Assembly: GCA_964016885.1 (NCBI GenBank)
Contig: OZ024746.1
Coordinates: 94,798,001 to 94,862,000, forward strand
From: Eledone cirrhosa
Lineage: Eukaryota
Direction: 5' to 3'
Length of the DNA: 64,000 bases
Under the pieces are notes generated by a model, which ran no database searches, was not told the DNA's origin, and saw nothing but the letters and a program-made list of their open reading frames with translations. A program made the translations under genes and the position numbers. The number at the start of each line of letters is the position of its first letter. Within the stretch, counting starts at the first letter, position 1. This document shows positions 1 through 64,000 of this stretch, piece after piece.

Positions 1-110
1 TTCAAATCCTGCCGAGGTTAACTTTGCCTTTCTTCCTTACGGGATCGATAAAATAAAGTACCAGTCACGCACTGGGGTCGATTTAATCGACTTGCCCCTT
101 CCCCAAAAAT
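1..110 (+). mobile_element. tRNA-derived SINE (family 1), cut by window start
   Basis: B-box remnant TTCAAATCC followed by the GCCGAGGTTAACTTTGCCTTTC..GATAAAATAAAGTACCAG core shared with more than 10 other copies in the window. Confidence 0.8.
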
Positions 111-748
111 TGCATTTTATATTAGGGATTTATCCCCACACGACGAGTACATGAAACAAAGAAGTAAGAGTATCAACAACAATAAAATAGGGATAACGTT
201 TAACAAAACATGAGCAACAATAGTAGCGACGACAATACGATAGAAATATCTCACAACCCTGTAGAGGGGTCAATCGGTACCTTCTGATCAGTTGAGTATA
301 TAGGAGAGAGCAGGGTGTGATGAGATAAAGGAGCTAAGGATGTATCCCTTTTTTCTCTCTCTCTCACGCTCTCTCTCTCTCTTCCCTCTCTCTCTCTCCC
401 TCTATCCCTTCTCTCACTCTCACCCTTCTTTCTCTCGCTCACTCTCTCTCTCTCTCTCTACCTCGCTCTCTCTCTCTCAGCCTCTCTCTGGCTCTCTCTC
501 ACCCCCTTCTCACACTCTCTCTTTCTATATATATAAATATATAGCCTCCTCCTCAACTTTCACTCACTCATTCTCTGTCACTACCTCTCCTCCTCCTCTT
601 TCCTCCTCCTCCTTCAAGTTTGACCTGTGTGTAATTCTTTTCTCGCGCGGTCTTGACCAAGCTGGTATGGAATTTTTTTCTCTCTCTCTCTTTCGTCTGC
701 GACTTCACAAAACTTATGTTTACCGAATTCGTAGACCAGACCCCTTTA

Positions 749-843
749 TCTTCTTCTTCTTCTTCTTCTTCTTCTTCTTCTTCTTCTTCTTCTTCTTCTT
801 CTTCTTCTTCTTCTTCTTCTTCTTCTTCTTCTTCTTCTTCTTC
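749..843. repeat. (TTC)n microsatellite
   Basis: pure TTC run. Confidence 0.97.
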
Positions 844-1187
844 TCTTTTTTTCCCCCCGTCAGACCTGTGCGAAATTCTTTCCTTGCTCACATTTCAACC
901 AGGTTTGATGGTCTTTTGTCTCTTGTTCACGATTTCACCGAGTTTATATTCATAGAGATCTGGGACTTGTCTATTTCTTCTCACTTTCCGTTGCTTAAAC
1001 CTTTTTGTTTGTTACCCTGGCGTCCCCTTTGTTTACGTGTCCCAACGACTTTTTTTAGCCGTTGTTCGCACCAACCTGAGGCATATGGCCCTTAAAGCGA
1101 TGAAATGCCTGGGACGGTTGGAGGGTCACTGATGAAGACTTACTTTTTCATATGCACCACCATTTGCAACGCGCAGCCATCATTATT

Positions 1188-1243
<56 letters not shown>

Positions 1244-1499
1244 CATAATTGGAGGAAGCTAATAGCGATACTCCGGCCAAATTCTAACTCACTCAACAAA
1301 CATTAGGAAATACCTGAGTATATTCCCAATTAAACGTTCAGGGTGCTAACTAAATGTATTGTGTGGAAAATTGGCTGTATTATTTCATATGAGATATATC
1401 AAATATATCACTTCCCAGACGGACGTCTGGTTTCACTATAAGATTTCTACAAGTTGGGTGAAATTATGTAGAAGCTTGTATAAGATCAACAGGTACTTA

Positions 1500-2250
1500 T
1501 TCAAGTGGGCTCTTATAATTCTTCAGTGGGTGCCCAATAATATTAATATTGATAACTAAATCAACATCAATATTTAGCGATAATCACCATCAGTGCCTGA
1601 GGGAGCTGCTAGGTTGTTAGTCCAGCAGTTCTAAAGAAAATCTCACACTGTCTCGAAAATAGGAGGAAGCAGATTACTGCCAAAAAGCAATACATGCGCA
1701 GGTCAATGAATTCTGAAAAGAATTCAAGCCACGTGCTAGAACTCAATTGGATATGAAAAAATAACCATATGAGTGCATCGCTTGATGACACACATAGATA
1801 TTTTCTCGGGCAAATTAACAGTATGAGATACAAGAACAAACAATCAATATTCATATAAAAAAATAAACAAAGAGAGTCATACCTTATATCGGGAAAGTTC
1901 ATATCTGTTGCTCCAAGAGTAAATATATAAATACATAATCGGAGAAAGCTAAATATACACACATACACAATATGACAAAAGACGAAAGGTAACAACTTAC
2001 ATCCAGTCTTATTTCTACGTCCGTTTCAATACGGTTACAATGGTACATGCATATGCAGATAAACTGGAAATTATTAATTGTCAATTACCTTTTCTCACCT
2101 TACCAACGACATTAGTGAAATACACCAAACACTAGTTTCTCAGGATTTTTCATCATCTATCATCAGTAACGTCTACTCCATCGGCACGGAGATTAAGCTA
2201 GAGCTTATATAAATTTTGTATAGAGAGCATCTGTTGGAGATGCGCATTTG
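1500..2250 (+). mobile_element. possible highly decayed LINE reverse-transcriptase remnant
   Basis: ~2000-2075 reads ..HPVLFL..VHAYADKLEII, resembling the RT xPxLF and YADD motifs; otherwise full of stops. Confidence 0.3.
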
Positions 2251-2381
2251 CATATAGTGCAAGCCTGACTGGTTAGGGTTAATTATCAGTAGTATAATGT
2301 GATTCATAATAAATATGAAGGCATATGCAATATGTTTATGTATAATAAACCAATATATCTCTCGCTACGAATAGTTTAAGC

Positions 2382-2848
2382 CAGAGTTGCAAACCGGTGG
2401 TCCACTGGTGGTCCGCGAGAAAAGTTTGGTGGTACACAGAAAAATTTGGACATTATTTGCCATTTTATGTTTTATTAATAATAAAACAAAAATAATTGTT
2501 TCTACTTTTTGGCACAAGGCCAGCAATTACTCAGTGCATTACTGGTACTTTATTTTATCGACCCCGTAAGGATGAAAGGTAAAGTTAACCTCGGCGGAAT
2601 TCTAACTCAGAATGGCAACGGGATTCGAACTCAGAATGGCAACGAGATTCGAACTCAAAAATAATATTCGGTTAAAATATATTTTGTAACCACCCTAAAA
2701 AATGTTTTAATAGGTGCATTTCATATTAATAAAATGGAAGTTCTCTGATTGTTATTTTACAAATGTATTTATCTTCATATTAGTGGTCCACGGGATCTAA
2801 AATTATGAATTTAATGGTCCGTGAGGTCCAAAAGGTTGGTGACCACTG
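2382..2848. mobile_element. hAT (Charlie-like) MITE with a nested SINE
   Basis: termini CAGAGTTGCAAACC / GGTTGGTGACCACTG, GGTCC subterminal repeats, 8-bp TSD gtttaagc / ctttaagc. Confidence 0.7.
2495..2657 (-). mobile_element. SINE family 1, 5'-truncated, nested in the MITE
   Basis: reverse complement of the SINE core; duplicated AACTCAGAATGGCAACG; caaaaataat on both flanks. Confidence 0.8.
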
Positions 2849-3119
2849 CTTTAAGCTGTAATTATGTCACTGCTCCCTCAATAACTGTGTCAACTCTCGT
2901 GTGTTAATGTGTTGAGTTGTGATGTAACACGTATATACAGAAAATGATATTGGACCTTGATATTGTTGAATGGTTGGTAATGAAGATCATCATCATCATC
3001 ACCGCTTAATCTTCACTTTTTTCAGTCTTGCCTGGGCTAGATGGTTTGTCATGTGTGGCTTCCATTCAGAGTCATACTATTTAACATATACATATACACC
3101 AGGTAACCAAACTCTTACT

Positions 3120-3370
3120 CTCATTGCCACCATATCTCCCGCTCTCCCATCCTTTACTATCACGAGCAATTGCGGCCCCTCGTGCTGGCCGCCCCGCGGG
3201 CCCGGCCGACAAAATAGAGAAGGTGTTTCACATGAGGATGGTAAGGGAGACGCGCTGGAAGAGCTATTCCAGCCCGTGAGGCTCATACCTATGTGTTGCC
3301 AACTCTATGACGATGGTGGTGAGTATAGAGGTGGATCTAGAACCAAGGACACCTGAAGTCTCCACTGTCA
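3120..3370 (-). mobile_element. CRE-like non-LTR retrotransposon 3' fragment
   Basis: reverse-complement similarity to 30580-30830, which encodes a CRE-type C-terminus. Confidence 0.5.
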
Positions 3371-3869
3371 ACTTGTATATTAGGATTTATTGTGTATCGG
3401 AATTGGTGACAGGGCCTATGTGAGGAGGGGGTCCAGCTGGTACATTGTTCTGGGGCCCAAGAGCTAAGAAGGTTCCACAGCAACCATGCAACATCCATTT
3501 TGAGAAAAATCTGTGCCTGCTTCGGGTCCCAAAGAGGTCTTGTACCGCCTTGCAAAATTTCTCTTGGAGACCCTGATTGGTGGACAATAGCGTTGTTAGT
3601 TACAGGCTTTCATTAAATCAAACAGTCCTTCACGGCATTCCCAATGGCGAGAACGCCAAGGGATATTTTCTACCGCGGTAAAGATCGAATATTTCAAGAC
3701 ACCTTGCTCGTAGAGGAACGGTTTTCTATTTTCTCGCCGAAGTTTACGTATTCCAGCGATATACATCGGTGAAAAACACATACGTGCATATATACATAAA
3801 TACATACATAGGCGCATGGACACATACATACGTACATGATGGCTACAACTCGATTCGAATAATGCCATC

Positions 3870-4380
3870 ACATGATACTTAAGCATGAGCATCACGGACG
3901 TGGCTTTTTAGCCCTGCTAGGGACTTGCCTATGGCCAACAATACCATGCATCGCAAAAAATGTCACACATCAAGCGATGCTTGCGCTTGAAGCTTTTTTA
4001 AGTGAAGAAAGGATTTGCACGGGGCCAATCCCACTCTCTGAACATCAAATGCATTTACCTAGAAAAAAGAACTAGTTTACATCATTAGATGCAAATGAAG
4101 TGGCAGGTTTCATATCACATGACCTTCTAGAGAGATGTCTTAATGAAGACTAGGGGTCTCTCACTCCACAAAACAAAAAAGGCTTTATTGGATGGCCGTT
4201 GAATTTCATGAGTTCCTCCGCTCTTTGACGGGTTTTGTTTTTCATCCTGCAGTGTGTCCAAAGTCACTCTCCTCACCAACCAACCTTGGTCGGGGTTGCC
4301 GGTTTAGTCACTGACGATCCGACTATGCACCGGTTATACTGGGTTACATGTTAGCAGTAGCGCTGAAGAGCGTCCTGACA
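3870..4380 (-). mobile_element. RTE-related non-autonomous repeat, (CATA)n-associated
   Basis: similar to 4680-5250, 15010-15290, 19060-19395 and, inverted, 59793-60345; the family carries a CTAGGAGAAGGAAAACTCTG-like motif reminiscent of RTE 5' UTRs. Confidence 0.45.
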
Positions 4381-4679
4381 TACATAAATACATACATACA
4401 TACATACATACATACATACATACATACATACATACATACATACATACATGATGATGATGACTGCCCCCTCGTTATCGAGTATGGCCATTGCATGATATAC
4501 CATTATTAATAATTATTAATTAATTCTATCGTGCAATGCCTATGCATGAAGATATTTTTTAAAGTGAGGAAAGTCTGTGCACTGAACCAATCCCACTCAT
4601 ACATACATACATACATACATACATACATACATACATACATACATACATACATACATACATACATACATACATACATACA

Positions 4680-5250
4680 TGGTGATGGCTGCCAACTCGT
4701 TTTCGAGTACGGCCACTACTTTATATCCATGTAGGAGAACCCCTACCGATGCGCTGAACGAGTGTGAGTTTTTAGTCCAGCCAGCGACTTGAAAACTCTG
4801 GTACAAACACTACACTTGCGACAATTATTGACACATAGTGCTGGGCCCATGGTACCCTGTGACGACAAGTGCAGAGAGATCTCCAGATATAAAGCAATGC
4901 CAGTGCCGTGAAGCTTTTATAGTGAGCAAAGGCACTGCACAAAGCCAGTCCCACACTCTTAACCAAGATGATATTTACCAAAAAGAAGAACAAGTCAACA
5001 TCATTGGATACCATCAGGGTTGCAGGTGTTATATCAGAGTTTTCCTTCTCCTAGAATTCTGCCTTGACAAAGGCTAAGGGGTCATCTCTCCCGGTGATTT
5101 GGGATGGCCATTGACTCTTAAGAGCTCCTTTGCCTTTTGACAGGTTTTGTTTTTAGTCCTGCAGGATGTCCAAAGTCACCCTCCTCACCAAGAAACCTTG
5201 GTGGGGTTGCCAGCTAAGTCGCCAACGACCCGACCATGAGACAGGTTGTA
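4680..5250 (-). mobile_element. RTE-related non-autonomous repeat, second copy
   Basis: CAGAGTTTTCCTTCTCCTAG at ~5036; GGATGGCCATTGAC..GTCCAAAGTCAC shared with 4190-4270; flanked by (CATA)n. Confidence 0.45.
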
Positions 5251-5272
5251 CATACATACATACATACATACA

Positions 5273-5305
<33 letters not shown>

Positions 5306-5514
5306 GGACACACACATATTCATTCATTGGCCATGTCTGCAAATAAGATGGCAGTATTTTGTTTGGAAGACTTTCGAGAGTTGCAGTGTCATCTGTTAGG
5401 ACACTTGAGAAGATAAGAGCGAGAAAGACAGATAAGGGACAACAAGTTTAACACGAGAGAATGTAACAAAAGATTCGATTGTCAGTAAGACAATAGAAAT
5501 AATAGCGTGGCAGG

Positions 5515-5915
5515 AGGGGTAGTAGTTGGTGGAGGGGGTAGTAGTGGGTGGAGGGAGTAGTAGTTAGTGGAGGGGGTAGTAGTTGGTGGAGGGGTAGTAG
5601 TTGGGAGAGGTGGGTAGTAGTGGGTGGAGGGGATAGTAGTTGGTGGAGGGGGTAGTAGTGGGTGGAGGGAGTAGTAGTTAGTGGAGGGGGTAGTAGTTGG
5701 TGGAGGGGTAGTAGTTGGAGAGGGGTTAGTTGGTGCAGGGGGTAGTAGTTGGGAGAGGGGGGGTAGTATTGGAGAGAGGGGTAGTAGTGGGTGGAGGGGG
5801 TAGTAGTGGGTGGAGGGGGTAGTAGTTGGGAGAGGGGGTAGTAATGGAGAGAGGGGTAGTAGTGGGTGGAGGGGGTAGTAGTTGGGAGAGGGGGGTAGTA
5901 GTGGGGTGGTGGTGG
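5515..5915. repeat. G-rich minisatellite (~18-19 bp, GGGGTAGTAGTTGGTGGA)
   Basis: about 20 degenerate tandem units. Confidence 0.9.
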
Positions 5916-6319
5916 TGACTGTAGTTGCTGCTGTTTTCGTAATAATGACGGCTAGCTGTGGTGATGGTGGTGGTGTCGGCGGTGTAGTAGAAGTGGTGGT
6001 GGTGGTGATGTCGGCGGTGTAGTAGTAGTAGTAGTGGTGATGGTGGTGCTGGTGGTGTCGGCGGTGTAGTAGTATTGGTTGTGATGATGGTGATAGTGGT
6101 GGTGATAGTGGCGGTGGTGGTGATGTGATAAAAGCTGTGTGTGGTTGTGGTAGATATGCGAATGATCATGAAGCTACCCACTTGTTGGCTGATCATAATA
6201 AAGGTGTGGGAGTGAGGGGGTGGTGCTGGTAGTAGTAATTGGAGCAATAGTGAAGGTTGTGGGTAGTGAATAGACAGCGTCTTCGGCTTCATCCTAAGCA
6301 GCTGCTACCTGGAATGTTA

Positions 6320-6875
6320 GTCACACGACATTTCGTCGACTGTCTTCTCTTCCGACCTTTCGTCGTCCGTGTATTCGTCGACGGAATTTTCGTCGTCAAA
6401 CTTTTTTCGGGTGAGTTTTACTTCATCATACATTCTGCCGGCGGCGATTCTTTTTTCGTCATACATTCTGCCGGCGGCGAGTCTTTTTCGTCATACATTC
6501 TGCCGGCGGCGAGTCTTTTTTCGTCATACATTCTGCCGGCGGCGAGTCTTTTTTCGTCATACATTCTGCCGGCGGCGAGTCTTTTTCGTCATACATTTTG
6601 CCGACGGTGAGTTTTTCTTCGTCGGACATTTTGCTGGCGACAATTTTTTTTTTCTTTCATCATAGATTTTGTCAGCGGTGAGTTTTTCTTCATCAGACAT
6701 TTTGCTGGCGACGACTTTTTCTTCATAAGATATTTTGCCGGCGGCGAGTTCTTCTTCAACAGACATTTTGCAGGCGGTGAGTTTTTCTTCATCAGACATT
6801 TTGCCAGCGGTGAGTTTTCTTCGTCGGATATTTTGCCGGCGGCGAGTTTTTCATTATCAGACATTTCGCCGCCGC
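6320..6875. repeat. ~30-bp CpG-rich minisatellite (TTTTTTCGTCATACATTCTGCCGGCGGCGAGT-like)
   Basis: tandem units, near-identical at 6420-6600 and diverging outward. Confidence 0.9.
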
Positions 6876-6974
6876 ATATTTATTCGGTGGACCTTTAGCT
6901 AGATCGGTTTATTATCTACTGGTGGTTTGGTTCTTTTTTTTTCTTCTGAAGAACATACATTATGTAGGTGTAAA

Positions 6975-7110
6975 GATGCATGGCTTACTGGTTAGGGTGT
7001 TATGCTCACCATGTCATGGTCGTGGTTCCATTACTTGACGAGTCGGGCTCAGTGTATCCTTGAACGAGACCCTATATTTCACGTTGTTCTACTCCACACG
7101 GTGGGGGAGG
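6975..7110 (+). mobile_element. tRNA/CORE-type SINE (family 2), degenerate
   Basis: tRNA-like head followed by GTATCCTTGAACGAGACCCTATATTTCACGTTG; related to 63160-63270 and 42540-42815(-). Confidence 0.55.
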
Positions 7111-7376
7111 GGGATCTTCCTCACAAACATCTTACCCAGGTCTGCAGCTTGTAAGGTACTTTCCCGTTGAAAACCCATGACCATAGAGGCAATGTGAGCA
7201 GAGTATAGAACACAATTACTTGCAGTATTTGTTTCGCCTCTGCTCTCGGCGTCGATCAAATAAAATACCAGTCAGTACTGGATTTATGTATATGCTAAAC
7301 AAGCTACATACAAACTTAGGGCTTTACAATCCGCATGGGCCTTAAAATAATCAAACGTCATAGGTATTATTATTCA

Positions 7377-7576
7377 AGGGCATTGGATTGGCAGTATTGG
7401 TAGAGGGTCAGAGGCCATGCTTTGCAGCATAGAGGTACGGCCCTTTACGATCTGAGTTCAAATCCCGCCGAGGTTAACTTTGCCTTTCATCCTTACAGGG
7501 TAGATAAACAAAGCACCAGTCACTGGAGTCAATTTAATCGACTTTCCCCTCCCAAATTTGCTGGCCCTGTGCTTAT
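7377..7576 (+). mobile_element. SINE family 1, near full length
   Basis: A-box TGGCAGTATTGGTAG, B-box GTTCAAATCC, shared core. Confidence 0.85.
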
Positions 7577-8319
7577 TTTCCATATCAAAGTTAGCTTGGG
7601 GCAAGTAATTGGAATTGAAAAGTTATACATACAGGTATTAGATTTAAAAATTCCAATCACCCTAAAACTAAAATCCCAGGTGAGGGCAGAAATAAATTGC
7701 TACAGCCGTCGCTGGTGGATCACCCACTGCAGGAGACCGGGGTAATTGCCCCTTCCCTCCATTAAATCCGGCCATGGTGACCAGCCCATCTTTTGAACAT
7801 TTTAGATGATTTAACATCTCTTATGTCTGGTTAAGGAATTCGCTTGGCAACCATGTGGTTCGGGGTTAAGTGCCGCTGCGTGGCACTTTGTACAAGTGTT
7901 TTCTATCGTCAGTGCAATTTGGTTAACGGAAACTGCAGAGGCTTGTCGCATATTTATATGTAACATAGCACATAGCAATTCGACAAAAAGGGATCGATAA
8001 AATAAATAACAGACTTCATTGAAAAATATGTACTGGGGTCGATATGATCGACTAAATCAAGGCGCTGCTCCAGTATGGTCAAGGTCTAATGAACCCGTAA
8101 GAGAATAATAGAAATGTGAAGGGATTTAGTTGCTATTTCTAGCGATGGTGGTGCTGTTTCAAGTAGTTATTAAGCACTATATTGTTGCCGCTAGTGGCGG
8201 GACCAGTTACAACGAATCCTTACACCCTCCTTGTAGCCTCCACCACCACTAAACCCAACTTGAGTGAAGTGTTAACCAAGGACAATGGCTATATTACTAT
8301 AGCAACTGTCTGAAGGAGA

Positions 8320-8321
<2 letters not shown>

Positions 8322-8361
<40 letters not shown>

Positions 8362-8410
8362 TGTAGTGGTAGTGGTAGTGGTAGTAGTAGTAGTAGTGGG
8401 GGTGTTGCTG

Positions 8411-8442
<32 letters not shown>

Positions 8443-8798
8443 GATGTTGTTGGTGTTGGTGGTGTTGTTGGTGTTGGTGGTGATGTTGTTGTTGTTGGTG
8501 TTGGTGGTGTTGGTGGTGGTGGTGGTGGTGTTGTTGGTGTTGTGGTGGTGGTGGTGTTGGTGGTGTTGTTGTTGTTGTTGTTGGTGGTGTTGGTGGTGGT
8601 GGTGGTGGTGTTGTTGGTGTTGGTGGTGTTGGTGGTGGTGGTGGTGGTGTTGTTGGTGTTGTGGTGGTGGTGTTGGTGGTGTTGGTGGTGGTGTTGGTGT
8701 TGTTGGTGTTGTGGTGGTGGTGGTGGTGATGTTGTTGGTGTTGGTGGGGGTGTTGCTGTTGTTGGTGTTGGTGTTGTTGTTGGTGTTGGTGGTGTTGG

Positions 8799-8829
<31 letters not shown>

Positions 8830-9719
8830 GTGGTGGTGGTGTTGGTGGTGTTGTTGTTGTTGTTGTTGGTGGTGTTGGTGGTGGTGGTGGTGGTGGTGGT
8901 GTTGTTGTTGTTGTTGTTGGTGGTGTTGGTGGTGGTGGTGGTGGTGTTGTTGGTGTTGGTGGTGTTGTTGGTGTTGGTGGTGTTGGTGGTGGTGGTGTTG
9001 TTGGTGTTGTGGTGGTGGTGGTGTTGGTGTTGGTCGTGTTGGTGTTGGTGGTGTTGGTGGTGGTGTTGGTGTTGTGGTGGTGGTGGTGTTGGTGTTGGTG
9101 GTGGTGGTGGTGGTGTTGGTGTTGGTGGTGTTGTTGGTGTTGGTGGTGTTGGTGGTGGTGTTGGTGTTGTGGTGGTGGTGGTGTTGGTGTTGGTGGTGGT
9201 GGTGGTGGTGTTGTTGTTGGTGGTGGTGTTGGTGTTGTGGTGGTGGTGGTGTTGTTGGTGGTGGTGTTGGTGTTGTGGTGGTGGTGGTGTTGTTGGTGGT
9301 GGTGGTGGTGATGTTGTTGGTGGTGGTGGTTGTAGTGGTGGTGGTGTTGTTGTTGTTGTTGGTGTTGGTGGTGGTGGTGGTGGTGGTGTTGTTGTTGGTG
9401 TGGTGGTGGTGATGTTGTTGTTGGTGGTGGTGGTGTTGTTGTTGGTGGTGGTGGTGGTGGTGTTGTTGGTGGTGGTGGTGGTGTTGTTGTTGGTGGTGGT
9501 GGTGGTGATGTTGTTGGTGGTGGTGGTGGTGTTGTTGTTGTTGGTGGTGGTGGTGATGTTGTTGGTGGTGGTGGTGGTGTTGTTGTTGGTGGTGGTGGTG
9601 GTGTTGTTGTTGGTGGTGGTGGTGGTGGTGTTGTTGTTGGTGTTGGTGGTAGTGTTGGTGGTGGTGGTGTTGTGGTGGCGTTGGTGTTGGTGGTGTTGGT
9701 GTTGGTGGTGGTGTTGTTG

Positions 9720-9750
<31 letters not shown>
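8322..9750. repeat. compound (CAG)/(TGG)/(TGT) trinucleotide array
   Basis: 1.4 kb G/T trinucleotide repeat; overlapping ORFs are artefacts. Confidence 0.97.
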
Positions 9751-9824
9751 CGATGGGTTAAGTTTTGCCTGAATTGTTGGCATAAATGGTCTTAGTGATG
9801 ATGTGGGTTGACTGAATAGTTTAC

Positions 9825-10565
9825 TGGATGGCTGGATGGTTGGGTGGTTAGGTGGCTGGGTGTATGGATGGACGGATGGAAGGCTGGGTGAATGGCTGGG
9901 TGGATGGCTGGATGGTGGTTGGATGGAAGGCTGGCTGGCTGGATGGATGGTTGGAAGGTTGGCTGGCTGGTTTGATGGAAGGCTGGCTGGTTGGTTGGTT
10001 TTCTGGCTGGCTGGATGGTTGGCTGACTGGCTGGCTGGCTGGATGGTTTGATGGAAGGCTGGCTGGTTTGATAGAAGGCTGGCTGGTTGGCGGGCTGGCT
10101 GGTTGGTTAGCTGGCTGGATTGATGGAAGGCTGGCTGGTTGGCTGGCTGGTTGGCGGGCTGGCTGGTTGGTTAGCTGGCTGGATTGATGGAAGGCTGGCT
10201 GGTTGGCTGGCTGGCTGGTTGGCTGGCTTGCTGGTTGGCTGGCTGGTTGGCTGGTTGGCTGGTTGGCTGGCTGGCTGGATGGTTGGCTGGATGGTTGGCT
10301 AGCTGGGTGCATGGATGGTTGGCTGGCTGGTTGGATGGTTGGCTGACTGGCTGGTTGGCTGGCTGGTGGGCTGGTTGGCTGGCTGGTTGGATGGTTGGCT
10401 GACTGGCTGGTTGGCTGGCTGGTGGGCTGGATGGCGGGCTGGATGGAAGGCTGGATGGCTGGTTGGCTGGCTGGCTGGATGGGTGCTTGGCTGGCTGGTT
10501 GGCTGGCTGGATGGTGGGCTGGTGGGATATTCTGACGGCTGTATAGCTGGATGGTTGGCTGACTG
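9825..10565. repeat. (TGGC/TGGT/TGGA)n tetranucleotide array
   Basis: degenerate 4-bp period. Confidence 0.95.
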
Positions 10566-11029
10566 ATGGCTTGTTGGTTAGTTGGCGTCGCTATCTTGCC
10601 AAGTAGCTGGGACCCGGTGCTGACGCGTGCGTACTCATGTGACGTGTTGTGTCCTATCCAGTTTAACCAACGGGACACCTTACTACAACGACCGTGTACC
10701 GTTGGCTTGCGGTGCCGTGTCAAATGGAGACGTCAAATAGAGGTCACACGTGCCAGGTGTTGTTTTCATCTCCATATTTGGGAGAAGTCTAGAGAAAGTA
10801 AGGCTATGACGGTCAAACATACAATAGAAATACAAATAATTAATTTTAAAAAAAGTAGGAAATAAAGGATTCTGTCAGGTAGGGAAAAGGTGGGTAAGTG
10901 GGTAACTTTGTTGGGGGGTAGATTTGGGTGTTGGTAGGTCTGAGGGTAGATAGGTAGATATGTATGTGGGCGGGAAGGTGGGTAGCTAAGTAGGTTTGTG
11001 GCTACGGAGATAAGTAGATAGGTAGATTA

Positions 11030-13340
11030 GATAGGTTGGTAGGTAGGTAGGTAGGGAGGTAGGTTGGTAGGTTGGTAGGTTGGTTATTAGGTTGGTAGGT
11101 AGGTAGGTAGATAGGTAGGTAGGTAGGTAGGTAGGTAGGTAGGTAGGTTGGTAGGTTGGTTGGTAGGTAGGTAGGTAGGGAGGTAGGTAGGTAGGTAGGT
11201 AGGTAGGTAGGTAGGTAGGTAGGGAGGTAGGTAGGTAGGTAGGTAGGTAGGTAGGTAGGTTGGTAGGTTGGTAGGTAGGTAGGTAGGTAGGTAGGTAGGG
11301 AGGTAGGTAGGTAGGTACGTAGGTTGGTAGGTGGTAGGTAGGTGTGTGGGTAGGTTGGTAGGTAGGTAGGTTGGTTGGTTGGTAGGTAGGTAGGTTGGTA
11401 GGTAGGTAGGTTGGTAGGTAAGTAGGTAGGTTGGTAGGTAGGTTGGTAGGTAGGTAGGTTGGTAGGTAGGTAGGTAGGTTGGTAGGTAGGTAGGTAGGTA
11501 GGTAGGTAGGTTGGTAGGTTGGAAGGTTGGTAGAGAAGTAGGTAGGTAGGTATGTAGGTAGGTAGGTAGGTAGGTAGGTAGGTAGGTAGGTAGGTAGGTA
11601 GGTAGGTAGGGAGGTAGGTAGGTAGGTAGGTAGGTAGGTAGGTAGGTAGTAGGTAGGTAGGTAGGTAGGTAGGTAGGTAGGTAGTAGGTAGGTAGGTAGG
11701 TAGGTAGGTAGGTAGGTATGTAGGTGGGTAGGTAGTAGGTAGGTAGGTAGGGAGGTAGGTAGGGAGGTAGGTAGGTAGGTAGGTAGGTAGGTAGGTAGGT
11801 AGGTAGTAGGTAGGTAGGTAGGTAGGTAGGTAGGTAGGTAGGTAGGTAGTAGGTAGGTAGGTAGGGAGGGAGGTAGGTAGGTAGGGAGGTAGGTAGGGAG
11901 GTAGGTAGGTAGGGAGGGAGGTAGGTAGTAGGTAGTAGGTAGGTAGGTAGGTAGGTAGGGAGGTAGGTAGGTAGGTAGGTAGTAGGGAGGTAGGTAGGTA
12001 GGTAGGTAGGTAGGGAGGTAGGTAGGGAGGTAGGTAGGTAGGGAGGTAGGTAGGGAGGTAGGTAGGTAGGGAGGGAGGTAGGTAGTAGGTAGGTAGTAGG
12101 TAGGTAGGTAGGTAGGTAGGTAGGGAGGTAGGTAGGGAGGTAGGTAGGTAGGGAGGTAGGTAGGGAGGTAGGTAGGTAGGGAGGGAGGTAGGTAGTAGGT
12201 AGGTAGTAGGTAGGTAGGTAGGTAGGTAGGGAGGTAGGTAGGTAGGGAGGTAGGTAGGTAGGTAGGGAGGGAGGGAGGTAGGTAGGTAGGTAGGGAGGGA
12301 GGTAGGTAGTAGGTAGGTGGGTAGGTAAGTAGGTAGGGAGGTAGGTAGGGAGGTAGGTAGGTAGGTAGGTAGGTAGGGAGGTAGGTAGGGAGGTAGGGAG
12401 GTAGGTAGGTAGGGAGGTAGGTAGGTAGGTAGGTAGGTAGGTAGGTAGGTAGTAGGTAGGTAGGTAGGGAGGGAGGGAGGTAGGGAGGTAGGTAGGGAGG
12501 TAGGTAGGGAGGTAGGTAGGGAGGTAGGTAGGTAGGTAGGTAGGTAGGTAGGGAGGTAGGTAGGGAGGTAGGTAGGGAGGTAGGTAGGTAGGTAGGTAGG
12601 TAGGTAGGTAGTAGGTAGGTAGGTAGGGAGGGAGGTAGGTAGGGAGGTAGGTAGGGAGGTAGGTAGGTAGGGAGGGAGGTAGGTAGTAGGTAGGTAGGTA
12701 GGTAGGTAGGTAGGGAGGTAGGTAGGTAGGTAGGTAGGTAGTAGGGAGGTAGGTAGGGAGGTAGGTAGGTAGGTAGGTAGGGAGGTAGGGAGGTAGGTAG
12801 GGAGGTAGGGAGGGAGGTAGGGAGGGAGGTAGGTAGGTAGGTAGGTAGGTAGGTAGGTAGGGAGGTAGGTAGGTAGGTAGGTAGGTAGTAGGGAGGTAGG
12901 TAGGGAGGTAGGTAGGTAGGTAGGTAGGGAGGTAGGGAGGTAGGTAGGGAGGTAGGTAGGTAGGTAGGGAGGTAGGTAGGTAGGGAGGGAGGTAGGTAGT
13001 AGGTAGGTAGGTAGGTAGGTAGGTAGGGAGGTAGGTAGGTAGGTAGGTAGGTAGTAGGGAGGTAGGTAGGGAGGTAGGTAGGTAGGTAGGTAGGGAGGTA
13101 GGGAGGTAGGTAGGGAGGTAGGTAGGGAGGTAGGGAGGTAGGTATGGAGGTAGGTAGGTAGGTAGGTAGGTAGTAGTGAGGTAGGTAGGTAGTAGGTAGG
13201 TAGGTAGGGAGGGAGGTAGGTAGGTAGGGAGGGAGGTAGGTAGGGAGGTAGGGAGGTAGGTAGGTAGGTAGTAGTGAGGTAGGTAGGGAGGTAGGTAGGT
13301 AGGTAGGGAGGGAGGTAGTAGGTAGGTAGGTAGGGAGGTA
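11030..13340. repeat. (AGGT/AGGG)n tetranucleotide array
   Basis: 2.3 kb with 4-bp period; produces the spurious 825-aa LPTY ORF. Confidence 0.97.
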
Positions 13341-13474
13341 GGGTATGTTATAGCAGAGGCCCGCCTATTCTTTAGAGAGTGAGTCAGCCGTTTAGGACAG
13401 TGAACAGTTTGTAGGTTTCCAACCAGTTTCAATGCTTTAACAATATACACACTCGCATAAGTGTACACACATAT

Positions 13475-13545
<71 letters not shown>

Positions 13546-13736
13546 CTCTCTCTCTCTCACACACAAATATATGTATATAGATATATAGATATGTAGATAG
13601 ATGTATATGTATATATGCACCGATGTATAAATATATATATATATGGATATGTATTTATAATACGTATAAGTGTGTCTGTGAGAGAGAATGTGTGTGTGTA
13701 TGTATATACACACAAAGAGACATATGTATATAAATA

Positions 13737-13788
<52 letters not shown>

Positions 13789-13833
13789 TATCTATATATA
13801 TATATGTATATATATATACACATATATGTATAT

Positions 13834-13865
<32 letters not shown>

Positions 13866-13866
13866 T

Positions 13867-13908
<42 letters not shown>

Positions 13909-14367
13909 TATATATATATATATATATATATGTACATATATATATATGCATGCACATATATACATACATATGAATATTTGTGCGCGTGTACTTGTGTGTT
14001 GGTTTGTTTCAGTGAAGTACCGAAAAGACAGATTATGAGCTACAGGTAGTTTACACATAAATATGTTCATATCCTCTACCTACCACTCCACTTCAAGCGC
14101 CCCCATTCATATGATGATAACCCTCTCCCCTCCCCTTCTATCTTCCTTTCCCTCTCTCTGTCTATCTTGTCTTTTTTTTCCTTCACTTCTTTCTGACCCG
14201 TTTACACAAGATCAAAAGTTAAGTGTGTTGCTATGTGTGGCTTAGATAGTGTGTTGCTTTTGTTGCACACATACATACTTACACCTATCACCAACCCACA
14301 CACGCACACACAGACACACATGCACACACATATGCACACACACATCAATACCATAAGTGAGAATAAA

Positions 14368-15011
14368 CACAGGCTTTTACCCGAGCGTGAGTAAGTACAC
14401 CGTGCGCCAGTGACGTTCAAATAGAGTATTGTAATGTATGTACACCTATATTTATACGTGACAATATACACAGAAATTGAACGAAGACTGTGTTACACTG
14501 TCTTCTGTAATCAGTAACGTAATCCATGATACATTAAAAAAAGACGATATTATATATTTGCTAGCATGTGTAGTGTGTATATTGATATTATACGTAAGTA
14601 TATATGCATGTAGATATGATACATCAAATAAAATCGTAATTGACAATATACACAGAAATTGAACGAAGACTGTCTTACACTGTCTTATGTAATCAGTAAC
14701 GTAATCCACGATACATTAAAAAAGACGATATTATATATAAACTGCATTAGGAGAAAATTAGTGACGGAAATTTATGAATGTTTATTTAAGCGATCGCAAA
14801 CCGGAAGTATTGACATTTGAAAATGTTAAAGAAGAGAATCTTTAAATAAGTAATAAAATATATTTAATGAACAGCCACGAATGTAGTAGATAAATTATGT
14901 AATATTCATTCATTATTTATTCAAAGTAATCCAACTTATTTTACTAAGGGGGGGGGTGGGGGGTTATAAACCGTACGCAGTCCCGCGCTTCTTACTTTAT
15001 TATAGTTTAGA
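14368..15011 (-). mobile_element. putative non-autonomous Helitron with internal duplication
   Basis: minus strand starts A|TCTAAACTATAATAAAG (Helitron-like 5' end) and ends ..CGCTCGGGTAAAAGCCTGT (imperfect 3' end); ~100-bp direct repeat at 14459/14641. Confidence 0.4.
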
Positions 15012-15289
15012 TGGCTGCAAACTCTGCTAGGAGTATTGAAATCGCTTGTCAGATTATAGAGTTTGGTGCACTTTTAGGCTACGGTCAGCCACACGAACCT
15101 GTAACATACCCTGAACAAGCAATGCCTGTGCTTTGAAGCGTTTTTTAAAGAGGGGAAGGCCTTGTACTCGACCAAGCCCACTCTCTGAGTATCGAAAACA
15201 CTACCCGAAAGGAGAACTGATCAATATCCGAAGCCGCAGGTTTTTTTTTTTCAGAGTTTCCCTTTCCTAGAAAGTTGTTGTGACAACTA

Positions 15290-16292
15290 GATTACATGTT
15301 ACCAATAGCACCCGAGAGCGACCTGACATATTTATAAATACATACATAAAAAAATCGTGCATGGATATGTTGCCAGGAAGCTCCAGAGTGAGAGTAATAT
15401 AGATAAGCAAAGTAGTCTATATTGGACCAACAACCGCTAGATTGGCTCCCACTTTGAAGGATATGCTTTCGCAATCCAAGAACAGGAAATCAACACAAAA
15501 TACCTGAATCACAAAAGAGATAGGGATGCAGGCAAAACACCTAGATGTGACAACAAGTGCAGACTCTGCAGAATTAACATCGAAGATGTCTCTCATGTCA
15601 TAAGCAGCTGTCCAAAGATGTCATCGCGGTACTATCTACCTATGAGGCATGATGTAGTGGCCAAAACACTGTACAATGCAATCCGTAGAAAAGATAGCCC
15701 CGGCACATTAAAAGCTACAGCAATGTGAAAGACATACACATACATAATATGAAATGTGGATGTGGATGTTTTGAGTTGTATGTGTACATGTGCATATGTT
15801 TTGTATCTGTACATGACTTTCCAGATTTGTACTGGGGCAGTTACTAACATACCCAGATGCCAATATATTATTAAAGATTAGCGAAAAGGAGAATATCTAT
15901 GCAGAACTAATAAGAAATCTCCAGATACTCCACCCTGACTATACCTTCAGATTTATACCTGTGATTATAGGGGCACTGGGGTATGTTAGTAACTGCCCCA
16001 GTACAAATCTGGAAAATCTGATCTTCACAGAACCAGAAAGAGTACTAGTTAGGAAATTACAAATACAATCCATTAATGGAACAGTAAAAATATGTAAAAC
16101 ATTCCAAAAATTCTGCATGTAATAACTACATGTACAGATACAAAAGATATGCACATCTACACATCCACATCCACACATACAATAACATCCATACCTGCAC
16201 ACACATGCATGCATGCATATCTAACCAGTTGATGTGTAAATTACAATGAAAGAGTTTTGTGTCTATGTTAAAACCCGACTCTCTCTCTCTCA

Positions 16293-16331
<39 letters not shown>

Positions 16332-16600
16332 TGGTAAAAATTTATAGAATTATAAAACCAGAAGATCATAAATACATTCATACACACATACATACATACA
16401 AACATACACACAGACAACTCAAGACATCCACATCCACACATACAATAACATCCATACCTACACATGCATGCATACATATCTACCTAGTTGATGTTGTGTA
16501 AATTCCAATGAGAGAGTCTTGTAACTATGTTAGAAACCGACTCTCACTCTCTATTGTCAAACATTTGTGAAATTATAAAACCGGAAGAACATACATACAT
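15290..16600 (+). mobile_element. R4/Dong-like (RLE) LINE 3' fragment with duplicated 3' UTR
   Basis: encodes FEGYAFAIQEQEINTKYL..CRLC..EDVSHVISSC (CCHC knuckle)..RHDVVAK and ..FIPVIIGALG; 3' UTR repeated at ~16150 and ~16420. Confidence 0.75.
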
Positions 16601-16679
16601 ACATTACATAGACATACGTCGTGATGGCGATCATGGAGCACCCGGTTTAACAAAGATTTATATGAACACATATACGACC

Positions 16680-19060
16680 TGGGTCTAAAAAATGGTTTTA
16701 TGTGAAAGCTAAAAAGCTCTAGAACTTTTATCACCAAGAGCTAGAATTTGCCTCCAAACATTTAAATGTACAAGCAAAACGTATCATGAAATTAGATAAT
16801 GTGGAAATAATAAATAAAATGTTATAGCTTGTTTGAAGCATTGTATATAATATATAATGTGGAAAGTGATATATGTAAGAAGGCTAAACAATGCAAAATG
16901 GACGGTAAGATGAAGGTAACGAAAAATTTAGTTACCTGCTAATCTTTGTTTGGTTTTGTTGCTGTTGTATTTTTGTCCTAATATTTCGGGACAAGGGTGG
17001 TGGATTGGCAGTATCGGTAGAGGGTCGGACACCATGCTTTCCGGCATAGAGTTACGTCCCTTTACGGACTGAGTTCAAATCCCGCCGAGGTTAACTTTGC
17101 CTTTCATCCTTACAGGGTCGATAAAATAAGTACCAGTAATACACTGAGATAATTGCTGGCCTTGTGCCAAAAGTAGAAACAATATTTCGGGACTTAGAAT
17201 TTTCTTCTTGAGAGTGTAAGGAACTCAGAGAAAACTTCTGGTTTCTTCTCTTTGGAATTAAATGTGAATTCGTGCATTAAACCAAACTATCTGATTAAAA
17301 ACAGGCTGTCAGTGCCATACCAGTCATTGAAGAGAGTTTTCCCGCTACCATTAACAGAAACTGCAATACCAACATCAAAACTATTGGTTTGTCAAGTATG
17401 AAATTTGTAGAAATTTGTTTTTTCTTCTACAAATTTCTACAAATTTCATACTTGACGACCCAATACCACTGTTGGACTGACTGAATGGTCAGCCAAATCT
17501 AGCAGTAAACAATACACCAGCAATCTTGCTGAAACTCATACCGCGAAAGGAGGGGTATGGAAATCTTGTGGCTACTTTCTTTACAAGTGATCTGGGACGA
17601 TATTTTTCAGCAGGTTCACAACCTTAATTTGAGTTACAGGTGATACAACACCAAAATAAGCAAGAAAACCTCTAAATTAGAATTGGTAGTAGCAAGTGAA
17701 AGAACAGGAAAATCCCAGTCAAGAAGTGTAGATACAACTAACTAACCATAAAATCCTTCATATATATGTCGGCTATCATATATATGTCGGCTATTGCTGT
17801 TAAGGCTCGCAATCGAAATACTAGCAGAAGGCTTGAACCAGCATGGATTCACAACTTAAAAAATAAAATTGTATTCCTGCGAATAATTATCTCACAGATC
17901 CTTGTGATTATCAAATGTAACACAGACAACAATTTCACTTAAGAGAAAAATTTAAAAAGCGCCTTGAAGATATAGGATTTAAAATCCTATACTCCAAACT
18001 ATTTCAGAAGAAATATTAAAATATAAACGGCAAATGCTGAATAGATTATTTGCCAGAGATACCAAATCAGTCTATCGTAGTTCCACCAGGAACAGCTGAA
18101 TCTCTGTAAAAGAAAAAGACACCTTTACAGAAGGTCAGGTTGAGTTCTTGTGGAATTATGTATGGGAAAATAAACGATGAGTTCACCATTCAAGCTATAT
18201 GGCTAGAGCAACTAAATCAGACTACTGCTAACACTTTGAACAAAAGCAATATAAAATAGACGAGACAATACTGGAAATAGTCCTACAGTAAGTGTCGAAC
18301 AGGAAATCTCTAGGCCCAGCCCTTATAACAGCTTACTGGCTGAAGAATTCCACCTTGTATCAGTGTGATTTGAGGTTGTGTGGAGAGAGTATTAGGGGCA
18401 CAAAAGAACTACCTCAATGGCTATCAGCTGCAATTAATCTCCTCATCTCTCAAAATGCCTGATCACATATGGTAAACATTACTGCCCAATAACCTACCAG
18501 AACCTCGCGCACAAATTTTACACGGAGTAACTCAATCTATTCTTGTGCCACCAATAATATCAGAACACTTGAGCAAGTGGTTAAAGAAGGAAATATGTGG
18601 TTTTATAGAACAGCTTCCAATTAGCAACATGATTCAGGAAACAGTGACAAACTTCGTTGCTGTAGTGTAGTTGAACAACTAGATGGTCTTTCATAATATA
18701 CATCAGGTTTACAGTTAGCGAAAATCCCACTACCACTAGTAGCTGCCAAGCAACGCCTGACCAAGATTTGGTATATCACTTTGCTTCTTATAAGTGTTAA
18801 GAAGCTGATCGCGTCTGATACAATATATTATTAAAAGGTGTTTTGCGATGCGATAGCTTGTCAAAGCTGCTTTTTGTCCTCTCGTTAAACGTACTATCAT
18901 ATCTGTTTACAAAATATAGTGGCTATAGAAATGGATCCGGAAGTATCTCCTATCTTTTCTTTGTCGACAACTTGAAGTTATGTGGGCTAAATATCAATCA
19001 GACAAATAAGAAATTGGATCACAGATATTGGAAAGAAATTTGGTGAATCAAAATGCTCAT
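16680..19060 (+). mobile_element. decayed R4/Dong-like LINE (N-terminus to RT)
   Basis: RT remnants CDSLSKLLFVLSLN (QGDSLSPLLF-like) and ISYLFFVDNLKL (FxDD-like) at 18843-18980; N-terminus similar to the 51170-54290 copy. Confidence 0.65.
16993..17180 (+). mobile_element. SINE family 1, full length with 13-bp TSD
   Basis: A and B boxes; core GCCTTTCATCCTTACAGGGTCGATAAAATAAGTACCAG resembles the Meta-SINE domain; TSD aatatttcgggac at 16980-16992 and 17181-17193. Confidence 0.9.
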
Positions 19061-19416
19061 ACATACATGATGACTGCATTTCGACTTTGAGACTTGTTAA
19101 GACGATCCTTTTACACACATGGGTGGCAGATACATGACCTTTTAGTCAGGTCAAGGACTTGCACTATTTTCTGCATATGCTGCAGTGAATGAAAATAGCT
19201 TTTGTCGGCTACAGCCAGCCATACTCGTGCAATATACGAGAAATTTGTTTAGATAAAGCGATGCTTGTGCTTGAATCTTTTTTTAGGTCTTACAATAGAC
19301 CAATCCCACTTAATGTCATTGAGTCGGATATTTTGCATCAAAGTTTTCCTTTTTCTAGACTGATGTCCTAACAAGGACCAGGGGTCTCTCACATTCAAAT
19401 AATAATAATAATAATA

Positions 19417-19604
19417 TTGTTTCTACCTTTGGTACAAGGCCAGCAATTATCTCAGAGCATTACAGGTACTTTATTTTATCGGCCCCGTAAGGATGAAAGG
19501 CAAAGTTAACCTCGGTTAACTTGAACTTAGACCGTAAAGGGCCGCAACTCTGTGATGCATAGCATGGTGTTCGACTATCTACCGATACCGCCAATCCACC
19601 ACCC

Positions 19605-19648
<44 letters not shown>

Positions 19649-19768
19649 TGTTTCTACTTTAGGCACAAGGCCAGCAATTACCCAGTGTATTACTGGTACT
19701 TTATTTTATCGACCCCGTAAGGATGAAAGGCAAAGTTAACCTCGGCGGGATTTGAACTCAGAATGGCA
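19417..19768 (-). mobile_element. two tandem SINE family 1 copies separated by (AAT)n
   Basis: full copy at 19417-19606 and 5'-truncated copy at 19648-19768. Confidence 0.85.
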
Positions 19769-19781
19769 ATAATAATAATAA

Positions 19782-20222
19782 TAATGATTTCATTTATTAG
19801 CCACAAGGGCCGACATGTAGGGGACAATACAAAGACAGGGATAGTGGGGGGTTTACAATAAGGTCGAGTAAAAGTGCACAATGGCAAGACTAATTTAACA
19901 ATGATGATATAAAAATATAAAATAAACTAAGCATAAATATAACAAAATAAATTCAACGATAGGGGGTGGACGACCCTGGGGTGACTCAGGTACCCCACCA
20001 ATCCTGAACCACCCTGCGCTTCTAGGGCACCCAGGGAGAGCACCCCTCTCCTCAAGTTAGCTAGCTATAGGTGCATGGTCAGAGTAGGCTCATTCACACA
20101 AGCCATTCTCGCCACATTCACCCACCTTTTAGCAAATGTACTGGGGGGGGGGCAGCACTTCTCTCTCCACCCTCACCTTCCTTTCCAGGTGAAACTTGAA
20201 GAAGTTGATGAGGGATTGGCCG
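19782..20222 (-). mobile_element. L1/Tx1-like LINE 3' end
   Basis: minus strand encodes GQSLINFFKFHLERKVRVERE..FAKRWVNVARM then a 3' UTR ending AATAAATGAAATC(ATT)n; related copies at 27625-27970 and 28345-28480. Confidence 0.55.
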
Positions 20223-20652
20223 AAGAGAAAAATGTTCGCACATATTATTAAACCCTTCAATATATAAACCTTAAATAAATATTATTCTTAATTCCTTTTT
20301 CTTTAATCATAAACATCACCATCCATAAACCTCATTAACTTTTAATTTCAAAATCTTTTAAAATTATCTATTATCTTTCAGCGGTTTTTTTATTTTTCTC
20401 TGTGAGACAATGTTTTCTCACCTGTAAAGGCTATTTCTCTCTCTCTATCACCCATTTCTCCTCCTCTCTCCTCCTTCCTTCTTATACTCCTCCCCCGTCA
20501 TCCTTTATTTTCTTTCTTCCTCTTCCTTACCTTTTCCTACACCCCCCCCTCCTTTTTTCCCAATCTCATATATCCATCTTACTTTATTTTTCATATGTAG
20601 ATTTAAAACTTCACTGCTCACAAGTGTTTTTAAGCTTCATATCATGTCTCCC

Positions 20653-20719
20653 TATTTTATATGATGAGAACGCAAATATCATCCCATGATATTTGTTTTT
20701 AAATGCGAATAATAAAATA
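20653..20719 (+). ncRNA. mutated hammerhead copy in the 5' pseudo-LTR
   Basis: core CTGATGA changed to ATGATGA, GAAA disrupted, stem III tgcgca changed to tgcgaa. Confidence 0.7.
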
Positions 20720-20922
20720 CTTGGAACTCTTTTAACCATCTTTTGATCTTATATTATTTATACTCCAGTCCTATAAACTGTGGAGTGCTACTTATCCGAT
20801 ATTTGCATTGCTTTATTGTGCTACAATAAAACTCACCTCCTACATTAACTTGCTCCTTGACTGTTTGAGCGCTAACTCTTATATCGGATACCTTTGATGG
20901 TCTCTAGTTTTTCTTCTATAAC

Positions 20923-21377
20923 ATGTATTATTACAACATCACAACGTCACTTAAAGACATTCCTATACCTGGTAAATCTGAGTTCACTAAACTTCTGATT
21001 GAAAAAACTGACTCTTTTGTAAGAAGGCTTAGATGGATCGCTTTTTTCCACAACCAGCGCTTAAAATGAAATTTCTATACTAAGGAACATAACAATTTTG
21101 ATCATTTATTTAACTCTAGAATAAATCCTCCTTTCAACAAAAATCTAGCGCAGTTTGAGGAAAAATTAACTAATATCTTAAATTCAAGAGAAACCCTTAT
21201 AGAGGACAGGAGCACCTTATAAATCTCAGGAATACGATTTGGGACCTTAATTCCTCTAAAAATGTCTTAGTCCACTCCGACAAAACTAATAGTTTATATG
21301 GCGTATCTAAAGATAAGTATAATAACCTTATCCTTAAGGAACTAAGGAAGAATTATCGTAAAACTAACCATGACAAT
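20923..21377 (+). pseudogene. disrupted N-terminus of the PLE ORF
   Basis: ATG at 20923 gives MYYYNITTSLKDIPIP..LIEKTDSFVRRLRWIAFF; in-frame TGA at 21067; frameshift near 21190-21220; then ..VHSDKT.. in frame with the 21378 ORF. Confidence 0.75.
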
Positions 21378-23321
21378 TTGGAATCTATAAACTTCGAAGC
21401 TTCTGAGATTATGTCTAAACTTGGCATCGAGAAAAAGACCGAACCATTCTTCCCAAGAACTCCGAGGATAAATCTCAAGGATCATAAAAGTAACTTTCGA
21501 ACGGAACTGCCTGTTAGACTAATCGCCCCCTCTAAATCAGATCTGGGGGTTGTTAGTAAATCCTTCTTGGATAGAATTATCCCCCAGGTTCGTTCTAATT
21601 GCCCTATTTCTAACTTAAATTTATGGATTGGTACATCTGAAGTAATTGGCTCGTTCAACGACCTGAATAATAAAAACAAACAAAAATGTATTCAGTTTGA
21701 CATTGCCAGTTACTATTCTTCTATTTCGCCTTCACTCCTCAACAACGCTCTATCTTTCGCATTTAAATATTCTGACATTACCACAGATGAACTTTACATC
21801 ATTCTCACCGCAAGAAAAACTATCTTGGAATTCAACAGTGAATATTGGACTAGAGCTGATACTTCCAACAACTTTGATATCACAATGGGTGCGTCCGATT
21901 CATCGCAACTGGCGGACTTGATTGGTATCTTTATTTTGAATTCTTTAAATCGGAAAATTCCTCAACTTCGCGGTGGAATTTATCGTGACGATGGACTTTT
22001 TACTATCTTAAACTGTAACTTAGTTAACCTTAATATTATTAAGAAGAATATACTTGATCTATTTAAGCACCATAACCTTAAAATTGAATTTGATAACAAC
22101 ATCAAACTAGCTAACTTCCTGGATATATCCCTTAATCTTGACACTGGCCTATATTACCCTTACCATAAAGACAATGAGAATCTAAATTATGTTAATTTTA
22201 AATCTAACCACCCCACTAACGTTAAAAATGCTATAGTCAGTAATATTGAAAAAAGAATCTCAAATTTATCCTCTAATAAAGTTATCTTCGACGCTAATGC
22301 CAATTACTATAATAATGCGCTTTCCAAAGCCGGTTATCCTGATAAAATTAAATACAGTAAAGAAACCAATCATCGAAGGACTTATAGTAAAATAGTTAAT
22401 TATGAACATTCCAATAACTTAAATAAAAGACCTAGATACAAAAATATGATTTGGTATAATGCTCCTTTTTCTCTATCTATTACTAGTAATATTCCTAAAC
22501 TATTCTTTAGGGCCTTAGGTAAATGCTTCCCTCCCTCGCATATCTATAGTAAAATCTTTAACAAACATACAATCAAATTCTCTTATTCCACCACTTCCAA
22601 CATCTCTAACATTTTCTCTAAACACAATAATAAAATATTAAATAATAAATTATATCCATCCAACACTGAGCGTCATAATAATAGCAATAGTATACCCGAC
22701 GTCAATGTTAACTCTAGGCTAGATTCAGTAAATTTAAATACGACGTCAAACGTAACTTCGTTGAATGTTCATAACACCAATCTAAATCAGGAAACTATAG
22801 TTCCTATCGTAAATAACTTCTCCAATCCAATTCCTTCTATAAATAATACTAGGTCACTTGTTAATAACTCTGTTAATTTCTCTAATCGTAATTGTAATTG
22901 CCCTGTTAGAACTAAATGTCCTCTTAATAACCAATGTCTGGATAAAAACTTAGTGTATGAATGTAAGGTTATAACTGGTACTAATTCTTTTACCTATTTC
23001 GGTTCCACTTCCACTTCCTTTAAAGCAAGATTTTATAATCACAAATCGTCTTTTAAATACCAACTTAAAAGAACTAACACGGCACTCTCGGAACTCATAT
23101 GGTCCTTAAAAGACAAAAATATTAATTATAACATATCTTGGAGGAAGGTTTGCAACGCCTTTCCTTACCGTAATTCTTCCCTAGCCAGAACATGTAATCT
23201 CTGCCTAGCCGAGAAATTTACCATTATAACTAATTTTAATTCTATAATAAATAGACGTACGGATTTATTCTCGCTCTGCTTGCATAAATCCCATAGAACT
23301 TTCCATAAAGTATACAGCTAA
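21378..23321 (+). CDS. PLE reverse transcriptase + GIY-YIG endonuclease (647-aa open portion)
   Basis: RT motifs FDIASYY, MGASDS, YRDDGL, NFLDISL; Cys motif CNC..CPL..C; GIY-YIG-like VYECKV..YFGSTSTSFKARFYNH; C-terminal CNLCLAEK. Confidence 0.92.
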   Translation: MESINFEASEIMSKLGIEKKTEPFFPRTPRINLKDHKSNFRTELPVRLIAPSKSDLGVVSKSFLDRIIPQVRSNCPISNLNLWIGTSEVIGSFNDLNNKNKQKCIQFDIASYYSSISPSLLNNALSFAFKYSDITTDELYIILTARKTILEFNSEYWTRADTSNNFDITMGASDSSQLADLIGIFILNSLNRKIPQLRGGIYRDDGLFTILNCNLVNLNIIKKNILDLFKHHNLKIEFDNNIKLANFLDISLNLDTGLYYPYHKDNENLNYVNFKSNHPTNVKNAIVSNIEKRISNLSSNKVIFDANANYYNNALSKAGYPDKIKYSKETNHRRTYSKIVNYEHSNNLNKRPRYKNMIWYNAPFSLSITSNIPKLFFRALGKCFPPSHIYSKIFNKHTIKFSYSTTSNISNIFSKHNNKILNNKLYPSNTERHNNSNSIPDVNVNSRLDSVNLNTTSNVTSLNVHNTNLNQETIVPIVNNFSNPIPSINNTRSLVNNSVNFSNRNCNCPVRTKCPLNNQCLDKNLVYECKVITGTNSFTYFGSTSTSFKARFYNHKSSFKYQLKRTNTALSELIWSLKDKNINYNISWRKVCNAFPYRNSSLARTCNLCLAEKFTIITNFNSIINRRTDLFSLCLHKSHRTFHKVYS

Positions 23322-24321
23322 TATCTCAATACATAATTAGTTTGAAATCTTCTTTTCTCAAAGGCTTTTATATCTATTACACATATACCCATCTTTCTAC
23401 CTTATTTCCGTATATTATATTATACAATTTACTCATTCTATGTCGTTAGAGGTCCCCTATCTTTCTTCTTTTTATCCTTTTTCCTTTCTTCCCTTTTTTT
23501 CTTTTTTAATTTCTAATCTTTCATCTGTAACTTTTACTTCCTAATTATTTCTTAATTCATATCATTACTCACTATGGCATTTTCCATTTTTCCATTTTTC
23601 CTCATATTATTGGCCATAGAAACTATATTTTTTAATATATAATAATATTACCATTAGAAAATTTTATAAAAATGTATACTTTTTGACGTTAGATATTTTT
23701 TCTTCCTTAAATTTTCTTTTTTCTTCTCTCCTTCCGTGCTCGTAATTAAACCTATTATTTACTTTTACATATTACAATACATAAAAACAAACTTAAAGCC
23801 TAACTAATTTCTCTAAGTTCATAATTCATTCAATCTCTCCTTCTTTCACATTATATCCTTAATATCCTTAATATTTTTATTTTAATAATACATATTAATA
23901 AATTCCTTTTTTTTCGCACATATTATTAAACCCTTCAATATATAAACCTTAAATAAATACTATTCTTAATTTTTTTTCATAAACACCACCATCCATAAAC
24001 CTCATTAACTTTTAATTTCAAAATCTTTTAAAATTATCTATTATCTTTCAACGGTTTTTTAATTTCTCTCTGTGAGACAATATTTTCTCACCTGTAAAGG
24101 CTATTTCTCTCTCTCTATCACCCATTTCTCCTCCTCTCTCATCCTTCCTTCTTATACTCCTCCCCCGTCATCCGTTATTTTCTTTCTTCCTCTTCCTTAC
24201 CTTTTCCTACCCCCTCCTCCTTTTTTCCCAATCTCATATATCCATCTTACTTTATTTTTAATATGTTGATTTAAAACTTCACTGCTCACAAGTGTTTTTT
24301 AAGCTTCATATCATGTCTCCC

Positions 24322-24392
24322 TATTTTATCTGATGAGAACGCAAATATCATCCCATGATGATATTTGTTTTTGAAATGCGCATAATAAAATA
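24322..24392 (+). ncRNA. type I hammerhead ribozyme (PLE 3' pseudo-LTR)
   Basis: stem I tattttat/ataaaata; CTGATGA; stem II caaatatcatc/gatgatatttg; GAAA; palindromic stem III tgcgca; AUA triplet. Confidence 0.88.
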
Positions 24393-24838
24393 CTTGGAAC
24401 TCTTTTAACCATCTTTTGATCTTATATTATTTATACTCCAGTCCTACAAACTGTAGAGTGCTACTTATCCGATATTTGCATTGCTTTATTGTGCTACAAT
24501 AAAACTCACCTCCTACATTATATAGTTAGATAGATAGATATATACACATACGTGTGTCTGTGTGAGCGTCTGCATATCTGCATTTATATTTGCCCTCATT
24601 TATGTGGGTCCGTGATTATACACACACATAGACACGTATATATATATATAGAGAGAGAGAGAGAGAATTAATACATCTACCAACATATGCGTACAGATGT
24701 ACACTAATACTAGTAAATATATAAGTTATGTCAAAGTACCTAGGTGGTTCAATGCAGGGGGATGCAGAACAATTATATGAAAGACGTAAAATAAGAAAAT
24801 TTAAAAAATTAAAAATTAACTTACTTACTAAAATTTTC

Positions 24839-24920
24839 ACTCCAACTAATTAGTTTCTGTAATGGGATAAATATAGTTACACAATGTAACTATCGAGAAT
24901 TCATTACGTCATCAGGGAGT
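24839..24920 (-). ncRNA. type I hammerhead ribozyme
   Basis: actcc-CTGATGA-gtaatg..cattac-GAAA-ctaattag (palindromic)-TT-ggagt; GUU triplet. Confidence 0.85.
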
Positions 24921-25448
24921 CTATTCTCAGCTAAGTTCCCAGGCAATGCGCGGACACTAGGAACCCATATAAAAATAATAATTCAGAGGATGTAATAAGC
25001 TAGCGGGGATTAAATTCCATAGCACTGAAAAAGTTCACTGCCTCTGGTCAGTGGTGGATTCTAAAGAATCAATCACGTGACACTGAGGTTAGTCAGTTAG
25101 GAGTGGGGTGGTATTATGACAAGAGCCTACTACTACTACTATGAATTAGCAGTAGATTTGGCAAGTTTGCTCAACAAATAATTTGGAGATAAATATAGAG
25201 AATTAATACATCTACCAACATATGCGTACAGATGTACACTAATACTAGTAAATATATAAGTTATGTCAAAGTACCTAGGTGGTTCAATGCAGGGGGATGC
25301 AGAACAATTATATGAAAGACGTAAAATAAGAAAATTTAAAACATTTTTAAAATTAAAAATTAACTTACTAAAATTTTCACTCCTGAATTATTATTTTTAT
25401 ATGGGTTCCTAGTGTCCGCGCATTGCCTGGGAACTTAGCTGAGAATAG

Positions 25449-25530
25449 ACTCCCTGATGACGTAATGAATTCTCGATAGTTACATTGTGTAACTATATTT
25501 ATCCCATTACAGAAACTAATTAGTTGGAGT
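25449..25530 (+). ncRNA. type I hammerhead ribozyme (inverted-arm copy)
   Basis: same motif as 24839-24920 on the opposite strand. Confidence 0.85.
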
Positions 25531-25586
25531 GAAAATTTTAGTAAGTAAGTTAATTATTAATTTTTAAAATTTTCTTATTTTACGTC

Positions 25587-25633
<47 letters not shown>

Positions 25634-25642
25634 TACATAAAG

Positions 25643-25708
<66 letters not shown>

Positions 25709-25710
<2 letters not shown>

Positions 25711-25898
25711 CGAAGGAAATGTGGTAAGGAACCAGGTGGACCATAACGCACCAAAGTACTCAATACTTAGGGTAGTAGAGTGGGTAATAGGAACGAGTAG
25801 GACCCCGACGGCTGAGCACAAGTCGTTTCGACGGCTAATTCTAGTCCAGAATTAGCCGTCGAAACGGCTTGAGCTCAGCCGTCGGGGTCCTACTCGAT

Positions 25899-25900
<2 letters not shown>
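25709..25900 (-). mobile_element. fold-back (TA)n element with the 3' half of a hammerhead
   Basis: ~110-bp palindrome plus tail; family also at 26491, 58294, 62135, 63378. Confidence 0.8.
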
Positions 25901-25954
<54 letters not shown>

Positions 25955-26207
25955 GGCCCGATATATATATATACATACATACATATTTATAAAAGAAGTA
26001 TAGTCACCAACGTGGTTGAATAAGCTTCTTAAATAACGTGTATAAAGTACGTTCTAAAAAATCACTTGTTCACAATCCATACAAAAGCTATCTCTCATAC
26101 AATGCCGTGTGCTGTGATAAACAAAGGGAAGCAGCTTCACATTAGGGCTTACAGACGGTAACGACTCAATGGCTGACAAGCAGCAGGCACACACACACTG
26201 CACTATG

Positions 26208-26267
<60 letters not shown>

Positions 26268-26318
26268 CACTATGCTACACACACACACATAAACAGCACT
26301 ACGTCACACATAAAAACT

Positions 26319-26416
<98 letters not shown>

Positions 26417-26490
26417 CACAAACTCGCATATATATATATATGCGAGTTTGTGTATATACACACATATATGTATATATATATATATATATA

Positions 26491-26668
26491 GGAAAAAGTA
26501 TGACCCCGACGGCAGAGCTCAAGCCGTTTCGACGGCTATTTCTGGACTCAGAAATAGCCGTCGAAACGGCTTGAGCTCTGCCGTCGGCGTCATACTTTTT
26601 CCTATTTCCCACTCTACTACCCTAAGTATTGAGTACTCTGGTGCGTTATGGTCCATCTGGTTCCTTAC
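26491..26668 (+). mobile_element. fold-back (TA)n element with the 3' half of a hammerhead
   Basis: palindrome centred on GACT at 26545-26548; GAAA-cggc..gccg-TC. Confidence 0.8.
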
Positions 26669-26730
26669 ATGCATACATACACGCATACATATCTGCACAT
26701 ACACACACATGTGTATATATATGTATATGT

Positions 26731-26808
26731 AAAGGGTATCCCCCAAAAATATATACACACTTATTAGAAAGCTGTTGAAGTGTCTATACATTTTTTTGCG
26801 ACATCCTG
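26731..26808. mobile_element. ~80-bp Tc1/mariner-type MITE
   Basis: imperfect TIRs AAAGGGTATCCCCCAAAAATATATACACACTT / AAGTGTCTATACATTTTTTTGCGACATCCTG, flanked by TA. Confidence 0.6.
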
Positions 26809-26895
26809 TATATATATATATATGTGTGTGTGTGTGTGGATATATACATACATATATCATATTTACGCACATATATATATATTTTATATTTACAC

Positions 26896-27017
<122 letters not shown>

Positions 27018-27021
27018 TATA

Positions 27022-27089
<68 letters not shown>

Positions 27090-27131
27090 CTATTTATATA
27101 TACATATATATATATGTGTGTGTATATATAT

Positions 27132-27233
<102 letters not shown>

Positions 27234-27490
27234 AACACATAAACACACATTAACACATACACACATATATGTACACTTTGCTAGAAAACAAAATAAATTA
27301 TATATAAAACTAACAAACATTAGACAGGTAAAACAATTCAGCGAAGCCTCACTCTTGCACCTGCTCTCGAGCCTTTCCAGGTGAAAACTTTTCTTCTCTG
27401 ACCTTTAAATACATAAAACAAGGCGCCCACCTGCCCATTTGATATGTTGAATTAGAGCTAGGTTAGTAAAGGTAGGTTGTAGGTAATATG

Positions 27491-27573
<83 letters not shown>

Positions 27574-27624
27574 CTCTATCTATCCATTTGTCTATCTGTA
27601 TATATATCTGTCTATCTATCTATA

Positions 27625-27970
27625 GCAAATTTTACGAAAGGTGGGTGAATGTGGCAAGAATGGCCCGAGTGGTTGGGCCCGAGTGATTGGGCCTTCTCTC
27701 TATATTAACCTGTAGGTTGAGGAAAAAGAGGAAGAGAGGAAGGGACCGCTCGATCTTCGTGCTCCTGGAGACGAGGGTTGTACATTTTTTCGGGGTGTGC
27801 ACAACCCCTGTCTAACGCCTACCCCCCCCCCCCCCCCATTGGGGATTTCAATTGTTATTTGTTATTTATTTATTAGTTCTATTTTTATACGCTTTATGTA
27901 AACTCCCCACTTTGTATTTGTATTTGTCCCCACCCCATCTTTTGTGCCCCTGTGGCAAATAAAGAAATCT
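27625..27970 (+). mobile_element. L1/Tx1-like LINE 3' end in (TCTA)n
   Basis: GAAAGGTGGGTGAATGTGGCAAGAATGG matches the 19782-20222 element; ends AAATAAAGAAATC(TATC)n. Confidence 0.55.
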
Positions 27971-28344
27971 ATCTATCTATCTATTTACGTACGTATGTAT
28001 GTGTGTGTACGTATGTAGATAAGTAGGTTGGTAGGTAGGTAGTTAGGTGGGTAGGTAAGTTGGCTGGTTGCTATGTGGGTACGTAGGTAAAATATTTGAT
28101 TGGTATGTGGGTAGATTGTTATGTAGGTAAGTGGGTTGGTAATTAGGTAGGTTGTTATATAAGAAGGTGGGTTGCTAGGTAGGTAGGTAGGTAAATAGAC
28201 AGATAGGTAGGTTAGATACACAGATAAGTAGATAGGTAGATAGGTATGTTTTGTAGATAAGTAACAAAAATAAAAGTAAAAATGAAATGTGCACTTTTAT
28301 GTGCAACTGCAAATATCTTCTTCTTCTTCTTCTTCTTATTATTA

Positions 28345-28477
28345 TTATTATTTTTATATTTTCATTGTTAAATTAGTCTTGCCATTGTGCACTTTTACTC
28401 GACCTTATTGTAAACCCCCACTGTCCCTGTCTTTGTATTGTCCCCTACATGTCGGCCCTTGTGGCTAATGAATGAAA

Positions 28478-28480
<3 letters not shown>
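28345..28480 (+). mobile_element. L1/Tx1-like 3' UTR in (ATT)n
   Basis: near-identical reverse complement of 19782-19905. Confidence 0.65.
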
Positions 28481-28525
<45 letters not shown>

Positions 28526-28629
28526 GTCGTCGTCGTCGTCGTCGTCTTATTCTTGTTTTTCTTCTTCTTCTTCTTCTTCTTCTTCTTCTTCTTCTTCTTC
28601 TTCTTCTTCTTCTTCTTCTTCTTCTTTGT

Positions 28630-29940
28630 TTTCTTCTTCTTCACCCACATATTCCTAAGAAGGTCGTGGGGGAAGACTCCTAAAACACTCCTTCCAGCGG
28701 ATCCTGTCAGAAGCAACCATTTCTGGCTGGATCCCCAAAGCAAGACCAGCCAAGCTCATGGATGTTATCCAACCATCTTGCTTGGGGTCTATCCCTGGGT
28801 CTCCTGCTGGCTGGTTTTGCCCGTAAAATCTGTCCAGCGATTCTTTTCTTAGACATTCTAACCACATGTCCATAGTATCAGAGCTGTGATCTCTCAGTTC
28901 GGAGAAGTAGCGGCTCTATCTGGAGTGACTCTGATCTCCAAGCTACGCACTCTATCATGTAACGTTACTCCAAAGACCTTCGGAGGAACCCATTTTGGCC
29001 GCTTGTATTCCTGATCTTATTCTTTCAGTCATTACCCAAGATTCATGACCATAGGTAAGGGTTGGCATGAATACCAAATTGAGGATAGCAAGTTTGGCTT
29101 TTACACCTACCCCCCTTCTTCTGATTACTGAATGCTGAAGCTGGCGCATTACTACACCAGCTCCTGAAATTCTTACACATAATTCATCACTCAGCCTTCC
29201 ATCACTCGTAAACATGGTCCCGAGATACTTTTCAACTTGCTTCAGTGGAACTCCATTCACATGTAGAGTGCACTGCACAGGATTCCCCGAGGGGACGAGC
29301 GCCTCAATTTTCGCAGCACTGATTTCTATTCCAACCATGCAACACTCGGCATCAAATCTATTGAGTGCAAGTCGGAAGTCATCTTCTGTGAGTTAAATAG
29401 CACCCTGTCGTCTGTAAATTCCAGCCGACTGATTTTATATCTGCTAGTCGTGGTAACACTTTCAGCCCAGGCTACGGATGTCCATCCTTTTCATGAAAAT
29501 AATGAACAGGAGAGGTGACAGTACCCACCCTTGGCGGAGTCTGTCTCCCACATTGAATGGTTTCGATTTAGCACCATTTATCCGAACACAAATACTCGGG
29601 CATTCCTACAGAGACATTAGGGCAACAAGAAGCTGACCATCAATCCCATATTCCTGCAGAATTTTCTACAGCAGATCGCGAAGAACGAGGTCATACGCCT
29701 TTTCGAGGTCTACAAAACAAGAATATACGTCTTGGCAATACTCCCACGAATTCTCGAAGACCCGCCACAGTGTGAATATTTGGCCGGTTGTGTTGCTGCC
29801 GAGGCGAAAACTGCACTGTTCATCAGCTAGCTTGGACGCAACAATCTCTCTACACCTCTTTGCCAGACACTAAGCATATACTTTACCGGGGAGGGTTAAC
29901 AAGGAGATTTCCACCAGTTACAATGCTAATCTGTACGACA
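28630..29940 (-). mobile_element. RTE-clade LINE fragment (RT to 3' end, (GAA)n tail)
   Basis: VEKYLGTMFTSDG..PTLTYGHESWVMT; FVDLEKAYD and RQGWVLSPLLF-like motifs; 3' end shared with 37660-37925 and 42170-42465. Confidence 0.85.
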
Positions 29941-30394
29941 GCCGATAAGCTGCCATTTATTTTTCATCCGAACAAATTTGCATATGATAGTAAGTGGAAT
30001 ATGTGAATGAGTACAAAATGTAGTGACACAAATTTTCCGTTTCAAATATTCTTTAAAAATCCATATAAACACACTTGCATACATACACGAGGAATAGATT
30101 ATCAAGTTTTAGGTAAATATTAGTCACACATATTCTGCCGCAGATCATAGAAAAGTTGTTTGCGAGTCGCGTGCTTGAAACCCCTGCTTTATATTAACAA
30201 CAATGTATGTATGGTCCCGTAACTACCAAGGGAGTCATAGGAACGCCGTATTAAGATACGGCTTTTCTAGGGCATTTTAAAACCTGGCGGAGCACATCTC
30301 CTCTCCAGGTCTGAATACAGCAGATTTCTTTTAGAGAAGAATAGAGAGAGAGTGAGAGAAATGTAGTGAGAAAGAGATATAGAGGAAGAATCAA

Positions 30395-30545
30395 CCTCAG
30401 TACTTGACTGGTACTTTTTATCAACTTTGAATGGGTGAAAGGCAAAGTTAAACTCGGCAGGATTTGAACTCATATAGCAGAAAACCGAAACAAATACCGC
30501 AAAGCATTCTATCAGACATTCTAACGATTCTGTCAATTCACCGCC
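30395..30545 (-). mobile_element. SINE family 1 variant
   Basis: GAAAGGCAAAGTTAAACTCGGCAGGATTTGAACTC. Confidence 0.7.
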
Positions 30546-30579
30546 TACATCAAACAACAATAGATAAGTCTCTCTCCGA

Positions 30580-30830
30580 CAGGTTTGCCCTTGGCTGAGG
30601 AAACTTCTGGTGTCTTTGGCCCTAGGGCTACCTCCCTACTCACCACCATAGGCGGTGAGCTGGCCAGCCGCAGGTGTGAGCCTCGCGAGATGGAATGGCT
30701 CTTCCACCGCATCCCCCTTACCATCCTCCGGGGACACGCCTTCTCCATTCTGTCCGCGGGGGGGGGGGGGGAGCAGTCAGCACTTGGGACCCCATTTGCT
30801 CTCCATAGAGAGAGATGGGGAGGGCGAGAA
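30580..30830 (+). mobile_element. CRE-like LINE C-terminal/3' fragment
   Basis: PLAEETSGVFGP..EPREMEWLFHRIPLTILRGHAFSIL matches the CRE-clade RLE tail pattern (ETxG..RGNA). Confidence 0.6.
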
Positions 30831-31379
30831 AGATGAAATCGATGACAGTGGGAGTTCGGACCATATCCTTGTGGTTGTGTTGAAGAATAATTCTACTTCT
30901 ACACAACCAAAAGGTTCAAACGATGTCAATCGCCGTTTGATACATACGTTGTCTTACATGCATTGATGGTATCATTCTGATACATCTCCATAATCTATTG
31001 TATATGAGAGCAATATAAATACCTCACGATAGATAATTACTCGAAATTAGATGTCAAAATAATTCTGATTTAACCGGTGCCATCATAGATAATTCCTAAA
31101 TGTTCATATTGAATATTGACCGAAGTAGATTCTTCGACTTCTTCGTAATATCCAGTTAAACAAAGATTAAAAACATGATGAATTCTGGTGTGCCACCTTA
31201 AATAAAATGGAAACAAACGATTGCTTCACCTGCAAAAAATAACAGCCAAATATTTTGTTAATGGACACGTTGAAGATACAAGATGCCACAGGGAAGATAT
31301 GGCGGAATGGATCCAAAGCTGGAATCTGGAATACATTTGATCATAGGTGCGCTTGATCAGGATTGACTTAGGGTTAAAT

Positions 31380-31967
31380 AACGACGACGACAACAGCAAC
31401 AACGACGACGACAACAACAACGACGACGACAACGATAACAGCAACTGCAGCAACAACAACAACAACAACAACAACAACGAGGACGAGGACGAGGATAACG
31501 ACAACGAAAACAAAAGCAACAACAGCAGCAACAAGAACAATGACCACGGTAACAACAACACAAAAACAACAGCAATGACGAAAACAACAACAACAACCGA
31601 AACAACAACCACAACAACAACAACAACAACAACCGAAACAACAACCACAACAACAACAACAACAACAGTAACAACAGCAGCAACAACAACAACAACAAAG
31701 ACAACGACCATGGCAACGGCAACAGCAGCAACAACAGCAGTAACAACAACCACAAAGACAACGACCATGGCAACAACAACAACAACAACAACAACAGCAG
31801 CAGTAACAACAACCACAAAGACAACGACCATGGCAACAACAACAACAACAACAGCAGCAGTAACAACAACCACAAAGACAACGACCATGGCAACAACAAC
31901 AACAACAACAACAGCAGTAACAACAACCACAAAGACAACAACTATGGCAACAACAACAACAACAACA
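31380..31967. repeat. (AAC)n-derived array with a ~60-bp higher-order unit
   Basis: repeated CACAAAGACAACGACCATGGCAAC unit. Confidence 0.95.
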
Positions 31968-32559
31968 TAAAAAAATAAGAAACGAGAAGAGACCCAATAC
32001 GATGTTCCCACCTCTGATTAGAGATTATCGATTATATTGATAGTCAAATTAAATCACCATTCCTGACCCACCTCTTTTTATACATGTCATAGTAATCTCT
32101 GATATTTCCTAAAGAATTATTATTGAATTGGAAAAAAAATATCGATTAATCCATTTCAGAGTTTTTCTACTCTTGAGCTTTCTAGATGAAAGGCAGGCTT
32201 CTAGATTTTCAATTTTCTTCGATCCCATAAATATTTCAGCACCAATAAATTCGATCTGTAATCTAATATATAATCAAGTTTGAAATTCCACTAATAATTC
32301 TTCATTGAGACACTGTGGTGGCTGTGTGGTTAAGGTGTTCATTTCGCAAACACGTGGTTTTGTGTTCTGTCCAGCAGCAGTGTCCGCGTCTTTCTTCTAT
32401 TATAGCCTCGGGTTAATATATGGAAGGCCTTTAGGGTTGAGCTGGAGTCCTATATCCGATCATCAAATAAAGCGTTCTGGCAGAACATCCCCCGACTTTG
32501 TAATAAGACGCCCTCCTTCGCATCTGCTACAAGGAACGCGTCTTTGGTTCCCTTCTCTT

Positions 32560-33120
32560 CAGATGACTAACCTCTCGAAGGCTGAGGTCAAAACATCAAT
32601 TAAAGAGCTCAAATATGGCAAAGCCACCGGGGAGAACGCAATTCTGTCCGAGATGTTAAAAGCCTTAAATAGAGAAGGTACTCTCTGGTTGACTCGTATG
32701 TGCCGGGCGGCCTGGATCTCTGGAAAGGCACCTAAGCAATGGCAGTGAGGAGTGATATTCCAAATTTTCAAAAAAGGAGACAAGAGAAATTGCTTCAATT
32801 ATAGAGGGATCTCCTTGTTAAGCCGCCCCAGTAAAGTGTATGCTAAGCGTCTGGCAAGGAGATATAGGGATATTGTTGAGTCCAAGTTAGCTGACAAACA
32901 GTTGGTTCTCGCCCCATATGCAGCATAACCGACCAAATATTCACACAGTGGCAGGTCTTCGAGAAATCGTGGCAGTATTGCCAAGGGATGTATACCTGTT
33001 TCGTAGACCTCAAAAAGGTATATGACTGCGTTTCACGGGACCTCTTGTGGAAGGTTCTACAGGAGTATGGGATCGATGGACAGCTTCTTGTTGCCTTAAC
33101 GTCTCTATATGAATGCCCTA
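32560..33120 (+). mobile_element. RTE-clade LINE RT fragment
   Basis: EVKTSIKELKYGKATGEN..NYRGISLL..FVDLKKVYDCVSRDLLWKVL. Confidence 0.85.
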
Positions 33121-33601
33121 GAATAAACATGGAATATTCTATCTCATGGTCAGTAATTGAATCAGCGAGCCCATTCATTGTGGGAGGCAACGACTGTAAT
33201 TCCTATGATTCATATTTTAATGAACTGGGACTAATAAACAAGAAATGGGATGTTTTTAACAACTGCTATTATAAATTAACCAGAACTTCCTCGAGACTAC
33301 AAATATATAATATAAAAACTATATAGTAAATATATAATATATTTCAATTTTTCAATTGATAATTGTAAATTTATAAAACCTAAAATATTTACATATAGAT
33401 TAAATAATAATTAACGATTAATAAAAATTCGGCTTGAATTAAGATAGAGTTTAAATATTGAGTACTCAACAGAGTACTGGATACTAGGAGTAGTAGAGTA
33501 TGGTTATATGGTTATATGAAAGAATAGGGACCACGACGGCTGAGCTCTTGCCATTTCAACGGCTAGTTCCAGACTCAGACTCTTTCATACATATATATGT
33601 G

Positions 33602-33660
<59 letters not shown>

Positions 33661-33668
<8 letters not shown>

Positions 33669-35460
33669 ATACTTGGGGAGGGTCATATTTGTGTAATATT
33701 GCCAGAATTAATAACAGAACACGCTCACTGTTTGGTTAGTTTTCGCTTTTCGCTTCTGTGTCTTTTATATCGGTAATCTAATTTGTTCGGTCCTCAAGAG
33801 AGCACTAACAAGTTGGATTTAGAATGTAGCACAATGGAAAGCATCCAGCAGATAGCTAATTCCATACACCAGAGTATAACTGTAATTATCGACTACCCTT
33901 CCAAACACCCTAACAATAGACTACCTGTATTAGACACGGAACTCTGGATTAACACTATAGACGAGAGAGCCCAAATTCTCCACTCACACTATGCTAAACC
34001 CATGGCCTCCAAATACCTGATACTCAAAAACTCAGCAATGTCCAGTAGTGCTAAGTTTAATATTCTGATCGCAGACTTGGTACGAGTGATGAAGAACGTG
34101 TCCCGCATGTGCGACCCAACAGAAATGGAAAGACACATCCAACACTTCATCAACCGCATGCAGTTCACTGGCTACAACCAAAGAGACAGAGTCAGAGTAT
34201 ACGAAGGAGCCACGGAGAAGTATAAGACCCTCATAGAACTGGACATGAAAGGCATTTGCCCATTATACAGGAGCAAATCATGGAATAGATTAGATAGGGC
34301 TAGACATAAGTAGGGAAAGCCACCTCATGGTACGACAACCAGAGATACCAGAGTGTCATGTTTGTGGACGCTACCCCTGAACGGAAATTAGCTAACCAGT
34401 GTAGAAAGGCCCTGAGAAAGACCCACTTGAAGATTAAGGTGGTAGAAAAGCCAGGAACCACCATAAAATCCCTGATCAGCAAAACCTACCCTTTTAAGAA
34501 AACCCACTGTACTAATAGGAAATGTATCATATGTAAGGTAAACCCCCGGATAAACTGTAAAACTAGAAACATAGTCTATGGCATAAGATGTACAGAGGGT
34601 ACTTGCAGAAACATGACAACAACATACATAGGCGAGACAGCTCGTAGCATAGGTGAAAGGATAGACCAACACTGGGGGAACTAAAAGGACGAAAAAACGG
34701 TTCAGTACTATACGCACATGCCAGACAACAACACGACGGTAACATAAACAACATAGAAATTAGAATAATATCTAAACATAGAAATGACCCAGCAGATAGG
34801 CAAATCAGAGAGGCTAGTGAAATAGAACTTAGAAGGCCAAGGCTAAACTGAAAGAATGAATGGAATAACAACACCCAAACAAACAACACTGACCTAAGAG
34901 AAGTATAAATAAATAAATAGATAAATAAATAAATACATACACAAGCACAATAACAACAAACACATATAAACACACACTAGTAAAGATAGAATACATTAAC
35001 CAATACACAGTCACCCAATCACGAACACACATCAAATAAAACACTATACACAAACGCATGCGCAAAGAAGACAAAATAAAATAAACAAATAAATAAATAT
35101 ATAAACAGACTAAATAAAGATGGCGTAGAATGCAACGGGAGGAAACAATAGCGCCACTGACGATGTTGCAGATGTGCAACGAAAGAACTTTGATAAACTA
35201 TATATATGTGTTTGTGTCTATATTGTATCTGTATTATTTTTTACCGTTGGTCAGTCAATGGCAACATTGAGGACCGAATAAATTAGATTACCGATATAAA
35301 AGACACATAAGCGAAATGCGAAAACCAACCAAACAGTGAGTGTGTTCTGTTATTAATTCTGGCAATATTACACAAATATGACCCTCCCCAAGTATAACAA
35401 TATTTGTTTCGACACACGATTTCATATCAAAAACCTCGCAACACTAATTCATCGCCGTTA
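33661..35460 (+). mobile_element. 5'-truncated Penelope-like element (second family) with inverted 5' arm
   Basis: LPVLDTELW..YAKPMAS..SAM (RT thumb region); C..C..C..IVYGIRC..YIGETARSIGERIDQH (GIY-YIG), with stops; 33661-33797 is the inverse of 35267-35403; (TA)n on both sides; partial HHR CTGACGA-gttgca/tgcaac-GAAA at 35157-35184. Confidence 0.85.
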
Positions 35461-36671
35461 TATATATATATAATTTGTTTCTGAATTTGTTTTGCAAGAT
35501 TTCATATCTGAAAACGTGTGTTGAAACAGATATTGTTATACTTTAGGAGGGTCATGTTGCCAATAAAAGCGCACGAGAATCGAACTCACAACCTTTCGAT
35601 TGCAAGCCTAATGCTCTAACCCCCAAGTCAATTATTGAACTATATTTATTAGTTAGCAATAAGACTCTAAATTGACAAAGGTTAGACTATAATGGTAATA
35701 AACTATATACTAAAGCAGAGATTCTCAAACTTTTTGGGTCACCCCTCTCCTCACGGTCACGTAATACCCTCAACGCCCCAATCCTATTTCCAGAGAGACC
35801 TGCCTACACGTAAATTGTAAATAAAATCGTTAATTTATATATGATAGATAAATAATATAATGTATACTATGTATAAATGTATATTATATATTTCTTATTT
35901 CACTATATTTATATATAATATATATCATTTGATATTTAATACACTGTTATATCATCTCAACCTGACTTCTATTTTCACTCGATATTATCGATAACATTCA
36001 ATATAAGGAGTCTTTTTATTTTTAATTCTGTCATTTAATACTTGTACATTATATAATCCTTAAGCTTGATATCAGTAGCCAACTCCTCGTTCATGAACAA
36101 TTACAAAAATCCTTGTATGGAACTGTGTGCTTCACAATTCCGGCGGTGCGGTATTTGGGTGGTGTGCGCATGCGCACATGTCACCGGAAAAAAGCTGAAC
36201 GCTGATTTGAGAGTGTACTGTCGCTCATGCAGTGTGGGCCATGTTGTCCAAGTGTAAGGTAGTGTTTTTATTTTTGACTCAGTGTGCTTAAAAACCGTGT
36301 ACCATATTCTTGAATGTCTTAAACTGTAGATGACTATCATCCTTCCAGCTATTCTATTTCATTCATAGTTATATTTCTCGTTTGTTTTATTGTATAGAAT
36401 ATTTAAATAATTTAACCCTGACCTCCTTGCATCCCCAAGAAATAAGTTCTGTGACGGTAAATGAGCTCGTTTAGGATTTTATCAAATTTATGTATAAATT
36501 TTCATATTTTGTTTGTTTCGTTTTACACAATATTAAAACAATGGCTAACATTTTCTGAAGCAGCACCCCAACTAATTTCAGCCACGAGCCGCCATTGGAT
36601 ATGACTATGGTATTTTTAGAGACGAATAGAAAACATCAACTAACATTGTAACATCGTTTGTAATGTCAATA

Positions 36672-37097
36672 ATTGTTCCTACTTTTGGCACAAGGTCAGC
36701 AAATTAAAGGGAAGGGGAAAGTCGATTACATCGACACCAGTACATTACTGGTGTCGATTTAATTTATCGATCCCGTAAGGATGAAAGGCAAAGTTAACCT
36801 CGGCGCGATTTGAACTCAGACCATAAAGGGCCGTAACTCTTTGGTGCAAAGCATGGCGTCAGACCCTCTACCGATACTGCTAATCCACCGCCCTCAACAA
36901 TAATAATAATAATTGTTTCTACTTTTGGCACAAGGCCAGCAATTACCCAGTGTATTACTGGTACTTTATTTTATCGACCCCGTAAGGATGAAAGGCAAAG
37001 TTAACCTCGGCGGGATTTGAACTCAGAATGGTAAGGGCCGTAACTCTATACGTCAAAGCATGGCGTGCGACCCTCTACCGATACTGCCAATCCACCA
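36672..37097 (-). mobile_element. two tandem full-length SINE family 1 copies
   Basis: 36672-36894 and 36913-37097, separated by (AAT)n. Confidence 0.87.
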
Positions 37098-37659
37098 ATT
37101 ATAATAATAATAATGTTTTCTTATATAGACACAAGGCCAGCGGGGGTGGGGTTGGACATTTGCTTAAATTCTTATAAGGGAGGAGGGGGGGGGGGGTAAA
37201 TGAGATCGGTAATTGTATCGGCAAGTGTACGTTCGTAAATATGGGATTTCTTGTAATGTTCTTTTTTGGTCATATATAATGTTTTTCTTTTTCAATGTAA
37301 AATAAAATAATTATTAGATTGTCCAGCTGCTGTATTAATATGAATCATTTACAATAAAATTTTGCCGGAGATAGATTAGCAAAATTTAACAAGCGGGGGT
37401 TTGGAATAAAAGTCAGTGTTGGGGCTGGAAAAATCCTGAAAAATGAATAAGCGTTGGGTGGTACGATTATTCAAGACCTGAGAGCAAAAGTTAGACTCGT
37501 GATCACTTGGTGTTGTTTGTCTACGCATTGCAAAAACAATGTTCAAAGACTAAGCAGTTTCATTTTTAAATCAGACATGGTCAACCTTTGTCGAGCACTC
37601 GCCGCATATGATGTGGCTCATCATAAGGTGGGCCACACTACTAAAATATTCAAGGCTTC

Positions 37660-37925
37660 TTCTTCTCTTCTTCTTCACCCACTTATTACTGAGGGGGTCC
37701 TTGGGGCAGTCTTCAATCACTACTTCCAACGGTTCCTGTCAGAAGCAACCGTTTCCAGCTGATCCATCTGAATCTCTTAGTGTGACCATCCAAGCTCATG
37801 GATGTTATCCACCCATCTTGCTCGGAGTCTACCCCTGGGTCTTCTGACGCTTGATTTTGCCCGTAAAATCTGTCCAGCGATTCTTTCCTGACACATTCTA
37901 ACCACATACCCAGAGTATTGGAGCA
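37660..37925 (-). mobile_element. RTE LINE 3' end
   Basis: matches 28640-28890. Confidence 0.75.
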
Positions 37926-38390
37926 TTCAAGGCAATTTTGAAATTAGGTGTGCCATGCAGAAAGCCAAACAGGCTGCATGCGGCTCACGTGCTGCACTTT
38001 GCCCATGATTACATTCCTGCAATGATACAAGAGGTCATAGTTTTAAACCTTAACTGCATATCTATTCTTTCTTTACAGCGTAAAATTAATTATATTGTGG
38101 TATTTGTTTCTTTTTTTGTGTGAGTGTCTTTGAAATCTTGATGGCTATTTTTTGTCGTTTCTTCAGCAAGATGGGCAACATCTATGACTCTTTATGACGC
38201 AGGGCTTCCGAAACTGCTGGGGGAGAAAGAATAACGTGTCCACTTATGGGAGACTTAGCACAACTACTTAGAACAAAGATAACTATGCTAAAAACATCCA
38301 TGGCTAGGTAGGTGTGTTTAATCGGGTGACAGAGAACGATTTACACGCGGACAAATCACGGTGGAAATTGAACATAGAACCCAAAGAGCT

Positions 38391-38693
38391 AGGGTTGGAT
38401 TTAGACCTTGGGGGCCCTGGGAGTTTCAGGTTTGGGAGGGCCTCTCATACACAAAATTTTGAATACACAGCACCCGCCTCATCCCCAGTTTTACATATCT
38501 AAGTTATGTTGGCGCAGGTAATTGGAATTGAAAAGTTATACAGGTATTAAATTCAAAAATTCTAAGCATCCCAAAACTAAAAGCTCCAGCTGAGGGCACA
38601 AATAAATTGCTAAGGCCACGTTGGTGCCCCCAGCCCCACCCTGCAGGGGACCTGGGGCAATTGCTTCCTTTGACCCCTATTAAATCCGGTCCT
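38391..38693. mobile_element. PIF/Harbinger-like MITE
   Basis: imperfect TIRs AGGGTTGGATTTA / TAAATCCGGTCCT; right half also present at ~7600-7775. Confidence 0.55.
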
Positions 38694-38754
38694 GCAAAGA
38701 GCCGGAACAAATAACACAATGCACCCTAACCAACACCATAACGATTGCACCAGT

Positions 38755-38907
38755 CCACTGCTCTGGACTGCTACTTTTTTATCGACTCCAGAATTATGAA
38801 AATCAAAGTAGTCATCTGTATGATTTGAACTCAAAAGGTAAGGAGCCAAAATAAATATAGCAAAGGATTTTGTCCGTCGTTCTAACGTTTCTACCAATTC
38901 ACCGCCT
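38755..38907 (-). mobile_element. SINE family 1, older variant
   Basis: TTTATCGAC..GATTTGAACTC..CAATTCACCGCC. Confidence 0.6.
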
Positions 38908-40114
38908 ATTTCGATATGGGTGCAGAGCACACCACTCTACTGCACTTGTTTGAATAGATTATATTACAAGACAATATGTTGAGATTGAGTTAAGCTTTCA
39001 ATATAGTAGAATGGGAGCGATCAAGTAGTGGGGTGCTGATGTCAACAATTTAGGGAACGGCGAAGAACATTAATGGGGCTCTTTTTGTTGTTGTTTATTT
39101 TTACCGGAATTTACAGTAAACAGGAATTAGAAGTGAAACTATTTAAGTCTCATGTTCGACATATTTAGACTGCACCCAGATTGGTTGAAGATAAAAACCG
39201 TTATTTTTATAATAAGATTCCGGGTTTGGGTGAAGCTAAAACTTCTCATCTACTCCATCCCAACAATGTGAGAATTGTTTGTGAGAATTTCTTTATTTTT
39301 CTTTATCTCGCATCATCATGAGCGACTTCTCCCGTTTAGGACAACTGGTTGGCCAGTACTCAAGAATGCTGTTGATCTAACCGGTATTTCAAGGAAGAAC
39401 CTTAAATAATTGTCTGTAAAGAAGGGCGGGTGAGAAAATCTTAAAGAAAATGCAAGAAAAAAGAAAACAGGTACTTCCGCTTTCTTCTTACAATGGAATG
39501 GATCTTCGTTGGTTCAGAAGATGAATGTTTGAGTTGTTCGATCAACAGAGCAGCCTGCTCGTGAAATTAACTTGTAAGTAGCTGAGCGTTCCATAGATAC
39601 ATGCACCCTTAACGTATTAATTCTAAGGGAGATTCTGCATGACACAGTGTGTGAGAAAGCTAGCCCTTGAATTACTGATACTGTCTATCCGACCTCTTCT
39701 GTCCACTGGGGCCGCGGGGCGGCAAGCACATAGAACCCATTTGCTTGTAATAGTGAGAGATGGAGAGAGCGAGGGAGACGGACGTAGTGACCAAACCAGC
39801 TTGCTGAAGTATTTTGTAGAGTTAAAGGTTAAGTGATTTTACGATAAATACTTATTTATTACATATATATACATACATATACCGTCTCCATTTTATTCTA
39901 CAGAGCCTTTTGACCATCACATTTTAAGGGTATCTAAGAGAGCGTTAAAATAGTTATATAAACCTATGGGACGGAGTCCATCTGAGAGGTTTCCAAACAA
40001 GTTCCGTCCACCCAGTTTCATTCACAAGGCTTCTGTCAATATATCATTTCACATACATCCTTATGAGAACATCTTATACAAGATTTCTTTTCAACATAAT
40101 CCTAACTTTATTGA

Positions 40115-40213
40115 AAATTAGGATTGGTGCTCTGAAATAGCGATGTATACACGAATGTATGACTATACATACATTCATGTATACATCACTATTTCAGAGC
40201 ACCAATCCTAATT

Positions 40214-40214
<1 letters not shown>
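40115..40214. repeat. hairpin element next to (TA)n
   Basis: AAATTAGGATTGGTGCTCTGAAATAG..CTATTTCAGAGCACCAATCCTAATTT; same arms at 59173-59238. Confidence 0.75.
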
Positions 40215-40272
<58 letters not shown>

Positions 40273-40346
40273 TAAATGTATATGTATATATGTATATATA
40301 TATGTATATGTATATATATATGTATATATATGTATATGTATATGTA

Positions 40347-40397
<51 letters not shown>

Positions 40398-40422
40398 GTA
40401 TATATATATGTATATAATATAT

Positions 40423-40705
40423 AAGAACAAAAGATGGTTAAAGGAGTTCCATGTATTTTATTATGCGCATTTCAAAAACAAACATCATCATGCAATAATA
40501 TTTGTGTTTTCATCAGATAAAACAGGAGGACATGATATGAAGGCTAAAAAAACACTTGTGGATAGTGCAGTTTTAAATCAACATATGAGAAGTAGTTTTA
40601 GATTGATGTGTGATATTATGTATACTCCAGTCCTACAAACTGTAGAGTGCTTCTTATCCGATATCTGCATTGCTTTATTGTACTACAATAAAACTCACCT
40701 CCTAC

Positions 40706-40706
<1 letters not shown>
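40423..40706 (+). mobile_element. short copy of the PLE pseudo-LTR with inverted arm; hammerhead at 40454-40524(-)
   Basis: 3' end CACCTCCTACA|TATA as in the PLE; the inverted arm contains an intact hammerhead. Confidence 0.85.
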
Positions 40707-40737
<31 letters not shown>

Positions 40738-40751
40738 GTGTATATGTATAA

Positions 40752-40841
<90 letters not shown>

Positions 40842-40918
40842 GCAATGAGTTATTTAATTTGTAAGCAATTCCTTGAGTTCTAGTTTTGAATATGTCATTA
40901 TCTGTAAAACAACCTTTG

Positions 40919-40971
40919 TATTTTATCTGATGAGAACGTACCAAAAATTTTGAAATATATGTAATAAAATA
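40919..40971 (+). ncRNA. degenerate type I hammerhead (relative of the PLE HHR)
   Basis: tattttat-CTGATGA-..-GAAA-tatatg-TA-ataaaata; weak stem II. Confidence 0.55.
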
Positions 40972-41196
40972 AATATGGTTTTATAAAGATAGTTTCCATT
41001 TATTAATATTATTGATATATACATATATACATAGATAGATATATAAAGCAAGTTTGTTTTGAAACAGCAAGTGAAGTTTTAAATAAAGTAGAAATATCAG
41101 CTCACGCCGTATTTTGACTAAAGAAATTGGCTGAATGGAAACGGATCAGTATTGGCGTACATGGAAACCGAGCCCATATCTTTGGTTATCCAGACC

Positions 41197-41230
<34 letters not shown>

Positions 41231-42169
41231 ATGTCCTCGTCGTTATATACGTGTTGGTTATTTTAAACCTGGCGGTGACCATCCCCCTCCTGGTAAAAAC
41301 ACAACCAATTTATTCCAGAAAGCAAAAAAGTGAAAAAGAATTGAGAAAGATCAAAAACTCCACTGTTGAAAGGGTACTTTATTTATCGACCTCGAAAGGA
41401 TGAAATGAATAGTTGATCTCTGTAGGATTTGAAATCCGAGTTCAGCGAGCTTGAGCGAATACCGCGAATACCGCGAAGTATTCTATCCGACATTCTAACG
41501 ACTATGCCAACTATGATACAGACACGATACTTTACCATTCCGTGTGTAGAAATTTCGAGGCTGTTTCAAATAACAAATGAATACAATAAATCTTTATGAC
41601 GAGTAATTTGACGTTTACATTATTTTGATATCGTTCGGTGTTCATCGTCTCCCAGGATGTCTTTTGACTAGAAGAAAGCAGATTTATTAGCGTTGAAATA
41701 TATACATAAAAACCAATAATGGTTTCTACTTTAGGCAACATAATAATATACTGTTCATATAGTAATGAATAGAGTAGCTAAAGTATAAAGTTAATATACT
41801 GGCTTCTTCAGTTTACTAATATATCTTAATGACATGAAGACAGCGACAGTGAGAAGAAAATTGCAATAAAACTGATCACCAATTTATGGAACATATCGTG
41901 AAACTCTAATTAGAAATAGAAATATGTGCTGTGTAATGGCAAATCAATATCTTCTCAAGTGAGAATTATACAAAATATATGTTACTGATTGGGGCAAAAT
42001 AACCAACTTAAAATCGATTTGGTTTGTAAATTCGGTAGGAGAGGGAGCGTGCTTTAACGATTAATGTATTCGGATAACAAACATTACGTCGCCAACTTGA
42101 TTCCTGGCAATGCGCTGTGTCTTTGAGCAGGCTACTGCATTTCACGTGGGCTAGTAGTCCATCCTTTTT

Positions 42170-42465
42170 TTTCTTCTTTGCCTACTTATTCCCGAGAGGG
42201 TCCTGGCGGAAGAGTCTTCAAACACTCCTTCCAGCGGGTCCTATCAGAAGCAACCGTCTCCAACTGATCCAGCTGGATTCTCAAGCGAGACCAGCCAAGC
42301 TCATGGATGTTATCCAACCATCTTGCTTAGGGTCTATTCCTGGGTTTCCTGTCGGTTGGTTTTGCCCGTAAAATCTGTCCAGCGATTCTTTCTTGAGACA
42401 TTCTAACCACATGTCCATAATATCGTAGCTGTGATTTCTCAATTCGGAGAAGTAGTGGTTCTACC
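42170..42465 (-). mobile_element. RTE LINE 3' end
   Basis: matches 28640-28920. Confidence 0.75.
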
Positions 42466-42539
42466 TGATGCAACACTAAAGCAAACTACTTAAATATAAA
42501 AATCACTCATAATTTTTTTAACCCTCCATCGATTTCGGA

Positions 42540-42815
42540 GGGAAAGTTCAAGTTTGTTATGAACCCAGAGACTCAACAGACCGGATTTTATCCCTGTTTC
42601 ATGAAACGTAAAATGATTCAGAGCACAAGACTTCCCCTAAACGATACGACAATCCATTGTAAAGTTAACCAGAAGCTCCTACTGTATTTACACATTTTTC
42701 TTTGCAGCTGAACTGACTGGAGCAACGTGAAATGAAATGTCTTGCTCAAGGAATATTCAGACCGAAGCCTTCGATTATAAGCCAAAGAACCTAACCCCTA
42801 GGTCGCGCTCCTTCA
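42540..42815 (-). mobile_element. CORE-type SINE (family 2)
   Basis: GACTGGAGCAACGTGAAATGAAATGTCTTGCTCAAGGA, the reverse of the CORE-like segment. Confidence 0.6.
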
Positions 42816-44366
42816 CCCAATGAGAAGATGCTTCAATTTCTCTCTAAAACCAATTCTCAGGTATATGGTTCTCGTATTATGCAAACTTCAGGCAACAATT
42901 GAATTTATGGCAATTTCAGAAGCTTTTTATTCAAAAGCCAATGACTTATTATTTATAACTAAAACAAAGTGTTTTATATTAGTATCGAACAGCTCTACAT
43001 TAATTACACTATCTCTTCTTAGAAATTCTGGTTCTTAATATAGAATGGTGAAGTTAAACTGTAGTAGCAAATTTAATTCGTCGGCCGATTTAACACCAAA
43101 ATCAGATGTTCAGTTGCTTGCTGTAAGCATTCGGACCGGCTCTTTTGCCTGAAAATAACTCATTATTTTGATTTGCAATCTCCAATTGTAGAAACACATG
43201 GATCGTCTTTTCTCCATACTTTTCCCTCACTAGTCTCACAGGCGCTGAAGTCATTGAAAAATAAGGTAATAGTTGACTTTCGTAATAGTTTCTTAATGGC
43301 ATCGTATTATATAATGGAGAATTGATTGGATGTTCCATCAAAACTAAGAAAACAATAATTGTAAAAGATATACATAAAAATATATATTGTGGCTCAACGA
43401 CAATGAGAAATTGGTTGAAATTAGTAATATGATGCCCAGCTTATTACTGTAAAGATACTGTATATGTAAAATGTAGGACATCTGCTTGAATAAAACTGGA
43501 ATTCCCTCGCAGAGTTCACACAATCTACATAAATTAAAGAATGGATACATGTGCTTATGGTTCACGCGCGTGTCAATAAGGTAGGTCTATTCTTTATTAC
43601 TCATGCATGCTGTGGATTGTTAGAAGATTTAAAGAATATTTGCCAAGCAAATGTCTTATTAATGCATAATTAAACCGCATGATTTTCAATTAGCCATTTA
43701 CATTGATAGGCGGATAAATACGATCAACAATACCTATGGAAATGCAGCTTCAGTTTGGTATTGCTGCAGAAGAAATGGTGTGTGTGTGTGTGTGTTGAAA
43801 TTAATAAATTATGAAAATGCAGCTTCACTTTGGTATTACTGCAGTATGTGTGATGAACCGGTTTCGTCGGAGAGCGTTGAAGGAAATGAAAATGACTTCT
43901 TAGAAAATTAGGAAACATATGTCGCCATAAATATTGAAAGGGGGAAGGGAGAAAGAGAGAGATATGTAAAGGAGGAGGTGTGACGAACAGACAGACGCAG
44001 AGAGAGTGAAATAGTAAGAAAGATGTCACGGGTAATAAAATGGCGGTGAATATAAAAATTAACGGTACGAAAAATGTCGGCGGACATTTTTACCTAATAA
44101 ATTATTTTAATAGCAAGAGATTGGTTTCATTCAAGATAACTTCCGCACGCTTGTTCCCTCTCTCTCGCTCTCTTTCCCTTCCCCTCTTCCTCTCTTTCTC
44201 TCCCTCTCTCTCTCGTCGTCTTATTCTGCACACTCCCATTCCTTTCTCTCCTCTCTTGTCCTCTTCTCTTCCCGTCTTTCTCTTTCTCCTCCCCCTCGCC
44301 TTTGTATTCTCCTCTCTTGCTCTCCCAATCTTCTCTCTTCCTGTTTCTTTCTTTACTGTCAAGTAA

Positions 44367-44577
44367 CGAGGGTCGGCTGAAAAGTTAATAGACTCACTAT
44401 GAAGGAATGATGCCAGAGCTGTGAAATTGTCCATGTATTAATTTCAACTCTTCTTATTAATATATTAACAATTGGATTGTTTCTTTCCAGGGACTTTCCA
44501 TGTTGAAATATAACCCTCATTTGGGTCATTCTTTAAGAGTATATTAGTCAGCCTATGAACTTTTCAGCCGACCTTTG
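44367..44577. mobile_element. mariner-type MITE
   Basis: TIRs CGAGGGTCGGCTGAAAAGTTAATAGACT / GTCAGCCTATGAACTTTTCAGCCGACCTTTG. Confidence 0.75.
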
Positions 44578-44645
44578 TGTGTGTGTGTATATATATATAT
44601 ATAAAGAAATTTTTAGAGAGAAAATAAGTGTATAATATATATATA

Positions 44646-44704
<59 letters not shown>

Positions 44705-44709
<5 letters not shown>

Positions 44710-45131
44710 GGGTAAAATTCCCGAGATCCATGGACGAGTTCTCTCCAGCGGTCTCTGTCCCTCATCATCGCTGCCATGTCCTGCATCTCCAAGTTACCAG
44801 TGTCTGTCCTTAAGACATGAACATATGTCAACCTCGATCTCCCTCTTCCAGTGTGTCCATGTAGGGGCTCCCACTGGAGCACTGAGTGCAGTGTCAACTC
44901 TGGATGTTGGTGAGCATGTCCAGCTAACCTCAGTCTCCTCTGCATCACTTTTGAGCTGACTTTTGGGAGGCTCCCGTACAGCTCTGTGTTTTTCATCCTC
45001 AGTGTATACTGATTAATGTTCAGAGCCATCCTCAGCATTCTCGTGTAGCACCCATCCACCATCTGAGTGAGTTTCTTGGTCAGTGTCCAAGTCTCAGACC
45101 TGTACAGCAGCACAGACTTCACTGCAGCAAT
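44705..45131 (-). mobile_element. RTE-type LINE C-terminal fragment
   Basis: SVLLYRSETWTLTK..YTRMLRMALN..RRLRLAGH..GRGRSRLTY..DRDRWRELV. Confidence 0.8.
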
Positions 45132-45236
45132 GTATTATATATATTATACACTTATTTTCTCTCTAAAAATTTCTTTTTCGTTTCTGCCACTGCCCGTCTC
45201 TCCAATCTTTCTATTTCTTCTTTAATTTCTCATTCT

Positions 45237-45272
45237 ATTTTATGATGAAGGACAAGCGTCCGAAACGTTGCA
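45237..45272 (+). ncRNA. degenerate minimal hammerhead
   Basis: ATGATGA (C3 mutated)-ggac aagc gtcc-GAAA-cg-TT. Confidence 0.5.
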
Positions 45273-45457
45273 ACTCCTTTTCTACTATATCAATGTTTCT
45301 TCATTGTATTGTATCGTTTGCTTTGTTTTCTTCTGTTTGCCTTTTGCATATATATATATATCTCGCCGACTGAATAGGCACCTGTGTTTCTTTTCTCCCC
45401 AGTTTCTTTTTTTTTTTTTTTTTTGCATCTTCCGCATCCCTTCTATTCCTAACTCTA

Positions 45458-45493
45458 TCTTCTGATGAAAGATTAATGTCCGAAACGTTAAGA
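45458..45493 (+). ncRNA. minimal type I hammerhead
   Basis: tctt-CTGATGA-imperfect stem II-GAAA-cg-TT-aaga. Confidence 0.65.
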
Positions 45494-45590
45494 CTCTCTT
45501 CCTACTATTTCAATCGTTAAACTAATATATTTCTTCCATGTACTGTGCCGTTTGTTTGATTATTTTTGTTATTTCTCTTTTACCTTTTAT

Positions 45591-45692
<102 letters not shown>

Positions 45693-45759
45693 GTATATAT
45701 ACATACTTTGATTTTTTTCTTTTAATTAATTTGTATAAATTTAATTAATTTGTATAAAT

Positions 45760-45802
45760 ACGTTGCTGACGATAGCTAATAAGCTTGAAACTAGTACAGC
45801 GT
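45760..45802 (+). ncRNA. minimal type I hammerhead
   Basis: acgttg-CTGACGA-agct aata agct-GAAA-ctag (palindrome)-TA-cagcgt; GUA triplet. Confidence 0.85.
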
Positions 45803-46119
45803 TCCTTTGTCAGTGTTGAACAAACGAGCAACGATGGTTGCTGGACACTACGGCTTAATACGGGATGTTTGTTTACAAACACACCGAGCATTATAATAAA
45901 TGTTCGGTGAATCCATACGTACATATATATATGTGTGCATGTATGTATATATATGTGTACATACTACTGTACGTCTGTATACATATATGTATGTACGTGT
46001 ACATACTTATATTTATATATATATATATATCCATCTATATTTGTTAGTTATATTATTTCAATCGTTCAGAATACTTAACAATATCACTTTTAACTCTTCC
46101 ATAAGTCTACCACCAACAC

Positions 46120-47620
46120 CTTAACACCCTCACCACCACCACCATCTCAACACAACACCAACACCGCCACCACCTCAACACAACACCCTCACCCCCATCA
46201 CATCAACACAACACCACCACCACCACCACCTCAACACAATACCTCCACCACCTCAACGCAACACCACCACCATACGCCACAACACCACATCACGCAACAC
46301 CACACCAACACCACACCACACCACACTACACCACACCAACACCACACCACACCATATCACACCACAACACACCACACCACACCACACCACACTACACCAC
46401 AACACACCACACCACACCACACAACACAACAACACAACACCACACCACACCCACACCCACACCACACCAACACAACACGACACCAACACCACAACAACAC
46501 AACACAACACCAACACCAACACCAACACCAACACAACGCCACACCAACACCACACCAACATAACACAACACAACACAACACCACACCAACACAACACAAC
46601 ACAACACAACACAACACTACATACCACCACACCACATTCCACACTCACACCATACCACACTCACACCATACCACACCAACACCATACCATACCAACACCA
46701 ACCTCAACACAACACCACACCACACCAACACAACACCAACACCAACACAACACAACACAACACAACACAACACAACACCACACCAACACAACACAACACA
46801 ACACAACACAACACAACACAACACAACACAACACAACACAACACCACACCAACACAACACAACACAACACAACACAACACAACACAACACTACATACCAC
46901 CACACCACATACCACACTTACACCATACCACACTCACACCATACCACTCTCACACCATACTACACTCACACCACACTACACTCACACCATACCGCACTCA
47001 CACCATACCACACCAACACCGTACCACACCAACACCAACCACAACACAACACAACACAACACAACACTACATACCACCACACCACATACGACACTCACAC
47101 CATACCACACTCACACCATACCACACCAACACCACACCGCACTCACACCATACCACACCAACACCATACCACACCAACACCAACCACAACCACAACACAA
47201 CACAACACTCACACCATACCACACTCACACCATACCACACTCACACCATACCACACCAACACCACACCGCACTCACATCATACCACACCAACACCATACC
47301 ACACTAACACCAACCACAACCACAACACAACACAACACTACATACCACCACACCACATACCACACTCACACCATACCACACTCACACCATACCGCACTCA
47401 CACCATACCACACCAACACCAACCACAACCACAACACAACACAACACTCACACCATACCACACTCACACCATACCACACTCACACCATACCACACCAACA
47501 CCACACCGCACTCACACCATACCACACTCACACCATACCACACTCACACCATACCACACTCACACCATACCACACTCACACCATACCACACTCACACCAT
47601 ACAACACCACACCACATCAC
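46120..47620. repeat. (ACACC/ACAAC) pentanucleotide-derived array
   Basis: 5-bp period with CACACTCACACCATAC higher-order units. Confidence 0.95.
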
Positions 47621-48009
47621 CAGCACCTCCATTAACCAACCTAAATCACTATGCACATACACATATTCATGGAATCTTTGTTCCACCCCTTCACGTCCCT
47701 CCCACCACTGAAATTCTCAGAATCAGACACACACATCTTCCTCTTACTGACAAAACCATCTCGCCTTCCACGTCAATCCTACTATTACATGGTTGTTTGA
47801 CCTGTTAGACGTAGCAGCCAAATTTCTATGAAATCACGTCTTTCCATGGTGATAAGGAAAACTCGAAAAATAAATAAATAAACGGGATGGACACATTGGA
47901 TAATGTAATCCTTAGTACACTTATCCTGAATAAAACATGAGATAGTTAATAGAAGATTGGCATGCATGTGGTTCTAGATCTGTTCAGAGTTGACTAGGGG
48001 CTAAAGTTT

Positions 48010-48830
48010 AACAGTAACAACAACAGTAGCAACAGCAGCAAATACAACAACAGTAACAACAACAATAACCGCAGCAACAACAACAGTAACAACAGTAACA
48101 ACAGCAGCAAATACAACAACAGTAACAACAACAATAACCGCAGCAACAACAACAGTAACAACAGTAACAACAGCAGCAAATACATCAACAGTAACAACAA
48201 CAATAACCGCAATAACAACAGCAACAACAACAGTAGCAACAGCAGCAAATACAACAACAGTAACAACAACAATAACCGCAGCAACAACAACAGTAACAAC
48301 AGTAACAACAGCAGCAAATACATCAACAGTAACAACAACAATAACCGCAACAACAACAGCAACAACAACAGTAGCAACAGCAGCAAATACAACAACAGTA
48401 ACAACAACAATTACCGCAATAACAACAACAACAGTAACAACAACAGCAGCAAATACAACAACAACAGCAGCAGCAACAGTAGTAGCAACAACAGCAGTAG
48501 TAACAGCAGCAACAACAACAGTAACAACAACAGCAGCAAAAACAACAACAACAGCAGCAGCAACAGTAGTAGCAACAACAGCAGTAGTAACAGCAGCAAC
48601 AACAACAGTAACAACAACAGTAGCAAATACAACAACAACAGCAGCAGCAACAGTAGTAGCAACAACAGCAGTAGTAACAGCAGCAACAACAACAGTAACA
48701 ACAACAGTAGCAAATACAACAACAACAGCAGCAGCAACAGTAGTAGCAACAACAGCAGTAGTAACAGTAGCAGCAACAACAACAGTAGTAACAACAGCAG
48801 CAACAACAACAACAACAACTGAAATAACAA
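48010..48830. repeat. (AAC/AGC/AGT) trinucleotide array with higher-order units
   Basis: repeated CAGCAAATACAAC unit. Confidence 0.95.
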
Positions 48831-49665
48831 CAAGACAACAGCCCTAACAACAGCAGCAACAATAGAGGTAGATGATCTCCCTTCCATTGCTGCCATCACT
48901 TCAGATAGATACACCCCCCCCCCCCCCCTTCACAGCAACACATCTGTTTCTCTTCCGCTTCCGTCGTCATCAAAACGAGGTCGGTCCGTGTGGCCTGCTA
49001 ATAGATTCCACATGCTGCAAGTGATCCGTGAACTGATCAGCTTAGTTCAAAGGTGCAGAAAGGAATCCTCCCGCCTCTACCACCATCACCTTCTCCTTCT
49101 CCACTTCTTTCACCCACTCCCCTCTTCCTCCTCTTTCACCCCCTCCCCCTCTTTCACCACCACCACCACCTCCTCCTCCCCCTTCTTCTTCTTCTTCTTC
49201 TTCTTCTTCTTGCTGTAGTCATGTTATCGTAGCTCTCTCGCTCTCTTCCTCCTCCCACCCTATCTCTCTTGTTCTCCTCTTCACTCTCCACCTCTCTCTA
49301 CCCCTCTCTCACTCACCCACTTCTCTCACTCTCACTCTCCTCTCTCTTCCCTCTCTTCTCCTCCCTCTCTCCTTCCCCTCTATCGTTTTCCTCCTCTCTC
49401 TCTCTCGCTCTCCTTCACTCTCATTCTCTCACGTACACTCTTACTACCCCCCTCCCCGGTTGTTATTTTATTTCCCCTCTGCCCCCTCCATCATATAATA
49501 CGTAGTTAATCTCTCTGACCTTCACCAAGTGCTAGGGTGATAAAGTTAATATAAAGAGTGGAATACTCATGCACGGAAATGCTATAAAATTGCTTATAAA
49601 ATAGGGTGAGAACGATTGGAGAAGGAAAACGAAGTTGAAATCGTATTGTTTAAGAGAGTTATATC

Positions 49666-49735
49666 TTATTTAAGTCTGATGAATCCTAATATTGAGCTTT
49701 TAATATTACGGATGAAACAAGCGTAAATTAAAATA
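49666..49735 (+). ncRNA. type I hammerhead upstream of (TA)n
   Basis: CTGATGA at 49676; stem II atcctaatatt/aatatta(c)ggat; GAAA-c aagc g-TA; stem I AT-rich with one mismatch. Confidence 0.65.
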
Positions 49736-49766
49736 TGATATAGTTAGCAGTGTTTGACTTATTTTT

Positions 49767-49823
<57 letters not shown>

Positions 49824-49824
<1 letters not shown>

Positions 49825-50390
49825 GTGGGAAAGTAAGAAATCGGAGAATAGACCGTTAAAACATGTTTATTTAAAATATCACCTACGTACGTTTCGCCCA
49901 GTTGGGCTTCTCAAGGGCATAAATAATCACAAGTGTTCCTTATATTGCTCGGAAAGAGTTTTGGGGGTTAAATCCACATCAAGGTTCATTGCTCGCAAAA
50001 ATATCTTGTTTTGATTTTGCAGCAGGTCAAGGGAGGTAACTCTGGCCGGTGTTAGGGCAGTCTTTCCCGGACAAATTTTTTTTTTTTTTTTTTTTTCTTT
50101 CCGAGCAATATAAGGAACACTTGTGATTATTTATGCCCTTCTGAAGCCCAACTGGGCGAAACGTACGTAGGTGATATTTTAAATAAACATGTTTTAACGG
50201 TCTATTCTCCGATTTTTTACTTTTCCACGTGCTTACGCTCTGCTAACTCTCTAGCCCACTAAATATTAACACTTCGAATATTTAATACTGCCGGCACTAG
50301 TATCGAGCACCTTTGGCATACGCTACTTGGCAAATAACTATATGTATCACCTATCCCACCTTTTTTTCTCTTTCTCGATACGTAAATACT
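49824..50390 (+). mobile_element. (TA)n element with inverted arm carrying a variant hammerhead
   Basis: inverted arm 49824-50080, main arm 50097-50390; mirror-image copy at 57549-58190. Confidence 0.82.
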
Positions 50391-50559
50391 ATATATATAT
50401 ATATATATAAGGACGATTTGTTATGTCTTCATTGAGTTTATTGAGTAGTAACGTGCGTCTCGCTATTGATCAGCTCAAGGTTCGATCTGTATCAATCTAA
50501 GCCAACTCAAAAGCTCGTCGGACCTCTGCTGTGAACCTAGAGTAACTGGGCGTTACAAT

Positions 50560-50605
<46 letters not shown>

Positions 50606-51169
50606 CACACGCTCCCACTGTTTCTTTGTTTTGTTTTTTTCTATGTTGAAGAGCCACACGTTTCAGCTTTGATCTTCTGTTACTTGACGTCACACAATTA
50701 AATGCACACACACACACACACACACACACAGACAGACACAGACGCATTCAGACACACACACACACTCCACTAATTTATAGACGCTTGTGAGCAAAGCGGC
50801 AAATTACTCAAATATACTAATTCATAACCTACGTACGCTGTTACCCTAGTTAAATATATATGCGCGCGTGTGTGTGTATGTATATACGTATATATACATG
50901 TATTCATATATATGGTTGATTCTACTGTCCATGACTTCTTTTCACTGTCTCAAATCACTACGTCTGGTCTATGTTTGCATTTCATTTCGGTTTTGACTGG
51001 AACATTCCATCAGTACTCTTTCATATTATCTGTGCATATGTCTTCCACATCACTGTAATTTTTTTATTTGTTTATTCTCAGGGCTATCCTTTCTTTGAAT
51101 AGCGGCTCTGACATGGGTGACATCTTCCATGTTAATGTAGCAGGGTCTTCATCGGTTATCACATCTAGG

Positions 51170-54100
51170 TGTTTTGCCTGCATCCCTATCTCTTTTGTAC
51201 ATTAGGTATTTTGTATTGATTTCCTATTCTTGAATTACAAAAGCATACATATCCTTCAAAGTGAGAACCAATATACCAGTTGTTGGTCCAAGGTAGACTA
51301 CTTTGCTTGTCTATATTACTCTCATTTTGGAGCCTCTTGGAAACATACAGAAGTTTTTGCTGATAAACATGGAACTTTCTATCCATGGTATTGCTGTGCA
51401 ATTTCCTTGTATGTGAGTTTTTGTTTATCACGCATCGAGTATTTCCCAAAGATCTCCTTCCAAACTCCCATGATGTTCTCTGCCTCGTGTAAACAGACTT
51501 GCTCTATAAATGCTTTTCTACGTTTAGTGTTTGTATATGTTGTTAGAGGTGTATGATGCGACACTCAAATGTTGTTTGGAATGATGTTAAGCCTCTGCTT
51601 TGTTGTTCATATTTCAGGCTGAGTCGGTCTATATCACCGGTGCTGATTAAAATTTTTCAGATTTTCACATCAATGGCCCAGATCTTATCTAGCGCCCAGT
51701 CAAGGAGTCCAAATGTTGGTGTCAGCCACAGGCACAACAAACACATTGCGGGCTACTGATTTATTGTATGCAGACAGAGAGTTTACAAGGTCATATATTT
51801 TTCTTATTCAGCTGTTATATTCCTTGGTTACTCGTTCCTTGTTACAAATTCCTTCATAGGATATATTTTCATCTATTCCTAAGTATCTGTAGCATTCCCC
51901 TTCAGACACCGATGAAACAGTTAGGTCATTGATAGAGATGTTGCTAGATTAGCTTGTAGTTTTTCCTCGTTTTACAAACATATAGTAACATTTATCCTGG
52001 CAAAACTCTATTCCTATGTCTTTCGAGAACATTGTAAACAAATCGAAGTTTTTCTTTATACCATTTATATTCTTGACATCAAGTTTCAAGTGATTCACAA
52101 AGAAGCTGTTTTAGGTTTGTGTTTCTGGCCTGCTGTGAACCAGTTACATAACCTTCATATTTCCTCAGCATAACTAGCATCACAGTGAGGCTCCTTAAAA
52201 TATACCCCCTGCCATATTTTATTTTATATATTACTCCTCCTACTTCAGGATATTGACCCAGGAAGAAGATATGTTTTCTATGCTTCTGATAATGGTTTCT
52301 GGGACTTTAACAAGTCGAAGGGCCTCTAGCATCCAAGAGTGGGGAATCCAATGCTTTCCTGTAGTCCAGCCAGACTGTAACCGAGTTCGTCCTATGTCGC
52401 CTCACCTCTTACATCGCGTTTTTTTTTAATTAAGAGTTGCTCAACACATCTGAAACTCCTTCCTCTTAGCTGCCTGCTCATCTGTAATGATATTGTTATT
52501 GTCACAGTGATCCTGGAGTAATATATTCAGACAGGCTCCATATATTTTATACATTAGGTTCTGGCATAGGTCGGTGATTTTTGGCAAGTGGGTTTCTTTT
52601 TGGTAGTGGTGGTGGGGTTCAATATTCTTCCTGCTAATGTCAACCATCCTGATATATATACATCTCACTTGAAAGCTTGCTGGGAGATGATGATAAGATA
52701 CATTGGATAGAAAGTCAGTTGTTGTACCAGTAGCCTACAATCAAGTCTCTTCTTGAAGTTTTCCTATCACAGTCTCAAGGGTATCATCATTGATACTATA
52801 TGCTTTTGGTGTAATGCAGGGGCAATAGTTCGTTCGTTCAATCACACAGAATCCTGGTTGTATTTCTTCCCCCCCCCCCCCATATTTTTCTCAAGAATGA
52901 ATCTGTGTCTTTTTGGGATAGGGCCTTACTGACATTTATTGATTGACTATTCATATCTATATAGACTGATGTTTGGTTTCGGCTGACTCTTTTATTAATT
53001 ATTTTCTTTTCAGCTAGTCTTTTCTGATGTTGGAGTTCCTCGCTAACAGCTCTCAATTCTTGTTTGAGGGTCACCGACTTGCATTTAAGAGTTCTGCTTG
53101 TACTGTCTCCAAACATCATTTCTATTATATTTTTTACTCTTTGTTGGTGAGGAGTAATTTTTTTTTTTTTTTTTTACTTGTGATAAATATTGTCACATAG
53201 CCTATATATTTCAAAAGGTCAGCGATCTTTTTCTATTTTATATACGATGAGATTTTTTGTGTTGTTTTGTTTCTTTTAACATCTAGATGATGCCTCATTG
53301 TCGCTGCCAGGGCATATAGACAAATGTTAATTTGCAAAAATTTGACGTAAATTTTCACCTTCAATTTTGTCGATAGCTCGCAGAATTTCATTATTTGGTT
53401 TCTTGTTTAATATTCTCGTTTTATGTCTTTTTTTTTGAGAGAGAGAGAGAGAACGTTTCATACAGATATTAATTTTTGTTTGGAAAGTTACGCCGATGAT
53501 ATTTTAATTGTTTATACTCTTCACTTTCACAGTTAATTGTAGACTTATTTTCATTGACGGTATTTAGATGTTCGTGATTAATGTGACTGGGAAATATAGT
53601 AGTTGAAGTATAGGATGTTGTGACGCATCGTGTCAAATATGTCGCCCGTATCGCTGTTTCAAGAGACCGTTTGTGTATTGCGATGGCCGGATTGGTTGCA
53701 AAAAAAGAAAAAGAAGCTAGTAATATGGCGGTCTGTTGTGATACGTGATGATTGCATGTCCTATCTAGAGAACTGCTCACTTAGTGTTGTTATATAAGAG
53801 GTTTCACACTTTCATTATTGTTTAAAATAATGTTAATATTATTTTTACGTTCGACAAACGTTACTTGGCGAAATTGTTTGGCTGTGAAATAATTTAGCTC
53901 TGGTTGAAGTTCCTCCTAGTGTGGCTTCATTTTTTTTTTTTTTTTTTTTTGCCATTTTATAACGATTAAACAGGTTTTTATTGAGTTTGTAGTTCCAAGA
54001 AAATTGTTATTTTAGTTTCGGTTCTTTCTGTAACTACAACTAAAAAAATTTTGTTTTTCCTTTTATCGTTGTTGCTTTTCGTCGATTCAGTGTTGTTGAT

Positions 54101-54290
54101 GTTGTCGTGTCCAACCATTTTGTTTATAGTAAATCTTTGTAAAGTTAATTCAGTACTGAGACGGTTATCTCTACGATGTCAGTGAATATGATCACAAGAA
54201 TATCCAGTTATTTAATAAGGCTGGTAGTTGAGGCATTAGTGTTGGAGATAGTATTCATCTTGAATTTAATGAATAGTCTTCCTACGTCAT
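51170..54290 (-). mobile_element. long decayed R4/Dong-like LINE
   Basis: minus strand: SFFVNHLKL (FVDD-like), ITDEQAA, QQYHG, SHFEGY; same family as 15290-16120 and 16680-19060. Confidence 0.7.
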
Positions 54291-54681
54291 ATGCTCACAT
54301 TGAAGGCTATGTATGTAGACATACATGCGTGTATGTATGTCATTAAACATTGTGATGAATTCCAGCTTTATAATATTAAATCCGTAAATGCCAAATCTTT
54401 AAGAAATTTGAACAATTACCTGAATTGATGTCTATTTATTGTGGAAGAAAATTCCAACATGATAAATACAACAATCCTGGTTAATATAAAGCTTTACTTC
54501 ACATCAAAAGAGGAAAAATACGACTGCTTTGAAACGTAAATGCCATCGATTATAGAGTTCACAAATGATTATAGTGTACAATAAGGCCTCGTTGTTGAGC
54601 AGTCACTTTTTTTACGTTGGGATGTTCCCTTAAAAAGTGACAAGTTTGTAGTCAGACAATTGTGTTGCCAGCAACAGCAGC

Positions 54682-54742
<61 letters not shown>

Positions 54743-55429
54743 AACCGTTATATGCCAGACTATGTTGTCAAACAGGCGAGGTGGTAGAGAATGTCTGTTG
54801 CTAGGATCAAACAGCAGTGTATTTAGAATGACCAATAGTTGCTTTACAGAAAACAGATGGCCCCCTTTCGTACAACTGGCACTGCGAGCCCTCTCACAGG
54901 GGATATTTAATGACAAATTTAGTAAATTTGCATTTATTTCTATCCTTAATAATTACTGTCTTGACTGTATTTCATTGTTCCTATTGAGCGGCTCTTCGAA
55001 TCTGTGCATATATGCTACCATCTGTATGAGAACTACGTTGCGGATGAGAACTGAGTTACGTGTTTATGGAATGCATGCTAATTTCACGAGCACGTAGTTT
55101 GAACACCGAGAACACTCATCACCAGAATCGATGGAGGCCCTATCACAGGTACTCATTTATAAAAAGTTCACACGCTCATGGTAGACTTGTAGCTAAAAAG
55201 AACCAACAGCAACTATACTAGTACTACTACTAACAATAATAATAATATAAATAATATTTCTGTGATAAGCATATTGAGACCTTTGACCACCTGGTTTCAG
55301 GCTACAAAGTATTAGCTCCCCTGGAATATAAAACGAGGCATGATAGAGTGGGGAAATACTCTCACTGGGTATTGTGCAGGTTCTATGGTATGAAAGTGGT
55401 GGGGAAATGGTACAACCATCACCCAGATG

Positions 55430-55820
55430 CAGTAATATGAGGCGGTAACGTGACAATCCTATGAGATTTCCCTGTGAATATTGACAGGACAATCAAGGAC
55501 AACAGACCTGATATAATTGTGAAGGACCATAAAGAGAAAACATGTTTCTTAATTGACATGAGCATTTTATCAGATCGTAAGATCTCAAGAGTTTGGAAAT
55601 CTCAGTAAGTATAAAGATCTATCAATTGAAATTAGTAAACATGTGGCACCTTAAGACCAGCACTTTACCAATGATAGTCGGTGCACTTGGAATAATAAAA
55701 GAAAAAAGGGAACTGAAAAATATTTGGACCGGATACCTGGAAAGTCATTTCTGCAAAAGATACAAGAAATACTGCTGACTGACACTGGCCATGTCTTGAG
55801 GAAGACATCATCAATTTAAT
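55430..55820 (+). mobile_element. R4/Dong-like RLE endonuclease fragment
   Basis: DNRPDIIVKDHKEKTCFLIDMS..KYKDL..PMIVGALG. Confidence 0.75.
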
Positions 55821-55959
55821 AAACCTTGCAAAGACATTTACTGTTGTTTGTGCCTTTGTGGAAACATTTGTTTGAAAATTGATTGTAAAATGAATGTATT
55901 ATTGGAATTTGGGAAAGAAGCATAATTCAAAAGAACTTTCAAATAATAATACTAATAAT

Positions 55960-56152
55960 TCTTACTACTTTTGGCACAAGGCCAGCAATTACCCAGTGCA
56001 TTACTGGTACTTTATTTTATCGACCCCCCCCCCGTAAGGATGAAAAGCAAAGTTAACTTTGGCGGGATTTGAACTCAGAATGGAAAGGGCCGTAACTCTA
56101 TGCGTCAAAGCATGGCGTCGGATCCTCTACCGATACTGCCAATACACCGCCC
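55960..56152 (-). mobile_element. SINE family 1
   Basis: full core with A and B boxes on the minus strand. Confidence 0.85.
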
Positions 56153-56169
56153 TAATAATACTAATAATA

Positions 56170-56470
56170 ATAGTCAAAGACCAAGAAGAAAAATACCTTC
56201 TAATAGATGTATCAATCCCCATAAAGGACAATATATATTCCAAGGAAATAGAGAAACTCTCCAAATATAAAGATCTAGAGATAGAAATAACTCGTATGTG
56301 GAAAATGAAAACAGAAACAATGCCTATAATAATAGGAGCTCTGGGAATGTTAAAAAAGAAACACAGACAAATACATAACCCAAACCCTAGGACTTATAAA
56401 TATATACAACATACAAAGAATAGCACTACTTAGGCACTGCACACATATTACGGAAAGTACTATGAATATA
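56170..56470 (+). mobile_element. R4/Dong-like RLE C-terminal fragment
   Basis: LLIDVSIP..EKLSKYKDLEIEITRMW..PIIIGALG..LGTAHILRKVL. Confidence 0.8.
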
Positions 56471-56559
56471 TTCGAAAAAACATCAGCAAAAACTACACTG
56501 CACATAGCCAAGGCTCAGAGAGCTGTGCTCGGTAAAGCAGTAATCATGCTCAATAATGA

Positions 56560-56760
56560 TGGTTTCTTATATAGGCACAAAGCCAGTAATTTGGGATAAA
56601 ATCGACCCCGGTACGTTACTGGTACTTTATTTTATCGACCCCGTAAGGATTAAAGGCAAAGTTAACCTCGGCGAGATTTTAAATTAGACCGTAAAGGGAC
56701 GTGACTCTATGCTACAGACCATGTTGTCAGGCGCCCTATCGATACTGCTAACCTACCGCC
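56560..56760 (-). mobile_element. SINE family 1
   Basis: core AAAGGCAAAGTTAACCTCGGCG. Confidence 0.8.
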
Positions 56761-56774
56761 AATAATAATGATAA

Positions 56775-57145
56775 CACCACCACCACCACCACCGCCACCA
56801 CTACCACCTCTGCCACCACCACTACCGCCACCACCACCACCGCCACCGCCCCTCCACCACCACTACCGCCACCGCCCCTCCACCACCACTACCGCCACCG
56901 CCCCTCCACCAACACTACCGCCACCGCCCCTCCACCACCGCCATAATTACCACCGCCACCACTACCACCACCACTACCACCACCACTACCGCCACCTCCA
57001 ACATCACCACCGCCGCCACCACCACCACCACCACCATCGCCAACACCACCACCGCCACCACTACCGCCACCGCCCCTCCACCACCACCACCACCACTACC
57101 ATCGCCAACACCACCACCACCACCGCCACCACCGCCGCCACTACC
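56775..57145. repeat. (ACC/GCC)n array
   Basis: trinucleotide repeat. Confidence 0.93.
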
Positions 57146-57303
57146 ACAGCATTGTTACTATCCCAGACACCTCTTCAGAAAGTATTCAATGTAACAATAG
57201 TGAAGCAGACGATACAACGATTACAGACACGACATGGAGAAACCTGTAAATAACTATTGATTGTCTACTGACAAATAGAAACCTGTTGCTACATTCACAG
57301 ATG

Positions 57304-57340
<37 letters not shown>

Positions 57341-57487
57341 CGCCATATCCCGATGCACTATATGTATATATATATGTATGTGTTTGTTTGTTTGTTTGTT
57401 TCTTTGTTTTATGTATGTATATTTGTATGTGTTAGTATGTATGTTAGTATGTATATATGCATGAATATGAATGTCTCCTTTTTCTCA

Positions 57488-57525
<38 letters not shown>

Positions 57526-57548
57526 CATATATATATATATACATATAC

Positions 57549-58190
57549 AGTATTTACGTATCGAGAGAGAGAAAAAAAAGGGGGGAGGATAGGTGATACA
57601 TATAGTTATTTGCCAAGTAGCGTATGCCAAAGGTGCTCAATACTAGTGCCGGCAGTATTAAATATTCGAAGTGTTAATATTTAGTGGGCTAGAGAGTTAG
57701 CAGAGCGTAAGCACGTGGAAAAGTAAGAAATCGGAGAATAGACCGTTAAAACATGTTTATTTAAAACAGCACCTACGTACGTTTCGCCCAGTTGGGCTTC
57801 TCAAGGGCATAAATAACCAAATGTGTTCCTTACATTGTTCGGAAAGAGTTTTTGGGGTCTCAAAATAAGAGTTGGTTACATGACCCTGTGCGTATCGACA
57901 ATGGTAAGGTTGTAACCTCATCTTGTAACGGATAAAAATTTGTCCGGGAAAGACTGCCCTAACACCAGCCAGAGTTACCTCCCTTGACTTGCCGCAAAAT
58001 CAAAACACGCTATTTTTGCGAGCAATGAACCTTGACGTGAATTTAACCCCCAAAACTCTTTCCGAGCAATGTAAGGAACACTTTTGGTTATTTATGCGCT
58101 TGAGAAGCCCAACTGGGCGAAACGTACGTAGGTGGTGTTTTAAATAAACATGTTTTAACGGTCTATTCTCCGATTTCTTACTTTTCCACG
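57549..58190 (-). mobile_element. (TA)n element with inverted arm; variant hammerheads at 57768-57810(-) and 58094-58136(+)
   Basis: same family as 49824-50390; TTGAGAA-gccc aact gggc-GAAA-cgtacg-TA. Confidence 0.82.
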
Positions 58191-58221
58191 TATATATATA
58201 CATATATATATATATATATAA

Positions 58222-58293
<72 letters not shown>

Positions 58294-58295
<2 letters not shown>

Positions 58296-58476
58296 CAAAG
58301 GAATTGTGGTAAGGAACCAGATGGACCATAACGCACCAGAGTACTCAATACTTAGGGTAGTTGAGTGGGAAATAGGAAAAAGTATGACCCAGCAGAGCTC
58401 AAGCCGTTTCGACGGCTATTTCCAGAAATAGCCGTCGAAACGGCTTGAGCTCTGCCGTCGGGGTCATACTTTTTCC
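58294..58476 (-). mobile_element. fold-back half-hammerhead (TA)n element
   Basis: same family as 26491-26668. Confidence 0.8.
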
Positions 58477-59344
58477 TATATATATATATATGTTATAGGC
58501 ATGACTACATACATACATACATTCACACACACTCACACAACATACATACATTCACACACACAACATACATACATATATTCACACACTCACATACATACAT
58601 ATATTTTTTTTTTCTGATGAGGGTCCATTTAAATTCGTATTTTCTGGCATTTTTACATGCCTACTTAATAGATATGCCTATATATTTATACAAGTTAGTG
58701 CAGTATTTGTTAAACACTGTGTATTTATGCAAGTACTTCGACCCCGTACAGCCGAGCTACCTCCGTATGATCGGAGCGTCGACGGTCCATCTGAAGAGGT
58801 AGCCATGCGAGGTTGGATGGCTGCTACAGCGGGTGTCTCTGGCCATCGTCCGTAGGAATGCTTTTGCCGTCTTGTCAGCGGGGTGCAGCACTTCTGCCCT
58901 CTTACCCTAGGCCCAAAGCCCAATCACCCTCTCCCTTCGGCCCCCTCTCTTCTGCGACACCAGAGCTCTTGCCATCCCCACCCCTTACCGATCTTTTTCT
59001 TCTTTATTTCTCTCCTCTTTTTTTATGTATACTTTTTAGTATATTTCCCTATTCATTCTTTCCTTTTCTTTCCCCTTCTTTTTTATTATTTCTACATTGA
59101 AAATAAACATGTATTTGGTTAAAAGAAATGATATCATACACTTTAACTGATGGTGCACTTCTTACCATATATAAATTAGGATTGGTGCTCTGAAATAGCG
59201 ATGCATACATCGCTAATTCAGAGCACCAATCCTAATTTTTATTTTTGCTGGACCAGCAATCGCTCTGTATCAGTTTCTGATTATTACTGGAATTCTATAA
59301 GAATCCAGCTTCTATAATTTTCGGCAGTGGTCGACGAGTACGTT

Positions 59345-59385
59345 GCTCTGAGGAACACCAACAGTGTGAAACAGAATCTGTCAGC
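59345..59385 (+). ncRNA. type I hammerhead ribozyme
   Basis: gct-CTGAGGA-acac caaca gtgt-GAAA-cag aat ctg-TC-agc; GUC triplet; lies in TA-flanked element 59173-59511. Confidence 0.82.
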
Positions 59386-59507
59386 TTCTCCCCCTTCCTT
59401 TGCTGAAAAAAAGAAGTGACATAGTCACTACTTTAAAATAATAGCGCAAGGTCTTCAAAATGTTTTTAATTAAACATACAGTATATTGCCAAATATACTA
59501 TACATAC

Positions 59508-59570
<63 letters not shown>

Positions 59571-59792
59571 GCGTGTGTGCGCGCGCGTTTGTATACGTAC
59601 GTGTTTGTATGTGTGGTTGCTTGGGTGTATTTGTAATCATGCATGCATATATGTGTGTATGGTTGAATGATCGTCAGCGAAATTGTTATCGCTGACGAAG
59701 CATTTTCAGACATTCATGCGTGATTACATGCATTGTATGTATGTATAAATGTATACATGTATGTATATATATATAGAAATACATATATATAT

Positions 59793-60345
<553 letters not shown>

Positions 60346-60451
60346 TGTTAAGGATCTGTTACAGGTTCACGTGGCTGGCTGGACCCTAAAGGTGCACCAT
60401 TTTCTGTAATCTGACAAGCGATTGCAATACTCTTAGCAGAGTTTGCAGCCA

Positions 60452-60506
<55 letters not shown>

Positions 60507-60636
60507 TATATATATAATGTGATCCCAGAAGACAGCTGATGAGCGGGAATCGTCCTTGTGTTTGTGTCTTCCATGGTTTCTGGTCCCTTTTCTCCCTCGT
60601 CTTTCTTTATTCTTTATATTTCCAAGTAACCACAGA

Positions 60637-60724
<88 letters not shown>

Positions 60725-60727
<3 letters not shown>

Positions 60728-60836
60728 AGATAAATTAACGGAGCCATAGACTCTCGTTATTCCCTGTAAATTATTTGTTCAAAGGAAAAGGAATCCTGAG
60801 CTCTTTAAAATACAAAATGTAGAAAGGGTAACACAC

Positions 60837-60928
<92 letters not shown>

Positions 60929-61419
60929 CATCAATAAAACATCTTTTAAAGAGCTCAAGATTCCTTTTCCTTTGAGCACATAATTTACAGGGAATAACGA
61001 GTCTATGGCTCCGTTAATTTATCTTGATATTTCGCTCCTTATAACAGTCTTTCCCCTCTCTCTATTTGGTTGAGCACATCTCTTTGAGTGGTTTTGGGCT
61101 GCCATTTCTAGCAGCTCGTCCCTCAGATACCACTGGTTCACTGTCCTATGCACGCTGTCACATCTCTCTACCACGTGTTGCAGGACGGTTATCTTATATT
61201 TTCTTAGCCTTACACACGCTGATGAACCATAGGCGCTTCCATTTCAGTCAATCATTTCTTGGTGAAACAGATCCCTTAGGATTTGTACGTGTGTTATATA
61301 GTTATAGAGGTGCGTATATACATTTTAATTTATATTTTTAATTATTGTGTGTCTACCCTGCCTTCCATAGGTTATAGATTCCATACACTGGTGGTTTTCC
61401 CTGTTTTATTGATGTCACA

Positions 61420-61478
<59 letters not shown>

Positions 61479-61509
61479 GTGTGTTACCCTTTCTACATTT
61501 TGTATTTTA
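60725..61509 (+). mobile_element. non-coding hammerhead retroelement (retrozyme-like): one ~561-nt monomer + inverted arm spanning the monomer junction
   Basis: main arm 60944-61509; inverted arm 60725-60941; (TA)n on both sides. Confidence 0.85.
61212..61294 (+). ncRNA. type I hammerhead ribozyme
   Basis: acacacg-CTGATGA-acca..tggt-GAAA-cagatcc ctta ggatttg-TA-cgtgtgt; all three stems formed; GUA triplet. Confidence 0.9.
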
Positions 61510-62069
61510 TATATATACATATATATATATTTATACTTATACTTTAGGAAGGTCATACTGCCAATTAAAACACACATGCACCTGTTGGTTTTCACTTCAG
61601 TTAATTATAAATTTCTGGTTGGTTGGTTCGATAACCGAATGGTTGTTATATATTGTCAAAGCTCTTTCGTCACACATTTTGTGACCTCCTCAGTGACTAG
61701 GGTTTTACTTTGTGTCTCTCCTTTGTTTTGTCCTACACCATCTGGTATATATATATATAAATAAAACAAAGTAAGATTTCACGTTAAGTTCTTTATTGAT
61801 TAAACACAGTTACCGCCCTTTCATAGATGGGTAGCTCAGGATTTATATAAGTGTTATTGATCCGACCCCAGTCTAATCTGTTTATCAGACTTGTTAATCA
61901 AGCAAAGCCAAAATCCCATCTGTGGAACAGTCGTAACTGTGTATAATCAACAAATACCTTAATGTATCACCTCGCTTTGTCTTTATTATATACACTCTGC
62001 TCTAGCATAGAGTCCTGATTTTGGTATTTTAGTACCTACCTCAGTAAACTGCGAATCTACTGAACCACT

Positions 62070-62134
<65 letters not shown>

Positions 62135-62136
<2 letters not shown>

Positions 62137-62329
62137 AAAAAGTATGACCCCGACAGCAGAGCGCAAGCCGTTTCGACGTTTCAGTCCAGAAATAGCCGTC
62201 GAAACGGCTTGAGCTCTGCCGTCGGGGTCATACTTTTTTCTATTTTTTCCTATTTCCCACTCTACTACCCTAAGTATTGAGTACTCTGGTGCGTTATGGT
62301 CCATCTGGTTCCTTACCACAAGTCCTTCG

Positions 62330-62331
<2 letters not shown>
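62135..62331 (+). mobile_element. fold-back half-hammerhead (TA)n element
   Basis: same family as 26491-26668. Confidence 0.8.
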
Positions 62332-62370
<39 letters not shown>

Positions 62371-62374
<4 letters not shown>

Positions 62375-62588
62375 GGAGGTGAGTTTTATTGTAGTACAAT
62401 AAAGCAATGCAGATATCGAATAATGCACATATGTTGATTTAAAACTGCACTATCCACAAGTGTTTTTTAACCTTCATATCATGTCTTCCTATTTTATCTG
62501 ATGAAAACACAAATATTATTGCATGATGATATTTGTTTTTGAAATGCGCATAATAAAATACATGGAACTCCTTTAACCATCTTTTGTT

Positions 62589-62591
<3 letters not shown>
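62371..62591 (-). mobile_element. short PLE pseudo-LTR copy with inverted arm; hammerhead at 62490-62560(+)
   Basis: matches 24260-24520; intact CTGATGA / GAAA-tgcgca-TA. Confidence 0.85.
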
Positions 62592-62644
<53 letters not shown>

Positions 62645-62646
<2 letters not shown>

Positions 62647-62945
62647 TCTAGGGAGTGTAACTTGGAGTTACTGCAGATTCACCCGGGTGAGCACTCGATG
62701 TGTAGGTTCACTTCTATGTTGAGGTGTAGAGCCATACAGAGTGTAATATATTGGTAGGTGACGCGCGTTTCGCCACTGATCAGCTCAAGGTTTTTCTACT
62801 ACCATTTTAAAGGGTACGTCGAGCTGCTGATTATAGAGTCGGGTAAGATCGATACAGATCGAACCCTGAGCTAATCAGTGGCGAAACGCGCGTCACCTAC
62901 CAATAAATGTAATGAAGGAGTAACCAATCGTCCTTGTTATCTTTT
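62645..62945. mobile_element. (TA)n element with two opposed hammerhead 3' halves
   Basis: GTGGC-GAAA-cgcgcg-TC-acctacc on both strands; related to 50410-50562. Confidence 0.6.
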
Positions 62946-62948
62946 CAA

Positions 62949-62979
<31 letters not shown>

Positions 62980-63084
62980 GTGTGTATGTGTGCGTGTGTG
63001 TTGTTATATATATATCTATACATATATATATGTGGTTATATATATACATATATATATATATGTGGTTTTATATATATATATGTG

Positions 63085-63159
<75 letters not shown>

Positions 63160-63161
<2 letters not shown>

Positions 63162-63270
63162 TTACAGAATTGGATTCACAATCTTGAGGTTGTGAGTTCG
63201 ATTCCTGGACCGGGCGATGCGTTATGTCCTTGAGCAAGACACTTTATTTGACGTTACTCCTTCTACTTGG
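63160..63270 (+). mobile_element. CORE-type SINE (family 2)
   Basis: B-box GTTCGATTCC followed by GTCCTTGAGCAAGACACTTTATTT. Confidence 0.65.
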
Positions 63271-63377
63271 AGTTGCGACCGATAGATAGTATTAGCAACT
63301 GGAAAGACCAACGGAAACAGTGTTTCCTCGGTCCGATTTGACGAAAGTCGAGCGATATATATATATATATACATATA

Positions 63378-63519
63378 TTTAGTCCAGAAATAACCGTCGA
63401 AACGGCTTGAGCTCAGCCGTCGGGGTCATACTTTTTCCTATTTCCCACTCTACTACCCTAAGTATTGAGTACTATGGTGCGTTATGGTCCATCTTGTTCC
63501 TTACCACAATTCCTTTGTT
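63378..63519 (+). mobile_element. half-hammerhead element without an inverted arm
   Basis: begins at the hairpin loop; same family as 26491. Confidence 0.75.
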
Positions 63520-63719
63520 ATATATATATATAGTAATAATAAAAATTTGAAGACTAAAATCCATATATATATGAAAAGATTCAGGACCGACGGCTGAGTT
63601 CCGGCCGTTTCGACAGCTAGTTCGTATCTAGCTGTCGAAAAGGCATATTAACCACTCTATTACACGAAGTATTGAGTACTCTAGTTATGGGCTACCTGGT
63701 TCTTACCACACCCTTCTGA

Positions 63720-63753
<34 letters not shown>

Positions 63754-63757
<4 letters not shown>

Positions 63758-64000
63758 GGAGGTGAGTTTTATTGTAGTACAATAAAGCAATGCAGATATC
63801 GGATAAGAAGCACTCTACAGTTTGTAGGACTGGAGTATAAATAATATATAAGATCAAAAGATGGTTAAAAGAGTTCCATGTATTTTATTATGCGCATTTC
63901 AAAAACAAATATCATCATGCAATAACATTTGCGTTTTCATCAGATAAAATAGGGAGACATGATATGAAGGTTAAAACACACTTGTGAATAGTGCAGTTTT
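63754..64000 (-). mobile_element. PLE pseudo-LTR copy (runs off window); hammerhead at 63881-63951(-)
   Basis: reverse complement of 24270-24518, starting at (TA)n. Confidence 0.88.

Follow-up and report, generated by a model that had tools for sequence, protein, structure and literature searches.

Introduction

The systems described so far that come closest to the repeat analyzed here are the non-LTR retrozymes of animals. The available text of the principal study gives them units of 170-400 nt and a propagation model in which the template is assumed to be circular (Cervera and de la Pena 2020, PMC7229834). According to the accessible part of a later preprint, retrozyme units measure 51-972 nt and the non-LTR retrozymes derive from the ends of Penelope-like elements (Li, Clavereau and Pollet 2026, bioRxiv 10.64898/2026.07.22.740005). 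Insertions of Penelope-like elements show a signature consisting of a partial tandem, an inverted 5'-truncated copy and a one-sided tail, and the role of their hammerheads was called unclear, both according to the available sections of one article (Craig et al. 2021, PMC8557442). The one-sided tail was explained by two reverse-transcription starts on a Penelope-like element in a study whose available text also reports that cleavage was dispensable for insertion in vitro and that RNA reads neither started nor ended at the cut (Frangieh et al. 2024, PMC11167929). In the retrotransposon R2, the ribozyme cut fixes the template's 5' end and can be read at genomic 5' junctions, as stated in the available text (Eickbush et al. 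2013, PMC3774820).

Here we describe a locus from a window of 64,000 nt, which is the whole stretch of DNA analyzed (Eledone cirrhosa, contig OZ024746.1, positions 94,798,001 to 94,862,000), and the repeat family with 540-nt units to which it belongs. Like the animal non-LTR retrozymes, as far as the sources portray them, the family consists of ORF-less, AT-rich tandem units in high copy number, each with a type I hammerhead whose short palindromic stem III is suited to dimers, and Penelope-like elements are present in the same genome. The unit of about 540 nt exceeds the 170-400 nt of the 2020 retrozymes, yet lies inside the 51-972 nt of the 2026 preprint. Unlike the retrozymes in these sources, the family has a long branched stem II, and it is described here from its genomic copies. 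With the insertions of endonuclease-bearing Penelope-like elements it shares 5' truncation, a partial tandem, an inverted copy, a one-sided tail and two internal starts (PMC8557442, PMC11167929, PMC4209133), and also a microsatellite target and a hammerhead near the 3' end (PMC8557442, PMC11167929; Cervera and de la Pena 2014, PMC4209133). It differs from these elements, as presented in the available parts of the articles, by the lack of an RT or GIY-YIG frame and by a tail of about 110-120 nt instead of 30-40 nt.

Results

Organization of the locus

The main arm of the locus (24662..25383 of the window, minus strand, 722 nt) comprises one full 540-nt unit (24844..25383, minus strand), which extends from GGAGTG to the next predicted cut and whose longest stop-free frame has 96 codons, plus 182 nt of the next unit. 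A type I hammerhead motif with a palindromic stem III and a GUU triplet (24839..24920, minus strand) predicts a cut between 24844 and 24843. The preliminary description had placed the cut before GGAGTG, and the core and stems could be read at this position. It had also stated that the upstream direct copy begins at GGAGTG, 540 nt upstream of the cut site, and the sequence agrees, the 5' boundary of the main arm being located at 25383 (minus strand), the first base 3' of the predicted cut. The 1-nt ambiguity of this junction was confirmed as well, as the G at 25383 is common to the main and the inverted arm. For the part past the cut site, ~180 nt up to (TC)(TA)n had been given and 182 nt were measured. 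At ~24662, which corresponds to unit position ~187, the main arm reaches the long type of 3' end, and (TC)n(TA)n follows. The microsatellite adjoining this end, (TA)n(AG)n (24637..24661, no strand), is likely the insertion target; no target duplication was readable there.

The inverted 5'-truncated arm (25383..25595, plus strand, 213 nt) contains unit positions 398-540 plus 1-75, stops at the short 3' end, where a (TA)n microsatellite is located (25591..25709, no strand), and is 99% complementary to 24774-24986. It carries the second hammerhead copy that had been announced for it (25449..25530, plus strand; predicted cut between 25525 and 25526). The two tandem copies at this locus show indel differences within the first 55 nt. 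There is one hammerhead per strand, two consecutive complete units with hammerheads do not occur at the locus, and a read-through transcript is predicted by folding to form a long hairpin in which the inverted-arm hammerhead is buried. The locus was therefore ruled out as a source of monomer RNA and is regarded as a product. Since an exact boundary match is expected by chance in about 1 in 500 arm ends and thousands of arms exist in the genome, the match at this single locus is weak evidence, and the weight lies on family-wide counts.

Properties of the hammerhead motif

On the minus strand, the motif is composed of stem I (ACTCC/GGAGT), CTGATGA, a long stem II, GAAA, the palindromic AACTAATTAGTT and the triplet GTT, which agrees with the core (CUGANGA, GAAA, NUH) and the three stems (I-III) expected of a type I hammerhead. 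Five base pairs form stem I and six form stem II, which contains an inner hairpin; the third stem is palindromic. All 6 pairs of stem II were found in 24 of 24 aligned copies, including two compensatory pairs (U-A/C-G in 11 copies, U-A/G-C in 6), which represent few independent events because the 24 copies are related. With respect to the expected G10.1-C11.1 pair followed by G12, the alignment revealed a G-C pair closing stem II with an unpaired C before and an unpaired A after it. In the literature searched, we found no published account of the effect of a GUU triplet or of an extra A on the hammerhead. Among 146 Rfam matches in the window at E ≤ 1 there was no hammerhead, for which the long stem II may be the reason. 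In folding predictions, the hammerhead fold of the monomer (-16.0 kcal/mol) was 2.9 kcal/mol above the minimum (-18.9 kcal/mol), and in an RNA with two hammerheads the two stem III palindromes paired with each other. The latter fold fits the dimer-type hammerheads described for Penelope-like elements in the available text of PMC4209133.

The repeat family in the genome

A 26-nt junction sequence had 5,590 exact matches in the 3.0-Gb genome and its reversed control had none; thousands of junctions in the family are seamless. For the analysis of arms, 60 distinct loci unselected by length were taken from most of the first 100 of the 5,590 matches. A separate initial set of 30 loci, biased to full-length units, was left out of the analysis of 5' ends. 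The 3' ends of 97 of the 106 arms with at least 45 nt in the 60 loci were located at one of two sites (unit positions ~75 and 185-195). Exactly two opposed arms were present at 32 loci, and in every one of these a short 3' end was combined with a long one; 25 of the 60 loci had one canonical arm. The copies are flanked by (TA)n or (TC)n, in line with a (TA)n microsatellite target, and show the Penelope-like combination of partial tandem, inverted 5'-truncated copy and one-sided tail. In three insertions (L018, L106, L275) the arms differed from each other by 13-15 of 90 nt, which suggests two distinct RNA templates or nested insertions.

The 46 full monomers had a size of 517-594 nt and represent non-coding, AT-rich tandem units with one type I hammerhead each. 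The size of the unit is set by the tandem units, with or without cleavage, and the earlier view that the boundary at 25383 defines a 540-nt monomer was not upheld. Two consecutive units with complete hammerheads are present in the family, as 26 of 97 arms reached a second site, with up to 4 consecutive units. A protein-coding unit was rejected, since no RT or GIY-YIG reading frame and no frame of more than 96 codons was found in it. The genome contains many frames with RT and GIY-YIG domains (150 of 10,595 GIY-YIG candidates scored), and no autonomous partner ending in this unit was found among the 46 GIY-YIG loci examined; two GIY-YIG loci with unit matches look like separate neighbouring insertions. 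One 938-codon open frame (L171:2992-5805, minus strand) has RT and GIY-YIG matches, the RT match being just under the Pfam cut-off, and is a candidate for a near-intact Penelope-like element. Judged from its sequence, the family is very probably an ORF-less non-LTR retrozyme of the Penelope type that would be mobilised by Penelope-like enzymes. As such it is ordinary, being a new family of an already known kind.

Distribution of 5' ends relative to the predicted cut

The 5' ends of 97 unselected arms were scattered over the whole unit, with 6-17 ends per 60-nt bin, and a single arm had its end no more than 2 nt away from the cut site. As the other 96 arms end elsewhere, the site was rejected as a dominant 5' boundary.

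In a genome-wide analysis, matches were filtered by requiring the first 21 nt after the cut and forbidding two conserved upstream bases, which yielded 163 matches without upstream ribozyme among 4,745 anchors. From the first 100 of the 163 rows, 16 with mutated or deleted ribozymes and 3 duplicates were dropped. The 81 ends kept were grouped by the number of upstream bases matched, which was zero in 19 cases, one in 25, two in 12 and three to nine in 25; a script run on the fetched loci reproduced this split. Ends at 0, -1 or -2 accounted for 56 of 81 (69%), compared to ~29% expected under uniform truncation when our own weighting for chance matches is used (p 1e-13). The largest class retains one extra T (25 vs 19 exact stops). 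This T at -1 could be an added base, a microhomology with the target or the trace of a stall before stem III.

In three similarly designed control windows, classes 0-2 contained 23/46 (63 rows, 17 dropped), 13/45 (50 rows, 5 dropped) and 18-24 of 77 ends (100 of 111 rows, 23 dropped), pooled at most 60/168. The difference between the cut site and the pooled controls was significant (Fisher p 8e-7), and compared to control C1 alone it was marginal, with p values of 0.04 when ends at 0 to -2 are counted and 0.07 when those at 0/-1 are. The stop rate at 0/-1 was estimated to be 1.3% per base vs 0.34-0.72% in the controls, or 2-4 times as high, values that are approximate because filter pass rates were assumed and denominators were scaled from the 60 loci. 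In a hand tally, 17 ends were located at the site vs 7 at positions +2 to +6, and the AT-rich positions +7 to +12 had 61 ends vs 17 at the site (85 kept of 100 rows, 384 in all; uncorrected for filter bias). Altogether, ~2-3% of passes are estimated to stop at the cut site and ~97% to read through. The preliminary description had expected the 5' ends to peak at GGAGTG, with randomly distributed ends as the contrary outcome. Each is partly true, as the ends are mostly scattered (1/97 at the site) and a local peak nevertheless emerges after filtering in excess of the controls, small as it is. Its view that a self-cleaved RNA was the template accords with the family-wide excess and is not supported for the large majority of passes.

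Of the arms ending at the site, 31 of 56 had already crossed a hammerhead, as had the main arm at 25383. The corresponding figure was 17 of 51 (p 0.03) for control ends in the vicinity, which were made up of 25 upstream rows and 26 of the 77 rows from the control. For classes 0 and 1 alone, this effect of pass number had a p value of 0.004, which rose to 0.15 in a worst-case recount with all doubtful controls counted against it. Judged by motif match, 9 of 53 loci of this kind apparently have a partner arm that likewise starts at the site or adjacent to it. Five loci (L105, L106, L109, L133, L135) show internal jumps of 200-350 nt, after which the arm stops at the cut site. In a further group (L108, L111, L137, C2:320816637, C5:20942603), short repeat copies of roughly the first 10 bases at the 5' end and 4-8-nt deletions were observed, the deletions ending at the cut site and being present in both units or both arms of the locus.

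Other hammerhead families

Family D is a hammerhead repeat with an 8-bp stem I, a GUC site, units of 406-440 nt and 1,381 anchors (loci L074, L151, L180, L185, L217-L246). The filter returned 133 matches for the 1,381 anchors, and after 31 of the first 100 rows had been dropped, 28 of 69 ends were located exactly at the cut and 11 at -1 (first 30 loci checked by script). When microhomology cases were removed, 18 of 53 ends were exactly at the cut (p 2e-5); in an unfiltered sample, 10 of 100 rows were at 0/-1. The cut site of this family overlaps a CTGCAG palindrome. Family D has the strongest cut-site peak observed and is the best candidate for a genome-only assay. Family B, which has a minimal GUA hammerhead and includes the motif at 45766 in the window, showed no peak at its cut site (19 of the 64 rows left after 36 of 100 had been dropped), indicating that the filter method does not itself create a peak. 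The share of ends at the cut was about 4-10% in family D and 2-3% in the 540-nt-unit family, and none were seen in family B.

Copies of family E are present in the window at 25724-25903 and 26488-26668, and also at 58309-58479, 62132-62316 and 63385-63504. This family forms head-to-head pairs of long-tail and short-tail arms in (TA)n and has a predicted U3-A8-type hammerhead with a GUC site. Of 63 unselected arms met by chance in flanks, 56 start within a 23-nt zone and 7 read through. The zone lies 1-23 nt upstream of the anchor, in the loop of stem II, and the predicted cut follows 45-60 nt further downstream of these ends. The pile-up, which is far stronger than the peak of the 540-nt-unit family, shows that 5' ends can accumulate without being cut by a hammerhead. 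A master RNA of short length, stalling at a hairpin or a different cut might account for the boundary. At L064:3562-4100, the frame located before a family E end contains a YIG motif; it looks GIY-YIG-like by eye and has no Pfam match. Besides the hammerheads of the locus, seven hammerhead-core-like motifs were noticed in the window (plus strand: 35157-35185, 45462-45486, 45766-45791, 49676-49718, 59348-59372, 61219-61268; minus strand: 61664-61693), several of which recur at other loci.

Discussion

On the whole, we favor the view, which we hold with moderate confidence, that an abundant non-coding retrozyme was inserted into a TA microsatellite by Penelope-like enzymes and that the boundary at 25383 stems from the 5' end of a ribozyme-cut RNA. 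A tandem source locus would be transcribed into a multi-unit RNA, whose palindromic hammerheads would cut occasionally, probably as dimers, so that some RNAs would be cut at the 5' end and remain intact at an internal site. A Penelope-type protein would then nick (TA)n and prime two cDNAs at two internal sites. The majority of cDNAs would end prematurely or continue across the hammerhead, with a few percent running off the cut end, and head-to-head joining of the two cDNA ends would follow. For the arm ending at 25383, reverse transcription would have run off an RNA 5' end cut by the upstream ribozyme. The excess over background suggests that 45-85% of the ends at the site result from a site-specific process, for which cleavage is the probable cause. 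Occasional cleavage of the RNA in the cell is therefore likely, on the indirect evidence of genomic ends at the predicted cut site.

The same element and insertion route could also have produced the boundary at 25383 by background truncation or at a local hot spot, e.g., by a polymerase stalling at the folded hammerhead or by favorable end joining. We consider this rather unlikely, although several observations are in its favor: 96 of 97 unselected arms end away from the site, the control windows reach roughly 30-55% of its per-base rate, the class at -1 outnumbers the others, ends are frequent at AT-rich and palindromic positions, and the pile-up of family E is located at a hairpin away from the cut. 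A stall at a folded structure fits poorly with the foot of the more stable stem II, where the ends show no excess (11 of 77 rows by hand tally, approximately the expected share), and end joining through TA microhomology is not available to a retained end that begins with GGAG. Moreover, family D peaks at 0 rather than at -1 (28 vs 11), and the excess in the 540-nt-unit family leans to later passes, which a purely local effect does not predict.

Quite improbable, in our opinion, is the stronger reading of the preliminary description, a template consisting of the self-excised 540-nt monomer, either circular or bridged by end-to-end jumps, with the arm representing a full round and a stop at the reopened junction. 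Circular and linear monomers have been shown for other animal retrozymes, according to the available text of PMC7229834, and the tandem units within an arm are near-identical (20 of 47 without substitution in 90 nt), as a circle would give. A closed circle, on the other hand, lacks a 5' end, and on a reopened monomer the arm would stop after 75 or 195 nt and not after an extra full round; 31 of the 56 site-ended arms had crossed the junction already. Sloppy jumps are difficult to reconcile with thousands of seamless junctions, and the indels within the first 55 nt distinguish the two tandem copies at the 25383 locus itself. The differences between tandem copies and partner arms fail to separate a circle from a linear multimer (p 0.8).

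The preferred origin of the boundary, a linear RNA cut by its ribozyme, has a parallel in R2, in which genomic 5' junctions likewise report a ribozyme cut, with microhomology and added bases, as described in the available text (PMC3774820). Unlike in R2, where the cut defines full-length copies, ~97% read-through is estimated for the 540-nt-unit family, and its ribozyme is a hammerhead instead of HDV-like and the element is non-coding (PMC3774820). In the available text of the articles on Penelope-like elements, the hammerhead is regarded as unclear in its role or dispensable, whereas a few percent of the ends in the 540-nt-unit family lie at the predicted cut. An earlier census of genomic 5' ends relative to hammerhead cut sites was not found in the literature searched, which largely lacked subscription papers and excluded supplements.

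What is new here is a small but countable excess of ends at the predicted cut. Although the effect is small, a measurable excess at this position would mean that the germ line contains cut RNA which gets copied, and it would offer a genome-only assay for the comparison of families. We see an about even chance that the copies represent a countable germ-line fossil record of cleavage, in which partly cut linear multimers, and not circles only, would serve as templates, with a share that depends on the family. If this reading is true, the in vivo activity of ribozymes could be ranked from an assembly alone.
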